A stretch of DNA of 62,453 bases, filler included, from Dimargaris cristalligena (lineage: Eukaryota), in the NCBI GenBank assembly GCA_003614675.1. It is 11 parts of 11 records of this genome, joined end to end, with 100 filler letters (N's around TTAATTAATTAA, not from the genome) between each part and the next. Parts side by side here need not be neighbours in the genome. Positions count along the whole stretch, not along the records: positions 5,725 to 11,331 come from ML003603.1; 10 more parts are not named here. The stretch is one strand, 5' to 3'. Made by a program: the position numbers and the translations under genes. A model generated the notes under the pieces. It searched no databases, was not told the DNA's origin, and saw only the letters and a program-made list of their open reading frames with translations. Positions 1 through 62,453 of this stretch are shown in pieces. The number at the start of each line of letters is the position of its first letter. Positions within the stretch are counted from its first letter, which is position 1.

Positions 1-112
1 CCCACTTACTGCCACCTCTTGGAACAGCAAGTCTATCATCACCTTTCCCTTTTTACCACCTATCTTTTCAAATAAAGTTCAGTTTTCAAGGATTTGAGTT
101 CAGTTCTTTATA
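1..112 (-). repeat. Repeat family B fragment (LTR-like start), abutting a truncated family A LTR
   Basis: Reverse complement matches 33941-34050 (AAGAACTGAA...CTGAACTTTATTT...GGGAAAGGTGATGATA...GTTCCAAGAGGTGGCAGTAAG). Cut by the window start. Confidence 0.75.
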
Positions 113-494
113 TAGGGTTTATTAAGGGTAAACCAGGGGGTAAGAATAAGCTAAGGAATCTAACCAGTCCCAATGGGGCCTAGCTATACATATGTGGGGA
201 CAACTCCAGAGGGAGGTCCCAAGGGAAGAATACTACTAAGGCTATAATATAAGTATATGGGCCAACTGGACTGTTACAGGTATTTAGAAGTCTCTGATGA
301 TAACTGGAAGAATCTTCAGATTAGTACTTGAGTAATTAATGCAAATAGATGGAGTCCAGAAGGAGAAGGGTTATATCATATAGGGTAATCCCATAGTACC
401 AGGGGTAACCATGGGATGGTTAATATAGTACTATAAGGCCTAATAGGGATAGATACTAAGGCATCCAGATTAAGGAGTATTAGATGGTCTGATA
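113..494 (-). mobile_element. Family A LTR copy, 3'-truncated, CpG-depleted
   Basis: Reverse complement aligns with 575-960. Begins TATCAGACCATCTAAT, a decayed TGTCA start. Confidence 0.75.
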
Positions 495-574
495 CAGAGG
501 TTGTTAATGATGAATAACCATCACTGATAACTACATGAACAACCTGGAAATATTACAAGAACTCATCATATCTG

Positions 575-1156
575 TGTCAGCCCTTCTAATCTGATTTAAT
601 CTAGATATAATGATCATCCACCCTTATTAGGCCTTATAGTGCCATATTAATCTTCCCATGGTCATCCCCAGTACTATGGGATCATCCTATATTATATAAC
701 CATTCCCCTTCTAGACTCCATATTTTGCACTAATCACTCTTGTGCTAATCTAATGACTCTTCTGGTTCCCAATAGAGTCTTCCAAGTCCTCATGGCTGTC
801 CAGTCGGCTTATTTATTATACCATTAGGCTTAGTAGTACCTTCCTCTGGGACCTCCCTTTGGAAGTATCCCCTGAATATATATAACCAGCCCCCATTGGG
901 ACCAGTTCAATTCTTTAGCTTATTCTGACCCTTAGTTTATCCCAATAAACATTATATATACTCACTCCCATTATACTGACTAGTAAGTGTGCCTACTGCA
1001 CAACCCTTGTATATACCTGCATTTAGTACCCTCTATTAGTAGTACTGTTCCCTTACCTAGTGCTAGGACCCACTTGGCTAAGCCTAAGCCCTGTCCACTG
1101 TTAGAAGCCTATCCTCAGGACTCTTGATGGACTAAGAGTGGTTAACTTGGGTGACA
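575..1156 (+). mobile_element. Family A solo LTR, ~582 bp
   Basis: TGTCAGCCC...GGGTGACA termini (TG..CA, short inverted ends). Internal TATATAA and AATAAA. Colinear with 35455-36036. No clear TSD at this copy. Confidence 0.75.
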
Positions 1157-1813
1157 CTAGCTCTGTACCTTATATTAACCCACCTTGACCTTCCCACAAC
1201 TAAAAACCAAGGCTTCCAAAGTCCCTCCTACTAGCCCATACCTCCCTGCCCAGACCCAGGCTCCTTGTCCCAGCTTTAATCTTTGACGGAAAGGGGAAAT
1301 ACCTCACTCTTGAGGAGACATTGTCTGGTGCAACAATCAGCTGGCCAGTGTCCATGATTATATGAGAAGATCCATCCCAACTCCTCCGTCCGAGAACACT
1401 GGATAAAGTGGGATTCCCGAGTTGCTCAAGGCCAGCTGGCTCTAGCAAAACCACATTCTCGTTTAGTGGGGCAGCCCATCAGACTACCCGAAGTGTAGCC
1501 TATCCAGCCATGGTAAACTTGGCTTATTTAATTTCCTTCACCTCTACAGCCACTGTCTTTATATTTCGCTATAAATACCCTGCACATTGCTCCTACCTAA
1601 TAGCTTATCACCAACACCCCTCCCCGCTCCCTCTCTTCCCTACCGACCTCACTTGTGGCCCTACCTCGCACCCCTTTCGACCGGTTTTTAAATTGTTACA
1701 CTTCGTGAAGCCAATTCGGTTAGGTCCCCATTGTTGCCATACACTTATTGTTGTATACTCCGTGCCCCCTACTTCAACCACCCTTCCGCCCACCTCCCCC
1801 TATATTCATCAAT

Positions 1814-2116
1814 ATGCGTTTTAACGTTGCTGTCACCATCGGCACTTTGGCTACCGTTGCCGTCCTGGCCGCCACTCTCGTCTCTTCCCAGCCGTTGGCC
1901 GATACTCAATCCGCCAACAACCTTACTAATCTGCAGCGTCGCAGTCTTGCAGATCCTTTCGAACTCGGTCCCCACTTCGAATGGCAAATTTCCAATTCTC
2001 CAGAGAAGATGCAGAAGCTCCGTGATGAAATTGCAACACTTAAGGCCGAGATTGCAGAACTCGAGGCAAAGATTAAAGCCAGAAATGATGCCCAAACTAA
2101 TGGTACCCCGTCCTAA
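1814..2116 (+). CDS. Small secreted protein, 100 aa: signal peptide, pro-peptide ending LQRR, C-terminal coiled coil
   Basis: MRFNVAVTIGTLATVAVLAATLVSS signal-like N-terminus. Heptads LRDEIATLKAEIAELEAKI. TATAAATA at 1570-1577. Confidence 0.8.
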   Translation: MRFNVAVTIGTLATVAVLAATLVSSQPLADTQSANNLTNLQRRSLADPFELGPHFEWQISNSPEKMQKLRDEIATLKAEIAELEAKIKARNDAQTNGTPS

Positions 2117-2642
2117 CTTGAGCTGTTACGAAGCCTTAGCTGTTCTATCAGCCTATTAATAACCACCCCCCATCGAATGTGGGGGCTTTGAAATGGGGCT
2201 ACGGGTGAGCCTTGGGCGGTTCCATTTCACCGGCCAGTTACTTTAGGTTACGTCCCCGGCCCACCAGAGATCTTGTGTGCTATGTCTGTGAATTATATGT
2301 TTTACCTTTTGTACTTTGTAACCGTGGCAGAGCCTCTGGTAATTATAATTTATGTGATGACAGCTATAGTACACTCAACGACTAACTGAGAGGTTTACTA
2401 AATGGTTCATTTCTTTTCTCCGGCACAGATCCACATTATACATTACATATACATCGACACTATTTATCAAATATATAATAATCTGCTACTTTGTCGGATG
2501 GATATATAATTTATCGAAATAAAATGAACAATACGCTCGCAAATTCAGGTATTTTTGTATATAACTGCGTGATATTTATTCTCGGGTTAAAACCACTTTC
2601 GAAATTTCACGCAGTTGGGTCATACTCCGCCAGTTTAATATA

Positions 2643-2773
2643 TGAGAGGTTTATTCAGGCAGTCTATCACAGTGTCTGTTGGATGAGGCAAAAAATACTG
2701 GTTAAAATTGAATCACCCACCTTTTTTTCCCATACCATTTAAACCCTTATACAGCCGAGCCGAATTTCACCCA
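2643..2773 (+). mobile_element. MITE copy (diverged), just upstream of the AFG2B gene
   Basis: ATAT-GAGAGG...TTTCACCC-ATAT. Homologous to 5728-5865. Confidence 0.7.
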
Positions 2774-2890
2774 TATAGAAAATAGAATAGACACATTTGC
2801 CCCATTATATTTCATGTCAGAAATTTAACCACCTGGGGTACTTACATTCAACTTCTATTTCCCGAGATTCAATATAAGACGAAGGCAGTG

Positions 2891-5100
2891 ATGGGCTTGC
2901 GAGCAACCTTGAGCATCCAAGACGTGGGATCACCCGCTGCCCAATTCGAGCGTTGGGGGATCGTGTACCGAACGGCCACGATCCCGGTTCAAGCACACAT
3001 CGTCAGGCAGGAACTCCGCCAGCATCGTCTTACTTTGGGTCGATTGACTCAAGTTGGGCTTACAGCGGGCTTGAAAATACTTGTAAGTACAGCCATTCTC
3101 AACCCTTCGAAAAAAGACCCCTTTCCCTAAGCGGGCAATACTACTGGAAAGCAACTCCGGAAACCCCTCCAAAAATTAATAGTGATAACGGCGCCCAAGT
3201 ATATATAATACTACCATACGACATGCATCTAACTACTTGCAATTAATGGTGGTTACTGTTTGATCTGGGTCTACATTAGCCAACTGCCGTCGAGCCTGCT
3301 GCCACATCGCATTTTAGCATCGGTCCTGGAACCCAACTCACCTTGGTCCTTACTGGTAATATTGAAAACAGCCCGCCGGATACATCCTCGAACGGCACCA
3401 ACCGCCCAGCCGGCCTTGGTGGCACCTCCCCCGATCTATTGTCCTCCGAACTACTACCAGGCTTAGAGCAGGCCCACCGGGATCTGCGTACCATTTTAAC
3501 ATTGCCGCTGCAATACCCTCAACATTTCGCCACTCTAAACGTCGAATGCCCCAAGGGGGTTTTATTACATGGGCCCCCTGGGGTAGGCAAAACCTGGCTT
3601 GTTAGTACGGTGGCTCGGGAGTGCCAGGCCCTCCTTCATAATATCAGTGGTCCGGAGATATTTGGGGCCTACCTAGGGGAAAGTGAAGCCAACCTGCGGG
3701 CCGTGTTCGCGGCTGCCGAGGCGCAGGCCCAATCCATGGACCGCCCCACCCTTTTATTTATAGACGAAATTGATGCATTAACCCCCCACCGAAATGACTC
3801 GGGCCAGCACGAGTCCCGCGTGATTGCCCAACTATTGACCCTGATGGATGGTTTGGTGACGCGCGGTCGGTTGGTGGTGATTGCCGCCACGAATAGGCCA
3901 AATGCCATCGATACCGCCCTCCGGCGACCCGGTAGGTTTGATCGAGAGGTGTCCATCGACGTACCCACGGAAACGGCCCGTGCAGCCATCCTTCGTTACC
4001 ACACACGGAAGCTGCCTCTCGCCCCCGATTTGGACCTGGATTATTTGGCGGCCATGACCACGGGCTATGTCGGGGCCGATTTAGCGGCCCTCTGCCGGGA
4101 GGCGGCCCGATCGGTCATTTACCGCCAATTCGAAGCCACCCGATCCACCCAACCCGAAGCAGACCTCCCCGATTCCGGGGCGCCCCTCCCGTTAACGCTA
4201 ACTGATTTTCAGAAAGCCTTAAAATCAGTGGGGCCTTCCCTGCAGCGGGGTCTCAATGTGGAAGTTCCTCCACTAACCTGGGCGGATATTGGGGGATTAG
4301 ACCAGGTGAAACGACAACTCCAACAGGCCGTGGAGTGGCCCCTGCTTTACCCGGATACTTTCCGCCGTCTGGGGTTGAGCACGCCGGCCGGCATTTTGCT
4401 CTACGGTCCTCCGGGTTGCAGCAAAACTACCCTGGTCAAAGTCATCGCGTCCCAGACCCGATCGAGTTTTTTCGCCATCAACGGGGCGGCGCTTTACTCC
4501 TCCTATGTCGGGGATTCCGAGCGCATCCTGCGGGACCTTTTCCGTCGGGCCCGGGCTAGTTCGCCGGCGGTTATTTTCTTGGACGAAATTGATACCATCG
4601 TCGGCAAACGTCATATGGAGGCTGGTGGCAGTGGAGGAGGAGGAGGGGCAGATAATGTTCAAGAGCGGATCTTAACGATGCTACTCACCGAAATGGACGG
4701 TGTGGAATCAAACCACGCTTCGGTCCTACTGGTAGGGGCCACCAATCGGCCCGATATGTTAGACGCCGCCCTTTTACGCCCGGGTCGGTTCGATAGGCTC
4801 ATTTATGTCCCACCCCCGGATCCACCCGCTCGCCGTCAGATTCTGGATATTGCCACGCGGAATACACCACTCCACAGTGGACTTGACCTCGGCACTATCG
4901 TCGAGCGTACCGAAGGATTTAGTGGGGCTGATTTAATGAATTTATGCCGCGAAGCCGCCCTTATAAGCCTCAGGCACCGGCACGAGCCGCTGCCAGTGGA
5001 AATGGTTCATTTTGAGGAAGCGCTAAGTCAAGTGCATCCTTCCATTCCTCCGTCGTCACTAAGGCAATATGCTGTTTTCCAGCAATCCCGTGTTCAGTAG
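2891..5100 (+). CDS. AFG2B: Double-AAA ATPase, AFG2B/SPATA5L1-like. Exons 2891-3082 and 3280-5100; the 5' exon is tentative
   Basis: Two Walker A/B sets (GPPGVGKT/FIDEID and GPPGCSKT/FLDEID) and SRH motifs (ALRRPGRFDR, ALLRPGRFDR). The D2 stretch YVGDSERILRDLFRRARASSPAVIFLDEID...VQERILTMLLTEMDGV fits SPATA5L1 better than SPATA5 or Cdc48. Phase-0 GTAAGT...TAG intron. Confidence 0.85.
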
Positions 5101-5383
5101 CAATCTTGCAATTCTTACGTGGAACAGTACTATACCCTATATTTTGTGAATTTCCTATTTCCAACACTGTTCACAACATGCATGGGATAAACCTGCCATA
5201 CTATGCTACCAATTAAAGGTATATTGCCAAGCTGAAGTGGTCTAGAGATATAGTTTACTAGAATGGTGGAAAATGACGACTGGCCAAATTTTTTTAGATT
5301 AGACATACATTGGAGATGATAACTTTAGCTGAAATTTAAAAATCGAACGGTCCTTAACATCGGATAATTACGAATACTCCCAG

Positions 5384-5624
5384 TTAGAGGAATAATGGGA
5401 AGAAGGGCACAGACCGGGGTAGATTACGCCGTAAAATAGCATATATAATATCACGCATAGCGAGGGCATCTTCCAATGATATAGCCTCAAGCGATCCCCC
5501 CGCACAGTTCGGCCCGGGGTGTCCCACCGTTGGCCAGGTAACCAATGGTTGTGAGATCAAAGGAGAGGAGGACTGAGGGTCCGTCGAATCGTCGAGCATC
5601 ATGTCTGGGGGAGGAGGTAAAGTC
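5384..5624 (-). CDS. 3' end of an unidentified gene cut by the contig end (...DALAMRDIIYAILRRNLPRSVPFFPLFL)
   Basis: Frame is open from the contig edge to TAA. Coding-like GC and CpG content. Convergent with AFG2B. Confidence 0.5.
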
Positions 5625-5724
5625 NNNNNNNNNNNNNNNNNNNNNNNNNNNNNNNNNNNNNNNNNNNNTTAATTAATTAANNNNNNNNNNNNNNNNNNNN
5701 NNNNNNNNNNNNNNNNNNNNNNNN
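5625..5724. other. Artificial contig linker
   Basis: 44 N + TTAATTAATTAA (stops in all six frames) + 44 N. Confidence 0.98.
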
Positions 5725-5727
5725 ATA

Positions 5728-5865
5728 TGGGAGTAGTTCAGCAAGGCTGTATAACGAAAAATCCATTTGATGAGGCAAATACTACTGGTTGAAAATAAAC
5801 ATCCCACCGATTTTCCCATACACATATCAGTTAAACTCTTATACAACTAGGCTGAACTTCACCCA
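5728..5865 (+). mobile_element. MITE, full length (138 bp with TA TSD, or 136 bp with ATAT TSD)
   Basis: ~30 bp imperfect TIRs (TGGGAGTAGTTCAGCAAGGCTGTATAA / TTATACAACTAGGCTGAACTTCACCCA). ATAT at both ends. Near-identical to 24701-24838. Confidence 0.9.
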
Positions 5866-7674
5866 TATGGATTATGGACAGTATCACAGACCGTCGGTGT
5901 AAGTGTCGTCTTGAATTATAAGGTGTTGTTTTTTTCGTGAGGGTTCGCATGGGTAGGGTCACTAGCAAATTATGGTTCCCTTTACAATGAGGGAGAGTAA
6001 GGCAAATCCGCATTCGCCATTTTCCCCAATTGAAAACTCAAAGGGGTTGGGCACTATTAGTGTTGTCTAGGCTTAAAAGTGGGGCTGTTAACAGGCGTTT
6101 CAGGCCGACTCTTGTGGCAGCCATGCTGGGTTATTATTGGCGACAAAAGTTGACGTGAATTAATATTAATGGTGGTCGGTCCAGACCGTGCCCATTTCAT
6201 TACTGTGTAACGATTATACTTTGAGTAGCGAAATAGAAATGCCAGGCAATACCTGTCGCTAAAAAAGAACAGTTGAATCCAATTTTAAGATCTATTATAC
6301 CTTGGCTTCTACAGCCAGCTCCACACTCTGTACTCAAAAGACCTAGAGTACGGGCTCCTATAAACTAACGCCGTCTAGAAGCGTGTCCAGCAATACCGGT
6401 CGCCTTTGGTTGCAGCCTCGGGTTGAAAGGGGCACGCGATGCGAAATGGTTAGCCCGTTCTTTCAGACAGGGCTCTTTCGGTGTTATGAGCGTGCATTAG
6501 AAGTCGGTGGGGGCAACCGATGAAAAGACACCCATGCATTACAATCATGGGGTTGCACTCACTCATTGAAGTGTACTAACTGATGACCTGTTTCGACTTT
6601 GTGCCTTTTTTGTGGTGGTGTACGCTAGTTTACTTTATTCGTTCCTTTTATCCGCCTCCCCATCGTGGGAAGCGAGAGAGAATTAGTACTACGTGGAATA
6701 CAGTGACCAGCCGACCCAGTCATTGGCGATTTCAGAGGTGAATGCCGTCGAAGAGAATAGTGGCGGCCATTGCCCGAATTCTGGAAGTGTAGGGGTAGGT
6801 CGTGTGTGGGCCTTTAGGGTAAAATGAATACAAGCCGCAAGATTGATTAGCCCTAACATGAGCAAAGTAATTCGGATAGCGACAATATCCTCATTTCCGC
6901 ACTTGGTCCAGGCCGTCTAAGGATTTTGTCATACTCGCCCACTAAAAATTGCTAGTTGATATTTTCCTTTGGGAATAGGCCTTATAGAAAAAAATTACCA
7001 AAAAAGGCTAGCACCGGTTGCCTGTCGCTATCATTAAGTAGTTTTATATAATTACAACACATCAAAGGGAAGGGGCACAACCAAGGCATACATTCCCGCA
7101 TGGGACCAAGTGAATCAAGTGTACCTTAGTATACGCACTAATTCTATAAAATATGCTTACCCCTGTGGAGGGGCCTTTCCCATACCTCCAGTGTGCTCCC
7201 CTCTCACCAATCCCGTTGCTGGACTAACTACAGGCCAAGCCCCTTTCGTCAAATCCGTTTCATTTCTCGCCCTGCATTGTTATACACCAGAATTTCTGGT
7301 ATTTCACTCGCAGAACATGGGTTACGCAATGGCTACTTGCTATCCTTTCCCCCATTGCATTTGGAGATATTTTTCACACCTTTAAAGGCTGACCCAAGGA
7401 TAACATTGCTGAAGCGCGGTTGAAAAAAAAAACACTATTCGGCTGTAGGTGTTTATAAATGAAAGTGGCGGTACCTTCCTCATCCATTTTTTTGTATTGG
7501 TAGTTTAGTCTTGTCTGTTTACCTTGCAACATTTATCGTATATCATCTGCCGTCGGTATTGGGGGCAACATCCCTGTCCTATTTAACTATAGAGCTGTAT
7601 TCATTTCTATCTGCAGTGATACAGCGTCATCATTTTATATACTTTTACATTTTTAGGTTAGTTATACTTTTGTC

Positions 7675-9810
7675 ATGAAGGTTACTATGCCTCCCCTGAA
7701 GGCATTGGGCCTCTTAGTTCCGCTTATGTTGGCCACTTGCAGCCAAGGGCAACCTGCCAACTTTGACGGAGTCCAAAAATTTCTGCCCCTGGGAAAACCG
7801 AAGAACAGGGCCGAGTTGACAACAGAGGACCTGCCTCCTCAATCACCAAGCAAAAAGAATCGGTGGACCCAAGCGCTCAAACAACATCGAGTGGTGACAT
7901 GGCTCACCAAAAAGGGCCGGAAGTCAATGTCGCCGGCCAAACCACTGGAAATGCAGGTCTTGGGGTCACCCCCGTCGGGTGAAGGTTCGGAACAAGGGTC
8001 ACAGGGTTCCAAACAAGGCACCGATTGGAATACATTGCCGCCTGAATTGCAGAATATAATCATGCTCAATTTGGATTTTGTGGGTATGGCAGTCAGCGCC
8101 CATAAAATGCGAGTCGTTAATACTTATTATCGGCATTCATTGGATAGCTTGGAAGAGAAGGTAAGTAGTACATATTTACTGTTGCTATTGATCAATTTAT
8201 TCCCAGGTGCTTATGTTTTAAGTCTAGACATTGCATTTCTATGCATATATATATATATATGTATATATATATTGACCGAGTCGAGTAGGTCCTTAAGGAT
8301 GCAGGTGCGCCGTTCTAACCCTTTATATTATCTATATGGCTTTCAATTACCATTTCTGACGGAACATTTTGATGTTGTATTGGGGTCTTTCTATCTCTTT
8401 TGGTGCCGAAACTCGGTGTACTAATAACTAAATCAGACCACGACCACGATTAAGGAATTGAGCGAATGGTCAGGTTCGACCACGGGGCCTTCGGAAAAAG
8501 TACTCACCGATTATTGCCAAATATTCCACATGTCGCTGTATTCTATACTGGCTCACATTATCCGGGAAAAACTAGGGGACTACTTTACCCTATTCGATAA
8601 AACCTCAGTCGGTGACCCGTCGTGGGTAGTTTACGATCAGCTGAGCGGACCTCAACGCCTTCTGGCTTTCCCCCTAGTTAATGAACTACATGCGGAGACG
8701 GTGGAGACAGCGAATGCAGCGGAGACGTGGGGTCGCACAATAGCCAATTCATTGCACGGCGACCGCCCGGGCAAGTTTGGGGAGTGGGCCGTGGATATGG
8801 GGAGTGCGATACAATCTAGAATGGTTTCCACTGCTTACCTCGGCCTTCCCGATACCGTACTAAACCGAATTGGCTACTCAGCAATAATTAGCGCAATGTA
8901 TCTATCCATTAGCCGGGCATTCCGAGCCAAGGCCTATGATACTATTTCTGCTGCGCTAAGGGCGTTCGAAACAACTAGTCGGGTGCTGGCCAAAGTTAAT
9001 CCCGAAGTCCGGGGCCCCGCTATAAGCTGGGATTACATTAACTATAAACTGCATATGTTCCTGGCGTATTTGGCAGCCCAAACCAGTCGTTGGGACAAAC
9101 TCGAGGGCTATCTACTACGCCTAAAGCAAATAGACGTACCAGTACTCTACGAGCTAGAACCTTTCGAGTCTTTTCTGCTATCTTGTTTTTACGCCGAGGG
9201 CTGGATCAAAGCTGCTGCGACGCTGGAGAGATTATGGCTGATGGAATTCCCGGTGATAATTGAGGTCGATTACTACCGCAGTCGATTATATCCTACACAG
9301 TACCTCGACTTTACCGACCCGGGGTCTACCAGAGTACTGATTGACGCCTCCATGTGGTCTACGGCCATCCTGGGACGTTTGTTCACAGTTGAACGTCCGG
9401 CCGAATTACCCCAAGAAGATGCCTTCTTTGAGCAGTTTACCTCCGTCCATCCAGTTGCAGAGGCCCGTAACCTTCGGAACGAGGATCGTTCGACGCCCAA
9501 CTCGATCTCAGCCGAGATCGATGACCATGGTGCTGCGATACAAACGCCCAGGCAAGAGTCCCCAATTCTAAATCAACCCATCTCGGGAGAATTTAACCAC
9601 TCGCCCAGTCGGATGGATAATGCCTACAGTGAAGATTTTAATGACGTATCTACGGGTTCGGAATATGATGGGATTGGATCAGACCGTGATTCACAGACCG
9701 ATGAGTTCGGGTTCGGATGGGACAGGGCCGGTGACTCCCTTGGCGTTTTCGATGGCGTACCCACCATCCCCGCCAATTCCTCTGTAGGGTTAAGCGATGG
9801 CGCCGCTTAA
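7675..9810 (+). CDS. Secreted protein with F-box-like motif, ~619 aa. Exons 7675-8160 and 8437-9810
   Basis: Signal peptide MKVTMPPLKALGLLVPLMLATCSQG. Motif WNTLPPELQNIIMLNLD...MRVVNTYYRHSL. Phase-0 intron GTAAGT...CTAAT..CAG joins the two long ORFs. Acidic C-terminal tail. Confidence 0.8.
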
Positions 9811-11206
9811 CGCAGCCCCGTCACTTCAACTCTTAATGTACTTTGGTTAATACATTCCTCCTCAAAGACAGTACCCCCCCTCTGGCTTTGAATGAATCGG
9901 CCGTTGAATTCTAGCGGATTCCGCCTAGTTATTTACATTGAAGGCGAGTAATATATATGATAATACGGGCCCATCCACTGTAGTATTTATACTAATGGCT
10001 TGTCGGTGGGCAGTATAAACCAAAGCAGGCTTTGCATTATCCGAATCTCTTTTATTATTTTTTTACTCTGTAAATGACATAGTCAGGCTTAATAAATAGC
10101 CCTGCCAGCGTCTAGTCAATGGGCAACACTTCATTTACTACGAGAGGAACTTTATTGGATTATATATTGCATATCAGGTTGAAGTGTAATCCTCTGTATA
10201 AGTAGAATATGGGGCATGTCGTACGCTATTGCGGAATTTTGGTGATATTATTCTGTTATAACGTATAAGTTTTTGAAGATTATGTCGACTCCCGCTAGGC
10301 CCATTAGCATTACCATTAAAATTGGCCATTTTAAAGGTTAGACAATAGTACACATAAATTGTTCTTTCGTTCTACCCCACGCATGTAGATTTAAGTGCCA
10401 ATTGCAAAATGAAGAAGCGCTCCATTCCATAAATCATCTTCAGAAGTTACCCCAGGGGATTCATAATTTACGGACTAAATCAAGAAACGGTTACAGCTAA
10501 ATGGTCGAGTCTCGACCCCCTACTTTAATGATTAATTAAACAGGTAGCTGGCTTGTTGAAATGGGGGCAATACTGGTTAAAAATAAATCACAAACCTGAA
10601 TTGAAGTAATATAACGTCTAAAATATCGTACCTGCTGACCGTTCATCGGGGATTAGGGACTGGGGATTCGGGGGTTAGATTATTTTAAGAATGGCAGTAT
10701 AGAAAAATAAGCGATAGTGTGACAAGTGAAAGGGGATTTTTGAATATCGTTGAGTCACAATAGCCGCCTATTTTTCCGGGAGGCTGATCACGCTAAGTGA
10801 GTTTAGTTAATTAGCAATGCAGTTAAATGATATAGTTTTCAACACTGGTCTATGTACCACATATAATAATAGAGGGTTGAAAACTGCCCATCTTCAGCTC
10901 AACTAATAAGGAAGTATCAATTAGAGAGGGCTACTATTTTTAGCGTCCAATAAGGGGTAGGTCATATGGAGTACTGAGTAGGCCGCACGATTTAGGGAGC
11001 CCACAGTAAAATTTCTAGTAATAAGGGTGTGTTCGATTGTAACGGAAGTACTGTGGGGTAGTATTGTATGTCGATGGCGAGGCTTCACTTGGTAATCTCG
11101 AATGGGTACGAATAAATCACAGGCATGATCAACTATCTTTAGTGCTGACATAAATAAATCCATAAATAATTACTAGGCCAAGGTGTTGGTCATTTTAACC
11201 TATATA

Positions 11207-11331
11207 TGGATGAAATTCAAATCAGCTGTATAAGGTTTAACATAATACGTGCATGGGCGAATATATGTGAGAATAGCTTTTAACCAGTAATATTGGCCTC
11301 ATCCAATGGATTTTTCATTATACAGCCTGAA
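11207..11331 (-). mobile_element. MITE copy cut by the contig end
   Basis: ATAT-GGATGAAATTCAAATCAGCTGTATAAGG... Near-identical to 40113-40250. Confidence 0.85.
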
Positions 11332-11431
11332 NNNNNNNNNNNNNNNNNNNNNNNNNNNNNNNNNNNNNNNNNNNNTTAATTAATTAANNNNNNNNNNNNN
11401 NNNNNNNNNNNNNNNNNNNNNNNNNNNNNNN
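11332..11431. other. Artificial contig linker
   Basis: 44 N + TTAATTAATTAA + 44 N. Confidence 0.98.
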
Positions 11432-11486
11432 ACCCAAGTGCTTCTCTAATCCATACAGAGCACTGAACTTATCGTTGGGCGCAAGT
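11432..11486 (+). repeat. 55-bp exact direct repeat of 14480-14534
   Basis: ACCCAAGTGCTTCTCTAATCC...TTGGGCGCAAGT occurs at the contig start and again 3048 bp inside it. Confidence 0.95.
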
Positions 11487-13899
11487 GGTCCTCTTTGGTG
11501 ATATTGTCCGGGAGCTGGAAAAGGTAGGCACAGCTATGATGGAGCTTTTTGGCTGCTATGGAGGCAGTGAACTCCGCCGTATCCGTGCGAGTAGCTCTTG
11601 ATCGTACCCATACGCTACGCCCCATTCCCCCTCTTCATGAACAACTCAGCCTGTCGATCCACGTCATTCAATAGTAGCCTACTCCAGCAGACTGGGAATA
11701 ATACTTGCATGGGTAGGCTGACGATTATATGAGACCCAGTAAGACTTTGAATCCGCCCGTTGTATATCCTCTAAATCCCTTAAATGTCGCGTTCTGCTCC
11801 ACTATAAGTATTGCTCAATGGCTATTCATATACAATACCCTAATGTGGGTATTCAATAAAAAATATCGGCAATTGGTATTAATGTACCCCCCACAAGGGA
11901 GAAGCTGGTAGGTGTATTATACTTAGAGAGACCGGGCTTGTTATCTATCAGCTGGTTTTGATAGATTGGGAGAGACTACTATGGTATTATATCATGCTCA
12001 TTTCCTCTTCTATTACTCGTTTAATTAGCGAGTCGACGACCTTTTTTAACCCTCTACATGGCTCGACATATATAATGCTTTTTTTTTGGAATAGAATTGG
12101 TCCCCAGCTCATTAAGGAGGCTTTATACTCTGTGGCACTGCCACCCCCCTTTCCACACTGCGATTTCAAGAACAATCGGCTCGTCGCCCAAATTCTTTGT
12201 AGGATTGACATGGCTATTGGTTTGTATTCGTAGTGATCGCCAGCCATTAAGGTGTTGGCTATGCTACCTGGACTCGCCAGTTCTGGACTAGTCCCTACTA
12301 GTCTTCGTTATACACACTACTTTGTGGGCAAGTCAGCGGCGACGCCCCGTCCATTTGACCCCCCAGGTTTCTCAACATTTAATACCAGCACATTTCAGCA
12401 GTGAGAGTCCACCGATATTCCTCTCCCTTCCTTTGGTAATTTATCCGAAGGCTTGCATGAGATCCTAGTTTAAGAAGGATTTGGGGGCAGGTGTTAACGG
12501 GGGATAGCAAGATATGTACCCCCGGTCCCGGCACAACTATTGGGCTGAACACTTCACATAACCAATATCATTACAGGCAATACATCACGTAGGAAAATGT
12601 GACGATACTTAGTATTTCACGTTTCTAGTCTTTTTGACATGGATTATCGCAGTGGTTCGCCACTCAAATGTCTTTTTAGGGCTTATAGGGTAGACCCCCA
12701 AGTTAATACAGCCTCAGAGGTTGGCTCGACTGGGACTTATCAATAGGAAACAAGGGGGCGCTGTCGGCAATAGGGTGCGTAACTGCGGAGTACAGGCAGA
12801 GGTGGAATATGTAAGGGTTTATTGGAGACATTCCAATTAATTATGGTTGAAGAATACTAGGGTAATATTTACATGCAAGAATAATACCAAAGGGTTGCGT
12901 AAGGATAGCAATGGCAACACCAGTAGTTATCCGCTGGCATCCCGAAGATTCGTATGAGAACTGTAAGGGTTTTTGGATTGTTACAGACAAACAGGGAACA
13001 AGAAGGCGGGGTATACAGTGAATAGTAAGGTGATAATTAAAGGAAGGAGACTCCATGGGCTAGGAAGGTGTGAGGCCCATTTGATTTGAAAGCAGTCGAT
13101 GAGTGTAAATCACCCTGCCCATCTGGCTGTTACGGTGACCACTGTATTGGCCAAGGGACCTGATATAGAATTGGTGGTAGAGCTATAGGGGATGGGCATT
13201 TAGTGTATTAGCTCAGTTGTATAGCTAATTATCCAGGCACTAGGGAATTGAGTCCCCATTATGGAGTAAACCACCCCCTTTTTTCCTTGAGATATCAGGT
13301 TTTGGACAAGTCACCTGTATACCAGAAATTTTGGCCCAGAGAACTTACTTAAATACACGCAAATCGTAAACCAGTGTAACACATCCTTAAGCTACCGAAA
13401 ACAATTCCAACCCAACATAAATGAAATGCCCATATAAAATCACCACTTTGTATTGAGCCCATTTCTGGAACAAAGCACAGTCGCGGCATCCCTTTTACAT
13501 GAAGGTAAAGCAGCTATACCACCCCAGCTAGCCGAACCCATCCTATAGAGTCAGCATTCCCTACCTAACTCTAGATTCTCTTATACAAGAGTGCCACATA
13601 GTTTACCAATTTACCGTGTCCATTGTTTGTGGTTCGGTGCCAGCTTGTAGATTGGGCAATATCTGATATTTGGCATGCTATTATTCTCCACTGGCTGCTT
13701 TAAAATTATTCTATAATAACTTTTGATATATCAACGGTGACGTTTATAACGACTATCCATGTTTTATTGAGTACTATTGTCAATTAACTAAGTACCTCTT
13801 CTTGATCCGTGGATACCAGTGCTCTAACCAAATGCATCGTATCACTTGAAACTAAGATTTAGAATACAGGGTGCTTATGTATTGTTGAATAAGCGAGTA

Positions 13900-14740
13900 A
13901 GATGAGTGTTTTATCATGGTAATATAGCGAGGGAGATGTAGTGAAGTAATATGATAGCAGTAGGAATGCTAGTAAACTGAGGAACATCTGCGGAGCAGCC
14001 GTAGCACCAGTTATATAGTCGGTTCTAATTCTATGAAGCATGATCGATAGTACTTGGTTGATACGGGGTTGCTCCCAACAAGCGGCGCGATTTTGGGAGA
14101 GAACCAGTGGATGAGAGGGGGGGGGCGTGATGGCATCCTATCCAGTCTGCTTCTGGTGATGAGTGTCTCGGAAGTCGGGTTATTGGCACAGTGGACTGGG
14201 GCCATTCTTCATCAATGACCGGGGTTTCTAGTAGTCCAACACCCTGGTCATTGCGGGTTCGAGGCATGTTATCGTCAGACAAGGGTGGTATCACGCTAGT
14301 CTCATTAGGACTACGATCGGTCGTCGATATAGATGTAACAGTATCATTAGACTGACTAAAGCATTACCCAGGGATGGCTTTACCTGCTATACTACACCCG
14401 CCTTATCGGTATATAAGCTATGGGGTACGGGGCTCCATAGGCTCGTATATTTCCCACTACGGCTCATTCGTTAATATAAACCCAAGTGCTTCTCTAATCC
14501 ATACAGAGCACTGAACTTATCGTTGGGCGCAAGTCTCAAATAGACCGGTTCTCCATCGGCAACAATGTCTACTGCCGGCGCTACCTCCATCGCGTCTAAG
14601 CCTGTCGCGGTCACCATACCCCCTACGCCCCGCCCCCTCCCTATCCCTTCGTATGCATACACTACACCCGTTAATCCCACCAGCGACGAGAGTACCATAA
14701 CTACTGGACCAACTACTTGGTCTAAACTTTAGCAATTGCC
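13900..14740 (-). pseudogene. Probable decayed secreted or GPI-type Ser/Thr/Pro-rich gene
   Basis: Signal-like VVMVLSSLVGLTGVVYA, then broken ORF pieces in several frames, then a hydrophobic end TAAPQMFLSLLAFLLLSYY. Confidence 0.35.
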
Positions 14741-15142
14741 GCCGAATTACTAGGGGGGGGGGATAATCAACTCGATGGAGATCTATAGGATCAACAGATG
14801 GGCTAATTCATTTAACCTCGAATTCATTATTTTAGATCTCTCATTCAGCCTAACGGCAACCCGACCGCCCGTGCAAAAAAAGAGTGAAATAAAGGTGTAG
14901 TACCAAGGGCGTGATACTGTAACCGGGTAGGCCGAGTAGGGCGGAGAGCTATAAGTGAAATTGACTAAATAAGATGTCAAGTGGGGCAGGTGGATAAAAA
15001 ATGACTAAACGAGTTTAAACCTAAAGTAAGTATTTATTTCTAAGACAAAGAACGGTAGTTGGCCGCTCGGGGCGGTTTGTTTTATTCCTCTTGGATGAGG
15101 TGCTGCTCTTGTGCTGTTGGGGGGAGGATGTCCTCCTCCTTT

Positions 15143-15167
15143 GGGGGGGGGGGGGGGGGGGGGGGGG
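15143..15167 (+). repeat. Poly-G homopolymer (25 nt) inside an ORF fragment (poly-Pro on the minus strand)
   Basis: Seen directly in the sequence. Confidence 0.9.
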
Positions 15168-16260
15168 TCAGGCTGTCTCCGCCATAGTCCCGTAGGTCCT
15201 CCTCACTCGGGGAGGAATTACTGTGGGGGAGGCCTCTCCTGGTTGCAATACCATGTCCCACTGCGACTATCACGGGACTAGTCGAATACCAACTAGTACG
15301 ACAACATCCTTTCGAATATTAATTGGATTACCCATTACTCTCTTCCCCCATCACCTATGTTAACGGGCGGCGTCTCTATTAATAAATGCTCAGTAAAACT
15401 GGCGTAGACTTGCCTTACTAACATCAGCTCGGGTCTAATTACAACAATCTCGTCCCCATATTTTAATAAAGCCACTCAAGTATATCAGATTTTGAGTGAA
15501 ACATGAGTTGGTAAATAGACAGTATAATATTATTTCTAAGCATTGGCACCTAAATTACCCTATAGAATATTAGTACACCGGCGGATTAACCCATACCCAT
15601 ATCATATTTACTTTTCGTTTTTTTTAGATACCAGTGTGAATATTTATGCGAGATATTGGGCAGTACATAGAGTAGTAGAGTAGAGCGGAAAATGGAACAG
15701 TCGGTGAAAGGCTACAATGGAAAATCACCGTCTTTGAAGCTACAGCCCAATGTGCAATTTGGTTGAAGGAATACCCCTTGTCAAAGGAGTCTTTGTTCTC
15801 TTTCAGACATTGGGCAGGGAAGGGTAAGGCGGCCTGCAGGAGCTAGGAGGGTAGGTCCGAATATATATAAGACCTACGTTTCCCCCGACTCTATTCATTA
15901 CAACAACTGCCATCCACTTTTCCTTATTCCCACCGGCCATTCTCATACCACTTGTCCTATTTCCACTGCCCATTACATTCTTTGAAACCCAGTCCATCTA
16001 AGTAAGTGTATTGATATTATCCGGCCATTTAATTCCAACTCTGCGAATGAAAGACTAACTTTGGATGTCGCCGTTCCCTACTCTTACTTTCCTATTAACC
16101 AAGCCCTGCAAATAAATTTTTCGCCCAACCTTCCAACCTTTTGTACCATTTATTGATTAACTATGCTAGCCTCCCACCAAATCCCCGGACTCCGCGTGTC
16201 TCCACCTCCCCTGCATACTTTATCTCGGTAATCCACCCGACGCTCTCCAACTTGACCCCA

Positions 16261-16608
16261 ATGTATAACCAATGGAGCTATGCTATTCTGCTTGGACTCG
16301 TGATCCTGGTTTCCAGTATCCAACCCATTTCGACCAATCTACATGGGGATGGGCTTATCCCTACCCCCACCCTGCCCCATCACCCTCTTCTGACCAAACG
16401 GGACGACCCTAAAGTGGATTCAGCCAAAATGTCGAACTCCGACGCGGGAACCCCCGGTCCCGCAGGCTCGGTTAAGAATACAACTAATAAATCCAGCAAG
16501 ACCTTGGCGGGTAGAATATTTAGTAGCACCGGTGCGATCAAGTCCAGGGTAAAATCAACGGTGATTAATTTTAAGAACACATTGCCGGCAAAGACATATA
16601 AGCCTTAG
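16261..16608 (+). CDS. Small secreted protein, 115 aa: signal peptide, pro-region ending LTKR, Lys-rich basic mature part
   Basis: MYNQWSYAILLGLVILVSSIQP signal-like N-terminus. PLLTKR-DD Kex2-type site. Confidence 0.7.
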   Translation: MYNQWSYAILLGLVILVSSIQPISTNLHGDGLIPTPTLPHHPLLTKRDDPKVDSAKMSNSDAGTPGPAGSVKNTTNKSSKTLAGRIFSSTGAIKSRVKSTVINFKNTLPAKTYKP

Positions 16609-16891
16609 GCTGATTCTCGTCCACTAACCAATACATCCGATGGGAATTCACATTGTTCATCACCAGTTCGATTTAAATTTCTGCCTTAAAATCATTTTAC
16701 ATTCAACTAGCTCTTCGTCTAGTTCTATTTAGTTCTGAACACCACCTTTCAGACGTTAAGTAGTACCATTTGTCTCGCCACTTTGCTTTTTTTTTCATAC
16801 CTGTTAATTATTAACGATACTCTGACTTTATATTTACGGCTACGAGAATAAACACTAACCATATGGTCCTATATGATTTGAATGTACGAAG

Positions 16892-17037
16892 TGTCGCCCC
16901 TCCTAATCCGTCCTAATCCAACCGATGTGACCGCCGTCATATCAGGCCGTATAGCGCCATAATATACCCCCCGGCCCTAACCAGGCCGAACATCATTGAT
17001 ATCCCCTTAACCGGCCAGGCCTCCCGGAGTTCGCACT
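16892..17037 (+). mobile_element. Family A-related LTR 5' end, CpG-intact, cut by the contig end
   Basis: Starts TGTCGCCCCTCCTAATCCG. Near-identical to 39544-39688 and alignable to 575 onward. Confidence 0.75.
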
Positions 17038-17137
17038 NNNNNNNNNNNNNNNNNNNNNNNNNNNNNNNNNNNNNNNNNNNNTTAATTAATTAANNNNNNN
17101 NNNNNNNNNNNNNNNNNNNNNNNNNNNNNNNNNNNNN
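17038..17137. other. Artificial contig linker
   Basis: 44 N + TTAATTAATTAA + 44 N. Confidence 0.98.
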
Positions 17138-17207
17138 AACTTTTGACCAGTAATATTTACCTCATCAAATGGATTATTCGTTATACAGCCTGGATGAATA
17201 TCTGCCA
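17138..17207 (-). mobile_element. MITE half copy at the contig start
   Basis: CCAGTAATATTTACCTCATCAAATGGATTATTCGTTATACAGCCTGGATGAATATCTGCC-ATAT. Confidence 0.8.
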
Positions 17208-18474
17208 TATTGTTCACCGTGAGACTTTAGTCTCAGCAGTATAATGGAAAATCCGCTCGCTGACATAGTTTTCCCAGACTGAACTAAACACTAAATCCTA
17301 CTTCCCACCCATCGCTCTTTAAAACCCCAAAACGAATAGATTGTCTTTTCCGTCGCGTGATCTGGCCAAATAGGACCACAGACCGGTAGCCATGTTGTAT
17401 TTATCTGAAACTCCCCAAATATTGCATCGAATCCTCGGATAAAAAATAATATTTAGTTTTGTTCTCGTTACTGCGATGTGGGGAAACCAGTAGCTGGTTT
17501 AATGAAATAACCGACAACCCTTTTGCGCTTACCGGAGATTGGTAATACCCAAGTCCAATACGACATGGGCGAAGTATGTATTTTCTAATGCAATTAAAAG
17601 GTTCGATTGAATCAAACCAAATACTACTTCGTTCATTACTTACCATAGACATACACCATACAACAGCGTACCAGTGTCTACGTGCCCCTCAGGAATGCCA
17701 AATAAAATTAAAGAAACAATAAAAAACGTACCGATTTTGGGGATGGCCGCCAAGAGTATGGTGGCAAAGGTATGAGCGTGCTTTGTCCATAAAAAATACC
17801 GTCCCCTCTACTAGGTGGGCTGCCATCCACTTAATCTGCGCAATGTCGTCTATTCGGCTAAGAATATCATCGCATCTGGTGCACTAGGTGAATAGTATGG
17901 GAGTGTCGCCCGGGATATCCGGCCAAAAACAATGGCCAATATACAATGCCAACTTCGTTAAGCAACATTGTAAACCATCAAAATCTCTAAGGTGTAGCCA
18001 GCGAGGGTATTGTTTGGAACCGATGATGCTATTGTTCGACAAGTCCGTAATCACATACCCTAAATCACAATCATTTCACAATCACGGATTTATCGGGAGG
18101 CGCCAACACCGCCTGCCCCATCTACTCAAATATTCATAAACCCAGCAATAATTGCATATCTAGTCGCGGGCCTAACATGAAGGGTACGCCTATTGTCTGG
18201 TTCAAAACATGGCATCAATATATAACCGTCTGTCCACTGACTCGGCTAACGACTTCATTATTTTGGACCTCACTGTTTACCCCTATTTGTATCCTCGAAT
18301 ACCGCACGAAAAGCTCTACTTTTTTGCCATTAACCTATACTATTCGCAGTGTAAAAAATCACCCAAACCAGGTTATATCAATTTTGTTGAATTGTCGATT
18401 TTGCTAAAATACCATTTTAAACAGCTACCGGTCCCATTTTTTTTATTCGTCTCGTAAAAATACAGCATTTTCAA

Positions 18475-20586
18475 ATGCGGCTCTTCACTCTCCTCATTCC
18501 TCCGGTGGCTATTACTGCCGCGTATCAACTAGGTAAATGTGAATTATAGCCGCACCTAACCGCTAGCTGGCTGTATTAAATTATACGGTTATTTGCCCTT
18601 CTCAACTTTACCAATCATTACATGTATTTTAACAAATGGGTTCCACTGTTGAGCCTATGCGCTTGTTGAAAGGCTATGGGAGTCCAATCGTCAACTAATT
18701 TGTAGTTATTACCAATTCTACCATTTCTATTAAATCCAACCAGCTGGACAGGATCGAGATCTCTTCAATTCCAACCATCGAAAATAAGATATTCAACTCG
18801 CCAGCCGCTTTAGGTCGAGGTATGCTAGGGATGATAGCGTTGGGTACCCCGGCATTATGGGCCCGGAAGCAGCTCCTGCTCTTCGAGACCTATCCGATAA
18901 CACACAGCCATCTCCCCCTAATGCCCCGACGACTGGAGCTGGTCCCGAACAAACACCAACCAGCAATCTGACCAAGGTTACCCCCATCATCACACTCCTC
19001 GGCACTACTTCCGCTCCCCTCACCCCGATCGGAACCCCATCAGAGAGTACACCTGGAGCTATGCCCGACAGCACTCCCATCGGTACCCCACTCACAGACA
19101 CGCCTGGATCCATTATATCCACCACTCCAGTAGTTTCCACACCAGGTGCTACACCTAGCAACTCGCCGGTCATATCCAACCCAGTTGAAACCCCCTCTGG
19201 TACTTCCCCCGGGGCCACACCAGTCTCTGTCCCCACCAACGTAGCTCACGGGGTGTGACCCGAAACAACACCGCCTACTACACCTAAAATTACCATACCA
19301 GGCATTCACCTTCGGATATTCCTCCTACCACCCCAAGTGGTTTATTTACCGGCACTACCCCGGATGCGGTCCCCCATACCCCAATTCCAGATACTCTTGT
19401 AACCATGAGCCCCGCAGCTACTCCAATGGGTCTCCCCGGACCAACACCATTTGAGCATCCCCCCGTTAAGCCATCGTTTAATTCCCAGTCAAATACTTGG
19501 GGGCCAGCTACCACCCTCCTTATCTCTCCTTCGCAACCAACCACCCCGTCCATTTTCCCCACGGCCACTCCAACCACAAGTCCCGAAGTAATCAAAATTA
19601 CTTCGGCACCCGGGACAATTACACCCATTATTTCAAACCCCGTTACGGCATCATCTGCTATGGGTTTTCCGAATACCATTACTCGCAGACTATCAACTAT
19701 CCCCGGGGATCCGTTCACCTCGGAGAAATCGGCTTCGACGGGTCCATCTTATTCGCCGTCTGAGGTCACATCCATCCCCATCATCACCGACTTTGAACCA
19801 AGCAGAGTCCCAGCAACAACCGAAACAATACACAGTCTAAATTCTTGGGCAACTTCTCTGACAACAAATGGTGGAATATCTTCCCACGCGCCAATGCCCG
19901 CATCCTCGTATATAACATCAGCCCCCTCGATCAATTCAACTAGCCCCAATACGAACGATTCATTGGTTTTCGAATCGGTGACAAATAAATATCCGTTGGT
20001 CACTATTTCATCCCGAATCTCTGGGTCGCCACGGTCGCATCCTAACGATAATACCTCGACTTCAGGGAATAATGATCAATCAGAAGGGATAATATTAACT
20101 TCGCCATCGCCATCAGAAACGCAGTCCCCTTCATCCACCAATTACTCAACCGATACACATTTCATCCATCTGAGTCTTCCAACTTATAATGGACATCCAG
20201 CCCCAGCAGAAATTAGTACAGTTAGAGATACTTCAATTCTCTCCGAATTCGCAACTTCGACCCCTACTCCAGCATCAACCATTGTTGACCTTACTACTAC
20301 TACAGCTACTTCAACCCAGACCCAGACCCAGACCCACATCTCGTCACGAACTTCCCATTTCAAGAGCCGCAGTAATCCGGTTTCGAATGTCTCGTTTTCG
20401 TTGGGACTCTCCGCTGGCAAACCAAAAACCTCCATCATTACCATGTCTGCACCGGCCTCGACCAGCTAAAGTGGAGCGACGATCGTCCGACTGGGATCAC
20501 TAATCTTCCCCGCCCTCGGGTGGGACGTGTTGGCGGTGGTCCTACCCTTAGTCACCCTCGGTATTTCGGTAGCTAACTATGTTTAA
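18475..20586 (+). pseudogene. Disrupted GPI-anchored mucin-like (Thr/Pro/Ser-rich) gene
   Basis: Signal exon 18475-18532 (MRLFTLLIPPVAITAAYQL) and intron 18533-18743. In-frame stops at 18785 (TAA), 19256 (TGA) and 20467 (TAA), plus a frameshift near 19300. A GPI-type tail SGATIVRLGSLIFPALGWDVLAVVLPLVTLGISVANYV follows the last stop in frame. Confidence 0.75.
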
Positions 20587-21627
20587 ATACCTCCCAGTAT
20601 GTTCCAAGTAGGTATTACGGAATTCGCCCGCCGGTAGGCATTGGGATACCAATGCCTATTTTGATACCACCCCTCCCCACACACACATGTGTATATATAT
20701 AAAACGAAAGAAACCTGGCTCGTATCCAATAAATAGGCGGACTTGGCCCCGATTGGGGCATCCTATTGGAAGGTGCATCTTGGTGATCCAGGCCGGCTGG
20801 TCTTTTTTTCTCATTTTCGTTCTCGTATTTGCTTGCGGCTATCCACTATTCTCATGGTGTACCCAACCGACTTGTAAGATCTCCTCCGGTCGCAGGCACG
20901 TATGGCGATCGTAACATCTAAGCTTCACCCAGTTAAATATAACACGTGCCGATGGGCGTATTCACGTTGTGACAATCCGTGTGTGCTCTCCTCATTGGTT
21001 TAATCACACAGGCATGTAATATATTTGTCTCCGTTTCATCTGTTGACGCCTAAATAAATATACGTAATGAAATAATGATTGTACATGACTGATGAGCATT
21101 CTAATTCCGCCAACCCAGTTATGGATGGAATGCCAATCCACTGAAATCATTTTTGCATTATTGGGCATCCACACGGCCGATCACTTTTGCCTATTAATGA
21201 AAAGTCCTCTTAAATCAAGGGGAGGAGAGGATGTATACTGCTCCACCCGCCCAGGCTTAATGGTAAACTAGCGAACAATCGGGGAACTTCCAGGTAATCT
21301 CAATATTATTGACCGCACCACGATACAAACTCAATACCGAGGGTTTTTTTTGTCATACTTTAATCCTCGGCTGAAATGCCACCTCGCGGAACTATTGCGA
21401 CAGGTTCTATATAAAATGAGAAAATAATGGGCTTCAATTAAGCAATATCTACGAATATTCTATCAGGTCGAAGTACGTAGAGAATGGAACAGATGATTAG
21501 ACAGTATAATTACAGTTAATTTCCACAAATTTAACATACGGGCAAAAGATAGGAAATATAATGAAGAGGTCAGGGATAGGTGGAGGGGATGCTGTGAACC
21601 AGTAGCTCAACAAAGACATCGCCACGT

Positions 21628-22734
21628 TTAAATGAACGATGAACAGGACGAGCTCGGGATGAATTTGCTTAATTGGCATTTGGTGATTTGCTCTTCAAGG
21701 GCCTTGCTGAAGGTCTTCTGCGCCTCCGCCGTGGCATGTTGGAGAGTGTAGAACAGGGGGTCTTGATTAGACTGACCGACTTGTTTCTCGCCGTTCGGAC
21801 TGATGGTAAAGCTTAGGGTCCGGCCCAAAAAGAGGGACAGCTGTGGGGCCGTATCGCCAATAGACCGGGTAGATGCGACACTGCGACCTCCTACCGACCG
21901 GCTTCCGATGGTGGTGGACCGGGAGACGGATGCGCTAATTGGCTCGGGGACACTGGAAGCCCGGGCCATACTATGCGAGGCCGGGATTTGTTGGAGTGGA
22001 AATACAGGTTCGTCGTGGGGCGGGGAGGGTAGCAAACGGGGTGAGACAAAGGGACTTTTCATTTGTGACGCCGGTAGAGGGGAATCCCCCCGCTGATCGG
22101 TCCCATTGGTGGTTACACTAGGAAGAAAATTTCGGATAAGGGTCGCGTCGGGATCGGGCATGGCCGACCGAGTTGAAATTCGTCGGTCGAGAGAGTGTGC
22201 CACATGTGGACGGGAACCTAGCTCAGGGTTACCAAGGTAGCCCCCGCCCAGAGAAAGGATAGTAACGTGTTTGTTGCCCTCCACACAGGCCTGGACAATG
22301 ACCGAAAGCTCCGTCAAGTCAATGGCACGAACGCAGACCCAGGTGCGCTTGGTCATACTGCCCCAGCTCCGCATGGCCGGACTAGTGGAAATCAGCAACA
22401 CGTCATTGAAGAGCAGGAGCCGCATTGAGCTCTCAATCCGGACCTCATAGGCTATAGTCTCACTAATGAAAGTCCGACCCGGCCGGTACACCATCATGGG
22501 AACATTACGTAGTTGTTTGGAGAAATTCTGGACGGGAATGGTGTCCTTATCAGTCTCGGTGGGAAGATTGCTCTGATTAGCGTATTTCTCAAGCAGCGTA
22601 ATGGCCTGCTTCACTTGGTCGTGTTCCCAGTGCGAAGATGGGGTTTGCTTGAGCAGTTGACGCAAAAGTAGGGGGTACCGAGTTATGCGCTGCACCGGTA
22701 GGATGAGTAGAGAAGAAAGCGCATCATTCTTCAG
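21628..22734 (-). CDS. Rho guanine nucleotide exchange factor (DH-PH), 5'-truncated
   Basis: LSSLLILPVQRITRYPLLLRQLLKQTP is the DH conserved region 3. RLLLFNDVLLIS is PH-like. Confidence 0.88.
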   Translation of the reverse strand: MKNDALSSLLILPVQRITRYPLLLRQLLKQTPSSHWEHDQVKQAITLLEKYANQSNLPTETDKDTIPVQNFSKQLRNVPMMVYRPGRTFISETIAYEVRIESSMRLLLFNDVLLISTSPAMRSWGSMTKRTWVCVRAIDLTELSVIVQACVEGNKHVTILSLGGGYLGNPELGSRPHVAHSLDRRISTRSAMPDPDATLIRNFLPSVTTNGTDQRGDSPLPASQMKSPFVSPRLLPSPPHDEPVFPLQQIPASHSMARASSVPEPISASVSRSTTIGSRSVGGRSVASTRSIGDTAPQLSLFLGRTLSFTISPNGEKQVGQSNQDPLFYTLQHATAEAQKTFSKALEEQITKCQLSKFIPSSSCSSFI

Positions 22735-22834
22735 NNNNNNNNNNNNNNNNNNNNNNNNNNNNNNNNNNNNNNNNNNNNTTAATTAATTAANNNNNNNNNN
22801 NNNNNNNNNNNNNNNNNNNNNNNNNNNNNNNNNN
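22735..22834. other. Artificial contig linker
   Basis: 44 N + TTAATTAATTAA + 44 N. Confidence 0.98.
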
Positions 22835-22884
22835 TGCGAAAAATAGATAAAAAATAAAAGTAGGTAAAAAATGTGGTAAGTTCA

Positions 22885-23297
22885 CCACACAAGGGACATG
22901 CAGTGGGCACACTTACTGGCCAATATAATGGGTGAGCATATAGTGAGTTTATTGAGGTAAACTATGGGGGTACAGAATAAGCTAAGGAACTGAACCGGTC
23001 CCAGAGGGCCCCAGTTATTTATATGTGGGGACCACTCATGATGAGGGGTCCTTGAGAGTAATGGGATGACTAAGGAAGAGGCAAGGGGCAGGGCCTCAAC
23101 TGGGGGGCTTGCATCTGGAAGACTCAACTAAGAGAGAGAAGGAATATTGGATCAGCTGATGGAGTATTGTATGAGAAGCATTGGGGCCTGGTCATAGTGG
23201 GTTATATAGTAAGGGGAGAGTAATATGGCACAATAAGGCAAGATTGGATGGGATGATCAGTTATTCCCATATTTAGGGAGGATTAGGTGGGCCAACA
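22885..23297 (-). mobile_element. Family A LTR copy, diverged and 3'-truncated
   Basis: Shares GAATAAGCTAAGGAA..AACC.GTCCCA and CACTTACT.G.CAATA blocks. Starts TGTTGGCCCACCTAAT on the minus strand. Confidence 0.7.
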
Positions 23298-23911
23298 ATT
23301 TGGACTAGGAGCCTTTAAAGTAGTCATGGCATAAAATTCACCAAAATCTGGCCACAAGGGACCTTGAAACCCAATGGTAGGCCCAATGTTGGCACTGGAA
23401 ATAATCTTTATTCAGCTGGGGGGTCAATGGTGTTTGTGCTATGATGATACTATGCAGTGCAACCTAACTATATTTCTTAATGGCCAGCAACTAGAAGTGA
23501 ATATTCCCCGGCCTATTAAATAGCTAAAGCCTCCAAACTTGTAAGAGCTGATGCCTTTTACAGACACTCTTGGAAGATTGGTTATGGGTGTAGAGTATGC
23601 TATGGTGGTACTCGTAAATATATTATACCCAGCAAGGCTGCTCACTGGGCCTGTAGTTTAAAGCCAACCACATATGTATATATATGCATGTATTTATCTT
23701 GGTATAGCTAGCTCCATTCTTGGATGTTATACATCTCCCAATTCACCCTCTCTTGTGCTTTATCATGTTTATTCAATTTTATTCACAACATTTTTTTTAT
23801 GCCAATCAGGCTATAGCCTATTACATTATAGTGTTGTTGTCAATTGAAACTATTCACAAGTAGGATTTGCTTTATTCTGCTTTAACTGAGACTCCTTTTT
23901 ATCTGATTTTC

Positions 23912-25079
23912 AATGAATTTCCCTAAGCCACCATCCTAGAATGTGAGTCTGCCAGATAGCCAGCCTGCTTTGGCTGGGCTTAATCTACATAGCCAGTGCA
24001 ACTGAACTAAACCAAATTCAAATCAATATTGACCCAAGTACTGATACCAGTGCCCAGTTAGGTTTTGATGAATCCACCACAAATTTGGCCCCAGGACTTC
24101 TCCCCATTGACTCCCTATTAACTGATTACTACAATTATTCAAGCCAACTAGATTTCAGTGATTTACTACTATTCACCAATCCATTTGAACAGGTCAAAGA
24201 CAAAGACAGTGCTTCATGATATCAGGAACAAAACATCTCCCATCACACCCACAGTCTAATCAGTGCATCCAAGCCTGTGGAATTACTTCCCGGTGCCACA
24301 GGTAGCATACATGATACATTGGTCAGTGGTCATGAGTGGGTCAGTACAGACTTGTAACTAAATTCACTTGATGATCTGGTCAATATGTCTTGGGACCCCA
24401 CCACTGTAAGCCTATAAGCATCCAAAGGCTGCCCGCTCTACCAAAAGGTGCAGGAAATCTTAGAATTTGGTCCCGAGAGCTGTCTGGGTAGTTTACCTAA
24501 CCCTGCTGGGCCCATTCCTTATAATGAGCCATCAAAATTACGCAATGTGGAGAGGCCCTATGCCTGCAGTTATTGTGACTGCTCATACAAGACTTCAAAG
24601 ATTCTGAAGGACCATGTGAAGTCACACACTGTGGCCAAGCTTTACCCCTGTGACCAGTGCAACTCTTCATTTGTGTACCCTAGTCAGCTGAGAGGACATA
24701 TGGGAGTAGTTCAACAAGGCTGTATAACAAAAAATCCATTTGATGAGGCAAGTACTACTGGTTGAAAATAAACATCCCACCAATTTTCCCATACACATAT
24801 CAGTTAAACCCTTATACAACCAAGCTGAACTTTACCCATATGGAATGGCATGATACAATAAGATTGTATGTGTGTGGATTGTGTGGAGACTCACTCAGTA
24901 ACAGTAGAAATCTCAAATGCCATATTAAACTTAAACACCCCAGTGATGCTCCATACACCTGCTGTCACTGTAGAGTCCCGTGCCGAACCAGGAAAATTCT
25001 CAGAAGTCATCTGAAGTCACATTCCGAAAAGACACCACTGTCCTGCAGGACTGGGGTGGGGTTTATGACCGGATCATAG
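23912..25079 (+). pseudogene. Four-finger C2H2 zinc-finger gene with premature stops and a MITE insertion
   Basis: Fingers CSYC..HVKSH, CDQC..HM[MITE]EWH, CGLC..HIKLKH, CCHC..HLKSH. Upstream in-frame stops at 24217, 24355 and 24415. The 5' boundary is uncertain. Confidence 0.8.
24701..24838 (+). mobile_element. MITE inserted in zinc finger 2
   Basis: TIRs with flanking ATAT. Removing 140 nt restores GGA CAT ATG GAA TGG CAT. Confidence 0.92.
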
Positions 25080-25636
25080 CCCTGGTGAGTGTGAATTGTC
25101 AACACAAATTGGGGGAATTTTTTTTTATCTACAACCACTGTAATTATTCATCCCCTTTATAGTATAATGTCAGTGCAAATACTAGATTAATCACCCCTCC
25201 CCCGAAGAGAAACAACTTGGCACTTGCGCACCCCAGCGTTCTACTACCTATTCATTTAATATCTCACACCAGGGAGAGACCATTCGGTTTTGAAATTTCT
25301 GAAAAATCATATATACCCAGTAGCCTTCTTAGTACGAATATTAGAAAGGTACACCCCGGAAAGAAGGCTTAATTGCATGAAATTGGTCGAAAGTAGGTTG
25401 CACATTGCTCTTGTCTCAAACGTTATCTTATATTATACCTCATTAAATACCCTATTTGGGTAGAATTTATTTATGGAATTTACGCTCGGTGTCTATCTTA
25501 ATATATATTACTGAGCATTCATGCGATCAATCAATTGTATGTTGCATGGATCCTTGATATTAATTCCCCAACAAAGCATCCCAATAATAAAACAGGCACT
25601 GCAGATGAAGTCATTTAGGACATATAGTTATTCTAT

Positions 25637-25774
25637 ATAGTTAAAATCTGGCCCAGCTGTATACGGATTTGCATAATATATGTATGGATAAATGGGCGGT
25701 ATATTCATTTTCAACTAATACCGTTTACCCTATTCATCGATTCTTCACTATCCGGTATGGTTTAACCTCTCCCA
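25637..25774 (-). mobile_element. MITE copy (diverged)
   Basis: ATAT-AGTTAAAATCTGGCCCAGCTGTATA...AACCTCTCCC-ACAT. Confidence 0.65.
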
Positions 25775-25931
25775 CATCCATTATAAGTGTCGGTGACAGT
25801 ATATTGCAGAAGTAGGCTACAGAAGAGGACTTTTAGGTTTGTGTGAACAATTGTTGTTTATTAGAAGGCGCAACGTATAGAGTGGGTATAGATATAGGCA
25901 TAGATACCGCGGGCAGGAGAAGGTAGACCAT

Positions 25932-26264
25932 TCAAGCTGGAACTATCTCTGCGCCGGCGCATTGGCGCATATGCTGTACAAGCTCTCTATGCCCTAAGCG
26001 CTGTCTACATGTATTGCAGTAAAATTTTTTAGCGGTGAATCCAAAACACTGGTCTTCCATAGTTCCCAGCGATTCATCTAAACCGGATTGGTTAATAACT
26101 GGCAAGGAGCCGCAGCCGGAATATAATGTACCATCGTTTGAGTGGGTGGCGGCATCCTTTGGGGAGATGTGGGCTGGGCTGGCACGAGTATCATAGCTTG
26201 AGCTGGCCATCAAAATGACCCCTGCTAGCAGGAGTTGCACGCGGACAGAAAGTTGAAGGTACAT
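25932..26264 (-). CDS. Small protein, 110 aa, with a signal-peptide-like N-terminus and a C-terminal C2HC zinc-finger-like motif
   Basis: MYLQLSVRVQLLLAGVILMASSS and FYCNTCRQRLGHRELVQHMRQC. TATATAAA about 220 bp upstream. Confidence 0.6.
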   Translation of the reverse strand: MYLQLSVRVQLLLAGVILMASSSYDTRASPAHISPKDAATHSNDGTLYSGCGSLPVINQSGLDESLGTMEDQCFGFTAKKFYCNTCRQRLGHRELVQHMRQCAGAEIVPA

Positions 26265-26933
26265 TGCTAGTTAGAGCTGGAGACGAAGGTAGATGATATA
26301 TTGGGTGGTCAAGAGTTAGAATACTAGCGATGATCCGGTAAGCTTGTAGGAATACTGTGGTATGGAGGAAATGCGCTAACGCTAGGAGATACTTCTAATG
26401 GAAGTGGCCAAGAAGTAAACGGTTGTTGACAGAAGCGATGAATGGTTGAAAGTAATATTAATGGGGGGCTCAAAGGAAACCTTTATATACAGGGTAAATG
26501 TGGGAGAGGGTGCCGCCTCACTCTTGTTTAAGGGGGGAGGTTGATTTATGCACTTCTGACCTCCGCGTGCTCTAGAGCTTGTATCAGCTACACTAAACCA
26601 GGTAGGTAGCTGAAAGTGACAGCCATTATTTAAGCCGAATCGCAAGTATGCCGAGCTCCTCTCCCCTTTGGACAGAGTAGTTGGGGGGTTTCCTAGAAAC
26701 CAATAAGGCATGTAACACTAGTACAACCAGTTTAACCAGCCCCTCCTAGATACATGTGCCTCGTCTACAGGCATTTATAGCACGTTAACATTAGAGAGAT
26801 GCCTACGTAAATGGTATGCTCTATCTCCTATCAATATTGCTACGACACTATTAGATATTGATTTCACTTCCCAAATAATTATGACAATACGCCTTAGTAT
26901 TTATTTCTCTTCAACCTAGCCAACGCAAAATGA

Positions 26934-27071
26934 TGAGAGAAGTTCAACCAGGCTGTATAACAAAGAATCTGTTGGATAAGGCAAATATTACTGGTTGGTA
27001 ATAAATATCCCGCATATTCTCCCATACCTATATCATTTAAATCTTATACAGTTGGGTCGCATTTCACCCAT
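26934..27071 (+). mobile_element. MITE copy
   Basis: GAGAGAAGTTCAACCAGGCTGTATAAC...CTTATACAGTTGGGTCGCATTTCACCC-ATAT. Confidence 0.8.
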
Positions 27072-27098
27072 ATTGTATGGTCTCATCTGGCTTTACAT

Positions 27099-27323
27099 TT
27101 ACATATTGGTAAAAATACGAATGGCTGGGGCCTCGCCCCGACCTACAGGGAAAAGTATGTGCATGGTCCGTGTGGTTGTAATCGGCTGTCTAAGAACACT
27201 TCCGGATGGACCGCTGATGTTACCCACCACGTGCCATGTAACGGAACTTAAATGTGAGTAGGAGGAAATATGGCAATGAAAGCATATGGGTAGTACCATT
27301 GTCTTAGCCGCCCCACTGCTCAT
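27099..27323 (-). pseudogene. Possible degenerate zinc-finger remnant
   Basis: PICFHCHISSYSHLSSVTWHV resembles a decayed C2H2 finger. Confidence 0.25.
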
Positions 27324-28428
27324 GAAACCCTCTGCACTAACAGATATGGCCAGGTGCTATTGGACTAGGGGGCTGGCGAGGTACTAAGTTTTTTTAAAGC
27401 CAATATTAACACAGGTGAAGTATAGCGGCTGCATCAGGTCTCGGCTGGGCCAAGCATGGTACCACGTCTTAACTCATACTCCACTATACAGCTCAACTGA
27501 GCTTCTCTCATGGATAACTGTGACCTACATGAGGATGTTGGTTCTGTCGTAGCACAATGTTACAAAGACAATGTGACTCAAAACTATAGACCATGTTGGG
27601 CGCTGTTGGCTTCTTGGCCAAGGTATTGTAAAGGTACTATAACCGTGCAGTTATCAAAATAAACTATGGGAATCGGCATGCTTCCAAGGTTTTTCAACAG
27701 GGTAGGATGGGGCCATGTGCTTGGCCTACTTTGGCTGTGGACAGCTCCGTGGGTTGGGGTTGGCTGTCTAGGCATGTGCTTCAAATAAGTTCGTAAATGC
27801 GCTGGTCGGTATAGTGATGACGCAGTGCTTAAAATAATTTATTGAAACACCAAAGGTGAGCCATATTAACACAAACTTATTCCCTATTCTTGTGGGGCAA
27901 TATGTATTTTACCATTACTGAAATTATTACAGGACGAATAATTTGGGCTTTGCCAGTGTTTGAATGAAATATTAGGAACAGTGATTTAAGTAGCAACTGA
28001 ATTTGACCCAATCATATGCATGGTTTACCAAAATACTCTTTGGAATGGCTTACCAGACAATTGAACCTTTCAATTAACTAGGTGCATTTCAACCCGGTTG
28101 CTTAGTTATTGTTGAGGGGACAGGAAATGAACTAATGTTGACTTTGGTATGGCTTTTGTACTGACATGGGTCGGGATGGATTATCCTCTCCACAAGACAA
28201 ACTAGTCATGACCTTCGTCATGTGATCCCTGTGCAGCCTACAGTTACACCCTTGCAGGAGTATTCGGAAGACCTATGCTGAGAAATTCTTGTCCGAAAAT
28301 GAGTTCCTTTCCGCTTCCCGGATGGTAAAAGTGAATAACCCCACTTCCATGGATTGAGCACTCCGAGACCTACGAGTGGAACTCAAGGCTTCCACGTACA
28401 TATATATATATACTGTTCACACGAGAAC

Positions 28429-28528
28429 NNNNNNNNNNNNNNNNNNNNNNNNNNNNNNNNNNNNNNNNNNNNTTAATTAATTAANNNNNNNNNNNNNNNN
28501 NNNNNNNNNNNNNNNNNNNNNNNNNNNN
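28429..28528. other. Artificial contig linker
   Basis: 44 N + TTAATTAATTAA + 44 N. Confidence 0.98.
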
Positions 28529-30233
28529 ACATGGTATAATCTCAACTCCTTAAGTTTCGATTTAATAATCAATAAATAACTCTTTAGAAGCTTTTCTTTG
28601 CCCAACTCGGCACCTTGTTATTTTGTCAATCCTTACTCCTTTCGGAAACTCGGTTAACCCATAGGTCCCACTCGACCCAAACCGTTACATTACCAATACT
28701 AATGAGGATAGGAGTTTTAACAATTACGAATCCTCCCGTTATAGACTCTGTAAGGGTTTCCAAGTAATTTGCTTATCAATTTGTTTAGAACGGTGAAGTA
28801 AGTCAGTAGTGGGATCAGCACATATGAGCACATACCGGGAATATCCGGCTGTTCTGATCAAATGACACAGCCGAATACGGAATGTAAAATAGTACACGTC
28901 ATCTTAAGTTCTCCGTCTAAGGAAAATAATTATTTTTATATAAATTTGGCCGACTTTCTATTCAGTACTAAAATCGATATTCCTAGCGCCCTTCGGCCCT
29001 AGCGCAACACTGTTACGAGCTAGCAGTACTTGGTATATAACTACCACTTTACTAGACCAATATAGTAAATACTATATCATATCTATCTGTGCCGATTTTC
29101 GCAAATAGGGGGGGGGGACAACTAGGGATTTTGATCCAAAAATATATGGCTAGCGATGATTAATAATAATTATCAATCTTGAATTTAAAAAGGTAGCGCT
29201 ACATCTTCCCTTCTTAGTTTTGGACCTAGGGGGGAGGATTCTCTCAAAGGTGAAGTATTATTATCTGCCTCAGTGGTAAGCACAGTAGTATTTGCAGAGT
29301 TGTGTGTGTAGGTGGGAACATTCTTGCAATTTTCAAAGGGGATCCTTCACGCGTGAGAACCTCTTATTATTATTTGAACGGAGGACCAATTCCGTATACA
29401 GAAGCAAACCCTAAGAATACCCGCCACACTACCTCTGCCATTGGTTAACTTATTTTGGAAACACCCTTACGTCGTGGCCATTTTGTGCAAATTGACTGGC
29501 GATATCTTTCCCACAGTTTGCCAAAAAAAAAGTAGAAGTGCGGTAATATATGTAAACATTGGTCCATAATTATAAATTGACATATATGAGTAACTAGTAC
29601 AACCGCCTGAAGGGGACAACTGCCCCGATGATATAGAGATCATCTAACCCCTTCGCCGAAAAACTCCACCCGAAGGGCATTAACCAATTTCCGGCCCCAT
29701 CGGCCATATTATAAATATCGGAGGTATAAATAGAGAATCGATACTTCAGAAAGGTCGAATTATGTCTTAATAAAATTACTAATTAGATATCTACTATTTC
29801 GCTCTTCAAAAAGCAAAATAGCCCTACTCGACAAGCATGGTAATTCCCGGCCCCACTTGGCCTGAGCGAACACTAGGGAAGGTCACAGCCTAACCATCAG
29901 AGGAACATGTTTCCTATTACGGGGATCAGCAAACCTCTAAATTTGAACCGAATTTGGCATGGTAGGGTTGTGTTGTTAGAACTTAACAGAAAGATATGGT
30001 CAAGTGATTTACCTTAAGCACTTACGTGTCGTGGAGCTATGGATGTCAGTGTATTATGTTGTCCAAAAAACCCAAGTGTAAGGGCAGGGGATTCACTATT
30101 TTGCACGCCTCTATTGTGGAGGATCAGCAGATCCGGATAAACTTATTTGCTACTATGAGAATGTAAAAATGGTATCGCATATTTTTCAAAGTCACTCAAG
30201 AGAACTAATTGAGAAAATTTTCAAAATTTCATA

Positions 30234-30371
30234 TGGGTGAAATTCAGCCCAGCTATATAAGGGCTTACATTATATGTATATGGGAGAATATATGGGAATT
30301 TTATTTTTAACTAGTAATATTGGCCGAATCTAATGGATTTTTCGTTATACAGCTTAGATGAACTTCTCCCA
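30234..30371 (-). mobile_element. MITE, full length, ~200 bp upstream of the subtilase
   Basis: ATAT-GGGTGAAATTCAGCCCAGCTATATAAG...GTTATACAGCTTAGATGAACTTCTCCC-ATAT. Confidence 0.9.
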
Positions 30372-30573
30372 TATAAAACAAATCGATCTGGTCTCCCTTT
30401 CAAAATTATCCTTACCGTAGCTGTGTATGATTAATTGGTGGATATCACGTTTCTAGTCACCTAATCATCCATTAGTTGTCACCCTATCACTTATTTTTAT
30501 ATTCTTCATATTCGGGATACGCACTTTATTCAGTATTTAACCACCTCCACTGCACCGGACTCGGTCATTCACT

Positions 30574-33138
30574 ATGCGTGTCGTTTCATTGTGGGCTGTT
30601 CTAGCTACGGCCCTTCTAGGCAATTTGCTCCCAGTCATGGGCCAAATAGTGGGAGGTCCGAGCAGTGATGAATACACCACTGTTCCCCACAACTACATCG
30701 TCAAATTCGATGGTGAACCTGGTGATTCGACAGAGTCCAACGCATTCTTTGCCCAGATGGCCGCTGTTGGCATCCCCTTCACAATCGTGGCCAATTATTC
30801 GGTGTTGTTGAACGGGGTGAGTCTCGGTGTGGACGATCAGTATAACGATGCCATGGCTTCCTTCCTAGGGGTCCAAGCCGTGTGGCCCCTGGGTATTAGT
30901 AGCCTGGATGTGGCAACGGTCCAATCATCACAAAATTATCCTACTCAGCCGCCCAAACCCATGCTGGCCCACAACTACACCGGGGTCAACAATGTTCAGA
31001 ACGTGCTGAGCGCCACTGGCCGTAACGTCAAGATTGGCGTGCTCGATTCGGGTATCGATTATAATCACCCGGCATTCGGTAGCTGTTTCAAGACCCCCGG
31101 GTGCCGTGTCCAGTACGGGTATGATTTCGTGGGCGATTTTTTTATGGGTCAAAATCCGGTTCCGGATAATGACCCTTACGATCCCTGCCTAAACCACGGG
31201 ACCCACGTGGCCGGCATACTCGCGGGTAACCACGGCGATTTCAAGGGCGTGGCCCCCGATGCCACCATTGGTATGTATCGTGTGATGGGCTGCTACAATA
31301 TTGTCACTGAGGCCATCGTGATTCAGGCTCTCGAACAAGCGTATTTGGACGGAATGGATATTGTCACCATGTCCATTGGATTCCCCGGTTCTTGGGGAGC
31401 CTCTGCCTCGGGTGATGCTGCAGAGGCACTGATCAAGCTAGGTGTCTTCGTAGTATCGGCCGCCGGCAACCGGGGCCAGGATGGAATGTGGTCAATTGAC
31501 GGACCGTCGGTTCGGAATACACTTGTTTCAGTGGGCTCTGCTGAAATGCCCTTTCACTACAGCCAGTACCTCAACGTGACTTCCGATGAGCTCGTAGGGA
31601 TTCGCCGTACTATGTTTCAGAGTAGCGTAGGCTCTTTCGACATCAACCAGGCCCAGTTTGTCCGTGGTTTGGCCGCCGGAAGTACCACCGATGACTATGG
31701 GTGCAGCGCATTGCCCAGCTTTACGGGAAAGATGGTCCTTGTCCAAAACGGTGGTTGCAACATGTATACCAAGGGCCTGAATGTCCAAAATGCCGGGGGC
31801 ATTTCGATGGTTGTGTACCAGAGCGACGGTAGTGACCCTGTCACTGTTGCATACGAATACGAGCTGTACCTCCCTGCGGTGGCCATTTACAGGGCCGACG
31901 CAGTATACTTGATCAATAAGTTTAACTCCGTGGGCACCATCACCGTTTCAGTAGGACCGGATAATATTATCTTCGACTCACTGACTCCTCGTGCCCCTTC
32001 TGCCTTTTCATCCTGGGGACCCGGTCCCAAGTCCGAGGTGAAACCTGAACTTCTCGGTCCCGGCTCTAACATCTACGCCCCCTGGCCACTTACGCTAGGA
32101 TCATACGGCATCATATCCGGAACCTCGATGGCTACTCCTTACGTCGCTGGTGTGGCTGCTCTGTCCATCGAATACAGCAAGTCCAATGTCAACGGAGGAA
32201 CTCTGACGTCCATTGTTAACACCGCTCGTCCCCAAATTAACGCCGCCAGCCTTACCTACTACCCGGTGATTCAACAGGGGGCTGGCATTGTCAATGGTTA
32301 TGGCGCCACTATCTCCCCGATAATTTTTAATGTCACCACTATCAATGGCACCTTCCCTGATACTGATTGGCGTGATTTCGACAAATTTTTCAAATACAAT
32401 AACACGGGAAGTACTACCTGGGCCTACAAGCTACAATCAGCCAATGCCCAGAGTGTTTCTGGATTCGATAAAACTAAAACCCTGTCCATTCCTCCCATCA
32501 CCAATACGAAAGCACCCGATGTCTGGTTATCCACAACCTCACTGAATGCCGCCGCCGGCAAGACGGGCTATTTCGACATCAATCTTGACCACTCGTCCTA
32601 CGAACGTGCCGATTTGTTCATCTATAACGGCTACCTTATTATGTATCCCACCGCGGGGGTTTCGACGGGCTTCAACTACACTATCCCCTTCAGCGGTATA
32701 TCGTATTTTTCAACTCAGGTTCCTCTTCTTCCACCCCTAGCCACCGGTAACCCTTGCCTGATTCAGTACAAAGAGAACATCTGCCTTAACGAACTCCGTA
32801 CCTTTCAGATTCCCAATATCTACCCAGCCATGTTGTTCCGTATTCAACACCCCGTTTACCGTATCCGTATTTGCATCGCCCACGCCGCCACCCCCACTTT
32901 AATTCATGCTACAGTGACCGATACCCATATGTATAATATGGCGCGCAATATGCAGTCCGCTGGTACTATAAATTACACCTATCGTTGGACCGGTCTGGTA
33001 TTTTCTAATGGCTTTCCTACCCAACCGTTCTATCCTGTCAATGGGGACTACGTGTTCTTGGTGTATTTCTACACCTATCGTGCCAATATTGACCCCCTTG
33101 TGTGGAATTCAATTCCGATGACTATAAAGTCGCCCTGA
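30574..33138 (+). CDS. Secreted S8 subtilisin-like protease with pro-domain, PA insert and C-terminal beta-rich extension, 854 aa, intronless
   Basis: Signal peptide. Triad motifs VLDSGIDYNHP, HGTHVAGI and SGTSMATPYVAG. Oxyanion AAGN. PA-like GKMVLVQNGGC...NVQNAGG. Confidence 0.95.
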   Translation: MRVVSLWAVLATALLGNLLPVMGQIVGGPSSDEYTTVPHNYIVKFDGEPGDSTESNAFFAQMAAVGIPFTIVANYSVLLNGVSLGVDDQYNDAMASFLGVQAVWPLGISSLDVATVQSSQNYPTQPPKPMLAHNYTGVNNVQNVLSATGRNVKIGVLDSGIDYNHPAFGSCFKTPGCRVQYGYDFVGDFFMGQNPVPDNDPYDPCLNHGTHVAGILAGNHGDFKGVAPDATIGMYRVMGCYNIVTEAIVIQALEQAYLDGMDIVTMSIGFPGSWGASASGDAAEALIKLGVFVVSAAGNRGQDGMWSIDGPSVRNTLVSVGSAEMPFHYSQYLNVTSDELVGIRRTMFQSSVGSFDINQAQFVRGLAAGSTTDDYGCSALPSFTGKMVLVQNGGCNMYTKGLNVQNAGGISMVVYQSDGSDPVTVAYEYELYLPAVAIYRADAVYLINKFNSVGTITVSVGPDNIIFDSLTPRAPSAFSSWGPGPKSEVKPELLGPGSNIYAPWPLTLGSYGIISGTSMATPYVAGVAALSIEYSKSNVNGGTLTSIVNTARPQINAASLTYYPVIQQGAGIVNGYGATISPIIFNVTTINGTFPDTDWRDFDKFFKYNNTGSTTWAYKLQSANAQSVSGFDKTKTLSIPPITNTKAPDVWLSTTSLNAAAGKTGYFDINLDHSSYERADLFIYNGYLIMYPTAGVSTGFNYTIPFSGISYFSTQVPLLPPLATGNPCLIQYKENICLNELRTFQIPNIYPAMLFRIQHPVYRIRICIAHAATPTLIHATVTDTHMYNMARNMQSAGTINYTYRWTGLVFSNGFPTQPFYPVNGDYVFLVYFYTYRANIDPLVWNSIPMTIKSP

Positions 33139-33501
33139 TGTCCTAATTGAATTTGAGGAATACTCAGTATTGGTAGTCGCCAGGCGTTCTCTAATTTCAT
33201 TTATTCACCCAACACCCCTCCCTCTCCACTTACTTATAGCTTTCATAGGTTTCTATAAGTGACAAGTAGTCCTGATACTTATTTGTTATGCTACACTGAT
33301 ATTGCAGCAATTTTTAGTGTGACCCTTTATCCATTCAACTATAATTTTATGACATTCTTTGGCACCAGTTTACATTGGCCAATTGTTCATTATCCTAAAC
33401 TAAAATTATCTAATTGAATTGGGGAAATTTGACTTTCTGTGATCCTCAATTTGTCAAGAATAAACTATTGCCATCTATTGTTACATGAAATGGTTATGGG
33501 G

Positions 33502-33940
33502 TATCAGCTCTCTTAGTATGACATAGTTTGGACATAATAATTGCCCATCCTTATTAGGAATTATTGCACCATATTAACCTTCCCATGGTCACCCCCAGTA
33601 CTATGGGATTATCCTATATGATATAACCATGCTCTTTCCAGACTCCATGGTTTGCATCACTCACTCCTGGGCTGATTTAACAACTCTTCCAATTCCCAGC
33701 AGAGTCTTCCATGGTCCTTACGCCTGTCTGGTTAGCTATTCATCCCATCAGTAGACTTAGTAGTATCTTCCTCCAGGGACCTCCCTTTGGAGCTGTCCCC
33801 TATGTATATATAACTGGTCCCATTGGGACCAGTTAGATACCTTAGCTTATTCTTACCCCCTAGTTTACCTCAATAAACTCTATATATACTCACCCCCTTG
33901 TACTGACCTATAAGTATGCCTATTGCAAGTCCCTTGCATA
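33502..33940 (+). mobile_element. Family A LTR copy, interrupted at its 3' side by family B
   Basis: Colinear with 575-1010. CpG-depleted. Confidence 0.75.
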
Positions 33941-34113
33941 TGTAAAGAACTGAAATTGAATCCTTAAAAACTGAACTTTATTTAAAAAATAGATGATAGA
34001 AAGGGAAAGGTGATGATAAACTTACTGTTCCAAGAGGTGGCAGTAAGGGGGAGTATTTATACTTGAAAGAGGAAGCCTAAATGAAAAGATAGATGAATAA
34101 TAGAGAAAGGGAG
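33941..34113 (+). repeat. Repeat family B, starting TGTAAAGAACTG, cut by the contig end
   Basis: Matches the reverse complement of 1-112. Confidence 0.75.
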
Positions 34114-34213
34114 NNNNNNNNNNNNNNNNNNNNNNNNNNNNNNNNNNNNNNNNNNNNTTAATTAATTAANNNNNNNNNNNNNNNNNNNNNNNNNNNNNNN
34201 NNNNNNNNNNNNN
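34114..34213. other. Artificial contig linker
   Basis: 44 N + TTAATTAATTAA + 44 N. Confidence 0.98.
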
Positions 34214-34849
34214 TATTACATTTCATATAAATACCCATTGGGTATTCTCCTAATAAAAAGGCAGTTTTTACACTAAGTATAGTTTACCAGTTAGTTATTT
34301 TAATCCACTGGTCTTGCTCTATCCCTATCATCCATTTGGCCCAAGCCCATTCATTGTGCCTTATCTGCTGTACACTAGAAGGATCCCTGTGTAATCCCCA
34401 GTTGCCCTAGTTGTCCCTATCTGAAGATCATATAAGAATTATCCCCACTGAGTGCATGTTTTCCTTAGTTAGTTTGTTTTTCCACCAGACTGAGACTGCT
34501 CCAGTTGGCCTTGATAAAGTTATCAGGCTATATTACCTTGTGGTATTAAGTGCAACTACAATAACCTTTTGATTATAATGTTTTTTTTATAATATTTTTA
34601 GTTTATTTTATATTTCTTATCAACTGGCAATGTGAGATGATGACATATTATGCAATAGATAACCAGAAGATCAGTGGTGACTTCCCCAAGGCCACCTTGG
34701 TCTCAACCCCCTTAAAACCAGCAAAGTCTAACCCTCCACACTATATGACAAAATATGGTAACCCATCCAGTGGAAAGAAACTAGAGGTTCCCCCTCCTGC
34801 TAATACTCCCAAAGACAAAACAGTGGAGCCCCTTAAATGGTTGGCAACA

Positions 34850-35374
34850 CAGTAGACAGAGCTTAGAATCAGCCAAGTGGGTCTTAGTATTAGGTGGGGG
34901 GCACAGTACTAACTAATAAAGGCTAAGTACCAGTATATGCAAGGGATGTGTAGTGAGTACACTTACTAGTCAATACAAGGGGGGTGAGTGTATATATCAT
35001 TTATTGGGATAAACTGAAGGGGGTAAGAATAAGCTGAGGAATTGAACCAGTCCCAATGGGGCCCAGTTATATATATACTGAGGTGACCCCAGAGGAAGGT
35101 CCCCAGAGAAGGATACTACTAAGGCTAGGTGTAAGATGAATAGGCCAACTGGATGGCCACAAGTACTTAGAAGACTCTGTTGGGAACTGGAAGAGTCATC
35201 AGATCAGCCCAGAAGTAATTAGTGTGAACCTTAATATCTGGAAGGGGAACAGTTATGTAATATAGGGTGATCCCATAGTACTAGGGGTGACTATGGGAAG
35301 GTTAATATGGTGCTATAAGGCCTAATAGGGATGGATGCTAGTGTCCAAATTAGGGTGGATTAGATGGTCTGATA
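34850..35374 (-). mobile_element. Family A LTR copy, nearly full length
   Basis: Reverse complement aligns with 35455-35975 and 575-1100. Starts TATCAGACCATCTAAT. Confidence 0.78.
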
Positions 35375-35454
35375 CTCATAGTGGTACCTAAAAATTTAAA
35401 TACACACCCTGGTTTCTATCTGTTGGTTCCTTAATTTAGATTTCTTCTCATTTA

Positions 35455-49330: not shown

Positions 49331-51140
49331 TCCTACCTACAGTGGTACATTAAAAGCACGGATTGAACATCCCCATCCACGCACATATCTGAATAGTCAT
49401 TGTTTTTTTTTGTTACGTGTGGTCCAGCCCAACGGTATAATCGACGGGGCTAGGAAGGAAGGAAGGGTTGGGTGGGGTTCTTGGAATAGCAACCGCAGTC
49501 GTTATACCCTCAACAGCATTGTCCAATCAATGGAAAGGGAGAATAGTCTTGGCGAGATAGCACACGGCCTATTCTGGGATGACATCCCCCATTTCGCCAA
49601 TCGGTTTGGCTTGAACAAGGGTCGCTAGAGGACAGGGTGGACGCACGGCTTCACAGCGACTACCATCTGGGATAGGCCCAGCCATGCGGTAAATACTAAA
49701 TAATCTGGTTAATGAGAGGGGCTTTACTTTTTGAAAATAAATAAATAATATACTTCCCGCCTAGTTCGCTCTTTATATTTCACCCAAAGCCGTATACATT
49801 GGGATTAAATTGAGTCTATTTTAAAAAGCCACGATTCAAACCTTATAACTATGACCTAAGAATTATAGGAAACATACAATTGAGACCAGCCAAGTTGATT
49901 TGTGACTGTGTTAACATATAAGTGTGGGGTAACAGGGAATTTCTAGTAAAGTATCAGAAAGTCCAATATAGCCAACATCTAAGTATATATGTGTGTATCT
50001 GTGGGAGGGGGAGGGGGCTAATTAACAATGTCAATAAGAGTTTGAGACAAATCTTAAAAAACATTATATATAAACCCTTCAAAAATGTGGTACCATTAGG
50101 TAATTGAAGAGTACTTATTGCTATGAAGGAAAACTATATTTTAACCAGGGAAAATACTGGCCAGAAAGCTAGACCATGGCTGCATGTTTAGAAAATGTAC
50201 ATTTTCAGTGTAACACCATACCTATCACCCTGGGTTGGATACACAGTGGCAGCATGCCAGTGGTGGGGTTTCCTCAACTATTCAGTTCTGTATCAGGAAG
50301 CCACCAAACATGGTCCGGAATTGTGCAGGTGGATTAAAGACATCAGTAATATATATGAACATCCCTATATGGGAAAAAGCACCCCAGTGCATCATTATAG
50401 TAGGCCACCTTTTCTATGGAAACAGCTGGCTCTATGATGGGCATTTAACACTAGTCAGCCACCACTCAAATGCCTTCTCAGACAGATCTCTAGTGCCATT
50501 TCTGAGTAAATCTATATTCCCCTAGATTACACCCCATTTTTTCCTTTGCCTATATATGTTGGCAGAATTTAATAAAGTCCTCCAGGGTTTTTGAATGAAT
50601 AAGAAAGTGGAAACCCCAATTTAACTAATAATGGCCTGCCTCATCAAACAAAAGTATAACATAGAGCTGGACTGAGTGGATTCCCTTATCTAGTTTAGCC
50701 CAGTAGTTTATTATCTACTTATCTTTAGTTAATAAATCCATATGGGTGAAGTCCAATGTAACTATATAACGATTTGGATGAAAGTTCCAATTGATGTAGC
50801 AGTACTATTTTTTTTATTGAAATGGAAGATAGGTACATTAATGGGACTTTTTTTTAAAATGAGGGAAAAATGATCCCCGACCCTGTGATTAATCATAAGA
50901 CCTATAATAAATCTATGAATAATGACTTGGGAAAGCCAAAAAAAAAATATACTATGTAAATTAATGTCTGGCAACCGGACTAGCAGCAAATTAACCTTCT
51001 TTAACTACTTTTTACTATTTTTCAATACTTTAAAGCTACTTTCTACTACTTATTAAAGGACTATTCCTATACTGAATCAAATTACAATAAACTTAAACTT
51101 TCTTTTATATATAATCTTGCAGCTAGTGTATAAATGCAGT

Positions 51141-51240
51141 NNNNNNNNNNNNNNNNNNNNNNNNNNNNNNNNNNNNNNNNNNNNTTAATTAATTAANNNN
51201 NNNNNNNNNNNNNNNNNNNNNNNNNNNNNNNNNNNNNNNN
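51141..51240. other. Artificial contig linker
   Basis: 44 N + TTAATTAATTAA + 44 N. Confidence 0.98.
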
Positions 51241-51801
51241 ACCGAAGCCAATGAATCGGAAAATGAGGGTAGTTCTTCTAGTAATAACCTACACAACACC
51301 GCACCATTCCTACGAGACGCCGCGATAAAAGAATGGTCGCCTGAGCCCCGCTGGACTCAGTCTCACCGCCCCACCAATGAACCCCAATATCGGCCACGCG
51401 GGCCCGGCTCCACTTCCGATTGGGAAGATTTGTCCAAATGGCCGGTCACTAATCAAAGGGATACCCAAATCTCGGTGGTAGGAGCACCCGAAGCCAACTA
51501 CCGCAACTGTGAGGTACCTTCTCCGACTGCAATGTGGAGGGTACCTAAACTTTTATCACGATTTGTATGCCCAGTGTGTCACCGTTGGTTCCACCGTCCC
51601 GAATCTTTAAACCAACACCAAACCGAAACCCATAGTGGCAATCCATGTCTGGAATGCAATACGTGTGGGGGCTCTTTTCTTATAGATTCCCCGACAAATC
51701 GCTCCCATCGAGGCCGCCTAGTACCCGTCGGGTGCCCATTTTGCCAATCACCTTACCAAATGAACGCCCGGTACAAGCCCCGGTCCGCAACTCTGCCGTG
51801 A
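51241..51801 (+). CDS. C2H2 zinc-finger protein, 5'-truncated
   Basis: Frame is open from the contig edge. FVCPVCHRWFHRPESLNQHQTETH, then CNTC and CPFC pairs. Confidence 0.7.
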   Translation, partial: TEANESENEGSSSSNNLHNTAPFLRDAAIKEWSPEPRWTQSHRPTNEPQYRPRGPGSTSDWEDLSKWPVTNQRDTQISVVGAPEANYRNCEVPSPTAMWRVPKLLSRFVCPVCHRWFHRPESLNQHQTETHSGNPCLECNTCGGSFLIDSPTNRSHRGRLVPVGCPFCQSPYQMNARYKPRSATLP

Positions 51802-52529
51802 ACTGGATGCCGTGGAATGAATGCCATAGTCTGCCCCTAGTCGACAGAATCTGACATGCTACAGTTAACAGCTAGATAAATAAGCGGTTCTTCGGTACGT
51901 TCTGATTTCGACAAGAAACCATCGGCTATTGTCAACTTACAATAAAACTATCCTTCTGGGGGAACATACCACTCTATACCCATACTTGCAGCCCAAAGTC
52001 GTTCTCCACAAACCTGAAGAGACGGGTTGCTTCAAAGGCTGAAGCGTAACCATAATACAGCATATAGGATGCTTACATTCCGGTTACTTTTCAAGCGATT
52101 ACATATATCTTTACACCATATACTACCCATTCTACCTTACAAGCGTTCATTATTATAACATTGACTAGTCGCTAGAAGCATCGAGAACACGCTAGTGGCT
52201 AATCGTAAATATCTTCCTATACGCTTGTTGCAGACCTGCGTAAATAATATAAAACTGGTATATTTAATACCTATTCGCGAAACCTTCACATATCTCACAG
52301 AAAAACCAGTATTTTTTGTGCGGCATTCACTCCTTCCCTCTGTAGAACAATTTTTATTGGGGTCTAATTGTGGTGATAAAGTAAAGGTTAGTTATATGGT
52401 TTATTCTATTCTAATAAATCCAACTTTTAGGAGAAATCCAGACCACGCACACAGGGTAGGGCTTTGGCTACTGGATAAATTCACCATTAATATTTTGAGC
52501 AAATTCGAAAATAATGTGGGCGAATTGGT

Positions 52530-53151
52530 CTACATTGTCATTCCAATTTCAGGTAAAGAGCAGGCGGAAGAATTTGGCGAGGGGTAGTCGGAATAGCTCT
52601 GTCCCTCCACCGGGACCATATTATTCAATAAGTCGCGCTCTCCGTCGGCCCAGGAAGTGGGAACATATTTCCAGAATTTTATATCCCAGTACATTAAATG
52701 GTGGGTGGCTAAACGAGCACTAGGAGTATGCTTCTGACTTCGGCATCCAAATTTAGTCTCCATGGCATTATTCAGGTCGCAAGCAAAGGTCTCGTGCGTA
52801 CGCGGGCAGATGTAGTATTCTTGGTTAAAATTACGGTAGGACCACCACTTGGGCAATAAAACGGGGATCACGTCGCGTCCATTGGTTACGCGGTGCACGT
52901 CTTTAAACTGCATCTTATTAAAGTGCTTGACGAATTTCTTGTTTCCAATCCGGGGCTGACCATAGGTATAGAGTTCGATGCGAGCTGCGTAATAGGGATT
53001 CCTTCCAAACTCCTCCGCGGCCAGGTTGGCCAGGGCTAGCTCGGGGAAGGTGCAGTTCGCACCATACACCATATAAGCAGATAGAGGAAGATTGATAAAG
53101 GGAATAAAAAAAAGCAGGTGGCTGAGGGTAAGTGGATGATTCTCGGAATGG

Positions 53152-53187
<36 letters not shown>

Positions 53188-54279
53188 ACCCACTCTCGCA
53201 AAAGCGCCACCCCAATTCCACGGCGGGGAATATTAACTCCGGGCTTAATGGTTCATGTCGCAGGAGAAAGAAACCACGAATCAGGACCATAATGCCAAAA
53301 TAATGGACATCGACCTGGCCTACGCCCACCCATATTCCTTGTTTAGAATCCATTTGGGCCTATTTGCCGGAAAACTGGATATTGCGGGGAAAAAACCTCA
53401 CAACAAATGGTACCCAATTTAAATCAATGACATATTGGTCGGAACCTACCTCCACCGAGGGAATGTCCAACAATTACTATACGAGTGTTCCGGCTAGACT
53501 CCAATTCTTTCGAAAATGTATCATAGAACTCGCTCCGGCTCGCCTGATACGATTCGGCAAACCCCGTATGAACGCGAGACCCCTTCACAGCCTTAGGGTA
53601 ATACTTTTTAAACAGTCGGAGATCCGTCACATAGGAAAACATCTCTTTCGAACCACTGAAGGCCAATATCATGAGTTTCTTGGATTCGTTGCGGGCCACA
53701 TAGCCCCGGATGTACGGGTGGATCTTATTGAACTGGTGAACGATAGTCGTGCCATCAGTTCGGCCCAGGTGTTTACATGGTTCACATTTCCAGTCCGTAA
53801 CATCAACGTAAGCCGCCGCGGCATATCTAACCAAGGGTGTGTTAAAAAGAGAGCGACCCAGCCCCGCCATTACAGAAAGTAGTGGGTTCCCGAAGAAGTG
53901 CAGAATTAGTCATGGAGATAGTAAGAATACGAGCCGAACATAGGGATATGGGGTATTTAGCAAAGCAGCCATGTGGTAACTAATGTATATTATACTGAAC
54001 TTACTCAGCGAACACCCTGAGTTCATTTATTTCATTGTCCGAAATCTTCACCAACTTCGGTGACCGACTGGGCAAGTCGTTAGATACATCCTTCGAACCA
54101 GTCTTAACAAGCCAATTTCCGAATCCTTGTGAGCCGACTATCGGATTAATCGATAGTAATAGCCCCAGTAATCCGAAGTAAATGGAACCAATCTAATGGA
54201 CGGTATTATACCCCCCAGAAAAAAACCGTCAGTGAATATATATTTTCTATAAAAAATGCCTTGGAAGCACTATGTTCAT
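52530..54279 (-). CDS. Secreted class-3 (Rhizomucor-type) triacylglycerol lipase, ~359 aa. Exons 54271-54279 (tentative), 54005-54192, 53450-53826, 52530-53035
   Basis: Motifs VHTGF, VGHSLGGALA, YTYGQPRIGN, RVTNGRDVIP and HLMYW. Splice phases are consistent. Signal-like IGSIYFGLLGLLLSINPIVG. Confidence 0.9.
53153..53183. repeat. (CT)n microsatellite in a lipase intron
   Basis: Seen directly in the sequence. Confidence 0.9.
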
Positions 54280-56809
54280 GGGTATGCACAATAGCCAATA
54301 TACGCGGAAACAAGATTATCCGAATGATATCCATTTTGCTGGAGTCGATAATGAAGAAGTGGGCACTTACCATTGCAACGATACGAACAAACGGGCAGGG
54401 AAAGAATGGTTAAAGCAGATATACAGGGTGGGTAATTTAAAAGCCCAATGTTGACAAAATCTACCCACACGCAGTAAAATAATATAATGAATACTATTGG
54501 ATTTATGCAATGGCACACTGGAAATAGGTCGAAACTACCCATGTGCAAAAAGACAAAAAGATGAGGGAATCTTAGGGGGTCGTTGTAGAGTTAACCGTCT
54601 TGTGGCAGCCTCGGCGGTATATATTTATATCCGGTTTTTTAGGGAAGGAGGACGGGGGATTGAACACTCCCGAAAATTGACATCGTGAAAAGTGGTTGAG
54701 TATGTGCGGGTCAGCTACAGGCACCATGGGAAGTACCCCATCCCCGAATTAACGGCACCCGGAAGTAGTCCCACAGAGGACTATGAAGTATATAGAACAG
54801 GGCCTCGACCAATTATGGTGGGGCCTCACCACCGCAGGTTCGACTGGACAACATGCGTTGCATCGACTTATCGCTTCCATTCTATGGCCGTTCATTGTAT
54901 TCATCTGTTAAACCTATCAACTCGATTTGAGAAGGGGCTTTTCCGGAGATTGGGTTTCTATTGGCGGCCGATAGGGGAAGAGTAACGTTAGAGGAAAAAA
55001 TCATAAGATTTAAAGGCCGCTTTCTACCACGGAAATCTCTAGGAAAACCACGGTCCCTACTTTTAACATTCACCCACTTTGAGGGGCCCTCCGCCATGCT
55101 GTGAACTCTCTGTGGGTGTCATAAACAAGGTGCATTATCTATACGTTTTTTTGGTTCGTATAGTCCCGCTCGCAACATGTAAACCTAGGGTTGGCTAAGC
55201 CTCCCCATCTCAAAAAGAAATCCGAAAAAGTAGTAGAATTTGCGAGTTGGTTATTTCCCATACATAAATGTCTCAGTCTGTGCCATACGCAATCGGTGTG
55301 TACCAACCTAACCTCGTTTAATAGGCACTCTATCTTTATTTGCACTCGCGCCCCAGTTACTATTTAATCGAGAAAATTATAATACAAGTATGGGCATCGT
55401 ATCTAAACCAAGTGCGAAAAAGTGCATAAGATTTTGGGTAAAGGATATAGCTGGGCAGGGTTTTTAGGGAGTACGGCTGTTGGAAGGCCCAGTACTGGAA
55501 GACCACAGCGTCGCTCATTCCCTCAATATTGACCATTATTTAACTCTAATTCTCGAGTGTTGCTTTGGAAATGAATTGAAGGGGATAGTCCGCAATGTAA
55601 TTCATATCACTAGTGTATGCAAAGATGTGGACGGGCTGTTATATTGACTGCTAGTTGAAAAAATAACAGGGAATAGAGGGTCCTACGGAGGCCAACCGTA
55701 CTAACACCACCATTGCGGTAGTCTTGGTGGCACTGTCGAATGGTCCGACACACATATATCCAGCGAGGAATGTTTCTTTTCGAAAGGGTAGGTAACCCCG
55801 AATCCCTTGATACAAATGGATGCACCCCGGCACAGTGAGTGTGTTCCGCCAGATTGGCTCTATGATCCATTTGGCAGCGGATAAATCGGACTTTCCTTCC
55901 AACCAATATGTTCCTTGGACTGCAACCGCCAATTAATGTTGAGTATTCAGTGCCTAGGACATCACCGGCCCCCGCCAATGGAGGAGACACACCAACGTGC
56001 CCTCGTACTGTCGCCCCCACCCAGACAGGCAGCGAGCAATTGCATTTCTAGGTAGCCAACAGAGATACAGGGCATAAATTACGAAATAACACATACCACC
56101 ACGAATTTCCTGTCTTGATAACATAATTGACATTGGAAAAATTCCCTGCCTAGCTTACTTGTTACAGCACTACTATTATATATCTTTGATACTAGCACAC
56201 TATTAAAAACAGCGGCCATTCAAAATGATATAGCACATGGAGAGCCCATATGCCATGTCCTTTTATTAATCGACTACACTCCAACGTGACAAAAAAATGC
56301 CAAAAGAAAACTAATGCAAAAATATCATTGGTTAGCATCTCGTCAAAAGGGCTCCACGCGATATAAGTGGTGCAAAGCAAAAGAAAAACACCGTTGGCCC
56401 CACGGTCCAATATGTGGGCCATATCCCTACTTTCGATAATTATGACAGTGTTGTCTGCGTAGAAAAGTCCAGCCGACCATAACTACCCGATATATAGGAT
56501 GATTGGAGCCCTCCAGCTGCGAAATCCCCTCCACCCCCCAAAAAAACGTCTTTAACAATAATTGGCCAAAGAAAGGGGGATGAATTCGAGGTTGTGCCTC
56601 GCCCAGTTGGACTGTCCTACTTGGACTGCCGCACGGTAGTGGATAGGGTACGCCCTAGTTTTGTGACACCTGGAGTATGGGAGAAGAGTAGCGCCCTCTC
56701 GTTACCCTCGATAGCGACGTCCGCTTCAACTGTCCAGTTTGGCCACCCGTTTTAGGCTAGGCCCCCTATACAATGAGTTAAGTTATTCGCCGCTAGTTTG
56801 GCCCTAAAT

Positions 56810-56909
56810 NNNNNNNNNNNNNNNNNNNNNNNNNNNNNNNNNNNNNNNNNNNNTTAATTAATTAANNNNNNNNNNNNNNNNNNNNNNNNNNNNNNNNNNN
56901 NNNNNNNNN
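56810..56909. other. Artificial contig linker
   Basis: 44 N + TTAATTAATTAA + 44 N. Confidence 0.98.
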
Positions 56910-57631
56910 TTTGTAAACCCCCCCCCCCCCCCCTTCCCCCGTGATTTTATCGGGGTCTAGCGCGTTCGCTCGTTTATCCCCCTCTCCGTTATATCCTGTG
57001 GAGCTAGAGCACGCTCAAGCGTATGGAGGAAATATGATTTATCGCCAGACCAAAATTAATATGTCCTTATATTGACACTCGTTCATGTATCTTGTTAATC
57101 ACCACAACTCACCGCATCATGATTCAGCACTTACAGTTTCATGGTATACAGTCTTATTTGCATTTAGTCGTATTTTATGTGACCCTATTTCAAAATTCGT
57201 GTATAATTAAAAATTGTGTAATCAGGGCAGGTAGATTCCTAGACCCACGCTGATTTTCAAATAGGATACACCCATCTGTACGAGATTCGGGCAATTCCCT
57301 ATCGTAATTATTACAATATTCCTCCCTACCTCGACTCCCAATTTAAATGCTGTATCTATCTTGTGGAATGATGGTTGTATAGGGCATGGGTTTACTAACA
57401 GTCCATTGATATAGCGAGAAATAATAATATGATTACATTGGGACTTAGGGCACATTTCAAAATAGCGAAATTGTCTATGTGCGTATGGGTATGAAATTGA
57501 ATAGATCCAAAACAAAGACTTCAAACAGCCTCCAATGCTCCCGAGAAGCATTTGGTTAAAAACAGATGACGCAGATTAAATGCAAATAAGACTGTATACC
57601 ATGAACTCAGCTGAATAGTTTGGTACTACCC

Positions 57632-58862
57632 CTAGTTCTGGTGGGCATTTAGAGTATTTTTAATGCACTCATCATAGGATGGTAGCTCATCCGGTGAGGA
57701 GTCCCGATTGCCTGCGGTCGCAGTAGAAGGTGCAGTCGGATTATTTGCGATGTTATTCCGAGTATTCGAAGAGGGACCTGATCCAGATTGGGTACTAGTG
57801 ACCGCCGTCACCGTCGCTGCTGCTGCCGCGGCCGATGATTGTGGCTCATCAGAGTCGCGCCCCGCCGAGTAGGGTGGTAGAGGTTCCAAGACCACCGGAT
57901 TCGTATGGCCTTCCGCCAGTCGTTCTTGTACGTTACGCAAAGCCGATGAGAAGTCAAATCCACCACCTTCATTAAAGACCAGTCGCACGGCGCAGGGACC
58001 GGGCAGTTGCCCCTGGGCGACGGGTAAAATCACGCAGTGGTAGGCATTGGGTGCGAACCAAGGTTGGACGAATTGACCGTCCCGGATACGACTGATGGGG
58101 ACAGTGAAATTGGCAAAAGGTCCCGTTGGGAGGTCGTTGATGTAAAGCATGCGTTGGTTGCTAACGTAGACCGTACCCGAGGCGGCCTGTAGATTTATAT
58201 TGCTGCAGTAGTATGGGTTAGGATGAGGAATATACAGATACCCACCCAGTCATGGGGGTTTAAAAATGGAGTTTCGGTTAGTTGGTGGAAGTATGTACAG
58301 TAATGTATTTTAGTTTTACTACTTCCCGGCTCCTGGGTGCAGCTCATAGTTGGTCAAAGTAAAGGTTATAGGCGACGTTATCCGTTTGACTGCTCGGCAT
58401 AGAACGCCGGGTGTACCTACCTACTTCCAGGATAGCCACTGAATATAGTCCAGCAAGGCGATGTCCGAAATGATATATGTGGTAAATTCAAAACATCCAT
58501 AGATGTATTACTGGTATTAGTTGGTCTATCGGGGAATAATATGTCCTTTAAAATTGGCCCAATGTGCCGAAGAAAGGGGCGCGAGGGAGACAGGGGGGGT
58601 TGCCTTTGTGCCGCAACGTCAACTCCTAACCAGTTAAGATTGGCGAGGGTTGGTGTAGCGGCACCATGCGTCATACCAATAAGCCATTAGCCACTCTCTT
58701 TCCAGAGCAATCCAGCGGAATGGGCGTACCAACTACGAATAACACCTACTTTCCATGTTCCAAGGAGCATTTTACACGGCCTTGCTGGAAAAAGAACTTC
58801 TCTTGGGGCAACGGAATGGGTGCCCGGCTGGACGGGTCGAACATGACGCAGTTCAGGGCCAT
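57632..58862 (-). CDS. WBP2: WBP2-like PH-GRAM protein with PY motifs, ~233 aa. Exons 58750-58862, 58421-58438, 57632-58202
   Basis: MALNCVMFD...PIPLPQEKFF, GTVYVSNQRMLY, FVQPWFAPN and LVFNEGGGFDF. LPPY and LPSY motifs. Splice phases are consistent. Confidence 0.8.
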
Positions 58863-59614
58863 TCTAAAAATAGCGTTTGGTGTGAGGAGTGGAAACAAAA
58901 GAAAAAGGAGGTACTACTGCTGTTCTGGGCCGTTCGCTGGAATGGAGAAATCAATAGGAAGAGGGTGAAAATAAGGTATTCGGAATGTCGCCCATAAGAA
59001 TGCGGTGAGCCTATTAGAGTGCCAAGCCCCCACAGTGTCATATGGGCCACTAAAAATCCATTATATTTCGATGGCATAGTTTAGGCAAAACAGTTCCCAT
59101 GATTGTCATCAGACTGAGAAAATGAATGGATATTGGGCTAAAATTCCGCACTGGCGTAATATAAGGGAAGGGGTTTTATAAGGCGTTGGCTGAATAATTG
59201 AATTATAATACAACTCCCTACTATTTTCTAAATCAAGGTGCCATGTAGTTTTACTCAAAGTGTGAACTAGCCGTGTGGGGGGATTGTTGACATTTTCCCG
59301 ATCCACTAAAATAAACAGGAACACCATTTTATTTCAACAAGACTATAGATAGATGGCTTTGTCAAGCCCTAAAAATTAACCAAAAAAAAAGACAAGTGGC
59401 TAGTCAACAGCCGTTCTTTTAGATAATGAACAGAGGAGCGTAGGGGGCATATATAACTGAGATGATTTAACTAGCTGGGTTTCAGTATTTCTCACATTTA
59501 AACTAATATAACGATATGGGTACACCCTAGGCCCGAATTCTACCGCCAGGATCGATCTATGCCTTCAAAGACTCGGCGGCTTCCAGGTAGCGGTTGCGCA
59601 GGGTATCCCATTTA

Positions 59615-60172
59615 TTGGGAGCCGAGTCTGGTGTTAAAGTCCTAAACAGTCTGGAGCTTCTTGCTGTTGACGGTATCGCGGAAGCGGCTGGAAGAGGGCT
59701 CGGTGTCTTCGTTGGAGCCGAACTTAGTATTGAAGCCCTGAACAGTCTGGAACTTCTTGCTGTTGACGGTATCGCGGAAGTGGCTGGAAGAAGGCTCAGT
59801 GTTTTCGTCGAAGCCGAATTTAGTATTGAAGTCCTGAACAGTCTGGAACTTCTTGCTGTTGACGGTATCACGGAAGCGGCTGGAAGAAGGCTCGGTGTCT
59901 TCGTTGGAGCCGAACTTAGTATTGAAGCCCTGAATGGCCTGGAACTTCGGGCTACTGACGGTATCGCGGAAGCGACTGGAAGAAGGCTCGGTGTTTTCGT
60001 CGGAGCCGAATTTAGTATTGAAGTCCTGAACAGTCTGGAACTTCTTGCTGTTGACGGTATCACGGAAGCGGCTGGAAGAAGGCTCGGTGTCTTCGTTGGA
60101 GCCGAACTTAGTATTGAAGCCCTGAATGGCCTGGAACTTCGGGCTACTGACGGTATCGCGGAAGCGACTGGA
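59615..60172. repeat. 96-bp coding tandem repeat, ~5.8 copies, with a 192-bp A-B higher-order unit
   Basis: GACGGTATC[AG]CGGAAG recurs every 96 nt. Confidence 0.95.
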
Positions 60173-60262
60173 ATAAATTTCGTCACTATCCTCGAAAGGA
60201 GCCGCCTGGGTAAAAGCAAGAATAGCAGCGAAAGTCACGGAGGTTGTAGCCGAAAACTTCAT
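59642..60262 (-). CDS. Secreted tandem-repeat peptide precursor, 206 aa, six 32-aa units
   Basis: Signal MKFSATTSVTFAAILAFTQA, then repeats of SSSRFRDTVNSKKFQTVQDFNTKFGSDENTEP. TATATAAA about 150 bp upstream. Confidence 0.85.
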   Translation of the reverse strand: MKFSATTSVTFAAILAFTQAAPFEDSDEIYSSRFRDTVSSPKFQAIQGFNTKFGSNEDTEPSSSRFRDTVNSKKFQTVQDFNTKFGSDENTEPSSSRFRDTVSSPKFQAIQGFNTKFGSNEDTEPSSSRFRDTVNSKKFQTVQDFNTKFGFDENTEPSSSHFRDTVNSKKFQTVQGFNTKFGSNEDTEPSSSRFRDTVNSKKLQTV

Positions 60263-60408
60263 AATGAAAAGTATTGCGTAGTTAAACTGGGGGTTGTGGG
60301 GAGTATATGGTGAAGGGGAATGCCTGGGCGAATAAGTAGTCAAAGAGCAATGGCGTTGGGTAGATATGGGTGAGGTGGGTTGTTGAACAGAGAGCGACTA
60401 AGCGCTCT

Positions 60409-60419
60409 ATTTATATATA
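60409..60419 (-). promoter_or_regulatory. Putative TATA box of the repeat-peptide gene
   Basis: TATATATAAAT on the minus strand, followed by a pyrimidine-rich leader. Confidence 0.5.
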
Positions 60420-62210
60420 GTTGAAGAAATGATGGCAGTGGTTAAGCACACCGGTCAGATAGCATCGGCGGCTCTATAATTGACCCGGGGGACTACCACA
60501 TTTAGCCAAGCCGCCATTGTAAAATGTAGCCCTCCTTCGCTGCCTAAACATCGATGAAAGGGGCAATATAGCCAACTTTCACGGCCCATGTTCAAGACTC
60601 TACAGTGGTACAAGGAAATTCGAACTATTCTATGGACCACCAGCTCTTGTATGCTCCGGATAAAATATACCAGAGTATTTCCTACTTTTCATATTTTCAA
60701 GTAAAGCAACCCTTACTACAGGGCTCCTGGACCAGACTATAGCTAGCCCCCCTCGCAGGCCTCAACCTGAGCCAGTTGGCCAGGGTCATTGCCTATTATA
60801 TTATGTAAGACTGATTTTACTGGCCACACCTGCCTCAATTTCTATTCGCAGGAGGATATAATGAACAGCCCAACTCCAAAGCTCTGGAGGAAAAGGCCCT
60901 CCGGCTTTTACATGTCTCCTCACTAAAAGGACCGGCTATATAATTATCAGGAAACCTCTTCTTTGTACTTTAGCCCAACCAATGCGCCGGCTCGAGATCC
61001 CATGGTTAATGAATATTGAAGAATAAGTGAAATCGTCTGCGCTACATCAGGCATGTGTCTCGCAGTAGTACATGGCAAGGGTGGAGGGAAAATATGACCT
61101 ATTCTTCTTTTCCATAGACGATTCCTTTGGTGCTAGGGCATTTTTCCATAATCGTTGCCACAAATTTCCAAACCTAGGGGGAAATTTACCCAATAGTTCG
61201 ATTGACCTATTTTATTTATTATAATTTTTAAAAAGATACCGATTTGGCCAGTCGAACAAAAAGGCATATCCCCTCTTCGACTACTGTCGGGAAGCGCTAA
61301 ACTAGGGGAGAGGAGCGTCCCCTCAATGCAGAAGATACACTCTCAATGGTGGTGAGGTGGCGGAAAAGAGAGGCGCCCAATAGTCCCAATGGGATATAGC
61401 GGGATTATATTAGTCCGGCCCCATGTTCTTTAGGTCTCGAGCTTGATAAAGTAGACTGGAAACACTCTTCGGTATATGAAATAAGAAACAGCGTTCATTT
61501 ATTATATATAAAATGAATATAGTCGAAAAGAGCAATTTAATATACTTAGAGACGGTGAATTCTTTGGTTGGTTGCCGTTGATTTCTCCTCCCAAAGCCAC
61601 ATCACTGGCCTGCTTTTCGGACCATCTAGTATTCACAAATTATAGGCCGTGGCCACCACTGGGCATATCGCTACTTGCCGTTTCATCCAATTTAAGTTTT
61701 TGAAGGCTATCGAACACCCTGGCTCTAATGGTGGGCGTAGCCAGACGCGACTATTAGTGTAACGAATTGGTCGACGAGGGCTAAAATAACTAATACTGTG
61801 TGGAGGAATAACCGCATTGAATTTTTTATTAGAACAAGACATAGAAAGCTGGTGCGGAATAAATCGCTTCTCGTCGTATACCCTATTTATCTCGGTTGAC
61901 CGACAAGGGTCGTAACAATTTTCTGCCAGTCCGGAGGGGGCGATTATAACGCGAGGAAACATTTGGTAGGGCGCTCCCATTGGCAAGGTTTGCTAATGCC
62001 CTGGATTCTGGGGGGTTAATCTCACACGACGCTTAACGTCGAATTAAAATGTTATGGAATACCTCGTCATTGCCATACTTTCCAAACTATGTACCGATGA
62101 TAAATTACTATAGAATACCAATTGGTTTACATTTCGCGACAAGTACAAGAAAGTAAACTGAATCCAAATCAACTAAACAAAAAATTTGTATGAAGTTGAC
62201 AAAAATATTT

Positions 62211-62292
62211 CGACAACAGCAGGATTTGAACCTGCGCGGGCGGAGCCCATATGATTTCTAGTCATACCCATTAACCACTCTGGCATATTGTC
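62211..62292 (-). tRNA. tRNA-Ser(AGA), intronless, long variable arm
   Basis: GACAATATGCCAGAGTGGTTAATGGGTATGACT-AGA-AATCATATGGGCTCCGCCCGCGCAGGTTCAAATCCTGCTGTTGTCG. T-run terminator just downstream. Confidence 0.95.
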
Positions 62293-62453
62293 ACTTTATA
62301 TTCTATTGTGGTGTGGCAGAATGACTAGTATAATAATAGGCGGGAATGCCTTATAGTCAAAAGATGTAGTAAAATCGAACCCAAGATAACTGTAGGTAAA
62401 ACTACCGGTACAGTTCAGAAGAATGAAAAAAGAGATGTTTTATTAAGAGTTGC

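Follow-up and report, generated by a model that had tools for sequence, protein, structure and literature searches.

Within the analysed window, a stretch of 62,453 nucleotides from Dimargaris cristalligena, lies a two-exon gene on contig G000:C1396. The gene is read from the + strand, with an ATG at 7675, exons at 7675-8160 (162 aa) and 8437-9810 (457 aa) and a stop codon at 9808-9810, and yields a product of 619 aa. Its phase-0 intron (8161..8436, + strand) opens with a GTAAGT donor at 8161 and closes with a CAG acceptor ending at 8436, before which a CTAAT/CTAA branch-like stretch is found; the donor lies 42 codons past the L of the LPxE motif described below, the range in the gene family being 39-44. 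The splice is based on gene models, namely the deposited proteins P0001 and P0002, which share this junction and are both models of one cluster. P0002 (615 aa) corresponds letter for letter to both exons from the second Met (7687), and exon 2 is identical to a database protein named from D. cristalligena. P0001 (490 aa) is spliced as P0002, but starts at a Met within the F-box and is thus devoid of the signal peptide. In UniRef, P0002 bears the automatic name 'F-box domain-containing protein', so that the domain is already catalogued. Three DNA runs over 7400-10000 revealed zero differing letters, two of them covering the region unbroken, though they possibly represent the source DNA and are not independent. 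The gene is real, as the two-exon model equals the deposited D. cristalligena model, and the spliced protein of about 619 aa proposed in the preliminary description agrees with P0002.

Inside the intron, 16 nt at 8289-8304 (+) are flanked by a branch-like ATTGAC, a TAG and a weak GTGCGC and form a possible microexon, which is probably unused since it would shift the frame. The window itself was put together end to end from about 11 contigs, each about 5.6 kb long, with runs of N in between, and therefore does not place genes on either side of such a run as true neighbours. Other signal-peptide-like ORFs were seen at 1724-2113, 16099-16605, 30541-33135, 37820-38224, and 59645-60397, labelled by eye as small proteins of secreted type, a protein with repeats, and a probable propeptide-bearing protease. 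By eye as well, the region 3280-5100 (+) resembles a Cdc48/AFG2-like AAA+ ATPase with two Walker A motifs.

A TATA-like box (7454..7460, + strand), a generic promoter feature, precedes the first ATG by about 220 nt. Across 44 family starts, TATA words are over-represented in the upstream sequence, and the promoters of these 44 display no family-specific motif apart from TATA and CT-rich words. The protein begins with a signal-peptide-like N-terminus (aa 1-25, 7675..7749, +) with a likely cleavage after S-Q-G and a hydrophobic core at aa 10-20 (Kyte-Doolittle 11-residue mean 2.43). This call relies on our own hydropathy heuristic, which is crude and positive in 44 of 185 background ORFs (24%) too. 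The alternative start used by P0002, the ATG at 7687, retains the signal-peptide-like stretch, and a 19-residue transmembrane window, looked for by hydropathy in P0002, was not found. A basic low-complexity linker follows (7750..8025, +), having 15 K/R versus 7 D/E and including PSKKNR (7846-7863) and TKKGRK (7906-7923), which are possible nuclear localisation signals. It leads into the divergent F-box-like motif (8026..8160, +), which starts as WNTLPPEL from 8026, with LPPE at 8035, and ends at the conserved family phase-0 intron. Exon 2 encodes a helical body domain occurring family-wide (8437..9402, +) and an acidic, probably disordered tail with the stop codon (9403..9810, +; 26 D/E versus 7 K/R in 135 aa). 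The preliminary description placed the hydrophobic start, the basic patches, the motif, and the acidic tail correctly.

How far the motif of this copy can be called an F-box depends on the model with which it is compared. In searches with PF00646 and PF12937, neither exon 1 nor the isolated motif nor P0002 gave an F-box family at E<=10, and the gene is absent from the genome matches of both models (65 for PF12937, 62 for PF00646). The preliminary description had proposed this very check and held that a missing F-box HMM match would speak against its claim, which the result for this protein partly does. As the sole Pfam trace, we obtained a sub-threshold likeness to poxvirus PRANC (PF09372; residues 115-134, E 0.057 for exon 1), which only reflects the LPxE helix; in viral ankyrin proteins, PRANC forms the C-terminal part. 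With a profile built from 51 other members of the family, in turn, exon 1 scored 14.1 bits, the best of 2000 shuffles reaching 8.3, and ranked first among 1617 six-frame pieces of the window, the match spanning just the first 17 positions. The first-helix consensus L-P-x-E-[LI]-x-x-x-I-x-x-x-L is present in full. With a leave-one-out F-box score of 17.3 bits (family median 31.1), the copy is the 4th lowest of 54, and its second motif half, scored by itself, reaches 0.66, a value exceeded by many shuffles (10th best of 100 = 6.37). The conserved Val and aromatic residue of the second-half consensus D-L...V-[CSN]-x-x-W are recovered by MAFFT via a 4-residue insertion only, and an ungapped BLAST alignment to the closest paralog puts Lys at the conserved Val/Leu position. 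A single-sequence structure model of P0002 reached a pLDDT of 36.6, too low to be of use for judging the fold, and a predicted complex of the F-box with a stand-in Skp1 (P0043, Gamsiella) scored 0.22 versus a mark of 0.34, a value from a run with no alignments and no folded controls that speaks neither for nor against binding. Judged by the family profile, the motif is more than a chance resemblance and is an F-box of a divergent kind. Over its first helix, the F-box-like motif noted at first stands above chance by that profile; its second half fits the consensus in the gapped alignment only, and the Pfam F-box models missed the motif altogether. That this copy still binds Skp1 appears evenly balanced between yes and no.

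For the family as a whole, the assignment is clearer. Pfam matches were obtained for 52 of the 54 aligned family pieces, many of them below cut-off, and a search of the PDB with the family profile retrieved 39 sequences at E<=1; 36 of these, including FBXO31, Skp2, Dia2, Fbw7, Cdc4, and Legionella AnkB (5k35), are matched in their F-box region (best E 2e-6), and the other three are FliG (E 0.37-0.77). Because the family profile retrieves solved F-box proteins, the family motif can be regarded as an F-box. Within LPxE, P is kept in 52 and E likewise in 52 of the 53 other members, the second-half Val and aromatic positions are retained in most, and the F-box identity to this gene ranges across members from 12 to 33%. 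In Aspergillus, the proline matters for F-box-Skp1 binding, as described in the available part of PMC5029927. Eight independent paralog pairs revealed a dN/dS of 0.23 at 12 core F-box columns versus 0.49 elsewhere, a contrast that is partly circular as the core columns were picked from the same alignment; over the whole F-box piece the eight pairs gave 0.43, and over the bodies seven pairs gave 0.22-0.58. These rates suggest that selection has constrained the core positions of the F-box. In the model of family member P0228, the F-box part is helical with a pLDDT of about 45-50.

Genome-wide, the 65 PF12937 and 62 PF00646 matches fall on 80 distinct places, all of which were inspected; one PF12937 match, which represents the latter part of a split domain, was not counted separately. 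For the family alignment A1, 82 places were inspected, 19 canonical-looking and 7 junk ones being removed by hand and 2 having no anchor. The top-scoring matches are ordinary long-ORF F-box genes, and about 19 canonical F-box genes, sorted by hand, are mostly without the family signal and intron. Most weaker matches, in contrast, are short first exons in which the N-terminus is hydrophobic and LPxE is followed after 39-44 codons by a phase-0 donor, a layout into which this gene falls with its donor at +42. Both the family intron and a signal-like start were found in 39 of the 80 matches, which provides the genome-wide count of signal peptide plus F-box that the preliminary description had asked for; of the others, 10 show just the intron, 4 just the signal, and 27 lack both (Fisher p 3.2e-9 for the association), the background rates being 2.9% for the donor and 44/185 ORFs for the signal heuristic. 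Body similarity alone led to a further 42 loci with no Pfam F-box match, 20 of which carry an upstream family F-box of at least 10 bits, with a signal-like start in 19/20 and the donor in 15/20; the 22 body loci without F-box include some clipped at contig or region ends and 4 that score <=5 bits on the body profile. Taken together, the body and F-box sets comprise at least 98 loci, about 76 of them F-box-bearing, a number composed of 56 earlier members and the 20 body-found loci that is a lower bound and includes some broken copies. Several copies contain in-frame stops. An A at -3 of the signal-peptide Met was observed in 31 of 44 members, and the F-box begins between 24 and 178 aa from the start. 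Given this recurrent architecture, the genes very probably represent a large, lineage-expanded family of truly secreted F-box proteins, and a predicted export signal combined with a ubiquitin-ligase docking motif is the layout of the whole gene family in D. cristalligena.

Regarding the range of the family beyond this genome, word-index protein searches returned only D. cristalligena matches (1, and 2 among 8000 scored candidates), by a method that is insensitive and missed most known members. The best 150 of 3045 representative matches are mostly multi-F-box proteins; 15 of these 150 pass the signal heuristic or the body profile, and among the named passers only 2 are D. cristalligena family members. 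A metagenome scan with P0228 gave no match. P0267 of Rozella allomycis and P0135 of Candidatus Babeliales, both intracellular parasites, show a hydrophobic N-terminus followed by an F-box and are possibly parallel cases.

Evidence from outside the F-box that the gene belongs to the family comes from the body, as a leave-out profile of 43 other bodies matches exon 2 (8437..9402) with 18.9 bits and E 5.4e-5. The family consensus of the second exon reads W-x-Y-x5-L-x8-F-P-x-L and later C-A-x3-G-x3-A, and this gene displays a W-x-x-Y/D-x-x-L...F-P-L motif at 8623-8676. Five single-protein queries revealed 74 body loci in the genome, while a downstream ORF of at least 250 aa is present in only 46 of 54 members. 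None of the LRR or ankyrin Pfam families was detected at E<=0.05 in any of 45 bodies, nor did the body yield a convincing Pfam family. For P0228, AlphaFold2 with 51 sequences predicts a confident, mostly helical body with a small C-terminal sheet (pLDDT mostly 70-97 for the block of residues 111-440). We regard the body as the putative substrate-binding part; with no Pfam family, it may represent an uncharacterised substrate-binding module.

Two paralogs align over both exons of this gene, and one of them has a Pfam F-box match (E 0.0036). The closest paralogs are a tandem pair on contig C803 (L004, L005) with clearer F-boxes, both of which also share the signal-like type of N-terminus and the basic patches. 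Also among the closest paralogs are an F-box-less, long-tailed copy on C305 (L006), which is related to the body of this gene, and a copy on C691 (L007) that contains in-frame stops. A second family member lies within the window on another contig (47297..48699, +) and lacks the F-box, being composed of a signal-like start, a short pro-piece with RR|G at its end, an intron, and the same type of body, the body profile giving 31.7 bits on 47698-48699. Together with L091, L092, L094, and L095 it makes up an F-box-less subfamily in which a signal-like peptide, a short RR|G pro-piece, an intron, and the same body succeed each other; we take RR|G to be a possible Kex2 site. At least six relatives retain signal and body without F-box, so the body can exist without it.

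The genome holds two Skp1 genes, L087 (G000:C77) and L088 (G000:C314). The C77 Skp1 (P0003) and two other Dimargaritales Skp1 proteins show changes at otherwise nearly invariant positions of the C-terminal helices, namely DQ in 'VDQEML' and D and V in 'LDVGC', and the C314 copy is interrupted by an intron and carries a long insertion.

Skp1 and Cul1 reside in the cytosol and the nucleus, so that an F-box behind a signal peptide would be without a partner in the parasite's secretory pathway. The near-invariance of P and E despite only 12-33% identity to this copy would find its simplest account in host Skp1 as the partner. Dimargaritales parasitise fungi via an appressorium and a biotrophic haustorium, according to the accessible portion of PMC9866270. 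We lean slightly towards the view that the gene is a divergent member of a secreted F-box family whose products are haustorium-delivered effectors engaging the host SCF ligase, with the motif worn in this copy. The family proteins would enter the parasite's secretory pathway and pass via the haustorium into the host hypha, where the F-box would dock on host Skp1-Cul1; the fast-diverging body would then determine which host proteins are ubiquitinated and destroyed, or the family proteins would sequester host Skp1. In this subfamily, the basic linker may direct the protein to the host nucleus. That the family engages host SCF seems rather likely. The idea of an effector hijacking host SCF, advanced in the preliminary description for this single gene, has gained from the haustorial mycoparasitic lifestyle and from a whole family with signal and F-box, but has lost for this copy, whose motif is weak and without Pfam match. 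The interest of the locus rests on the family more than on this copy.

It is unlikely that, in a family of SCF-engaging effectors, this copy owns a decaying F-box and, being secreted, acts through its body alone. Its motif belongs to the weakest tier with no signal in the second half, F-box-less relatives are known, including the C305 gene that is kin to its body, and an SSGP-71 member without F-box is mentioned in the part of PMC4617103 open to us. However, W-x-x-L-P-x-E-L-x-x-x-I-M-x-x-L is fully intact, the exon has kept its length up to the intron, and M, V, N, and Y come to lie on consensus positions once gaps are allowed in the alignment, all of which argue against decay.

It is improbable that the proteins are not exported at all, with a later Met start or an unused hydrophobic stretch, and serve as expanded SCF adaptors of the parasite itself, for example in non-self recognition. 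Deposited P0001 without signal peptide, the presence of two Skp1 genes, and the large cytosolic F-box expansions of plants and nematodes would be in line with such a role. Yet the P0001 start would halve the F-box, the signal-like start is kept, in a good start context, across members of 12-33% F-box identity, and most of the canonical F-box genes with long ORFs in this genome are without such N-termini. In oomycete effectors, header motifs serve as export or host-entry tags, and a helix derived from an F-box might have been repurposed likewise, with no more role in ubiquitination. The helix does follow the signal peptide within a first exon that is portable, and conservation is far stronger in the first half of the motif than in the second, but a motif-to-start distance varying from 24 to 178 aa, the retention of the second-half Val and aromatic residue in most members, and one type of body downstream instead of many unrelated cargoes make such a tag very improbable. 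Least probable is a family that is secreted but stays extracellular or in the interface matrix with the F-box as a retained structural relic, since the near-invariant P/E and the lower core dN/dS would hardly be expected in the absence of a Skp1-like partner, even if a dibasic RR site, by the Kex2 rule typical of processed secreted proteins, is present in the F-box-less subfamily.

Extended to the whole family, the preferred reading of host SCF engagement would imply about 75-100 secreted ubiquitin-ligase adaptors, each a portable signal/F-box exon joined to an unclassified helical body, that are injected via the haustorium and reprogram proteolysis of the host fungus, while changes in the F-box-binding helices of the parasite's main Skp1 may keep its own SCF apart from these adaptors; we hold this tentatively, at a little short of an even chance. 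If true, this would be a large effector family of a fungus-on-fungus biotroph, convergent with the F-box effectors of Hessian fly and bacteria, and SCF hijack by secreted F-box proteins would have arisen independently in fungi. The molecular control of a living fungal host by biotrophic mycoparasites is almost unstudied, and the family supplies specific candidates, whose predicted partner, Skp1, is open to assay in yeast, as well as a possible handle on protein transfer between fungi.

In the open-licence literature searched, no description of a Dimargaris F-box family was found. The accessible main texts of the Dimargaris genome papers (PMC9866270, PMC6784888) cover proteases and secondary metabolites and do not contain the term 'F-box', one supplement of PMC9866270 has no F-box terms, and the available parts of PMC8146833 and PMC4928854 add nothing on secreted F-box proteins. 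The statement of the preliminary description that no characterised fungal example is known holds for the open-licence literature searched, with the reservation that an uncharacterised candidate had already been listed for Rhizophagus clarus: NLS_30765 is predicted to be secreted, combines PF12937 with an NLS, and was proposed to act through SCF (PMC4746824, available part). It is, however, a single uncharacterised candidate of a plant symbiont, compared with about 76 F-box-bearing members in Dimargaris.

Canonical fungal F-box proteins such as Cdc4 and Dia2, found by the family profile, have the LPxE...L motif in common with the Dimargaris family, but are intracellular and without signal peptide. 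Closer in their proposed mode of action are F-box proteins delivered into another cell, such as Agrobacterium VirF, which binds host Skp1, and Legionella AnkB, also a host Skp1 binder, the structure of which (PDB 5k35) is matched by the family profile. The same holds for Ralstonia GALA/RipG, described in the accessible part of PMC4617103 as binding host Skp1 after delivery. All three are bacterial, though, being delivered by type III or IV secretion with no eukaryotic signal peptide, and have LRR or ankyrin bodies.

By analogy, the closest precedent is SSGP-71 of the Hessian fly Mayetiola destructor, which the preliminary description did not name. In the available parts of PMC4617103 and PMC7330099, SSGP-71 is a large F-box-LRR family that binds wheat Skp proteins, requires the F-box for its activity, and is thought to hijack the host proteasome. 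The C-terminal leucine-rich repeats typical of SSGP-71 were not found in the Dimargaris bodies, which places the Dimargaris family outside SSGP-71. One family is delivered with insect saliva into wheat, whereas the other would act from fungus to fungus through a body without Pfam LRR or ankyrin; no common origin is implied, and the Dimargaris side is known from sequence alone. What the two have in common, going by the accessible description of SSGP-71, is a large multi-copy eukaryotic family with a signal ahead of an N-terminal F-box (by the hydropathy heuristic in Dimargaris), a variable C-terminal part, and some members that lack the F-box.

Follow-up and report, generated by a model that had tools for sequence, protein, structure and literature searches.

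A candidate secreted tandem-repeat protein with alternating cationic and acidic segments in Dimargaris cristalligena

The minus-strand open reading frame (ORF) examined here, from the fungus Dimargaris cristalligena, encodes a candidate secreted protein built of near-identical units in which cationic and acidic segments alternate, and the question that it raises is whether such a protein is cut into peptides or works as an intact repeat. The initial annotation of the window (the whole 62,453-nt stretch of DNA that was analysed) had described a secreted precursor of six cationic amphipathic cores, processed by a non-canonical protease at sites other than KR or RR into membrane-active, signalling or RiPP peptides.

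The tandem array lies at 59637-60173 and is the only tandem repeat in the window scoring at least 80; it can be read with a period of 96 nt (5.6 copies, 87% matches) or of 192 nt (2.8 copies, 95% matches). Each unit encodes 32 aa, a 22-aa core followed by a 10-aa Ser/Pro spacer (Table 1). The array and the signal-plus-repeat layout of the initial annotation are real, and its acidic leader was confirmed, as was the alternation of cationic cores with acidic spacers, since by computed charge the core is +3 in types A, B and B5 and the spacer is -3. The unit order A-B-A-B-B-B also holds when judged by the SSP/NSK and AI/TV residues, with unit 5 a chimera; the three nucleotide differences between units 4 and 2 comprise two synonymous changes and one non-synonymous change.

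Table 1. Features of the repeat locus (positions along the window; all on the minus strand)
Feature	Position	Strand	Remarks
ORF, candidate secreted repeat protein	59642..60262	-	ATG 60260-60262, TAG 59642-59644
TATATATAAATA, possible core promoter (TATA box)	60408..60419	-	146-157 nt 5' of ATG
Signal-peptide-like N-terminus MKFSATTSVTFAAILAFTQA, residues 1-20	60203..60262	-	likely cleavage after TQA, heuristic
Acidic leader APFEDSDEIYSS, charge -4	60167..60202	-	degenerate spacer copy
Unit 1, type A: core RFRDTVSSPKFQAIQGFNTKFG + spacer SNEDTEPSSS	60071..60166	-	
Unit 2, type B: core RFRDTVNSKKFQTVQDFNTKFG + spacer SDENTEPSSS	59975..60070	-	
Unit 3, type A	59879..59974	-	96/96 nt same as unit 1
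Unit 4, type B with S23F	59783..59878	-	3 nt differences from unit 2
Unit 5, chimera, R1H	59687..59782	-	residues 1-15 B-type, 16-32 A-type
Unit 6, truncated, RFRDTVNSKKLQTV then TAG	59645..59686	-	
Decayed unit 6 remainder, DFNTRLGSQ + TAA	59612..59641	-	outside ORF
AATAAA hexamer, possible poly(A) signal	59611..59616	-	25 nt past TAG

The count of six units did not survive: five are complete, and the sixth stops after 14 residues at an in-frame TAG, which replaces the CAG (Gln) found at this place in the other five. To arrive at the proposed boundary, 59612, translation has to ignore this TAG and continue for ten codons until a TAA. The missing spacer of the last unit thus reflects a truncated and decayed end of the array and not a designed terminal core. 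Removal of the TAG by read-through or by an intron was considered and dropped, as no splice-like signal was found and the ESM Atlas model, a letter-for-letter match to the 206-aa sequence, likewise ends at the TAG. DNA contigs from three runs (X1, X2 and X4) show no differences over the end of unit 6, and three samples drawn from two studies, with near-identical genomes, agree fully at the locus; the contigs of four runs (from these three samples and two studies) all break within the array and none spans it.

Across the array, three of the six frames are free of stops and only one, the 206-aa frame, has an ATG; it is the sole ATG-started ORF of at least 40 aa there. In codon usage it reaches a log-likelihood ratio (LLR) of 0.26 per codon, inside the in-frame range of 0.04-0.72 given by five Pfam-confirmed ORFs of the same window; the remaining two open frames reach -0.29 and 0.12. 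A possible TATA box, with a C/T-rich tract after it, lies upstream of the ATG and gives only modest support, since TATAWAWR has a base rate of 0.14 per 140 nt. By codon usage, start codon and flanking signals, the 206-aa frame is gene-like.

The N-terminus, MKFSATTSVTFAAILAFTQA followed by AP, has a hydrophobic core (best 8-residue window 0.83 on the Eisenberg scale) with Ala at -1 and Thr at -3, and the protein is probably secreted, judging by this signal-like start. The predicted mature product has 186 residues and a net charge per residue of about 0, with 28.5% charged residues (f+ 0.140, f- 0.145), a GRAVY of -1.18, 27% Ser+Thr, 12.4% Phe, and neither Cys nor Trp. Charge segregation in it exceeds that of 2000 shuffles (p=0.0085). 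A GPI-like C-terminus, a Cys-rich domain and a known wall-binding domain were looked for in the protein and none was found.

That KR and RR are absent was borne out, and the protein holds no RK either. Dibasic pairs are limited to KK, found at residues 73, 137, 169 and 201, inside the four B-type cores, where A-type units carry PK. Of the traits that mark Kex2-processed repeat proteins (KEPs), the protein has the N-terminal ER signal peptide, on a heuristic reading of MKFSATTSVTFAAILAFTQA and the following AP, and at least three tandem repeats of 8-100 aa (here 32-aa units); Kex2 sites separating the repeats are absent, KK not occurring at the junctions, and no known cleavage or processing motif was found at the unit junctions. 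The protein combines a signal peptide with tandem repeats free of Kex2 sites, as do non-processed repeat-containing secreted effectors or surface proteins such as Rsp3. The expectation that KEP screens would miss it is sound for screens that use KR and RR only; the largest published screen, as described in PMC7329392, also counts KK and RK, and may therefore have detected the protein.

Type A and type B units differ in a patterned way. P9K goes with G16D, and NED with DEN, so that the charges of core and spacer are preserved. Among the 19 junction-adjacent codons, three changes are synonymous and none is non-synonymous, while the 13 central codons hold two synonymous and eight non-synonymous changes (Fisher p=0.035). 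The kept charges and this uneven distribution suggest constraint on the protein in the 206-aa frame. Taken over the whole unit, the ratio is 5:8, close to neutrality, and the other frames give a similar one. Conservation is strictest at both core/spacer junctions, TEPSSS-RFRDTV and FNTKFG-S. C-terminal amidation of peptides ending in KFG was considered and dropped; the amidating enzyme is not known to be a fungal enzyme. The identity of units 1 and 3, the chimeric unit 5 and the lack of homologues suggest that the array is young and fast-changing.

The description of the cores as amphipathic stood only in part. Hydrophobic residues do gather on one helical face (R=0.57 vs 0.29-0.32 in shuffles; p=0.038 for core A and 0.075 for core B), whereas the Eisenberg hydrophobic moment (0.20-0.21 at 100 degrees) is no different from the mean of shuffled sequences (p about 0.5), because basic residues occupy the hydrophobic face: R3, K10 and K20 share it, and R3 and K10 sit in its middle. 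By the moment, then, the cores lack the segregated polar and hydrophobic faces of amphipathic antimicrobial peptides. AlphaFold2 models unit 2 in isolation as a helix over residues 2-21 (pLDDT about 87) with the spacer as coil, and the full-length protein, at a mean pLDDT of 60.7, with the cores as beta strands. Foldseek, run with this low-confidence full-length model against the PDB, gave no match at E<=0.001; its weak rows (beta-helix enzymes, CsgA), with TM about 0.1, are meaningless.

The protein homology search found no homologue at E<=0.001 among proteins of near length and none at E<=10 among 3569 shorter candidates, in a collection that includes annotated proteins of related Dimargaritales. 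A search of protein representatives of all lengths gave four matches at E<=0.001, all of them long (979-3971 aa). Two of the four, P0001 and P0003, were compared, and both were rejected: P0001 is a periodicity artefact, in which a 16-aa EPxSS repeat is aligned to the spacers at 21% identity, and P0003 has no BLASTP similarity. A metagenome scan returned 62 pattern matches, none of which was confirmed, the best PDB sequence match had E=0.35, and a Pfam scan of the 206-aa protein gave nothing above any cut-off. Feature neighbours in the ESM Atlas all score 0.80 or less, a range that shuffled proteins also reach, and include an apidaecin-precursor cluster at 0.75, within that noise. No paralogue was found within the window by tblastn or blastn. 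On these searches the protein is an orphan, specific to its lineage.

The initial annotation had also named DUF3328/UstYa or protease genes as ones to look for in the neighbourhood. The Pfam scan covered 149 of the 176 stop-to-stop ORFs of at least 70 aa in the window (all but the 26 shortest, with the target frame scanned separately), and UstYa/DUF3328, kexin, prolyl oligopeptidase, methyltransferase and tyrosinase were found in none of the 149; the sequence visible upstream of the gene amounts to 2.2 kb only, the window ending at 62453. One protease alone is encoded in the window, an S8 subtilase with a PA domain; it comes from a multi-copy family, lies 26.5 kb away and has no kexin P-domain. 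The window showed no other RiPP gene and no protease gene next to the repeat gene. The genes around it have their closest matches among proteins of Dimargaris, Dispira and Tieghemiomyces. These genera belong to the Dimargaritales (Zoopagomycota), described in PMC9866270 as haustorial mycoparasites; Zoopagomycota are rich in repeat precursors, and for D. cristalligena PMC7329392 gives the accessions of 11 KEPs.

How, then, is the locus best explained? One reading, which we regard as rather unlikely, denies that it is a gene: a recent expansion of a 96-nt repeat would have left an ORF open by chance, either untranslated or a decaying pseudogene, with an ATG and a hydrophobic stretch preceding one frame fortuitously. 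Three open frames, a near-neutral 5:8 ratio that the other frames share, a nonsense codon with a decayed tail, and the absence of homologues, also among the annotated related Dimargaritales proteins searched, are what this would predict; yet the ATG, the signal-like N-terminus and the gene-like codon usage are confined to the 206-aa frame, the TATA box and AATAAA are positioned as in a gene, synonymous and non-synonymous changes are uneven along the unit (p=0.035), the substitutions keep the charge, and the locus is identical across the three samples, albeit of near-identical genomes. The reading of the initial annotation, a polyprotein precursor cut at or near the junctions, strikes us as unlikely; the enzyme would be a protease other than Kex2, acting in the secretory pathway or outside the cell. 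Cuts at SSS/RFR or RFR/DTV, and at KFG/S, would set free five or six peptides, cationic, rich in Phe and some 19-22 residues long, directed against the host fungus or serving as signals, and the acidic spacers would be pro-pieces that neutralise the cores until release. Its layout, charges and lack of KR/RR stood up, and positive evidence for cleavage into peptides was not found. The exact charge balance, the junction conservation (three synonymous and no non-synonymous changes on the junction side) and the match between the helix of the isolated unit and the core still fit it, as do the signal peptide and acidic leader, the charge-compensating substitutions, the clustering of hydrophobic residues on one face, the apidaecin-precursor neighbour, albeit in the noise range, and the abundance of repeat precursors in Zoopagomycota (PMC7329392). 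Against it, no junction carries a known processing motif and KR, RR and RK number zero, the moment equals the shuffled mean with R3 and K10 centred on the hydrophobic face, a stop truncates the sixth supposed core, the only protease gene in the window is a distant S8 subtilase rather than an adjacent one, and the boundaries between core and spacer are arbitrary in any tandem repeat. A more specific form of it, in which perhaps glycosylated acidic pro-spacers hold five Phe-rich cationic 22-mers inert until a junction-specific protease, recognising the conserved TEPSSS-RFRDTV and FNTKFG-S junctions, acts at the host interface and the released helices strike a mucoralean host, we think rather unlikely.

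Two further ways of processing the protein appear less probable still. Kex2 or a yapsin-type enzyme might cut after the KK of the B-type cores (residues 73, 137, 169 and 201), which would make the protein a weak, atypical KEP and give fragments of about 30 and 62 residues; we consider this very unlikely. KK is a poor Kex2 substrate, the PK of A-type units leads to unequal fragments, and cleavage there would split the predicted helix 2-21, the most structured segment, halfway along. In its favour, PMC6339444 admits KK among the minor sites of Kex2, and the KEP screen of PMC7329392 counts it as a site. That the protein is a RiPP precursor, ustiloxin/dikaritin-like or of another fungal class, with cores modified by clustered enzymes, is highly improbable: the signal-plus-repeat layout is the only feature that speaks for it, and the cores have no Tyr (the single Tyr sits in the leader), a residue described as mandatory for DUF3328-dependent cyclisation (PMC7329392). 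Kex2 sites are absent as well, and none of the 149 ORFs encodes UstYa/DUF3328, a tyrosinase, a prolyl oligopeptidase or a methyltransferase.

The explanation that we prefer, tentatively and at a little under an even chance, is a young secreted repeat protein, restricted to its lineage and disordered, which does its work uncut. We favour an intact over a processed protein because KR, RR and RK are absent and KK lies only inside B cores, and because the cores are non-amphipathic by moment and no processing or RiPP gene occurs in the 149 ORFs. The gene-like traits of the 206-aa frame, the signs of constraint near the junctions and the mycoparasitic habit of Dimargaritales also speak for this explanation. 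We infer that, once secreted, the protein would work as an intact tandem repeat at the hyphal or haustorial surface or at the host interface. Removal of the signal peptide would leave a net-neutral, "blocky" polyampholyte of 186 residues, predicted to be largely disordered from its composition, its GRAVY of -1.18 and the low mean full-length pLDDT of 60.7. Its Phe-rich cationic 22-residue segments may become helix or strand upon contact with a partner, the acidic Ser/Thr/Pro linkers alternating with them are plausible O-mannosylation sites, and the multivalency of the repeat would let it bind with avidity to a target that is itself repetitive, for example cell-wall polymers, or to a host protein, while duplication and recombination of the repeats would let the protein change quickly. 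Some observations count against the intact repeat protein. Conserved junctions are expected if a protease recognises them, exact neutralisation of a +3 core by a -3 spacer is a pattern known in cationic peptide precursors, the AlphaFold2 helix 2-21 coincides exactly with the core, and the hydrophobic residues cluster on one face. The near-neutral 5:8 ratio of synonymous to non-synonymous changes also weighs against it, and surface attachment is left without explanation by the lack of a GPI-like end and of a Cys-rich or wall-binding domain.

For Dimargaritales, hardly any molecule deployed against the fungal host has been described, and this orphan repeat protein can reasonably be put forward as a candidate effector. 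Were processing to occur in the absence of Kex2 sites, surveys based on KR/RR would undercount fungal repeat-derived peptides, and release at the junctions would mean that fungal repeat precursors can be processed by a logic that is new. On present evidence it is one more lineage-specific secreted repeat protein, a candidate and not a demonstrated new mechanism.

Several known systems invite comparison. In the Impatiens Ib-AMP precursor acidic spacers lie between the peptides, and the insect apidaecins, likewise cationic antimicrobial peptides, arise from a polyprotein that includes acidic pro-pieces; the D. cristalligena protein resembles both in carrying several basic segments of about 20 residues that alternate with acidic spacers in one protein. 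Their cores are Cys-bridged or Pro-rich and released at defined sites, whereas the orphan protein has neither Cys nor defined sites. The Ib-AMPs are described in PMC4695807 as four basic 20-aa peptides from one transcript. With KEPs (the yeast alpha-factor precursor, Rep1 of Ustilago maydis, Ece1 of Candida albicans and the ustiloxin type), as described in PMC6339444 and PMC7329392, the orphan protein shares an ER signal peptide, small size, near-identical short tandem units that fill the mature protein, and a lack of Cys; unlike them, it has no KR, RR or RK between units, KK only inside some cores, no STE13-type XA/XP dipeptides and no similarity to any protein searched. In U. maydis, PMC5923269 describes 7 of 15 repeat-containing effectors as lacking Kex2 sites, among them Rsp3, which coats hyphae intact, a precedent for the explanation preferred here. 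From Rsp3-type effectors, as described there and in PMC4617103, the orphan protein differs in having no Cys-rich or other non-repeat domain, in being much shorter (206 aa), in showing no homology to them, and in that the host of Dimargaris is a fungus and not a plant. It resembles them in its signal peptide, its tandem repeats without Kex2 sites, its lineage-specific sequence, its marks of repeats recently duplicated and recombined, and its origin in a parasitic fungus with a host interface.

In the 62.5-kb window, Tandem Repeats Finder locates a single tandem repeat scoring at least 80, an array at 59637-60173 that fits a period of 96 nt (5.6 copies, 87% matches) or of 192 nt (2.8 copies, 95% matches). 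In the 206-aa protein of the repeat gene, the N-terminus MKFSATTSVTFAAILAFTQA/AP is succeeded by the acidic leader APFEDSDEIYSS (charge -4) and a run of 32-residue units. Within a unit, the first 22 residues form the core, RFRDTV..KFQ..Q.FNTKFG (charge +3), and the last 10 the spacer, S[ND]E[DN]TEPSSS (charge -3). Six such units had been described initially; the tandem core/spacer layout holds, with five units complete and the sixth stopped after 14 residues by a TAG, which occupies the position of CAG in the other five. The start coordinate 59612 of the initial annotation had to be given up, since it is reachable only by reading through this TAG to a TAA ten codons on, across the decayed tail DFNTRLGSQ. 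Contigs of sequencing runs X1, X2 and X4 cover the TAG-bearing end without differences and the 206-aa protein is present letter for letter in the ESM Atlas, so that the short form is the publicly recorded one. The ten codons past the TAG (59612-59641, minus strand) keep the repeat in frame, and their differences from a B unit (core with NSK, TV and D, where type A has SSP, AI and G) include three synonymous (F, N, T) and two conservative (K>R, F>L); as these codons are still repeat-like, the stop may be of recent origin.

The array itself grew recently, through recombination and through duplication of an A+B double unit of 192 nt, because units 1 and 3 are identical (96/96 nt), 3 nt separate unit 2 from unit 4, and unit 5 is a chimera of a B front and an A back with three further changes.

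Across the array three frames out of six are open, which a repeat period divisible by three leads one to expect; an ATG-started ORF of at least 40 aa exists only in the signal-peptide frame. A codon table built from five Pfam-confirmed window ORFs (2256 codons) gives this frame +0.26 bits per codon, against -0.29 for the other minus frame and +0.12 for the antisense frame; the five ORFs themselves reach 0.04-0.72 when read in frame and are mostly below zero when read out of frame. The ORF is flanked by a TATA motif and an AATAAA (see table), the former counting as modest support only, given its base rate of 0.14 per 140 nt. A and B units differ at 13 nt, 5 synonymous and 8 non-synonymous, which is near neutral overall; however, the 19 codons nearest the core/spacer junctions (TEPSSS-RFRDTV, FNTKFGS) carry 3 synonymous and no non-synonymous changes, while the 13 central codons carry 2 and 8 (Fisher p=0.035). 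The non-synonymous changes are charge-neutral, P9K being paired with G16D and NED exchanged for DEN. Taken together, the ATG-started ORF, the codon score, the flanking signals and the uneven, charge-keeping substitutions make it likely that this is a real protein-coding gene.

No relative of the repeat protein was found across the collections searched. A word-index protein search returned nothing at E<=0.001 for lengths of 113-361 aa and nothing at E<=10 among 3569 candidates of 30-112 aa; Pfam stayed below every cut-off, the best PDB sequence match had E=0.35, none of 62 pattern matches in a JGI metagenome scan was confirmed, and tblastn and blastn found no paralogue within the window. HMMER against 1.84 billion cluster representatives gave four matches at E<=0.001, all long (979-3971 aa), and two of these four, P0001 and P0003, were compared with the repeat protein. 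Both were rejected: P0001 has a 16-aa EPxSS repeat whose periodicity matches that of the spacers, at 21% identity, and P0003 lacks BLASTP similarity. Since the protein collection includes annotated proteins of other Dimargaritales, the gene is either species-specific, too fast-evolving to be recognised, or unannotated in relatives.

The mature protein (186 aa) has a GRAVY of -1.18, with 27% Ser+Thr and 12.4% Phe, and is without Cys, Trp or an N-glycosylation sequon; 28.5% of its residues are charged, with a net charge per residue of ~0, and charge segregation exceeds that of 2000 shuffles (p=0.0085). AlphaFold2 without alignment models the full-length cores as long beta strands at low confidence (mean pLDDT 60.7; other four models 32-50), and Foldseek gave this model no match at E<=0.001. 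For a single isolated B unit, a helix is predicted at residues 2-21 (pLDDT about 87), with the spacer as coil. The core/spacer division is thus physically sensible, with a conformation that, on these models, varies with context. The cores had been called amphipathic, which stands as far as clustering is concerned: on a helical wheel the hydrophobic residues lie inside a 180-degree arc (resultant 0.57 vs 0.29-0.32 for shuffles; p=0.038 for A, 0.075 for B). The hydrophobic moment does not bear it out (0.20-0.21, equal to the shuffled mean, p about 0.5); R3 and K10 sit mid-arc among the hydrophobic residues, and K20 at its edge. This is not what characterises a lytic cationic helix of the classical kind.

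Features of the repeat gene and its surroundings in the window
Feature	Position	Strand	Remarks
Repeat-gene ORF	59642-60262	minus	206 aa
TATA motif TATATATAAATA	146-157 nt upstream of ATG		C/T-rich tract follows
AATAAA	25 nt past TAG		
AAA ATPase	3280-5100	plus	Pfam
RhoGEF	21.6-22.8 kb		Pfam
C2H2 zinc fingers	24.4-25.1 kb and 51.2-51.8 kb		Pfam
PA-domain S8 subtilase	30541-33138	plus	Pfam
Class-3 lipase, split over two ORFs	52533-53252 and 53427-53909	minus	Pfam
172-aa ORF, downstream neighbour of repeat gene	57632-58150	minus	no Pfam match
tRNA-Ser (anticodon AGA)	62210-62293	minus	~1.9 kb upstream of repeat gene

Pfam scans covered 11 long ORFs first and subsequently 149 stop-to-stop ORFs out of the 176 with at least 70 aa (all but the 26 shortest, the target frame being scanned on its own). 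Within the window, the repeat gene lies where genes are sparse; long stretches at 33-47 kb and 54-59 kb are free of Pfam-recognisable ORFs or transposon domains. Its downstream neighbour has two PY-like motifs (PPYS, LPSY) and a middle rich in Ser/Ala/Thr. The AAA ATPase is a long exon whose two AAA domains with lid domains and Vps4_C-like end point to a type II AAA protein, and the two lipase ORFs divide profile positions 2-75 and 75-136 between them, consistent with one intron-interrupted gene. The subtilase is a single exon with an inserted PA domain and an 865-aa open frame (public model, 833 aa). Its best 25 hits beyond the window's own copy belong without exception to Dimargaris, Dispira or Tieghemiomyces, topped by D. 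cristalligena entries at 77-79% identity, with several from this species at 50-79%; this suggests that a secreted-protease family has expanded in Dimargaritales mycoparasites. The same hits assign the window to D. cristalligena or a species very close to it. With 26.5 kb between it and the repeat gene, and as a member of a multi-copy family, the subtilase gives no argument for a gene cluster. The Dimargaritales are described as parasites of Mucoromycota and some Ascomycota, acting through appressoria and haustoria, with genomes of about 20-30 Mb (PMC9866270).

We tentatively favour, at a little less than an even chance, a young, orphan, secreted, largely disordered tandem-repeat protein that would act intact at the parasite surface or host interface. 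A precursor cut into peptides is a possible but rather unlikely alternative, which three observations support: conservation is concentrated at the junctions, the spacer exactly neutralises the charge of each core, and the predicted helix coincides with the core. [quoted passage not shown] Its dibasic sites are KK only (residues 73, 137, 169 and 201), within B-type cores, where A-type units carry PK instead. Kex2 sites are given as KR/RR and "to a lesser extent KK" in PMC6339444 and as KR, KK, RK or RR in PMC7329392, so the protein might pass the looser screen via KK; cleavage at KK, as a variant of the precursor reading, is very improbable. A third option, a non-functional ORF, is quite doubtful.

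Dikaritin-type RiPPs, by the account in PMC7329392, require a core Tyr and a DUF3328 partner. The repeat protein lacks a core Tyr, and the UstYa/DUF3328 neighbour that had been proposed as a check did not materialise: the scanned ORFs (149 of the 176 with at least 70 aa) gave no match to UstYa/DUF3328, kexin P-domain, prolyl oligopeptidase, tyrosinase or methyltransferase. For D. cristalligena, 11 KEPs are given in the supplement of PMC7329392, identified solely by accession. If it acts intact, as we favour, the repeat protein would share a functional class with repeat effectors that other parasitic fungi leave unprocessed; of the 15 repeat effectors of U. maydis, 7 are reported to be without Kex2 sites, and Rsp3 covers the hyphae as an intact protein (PMC5923269).
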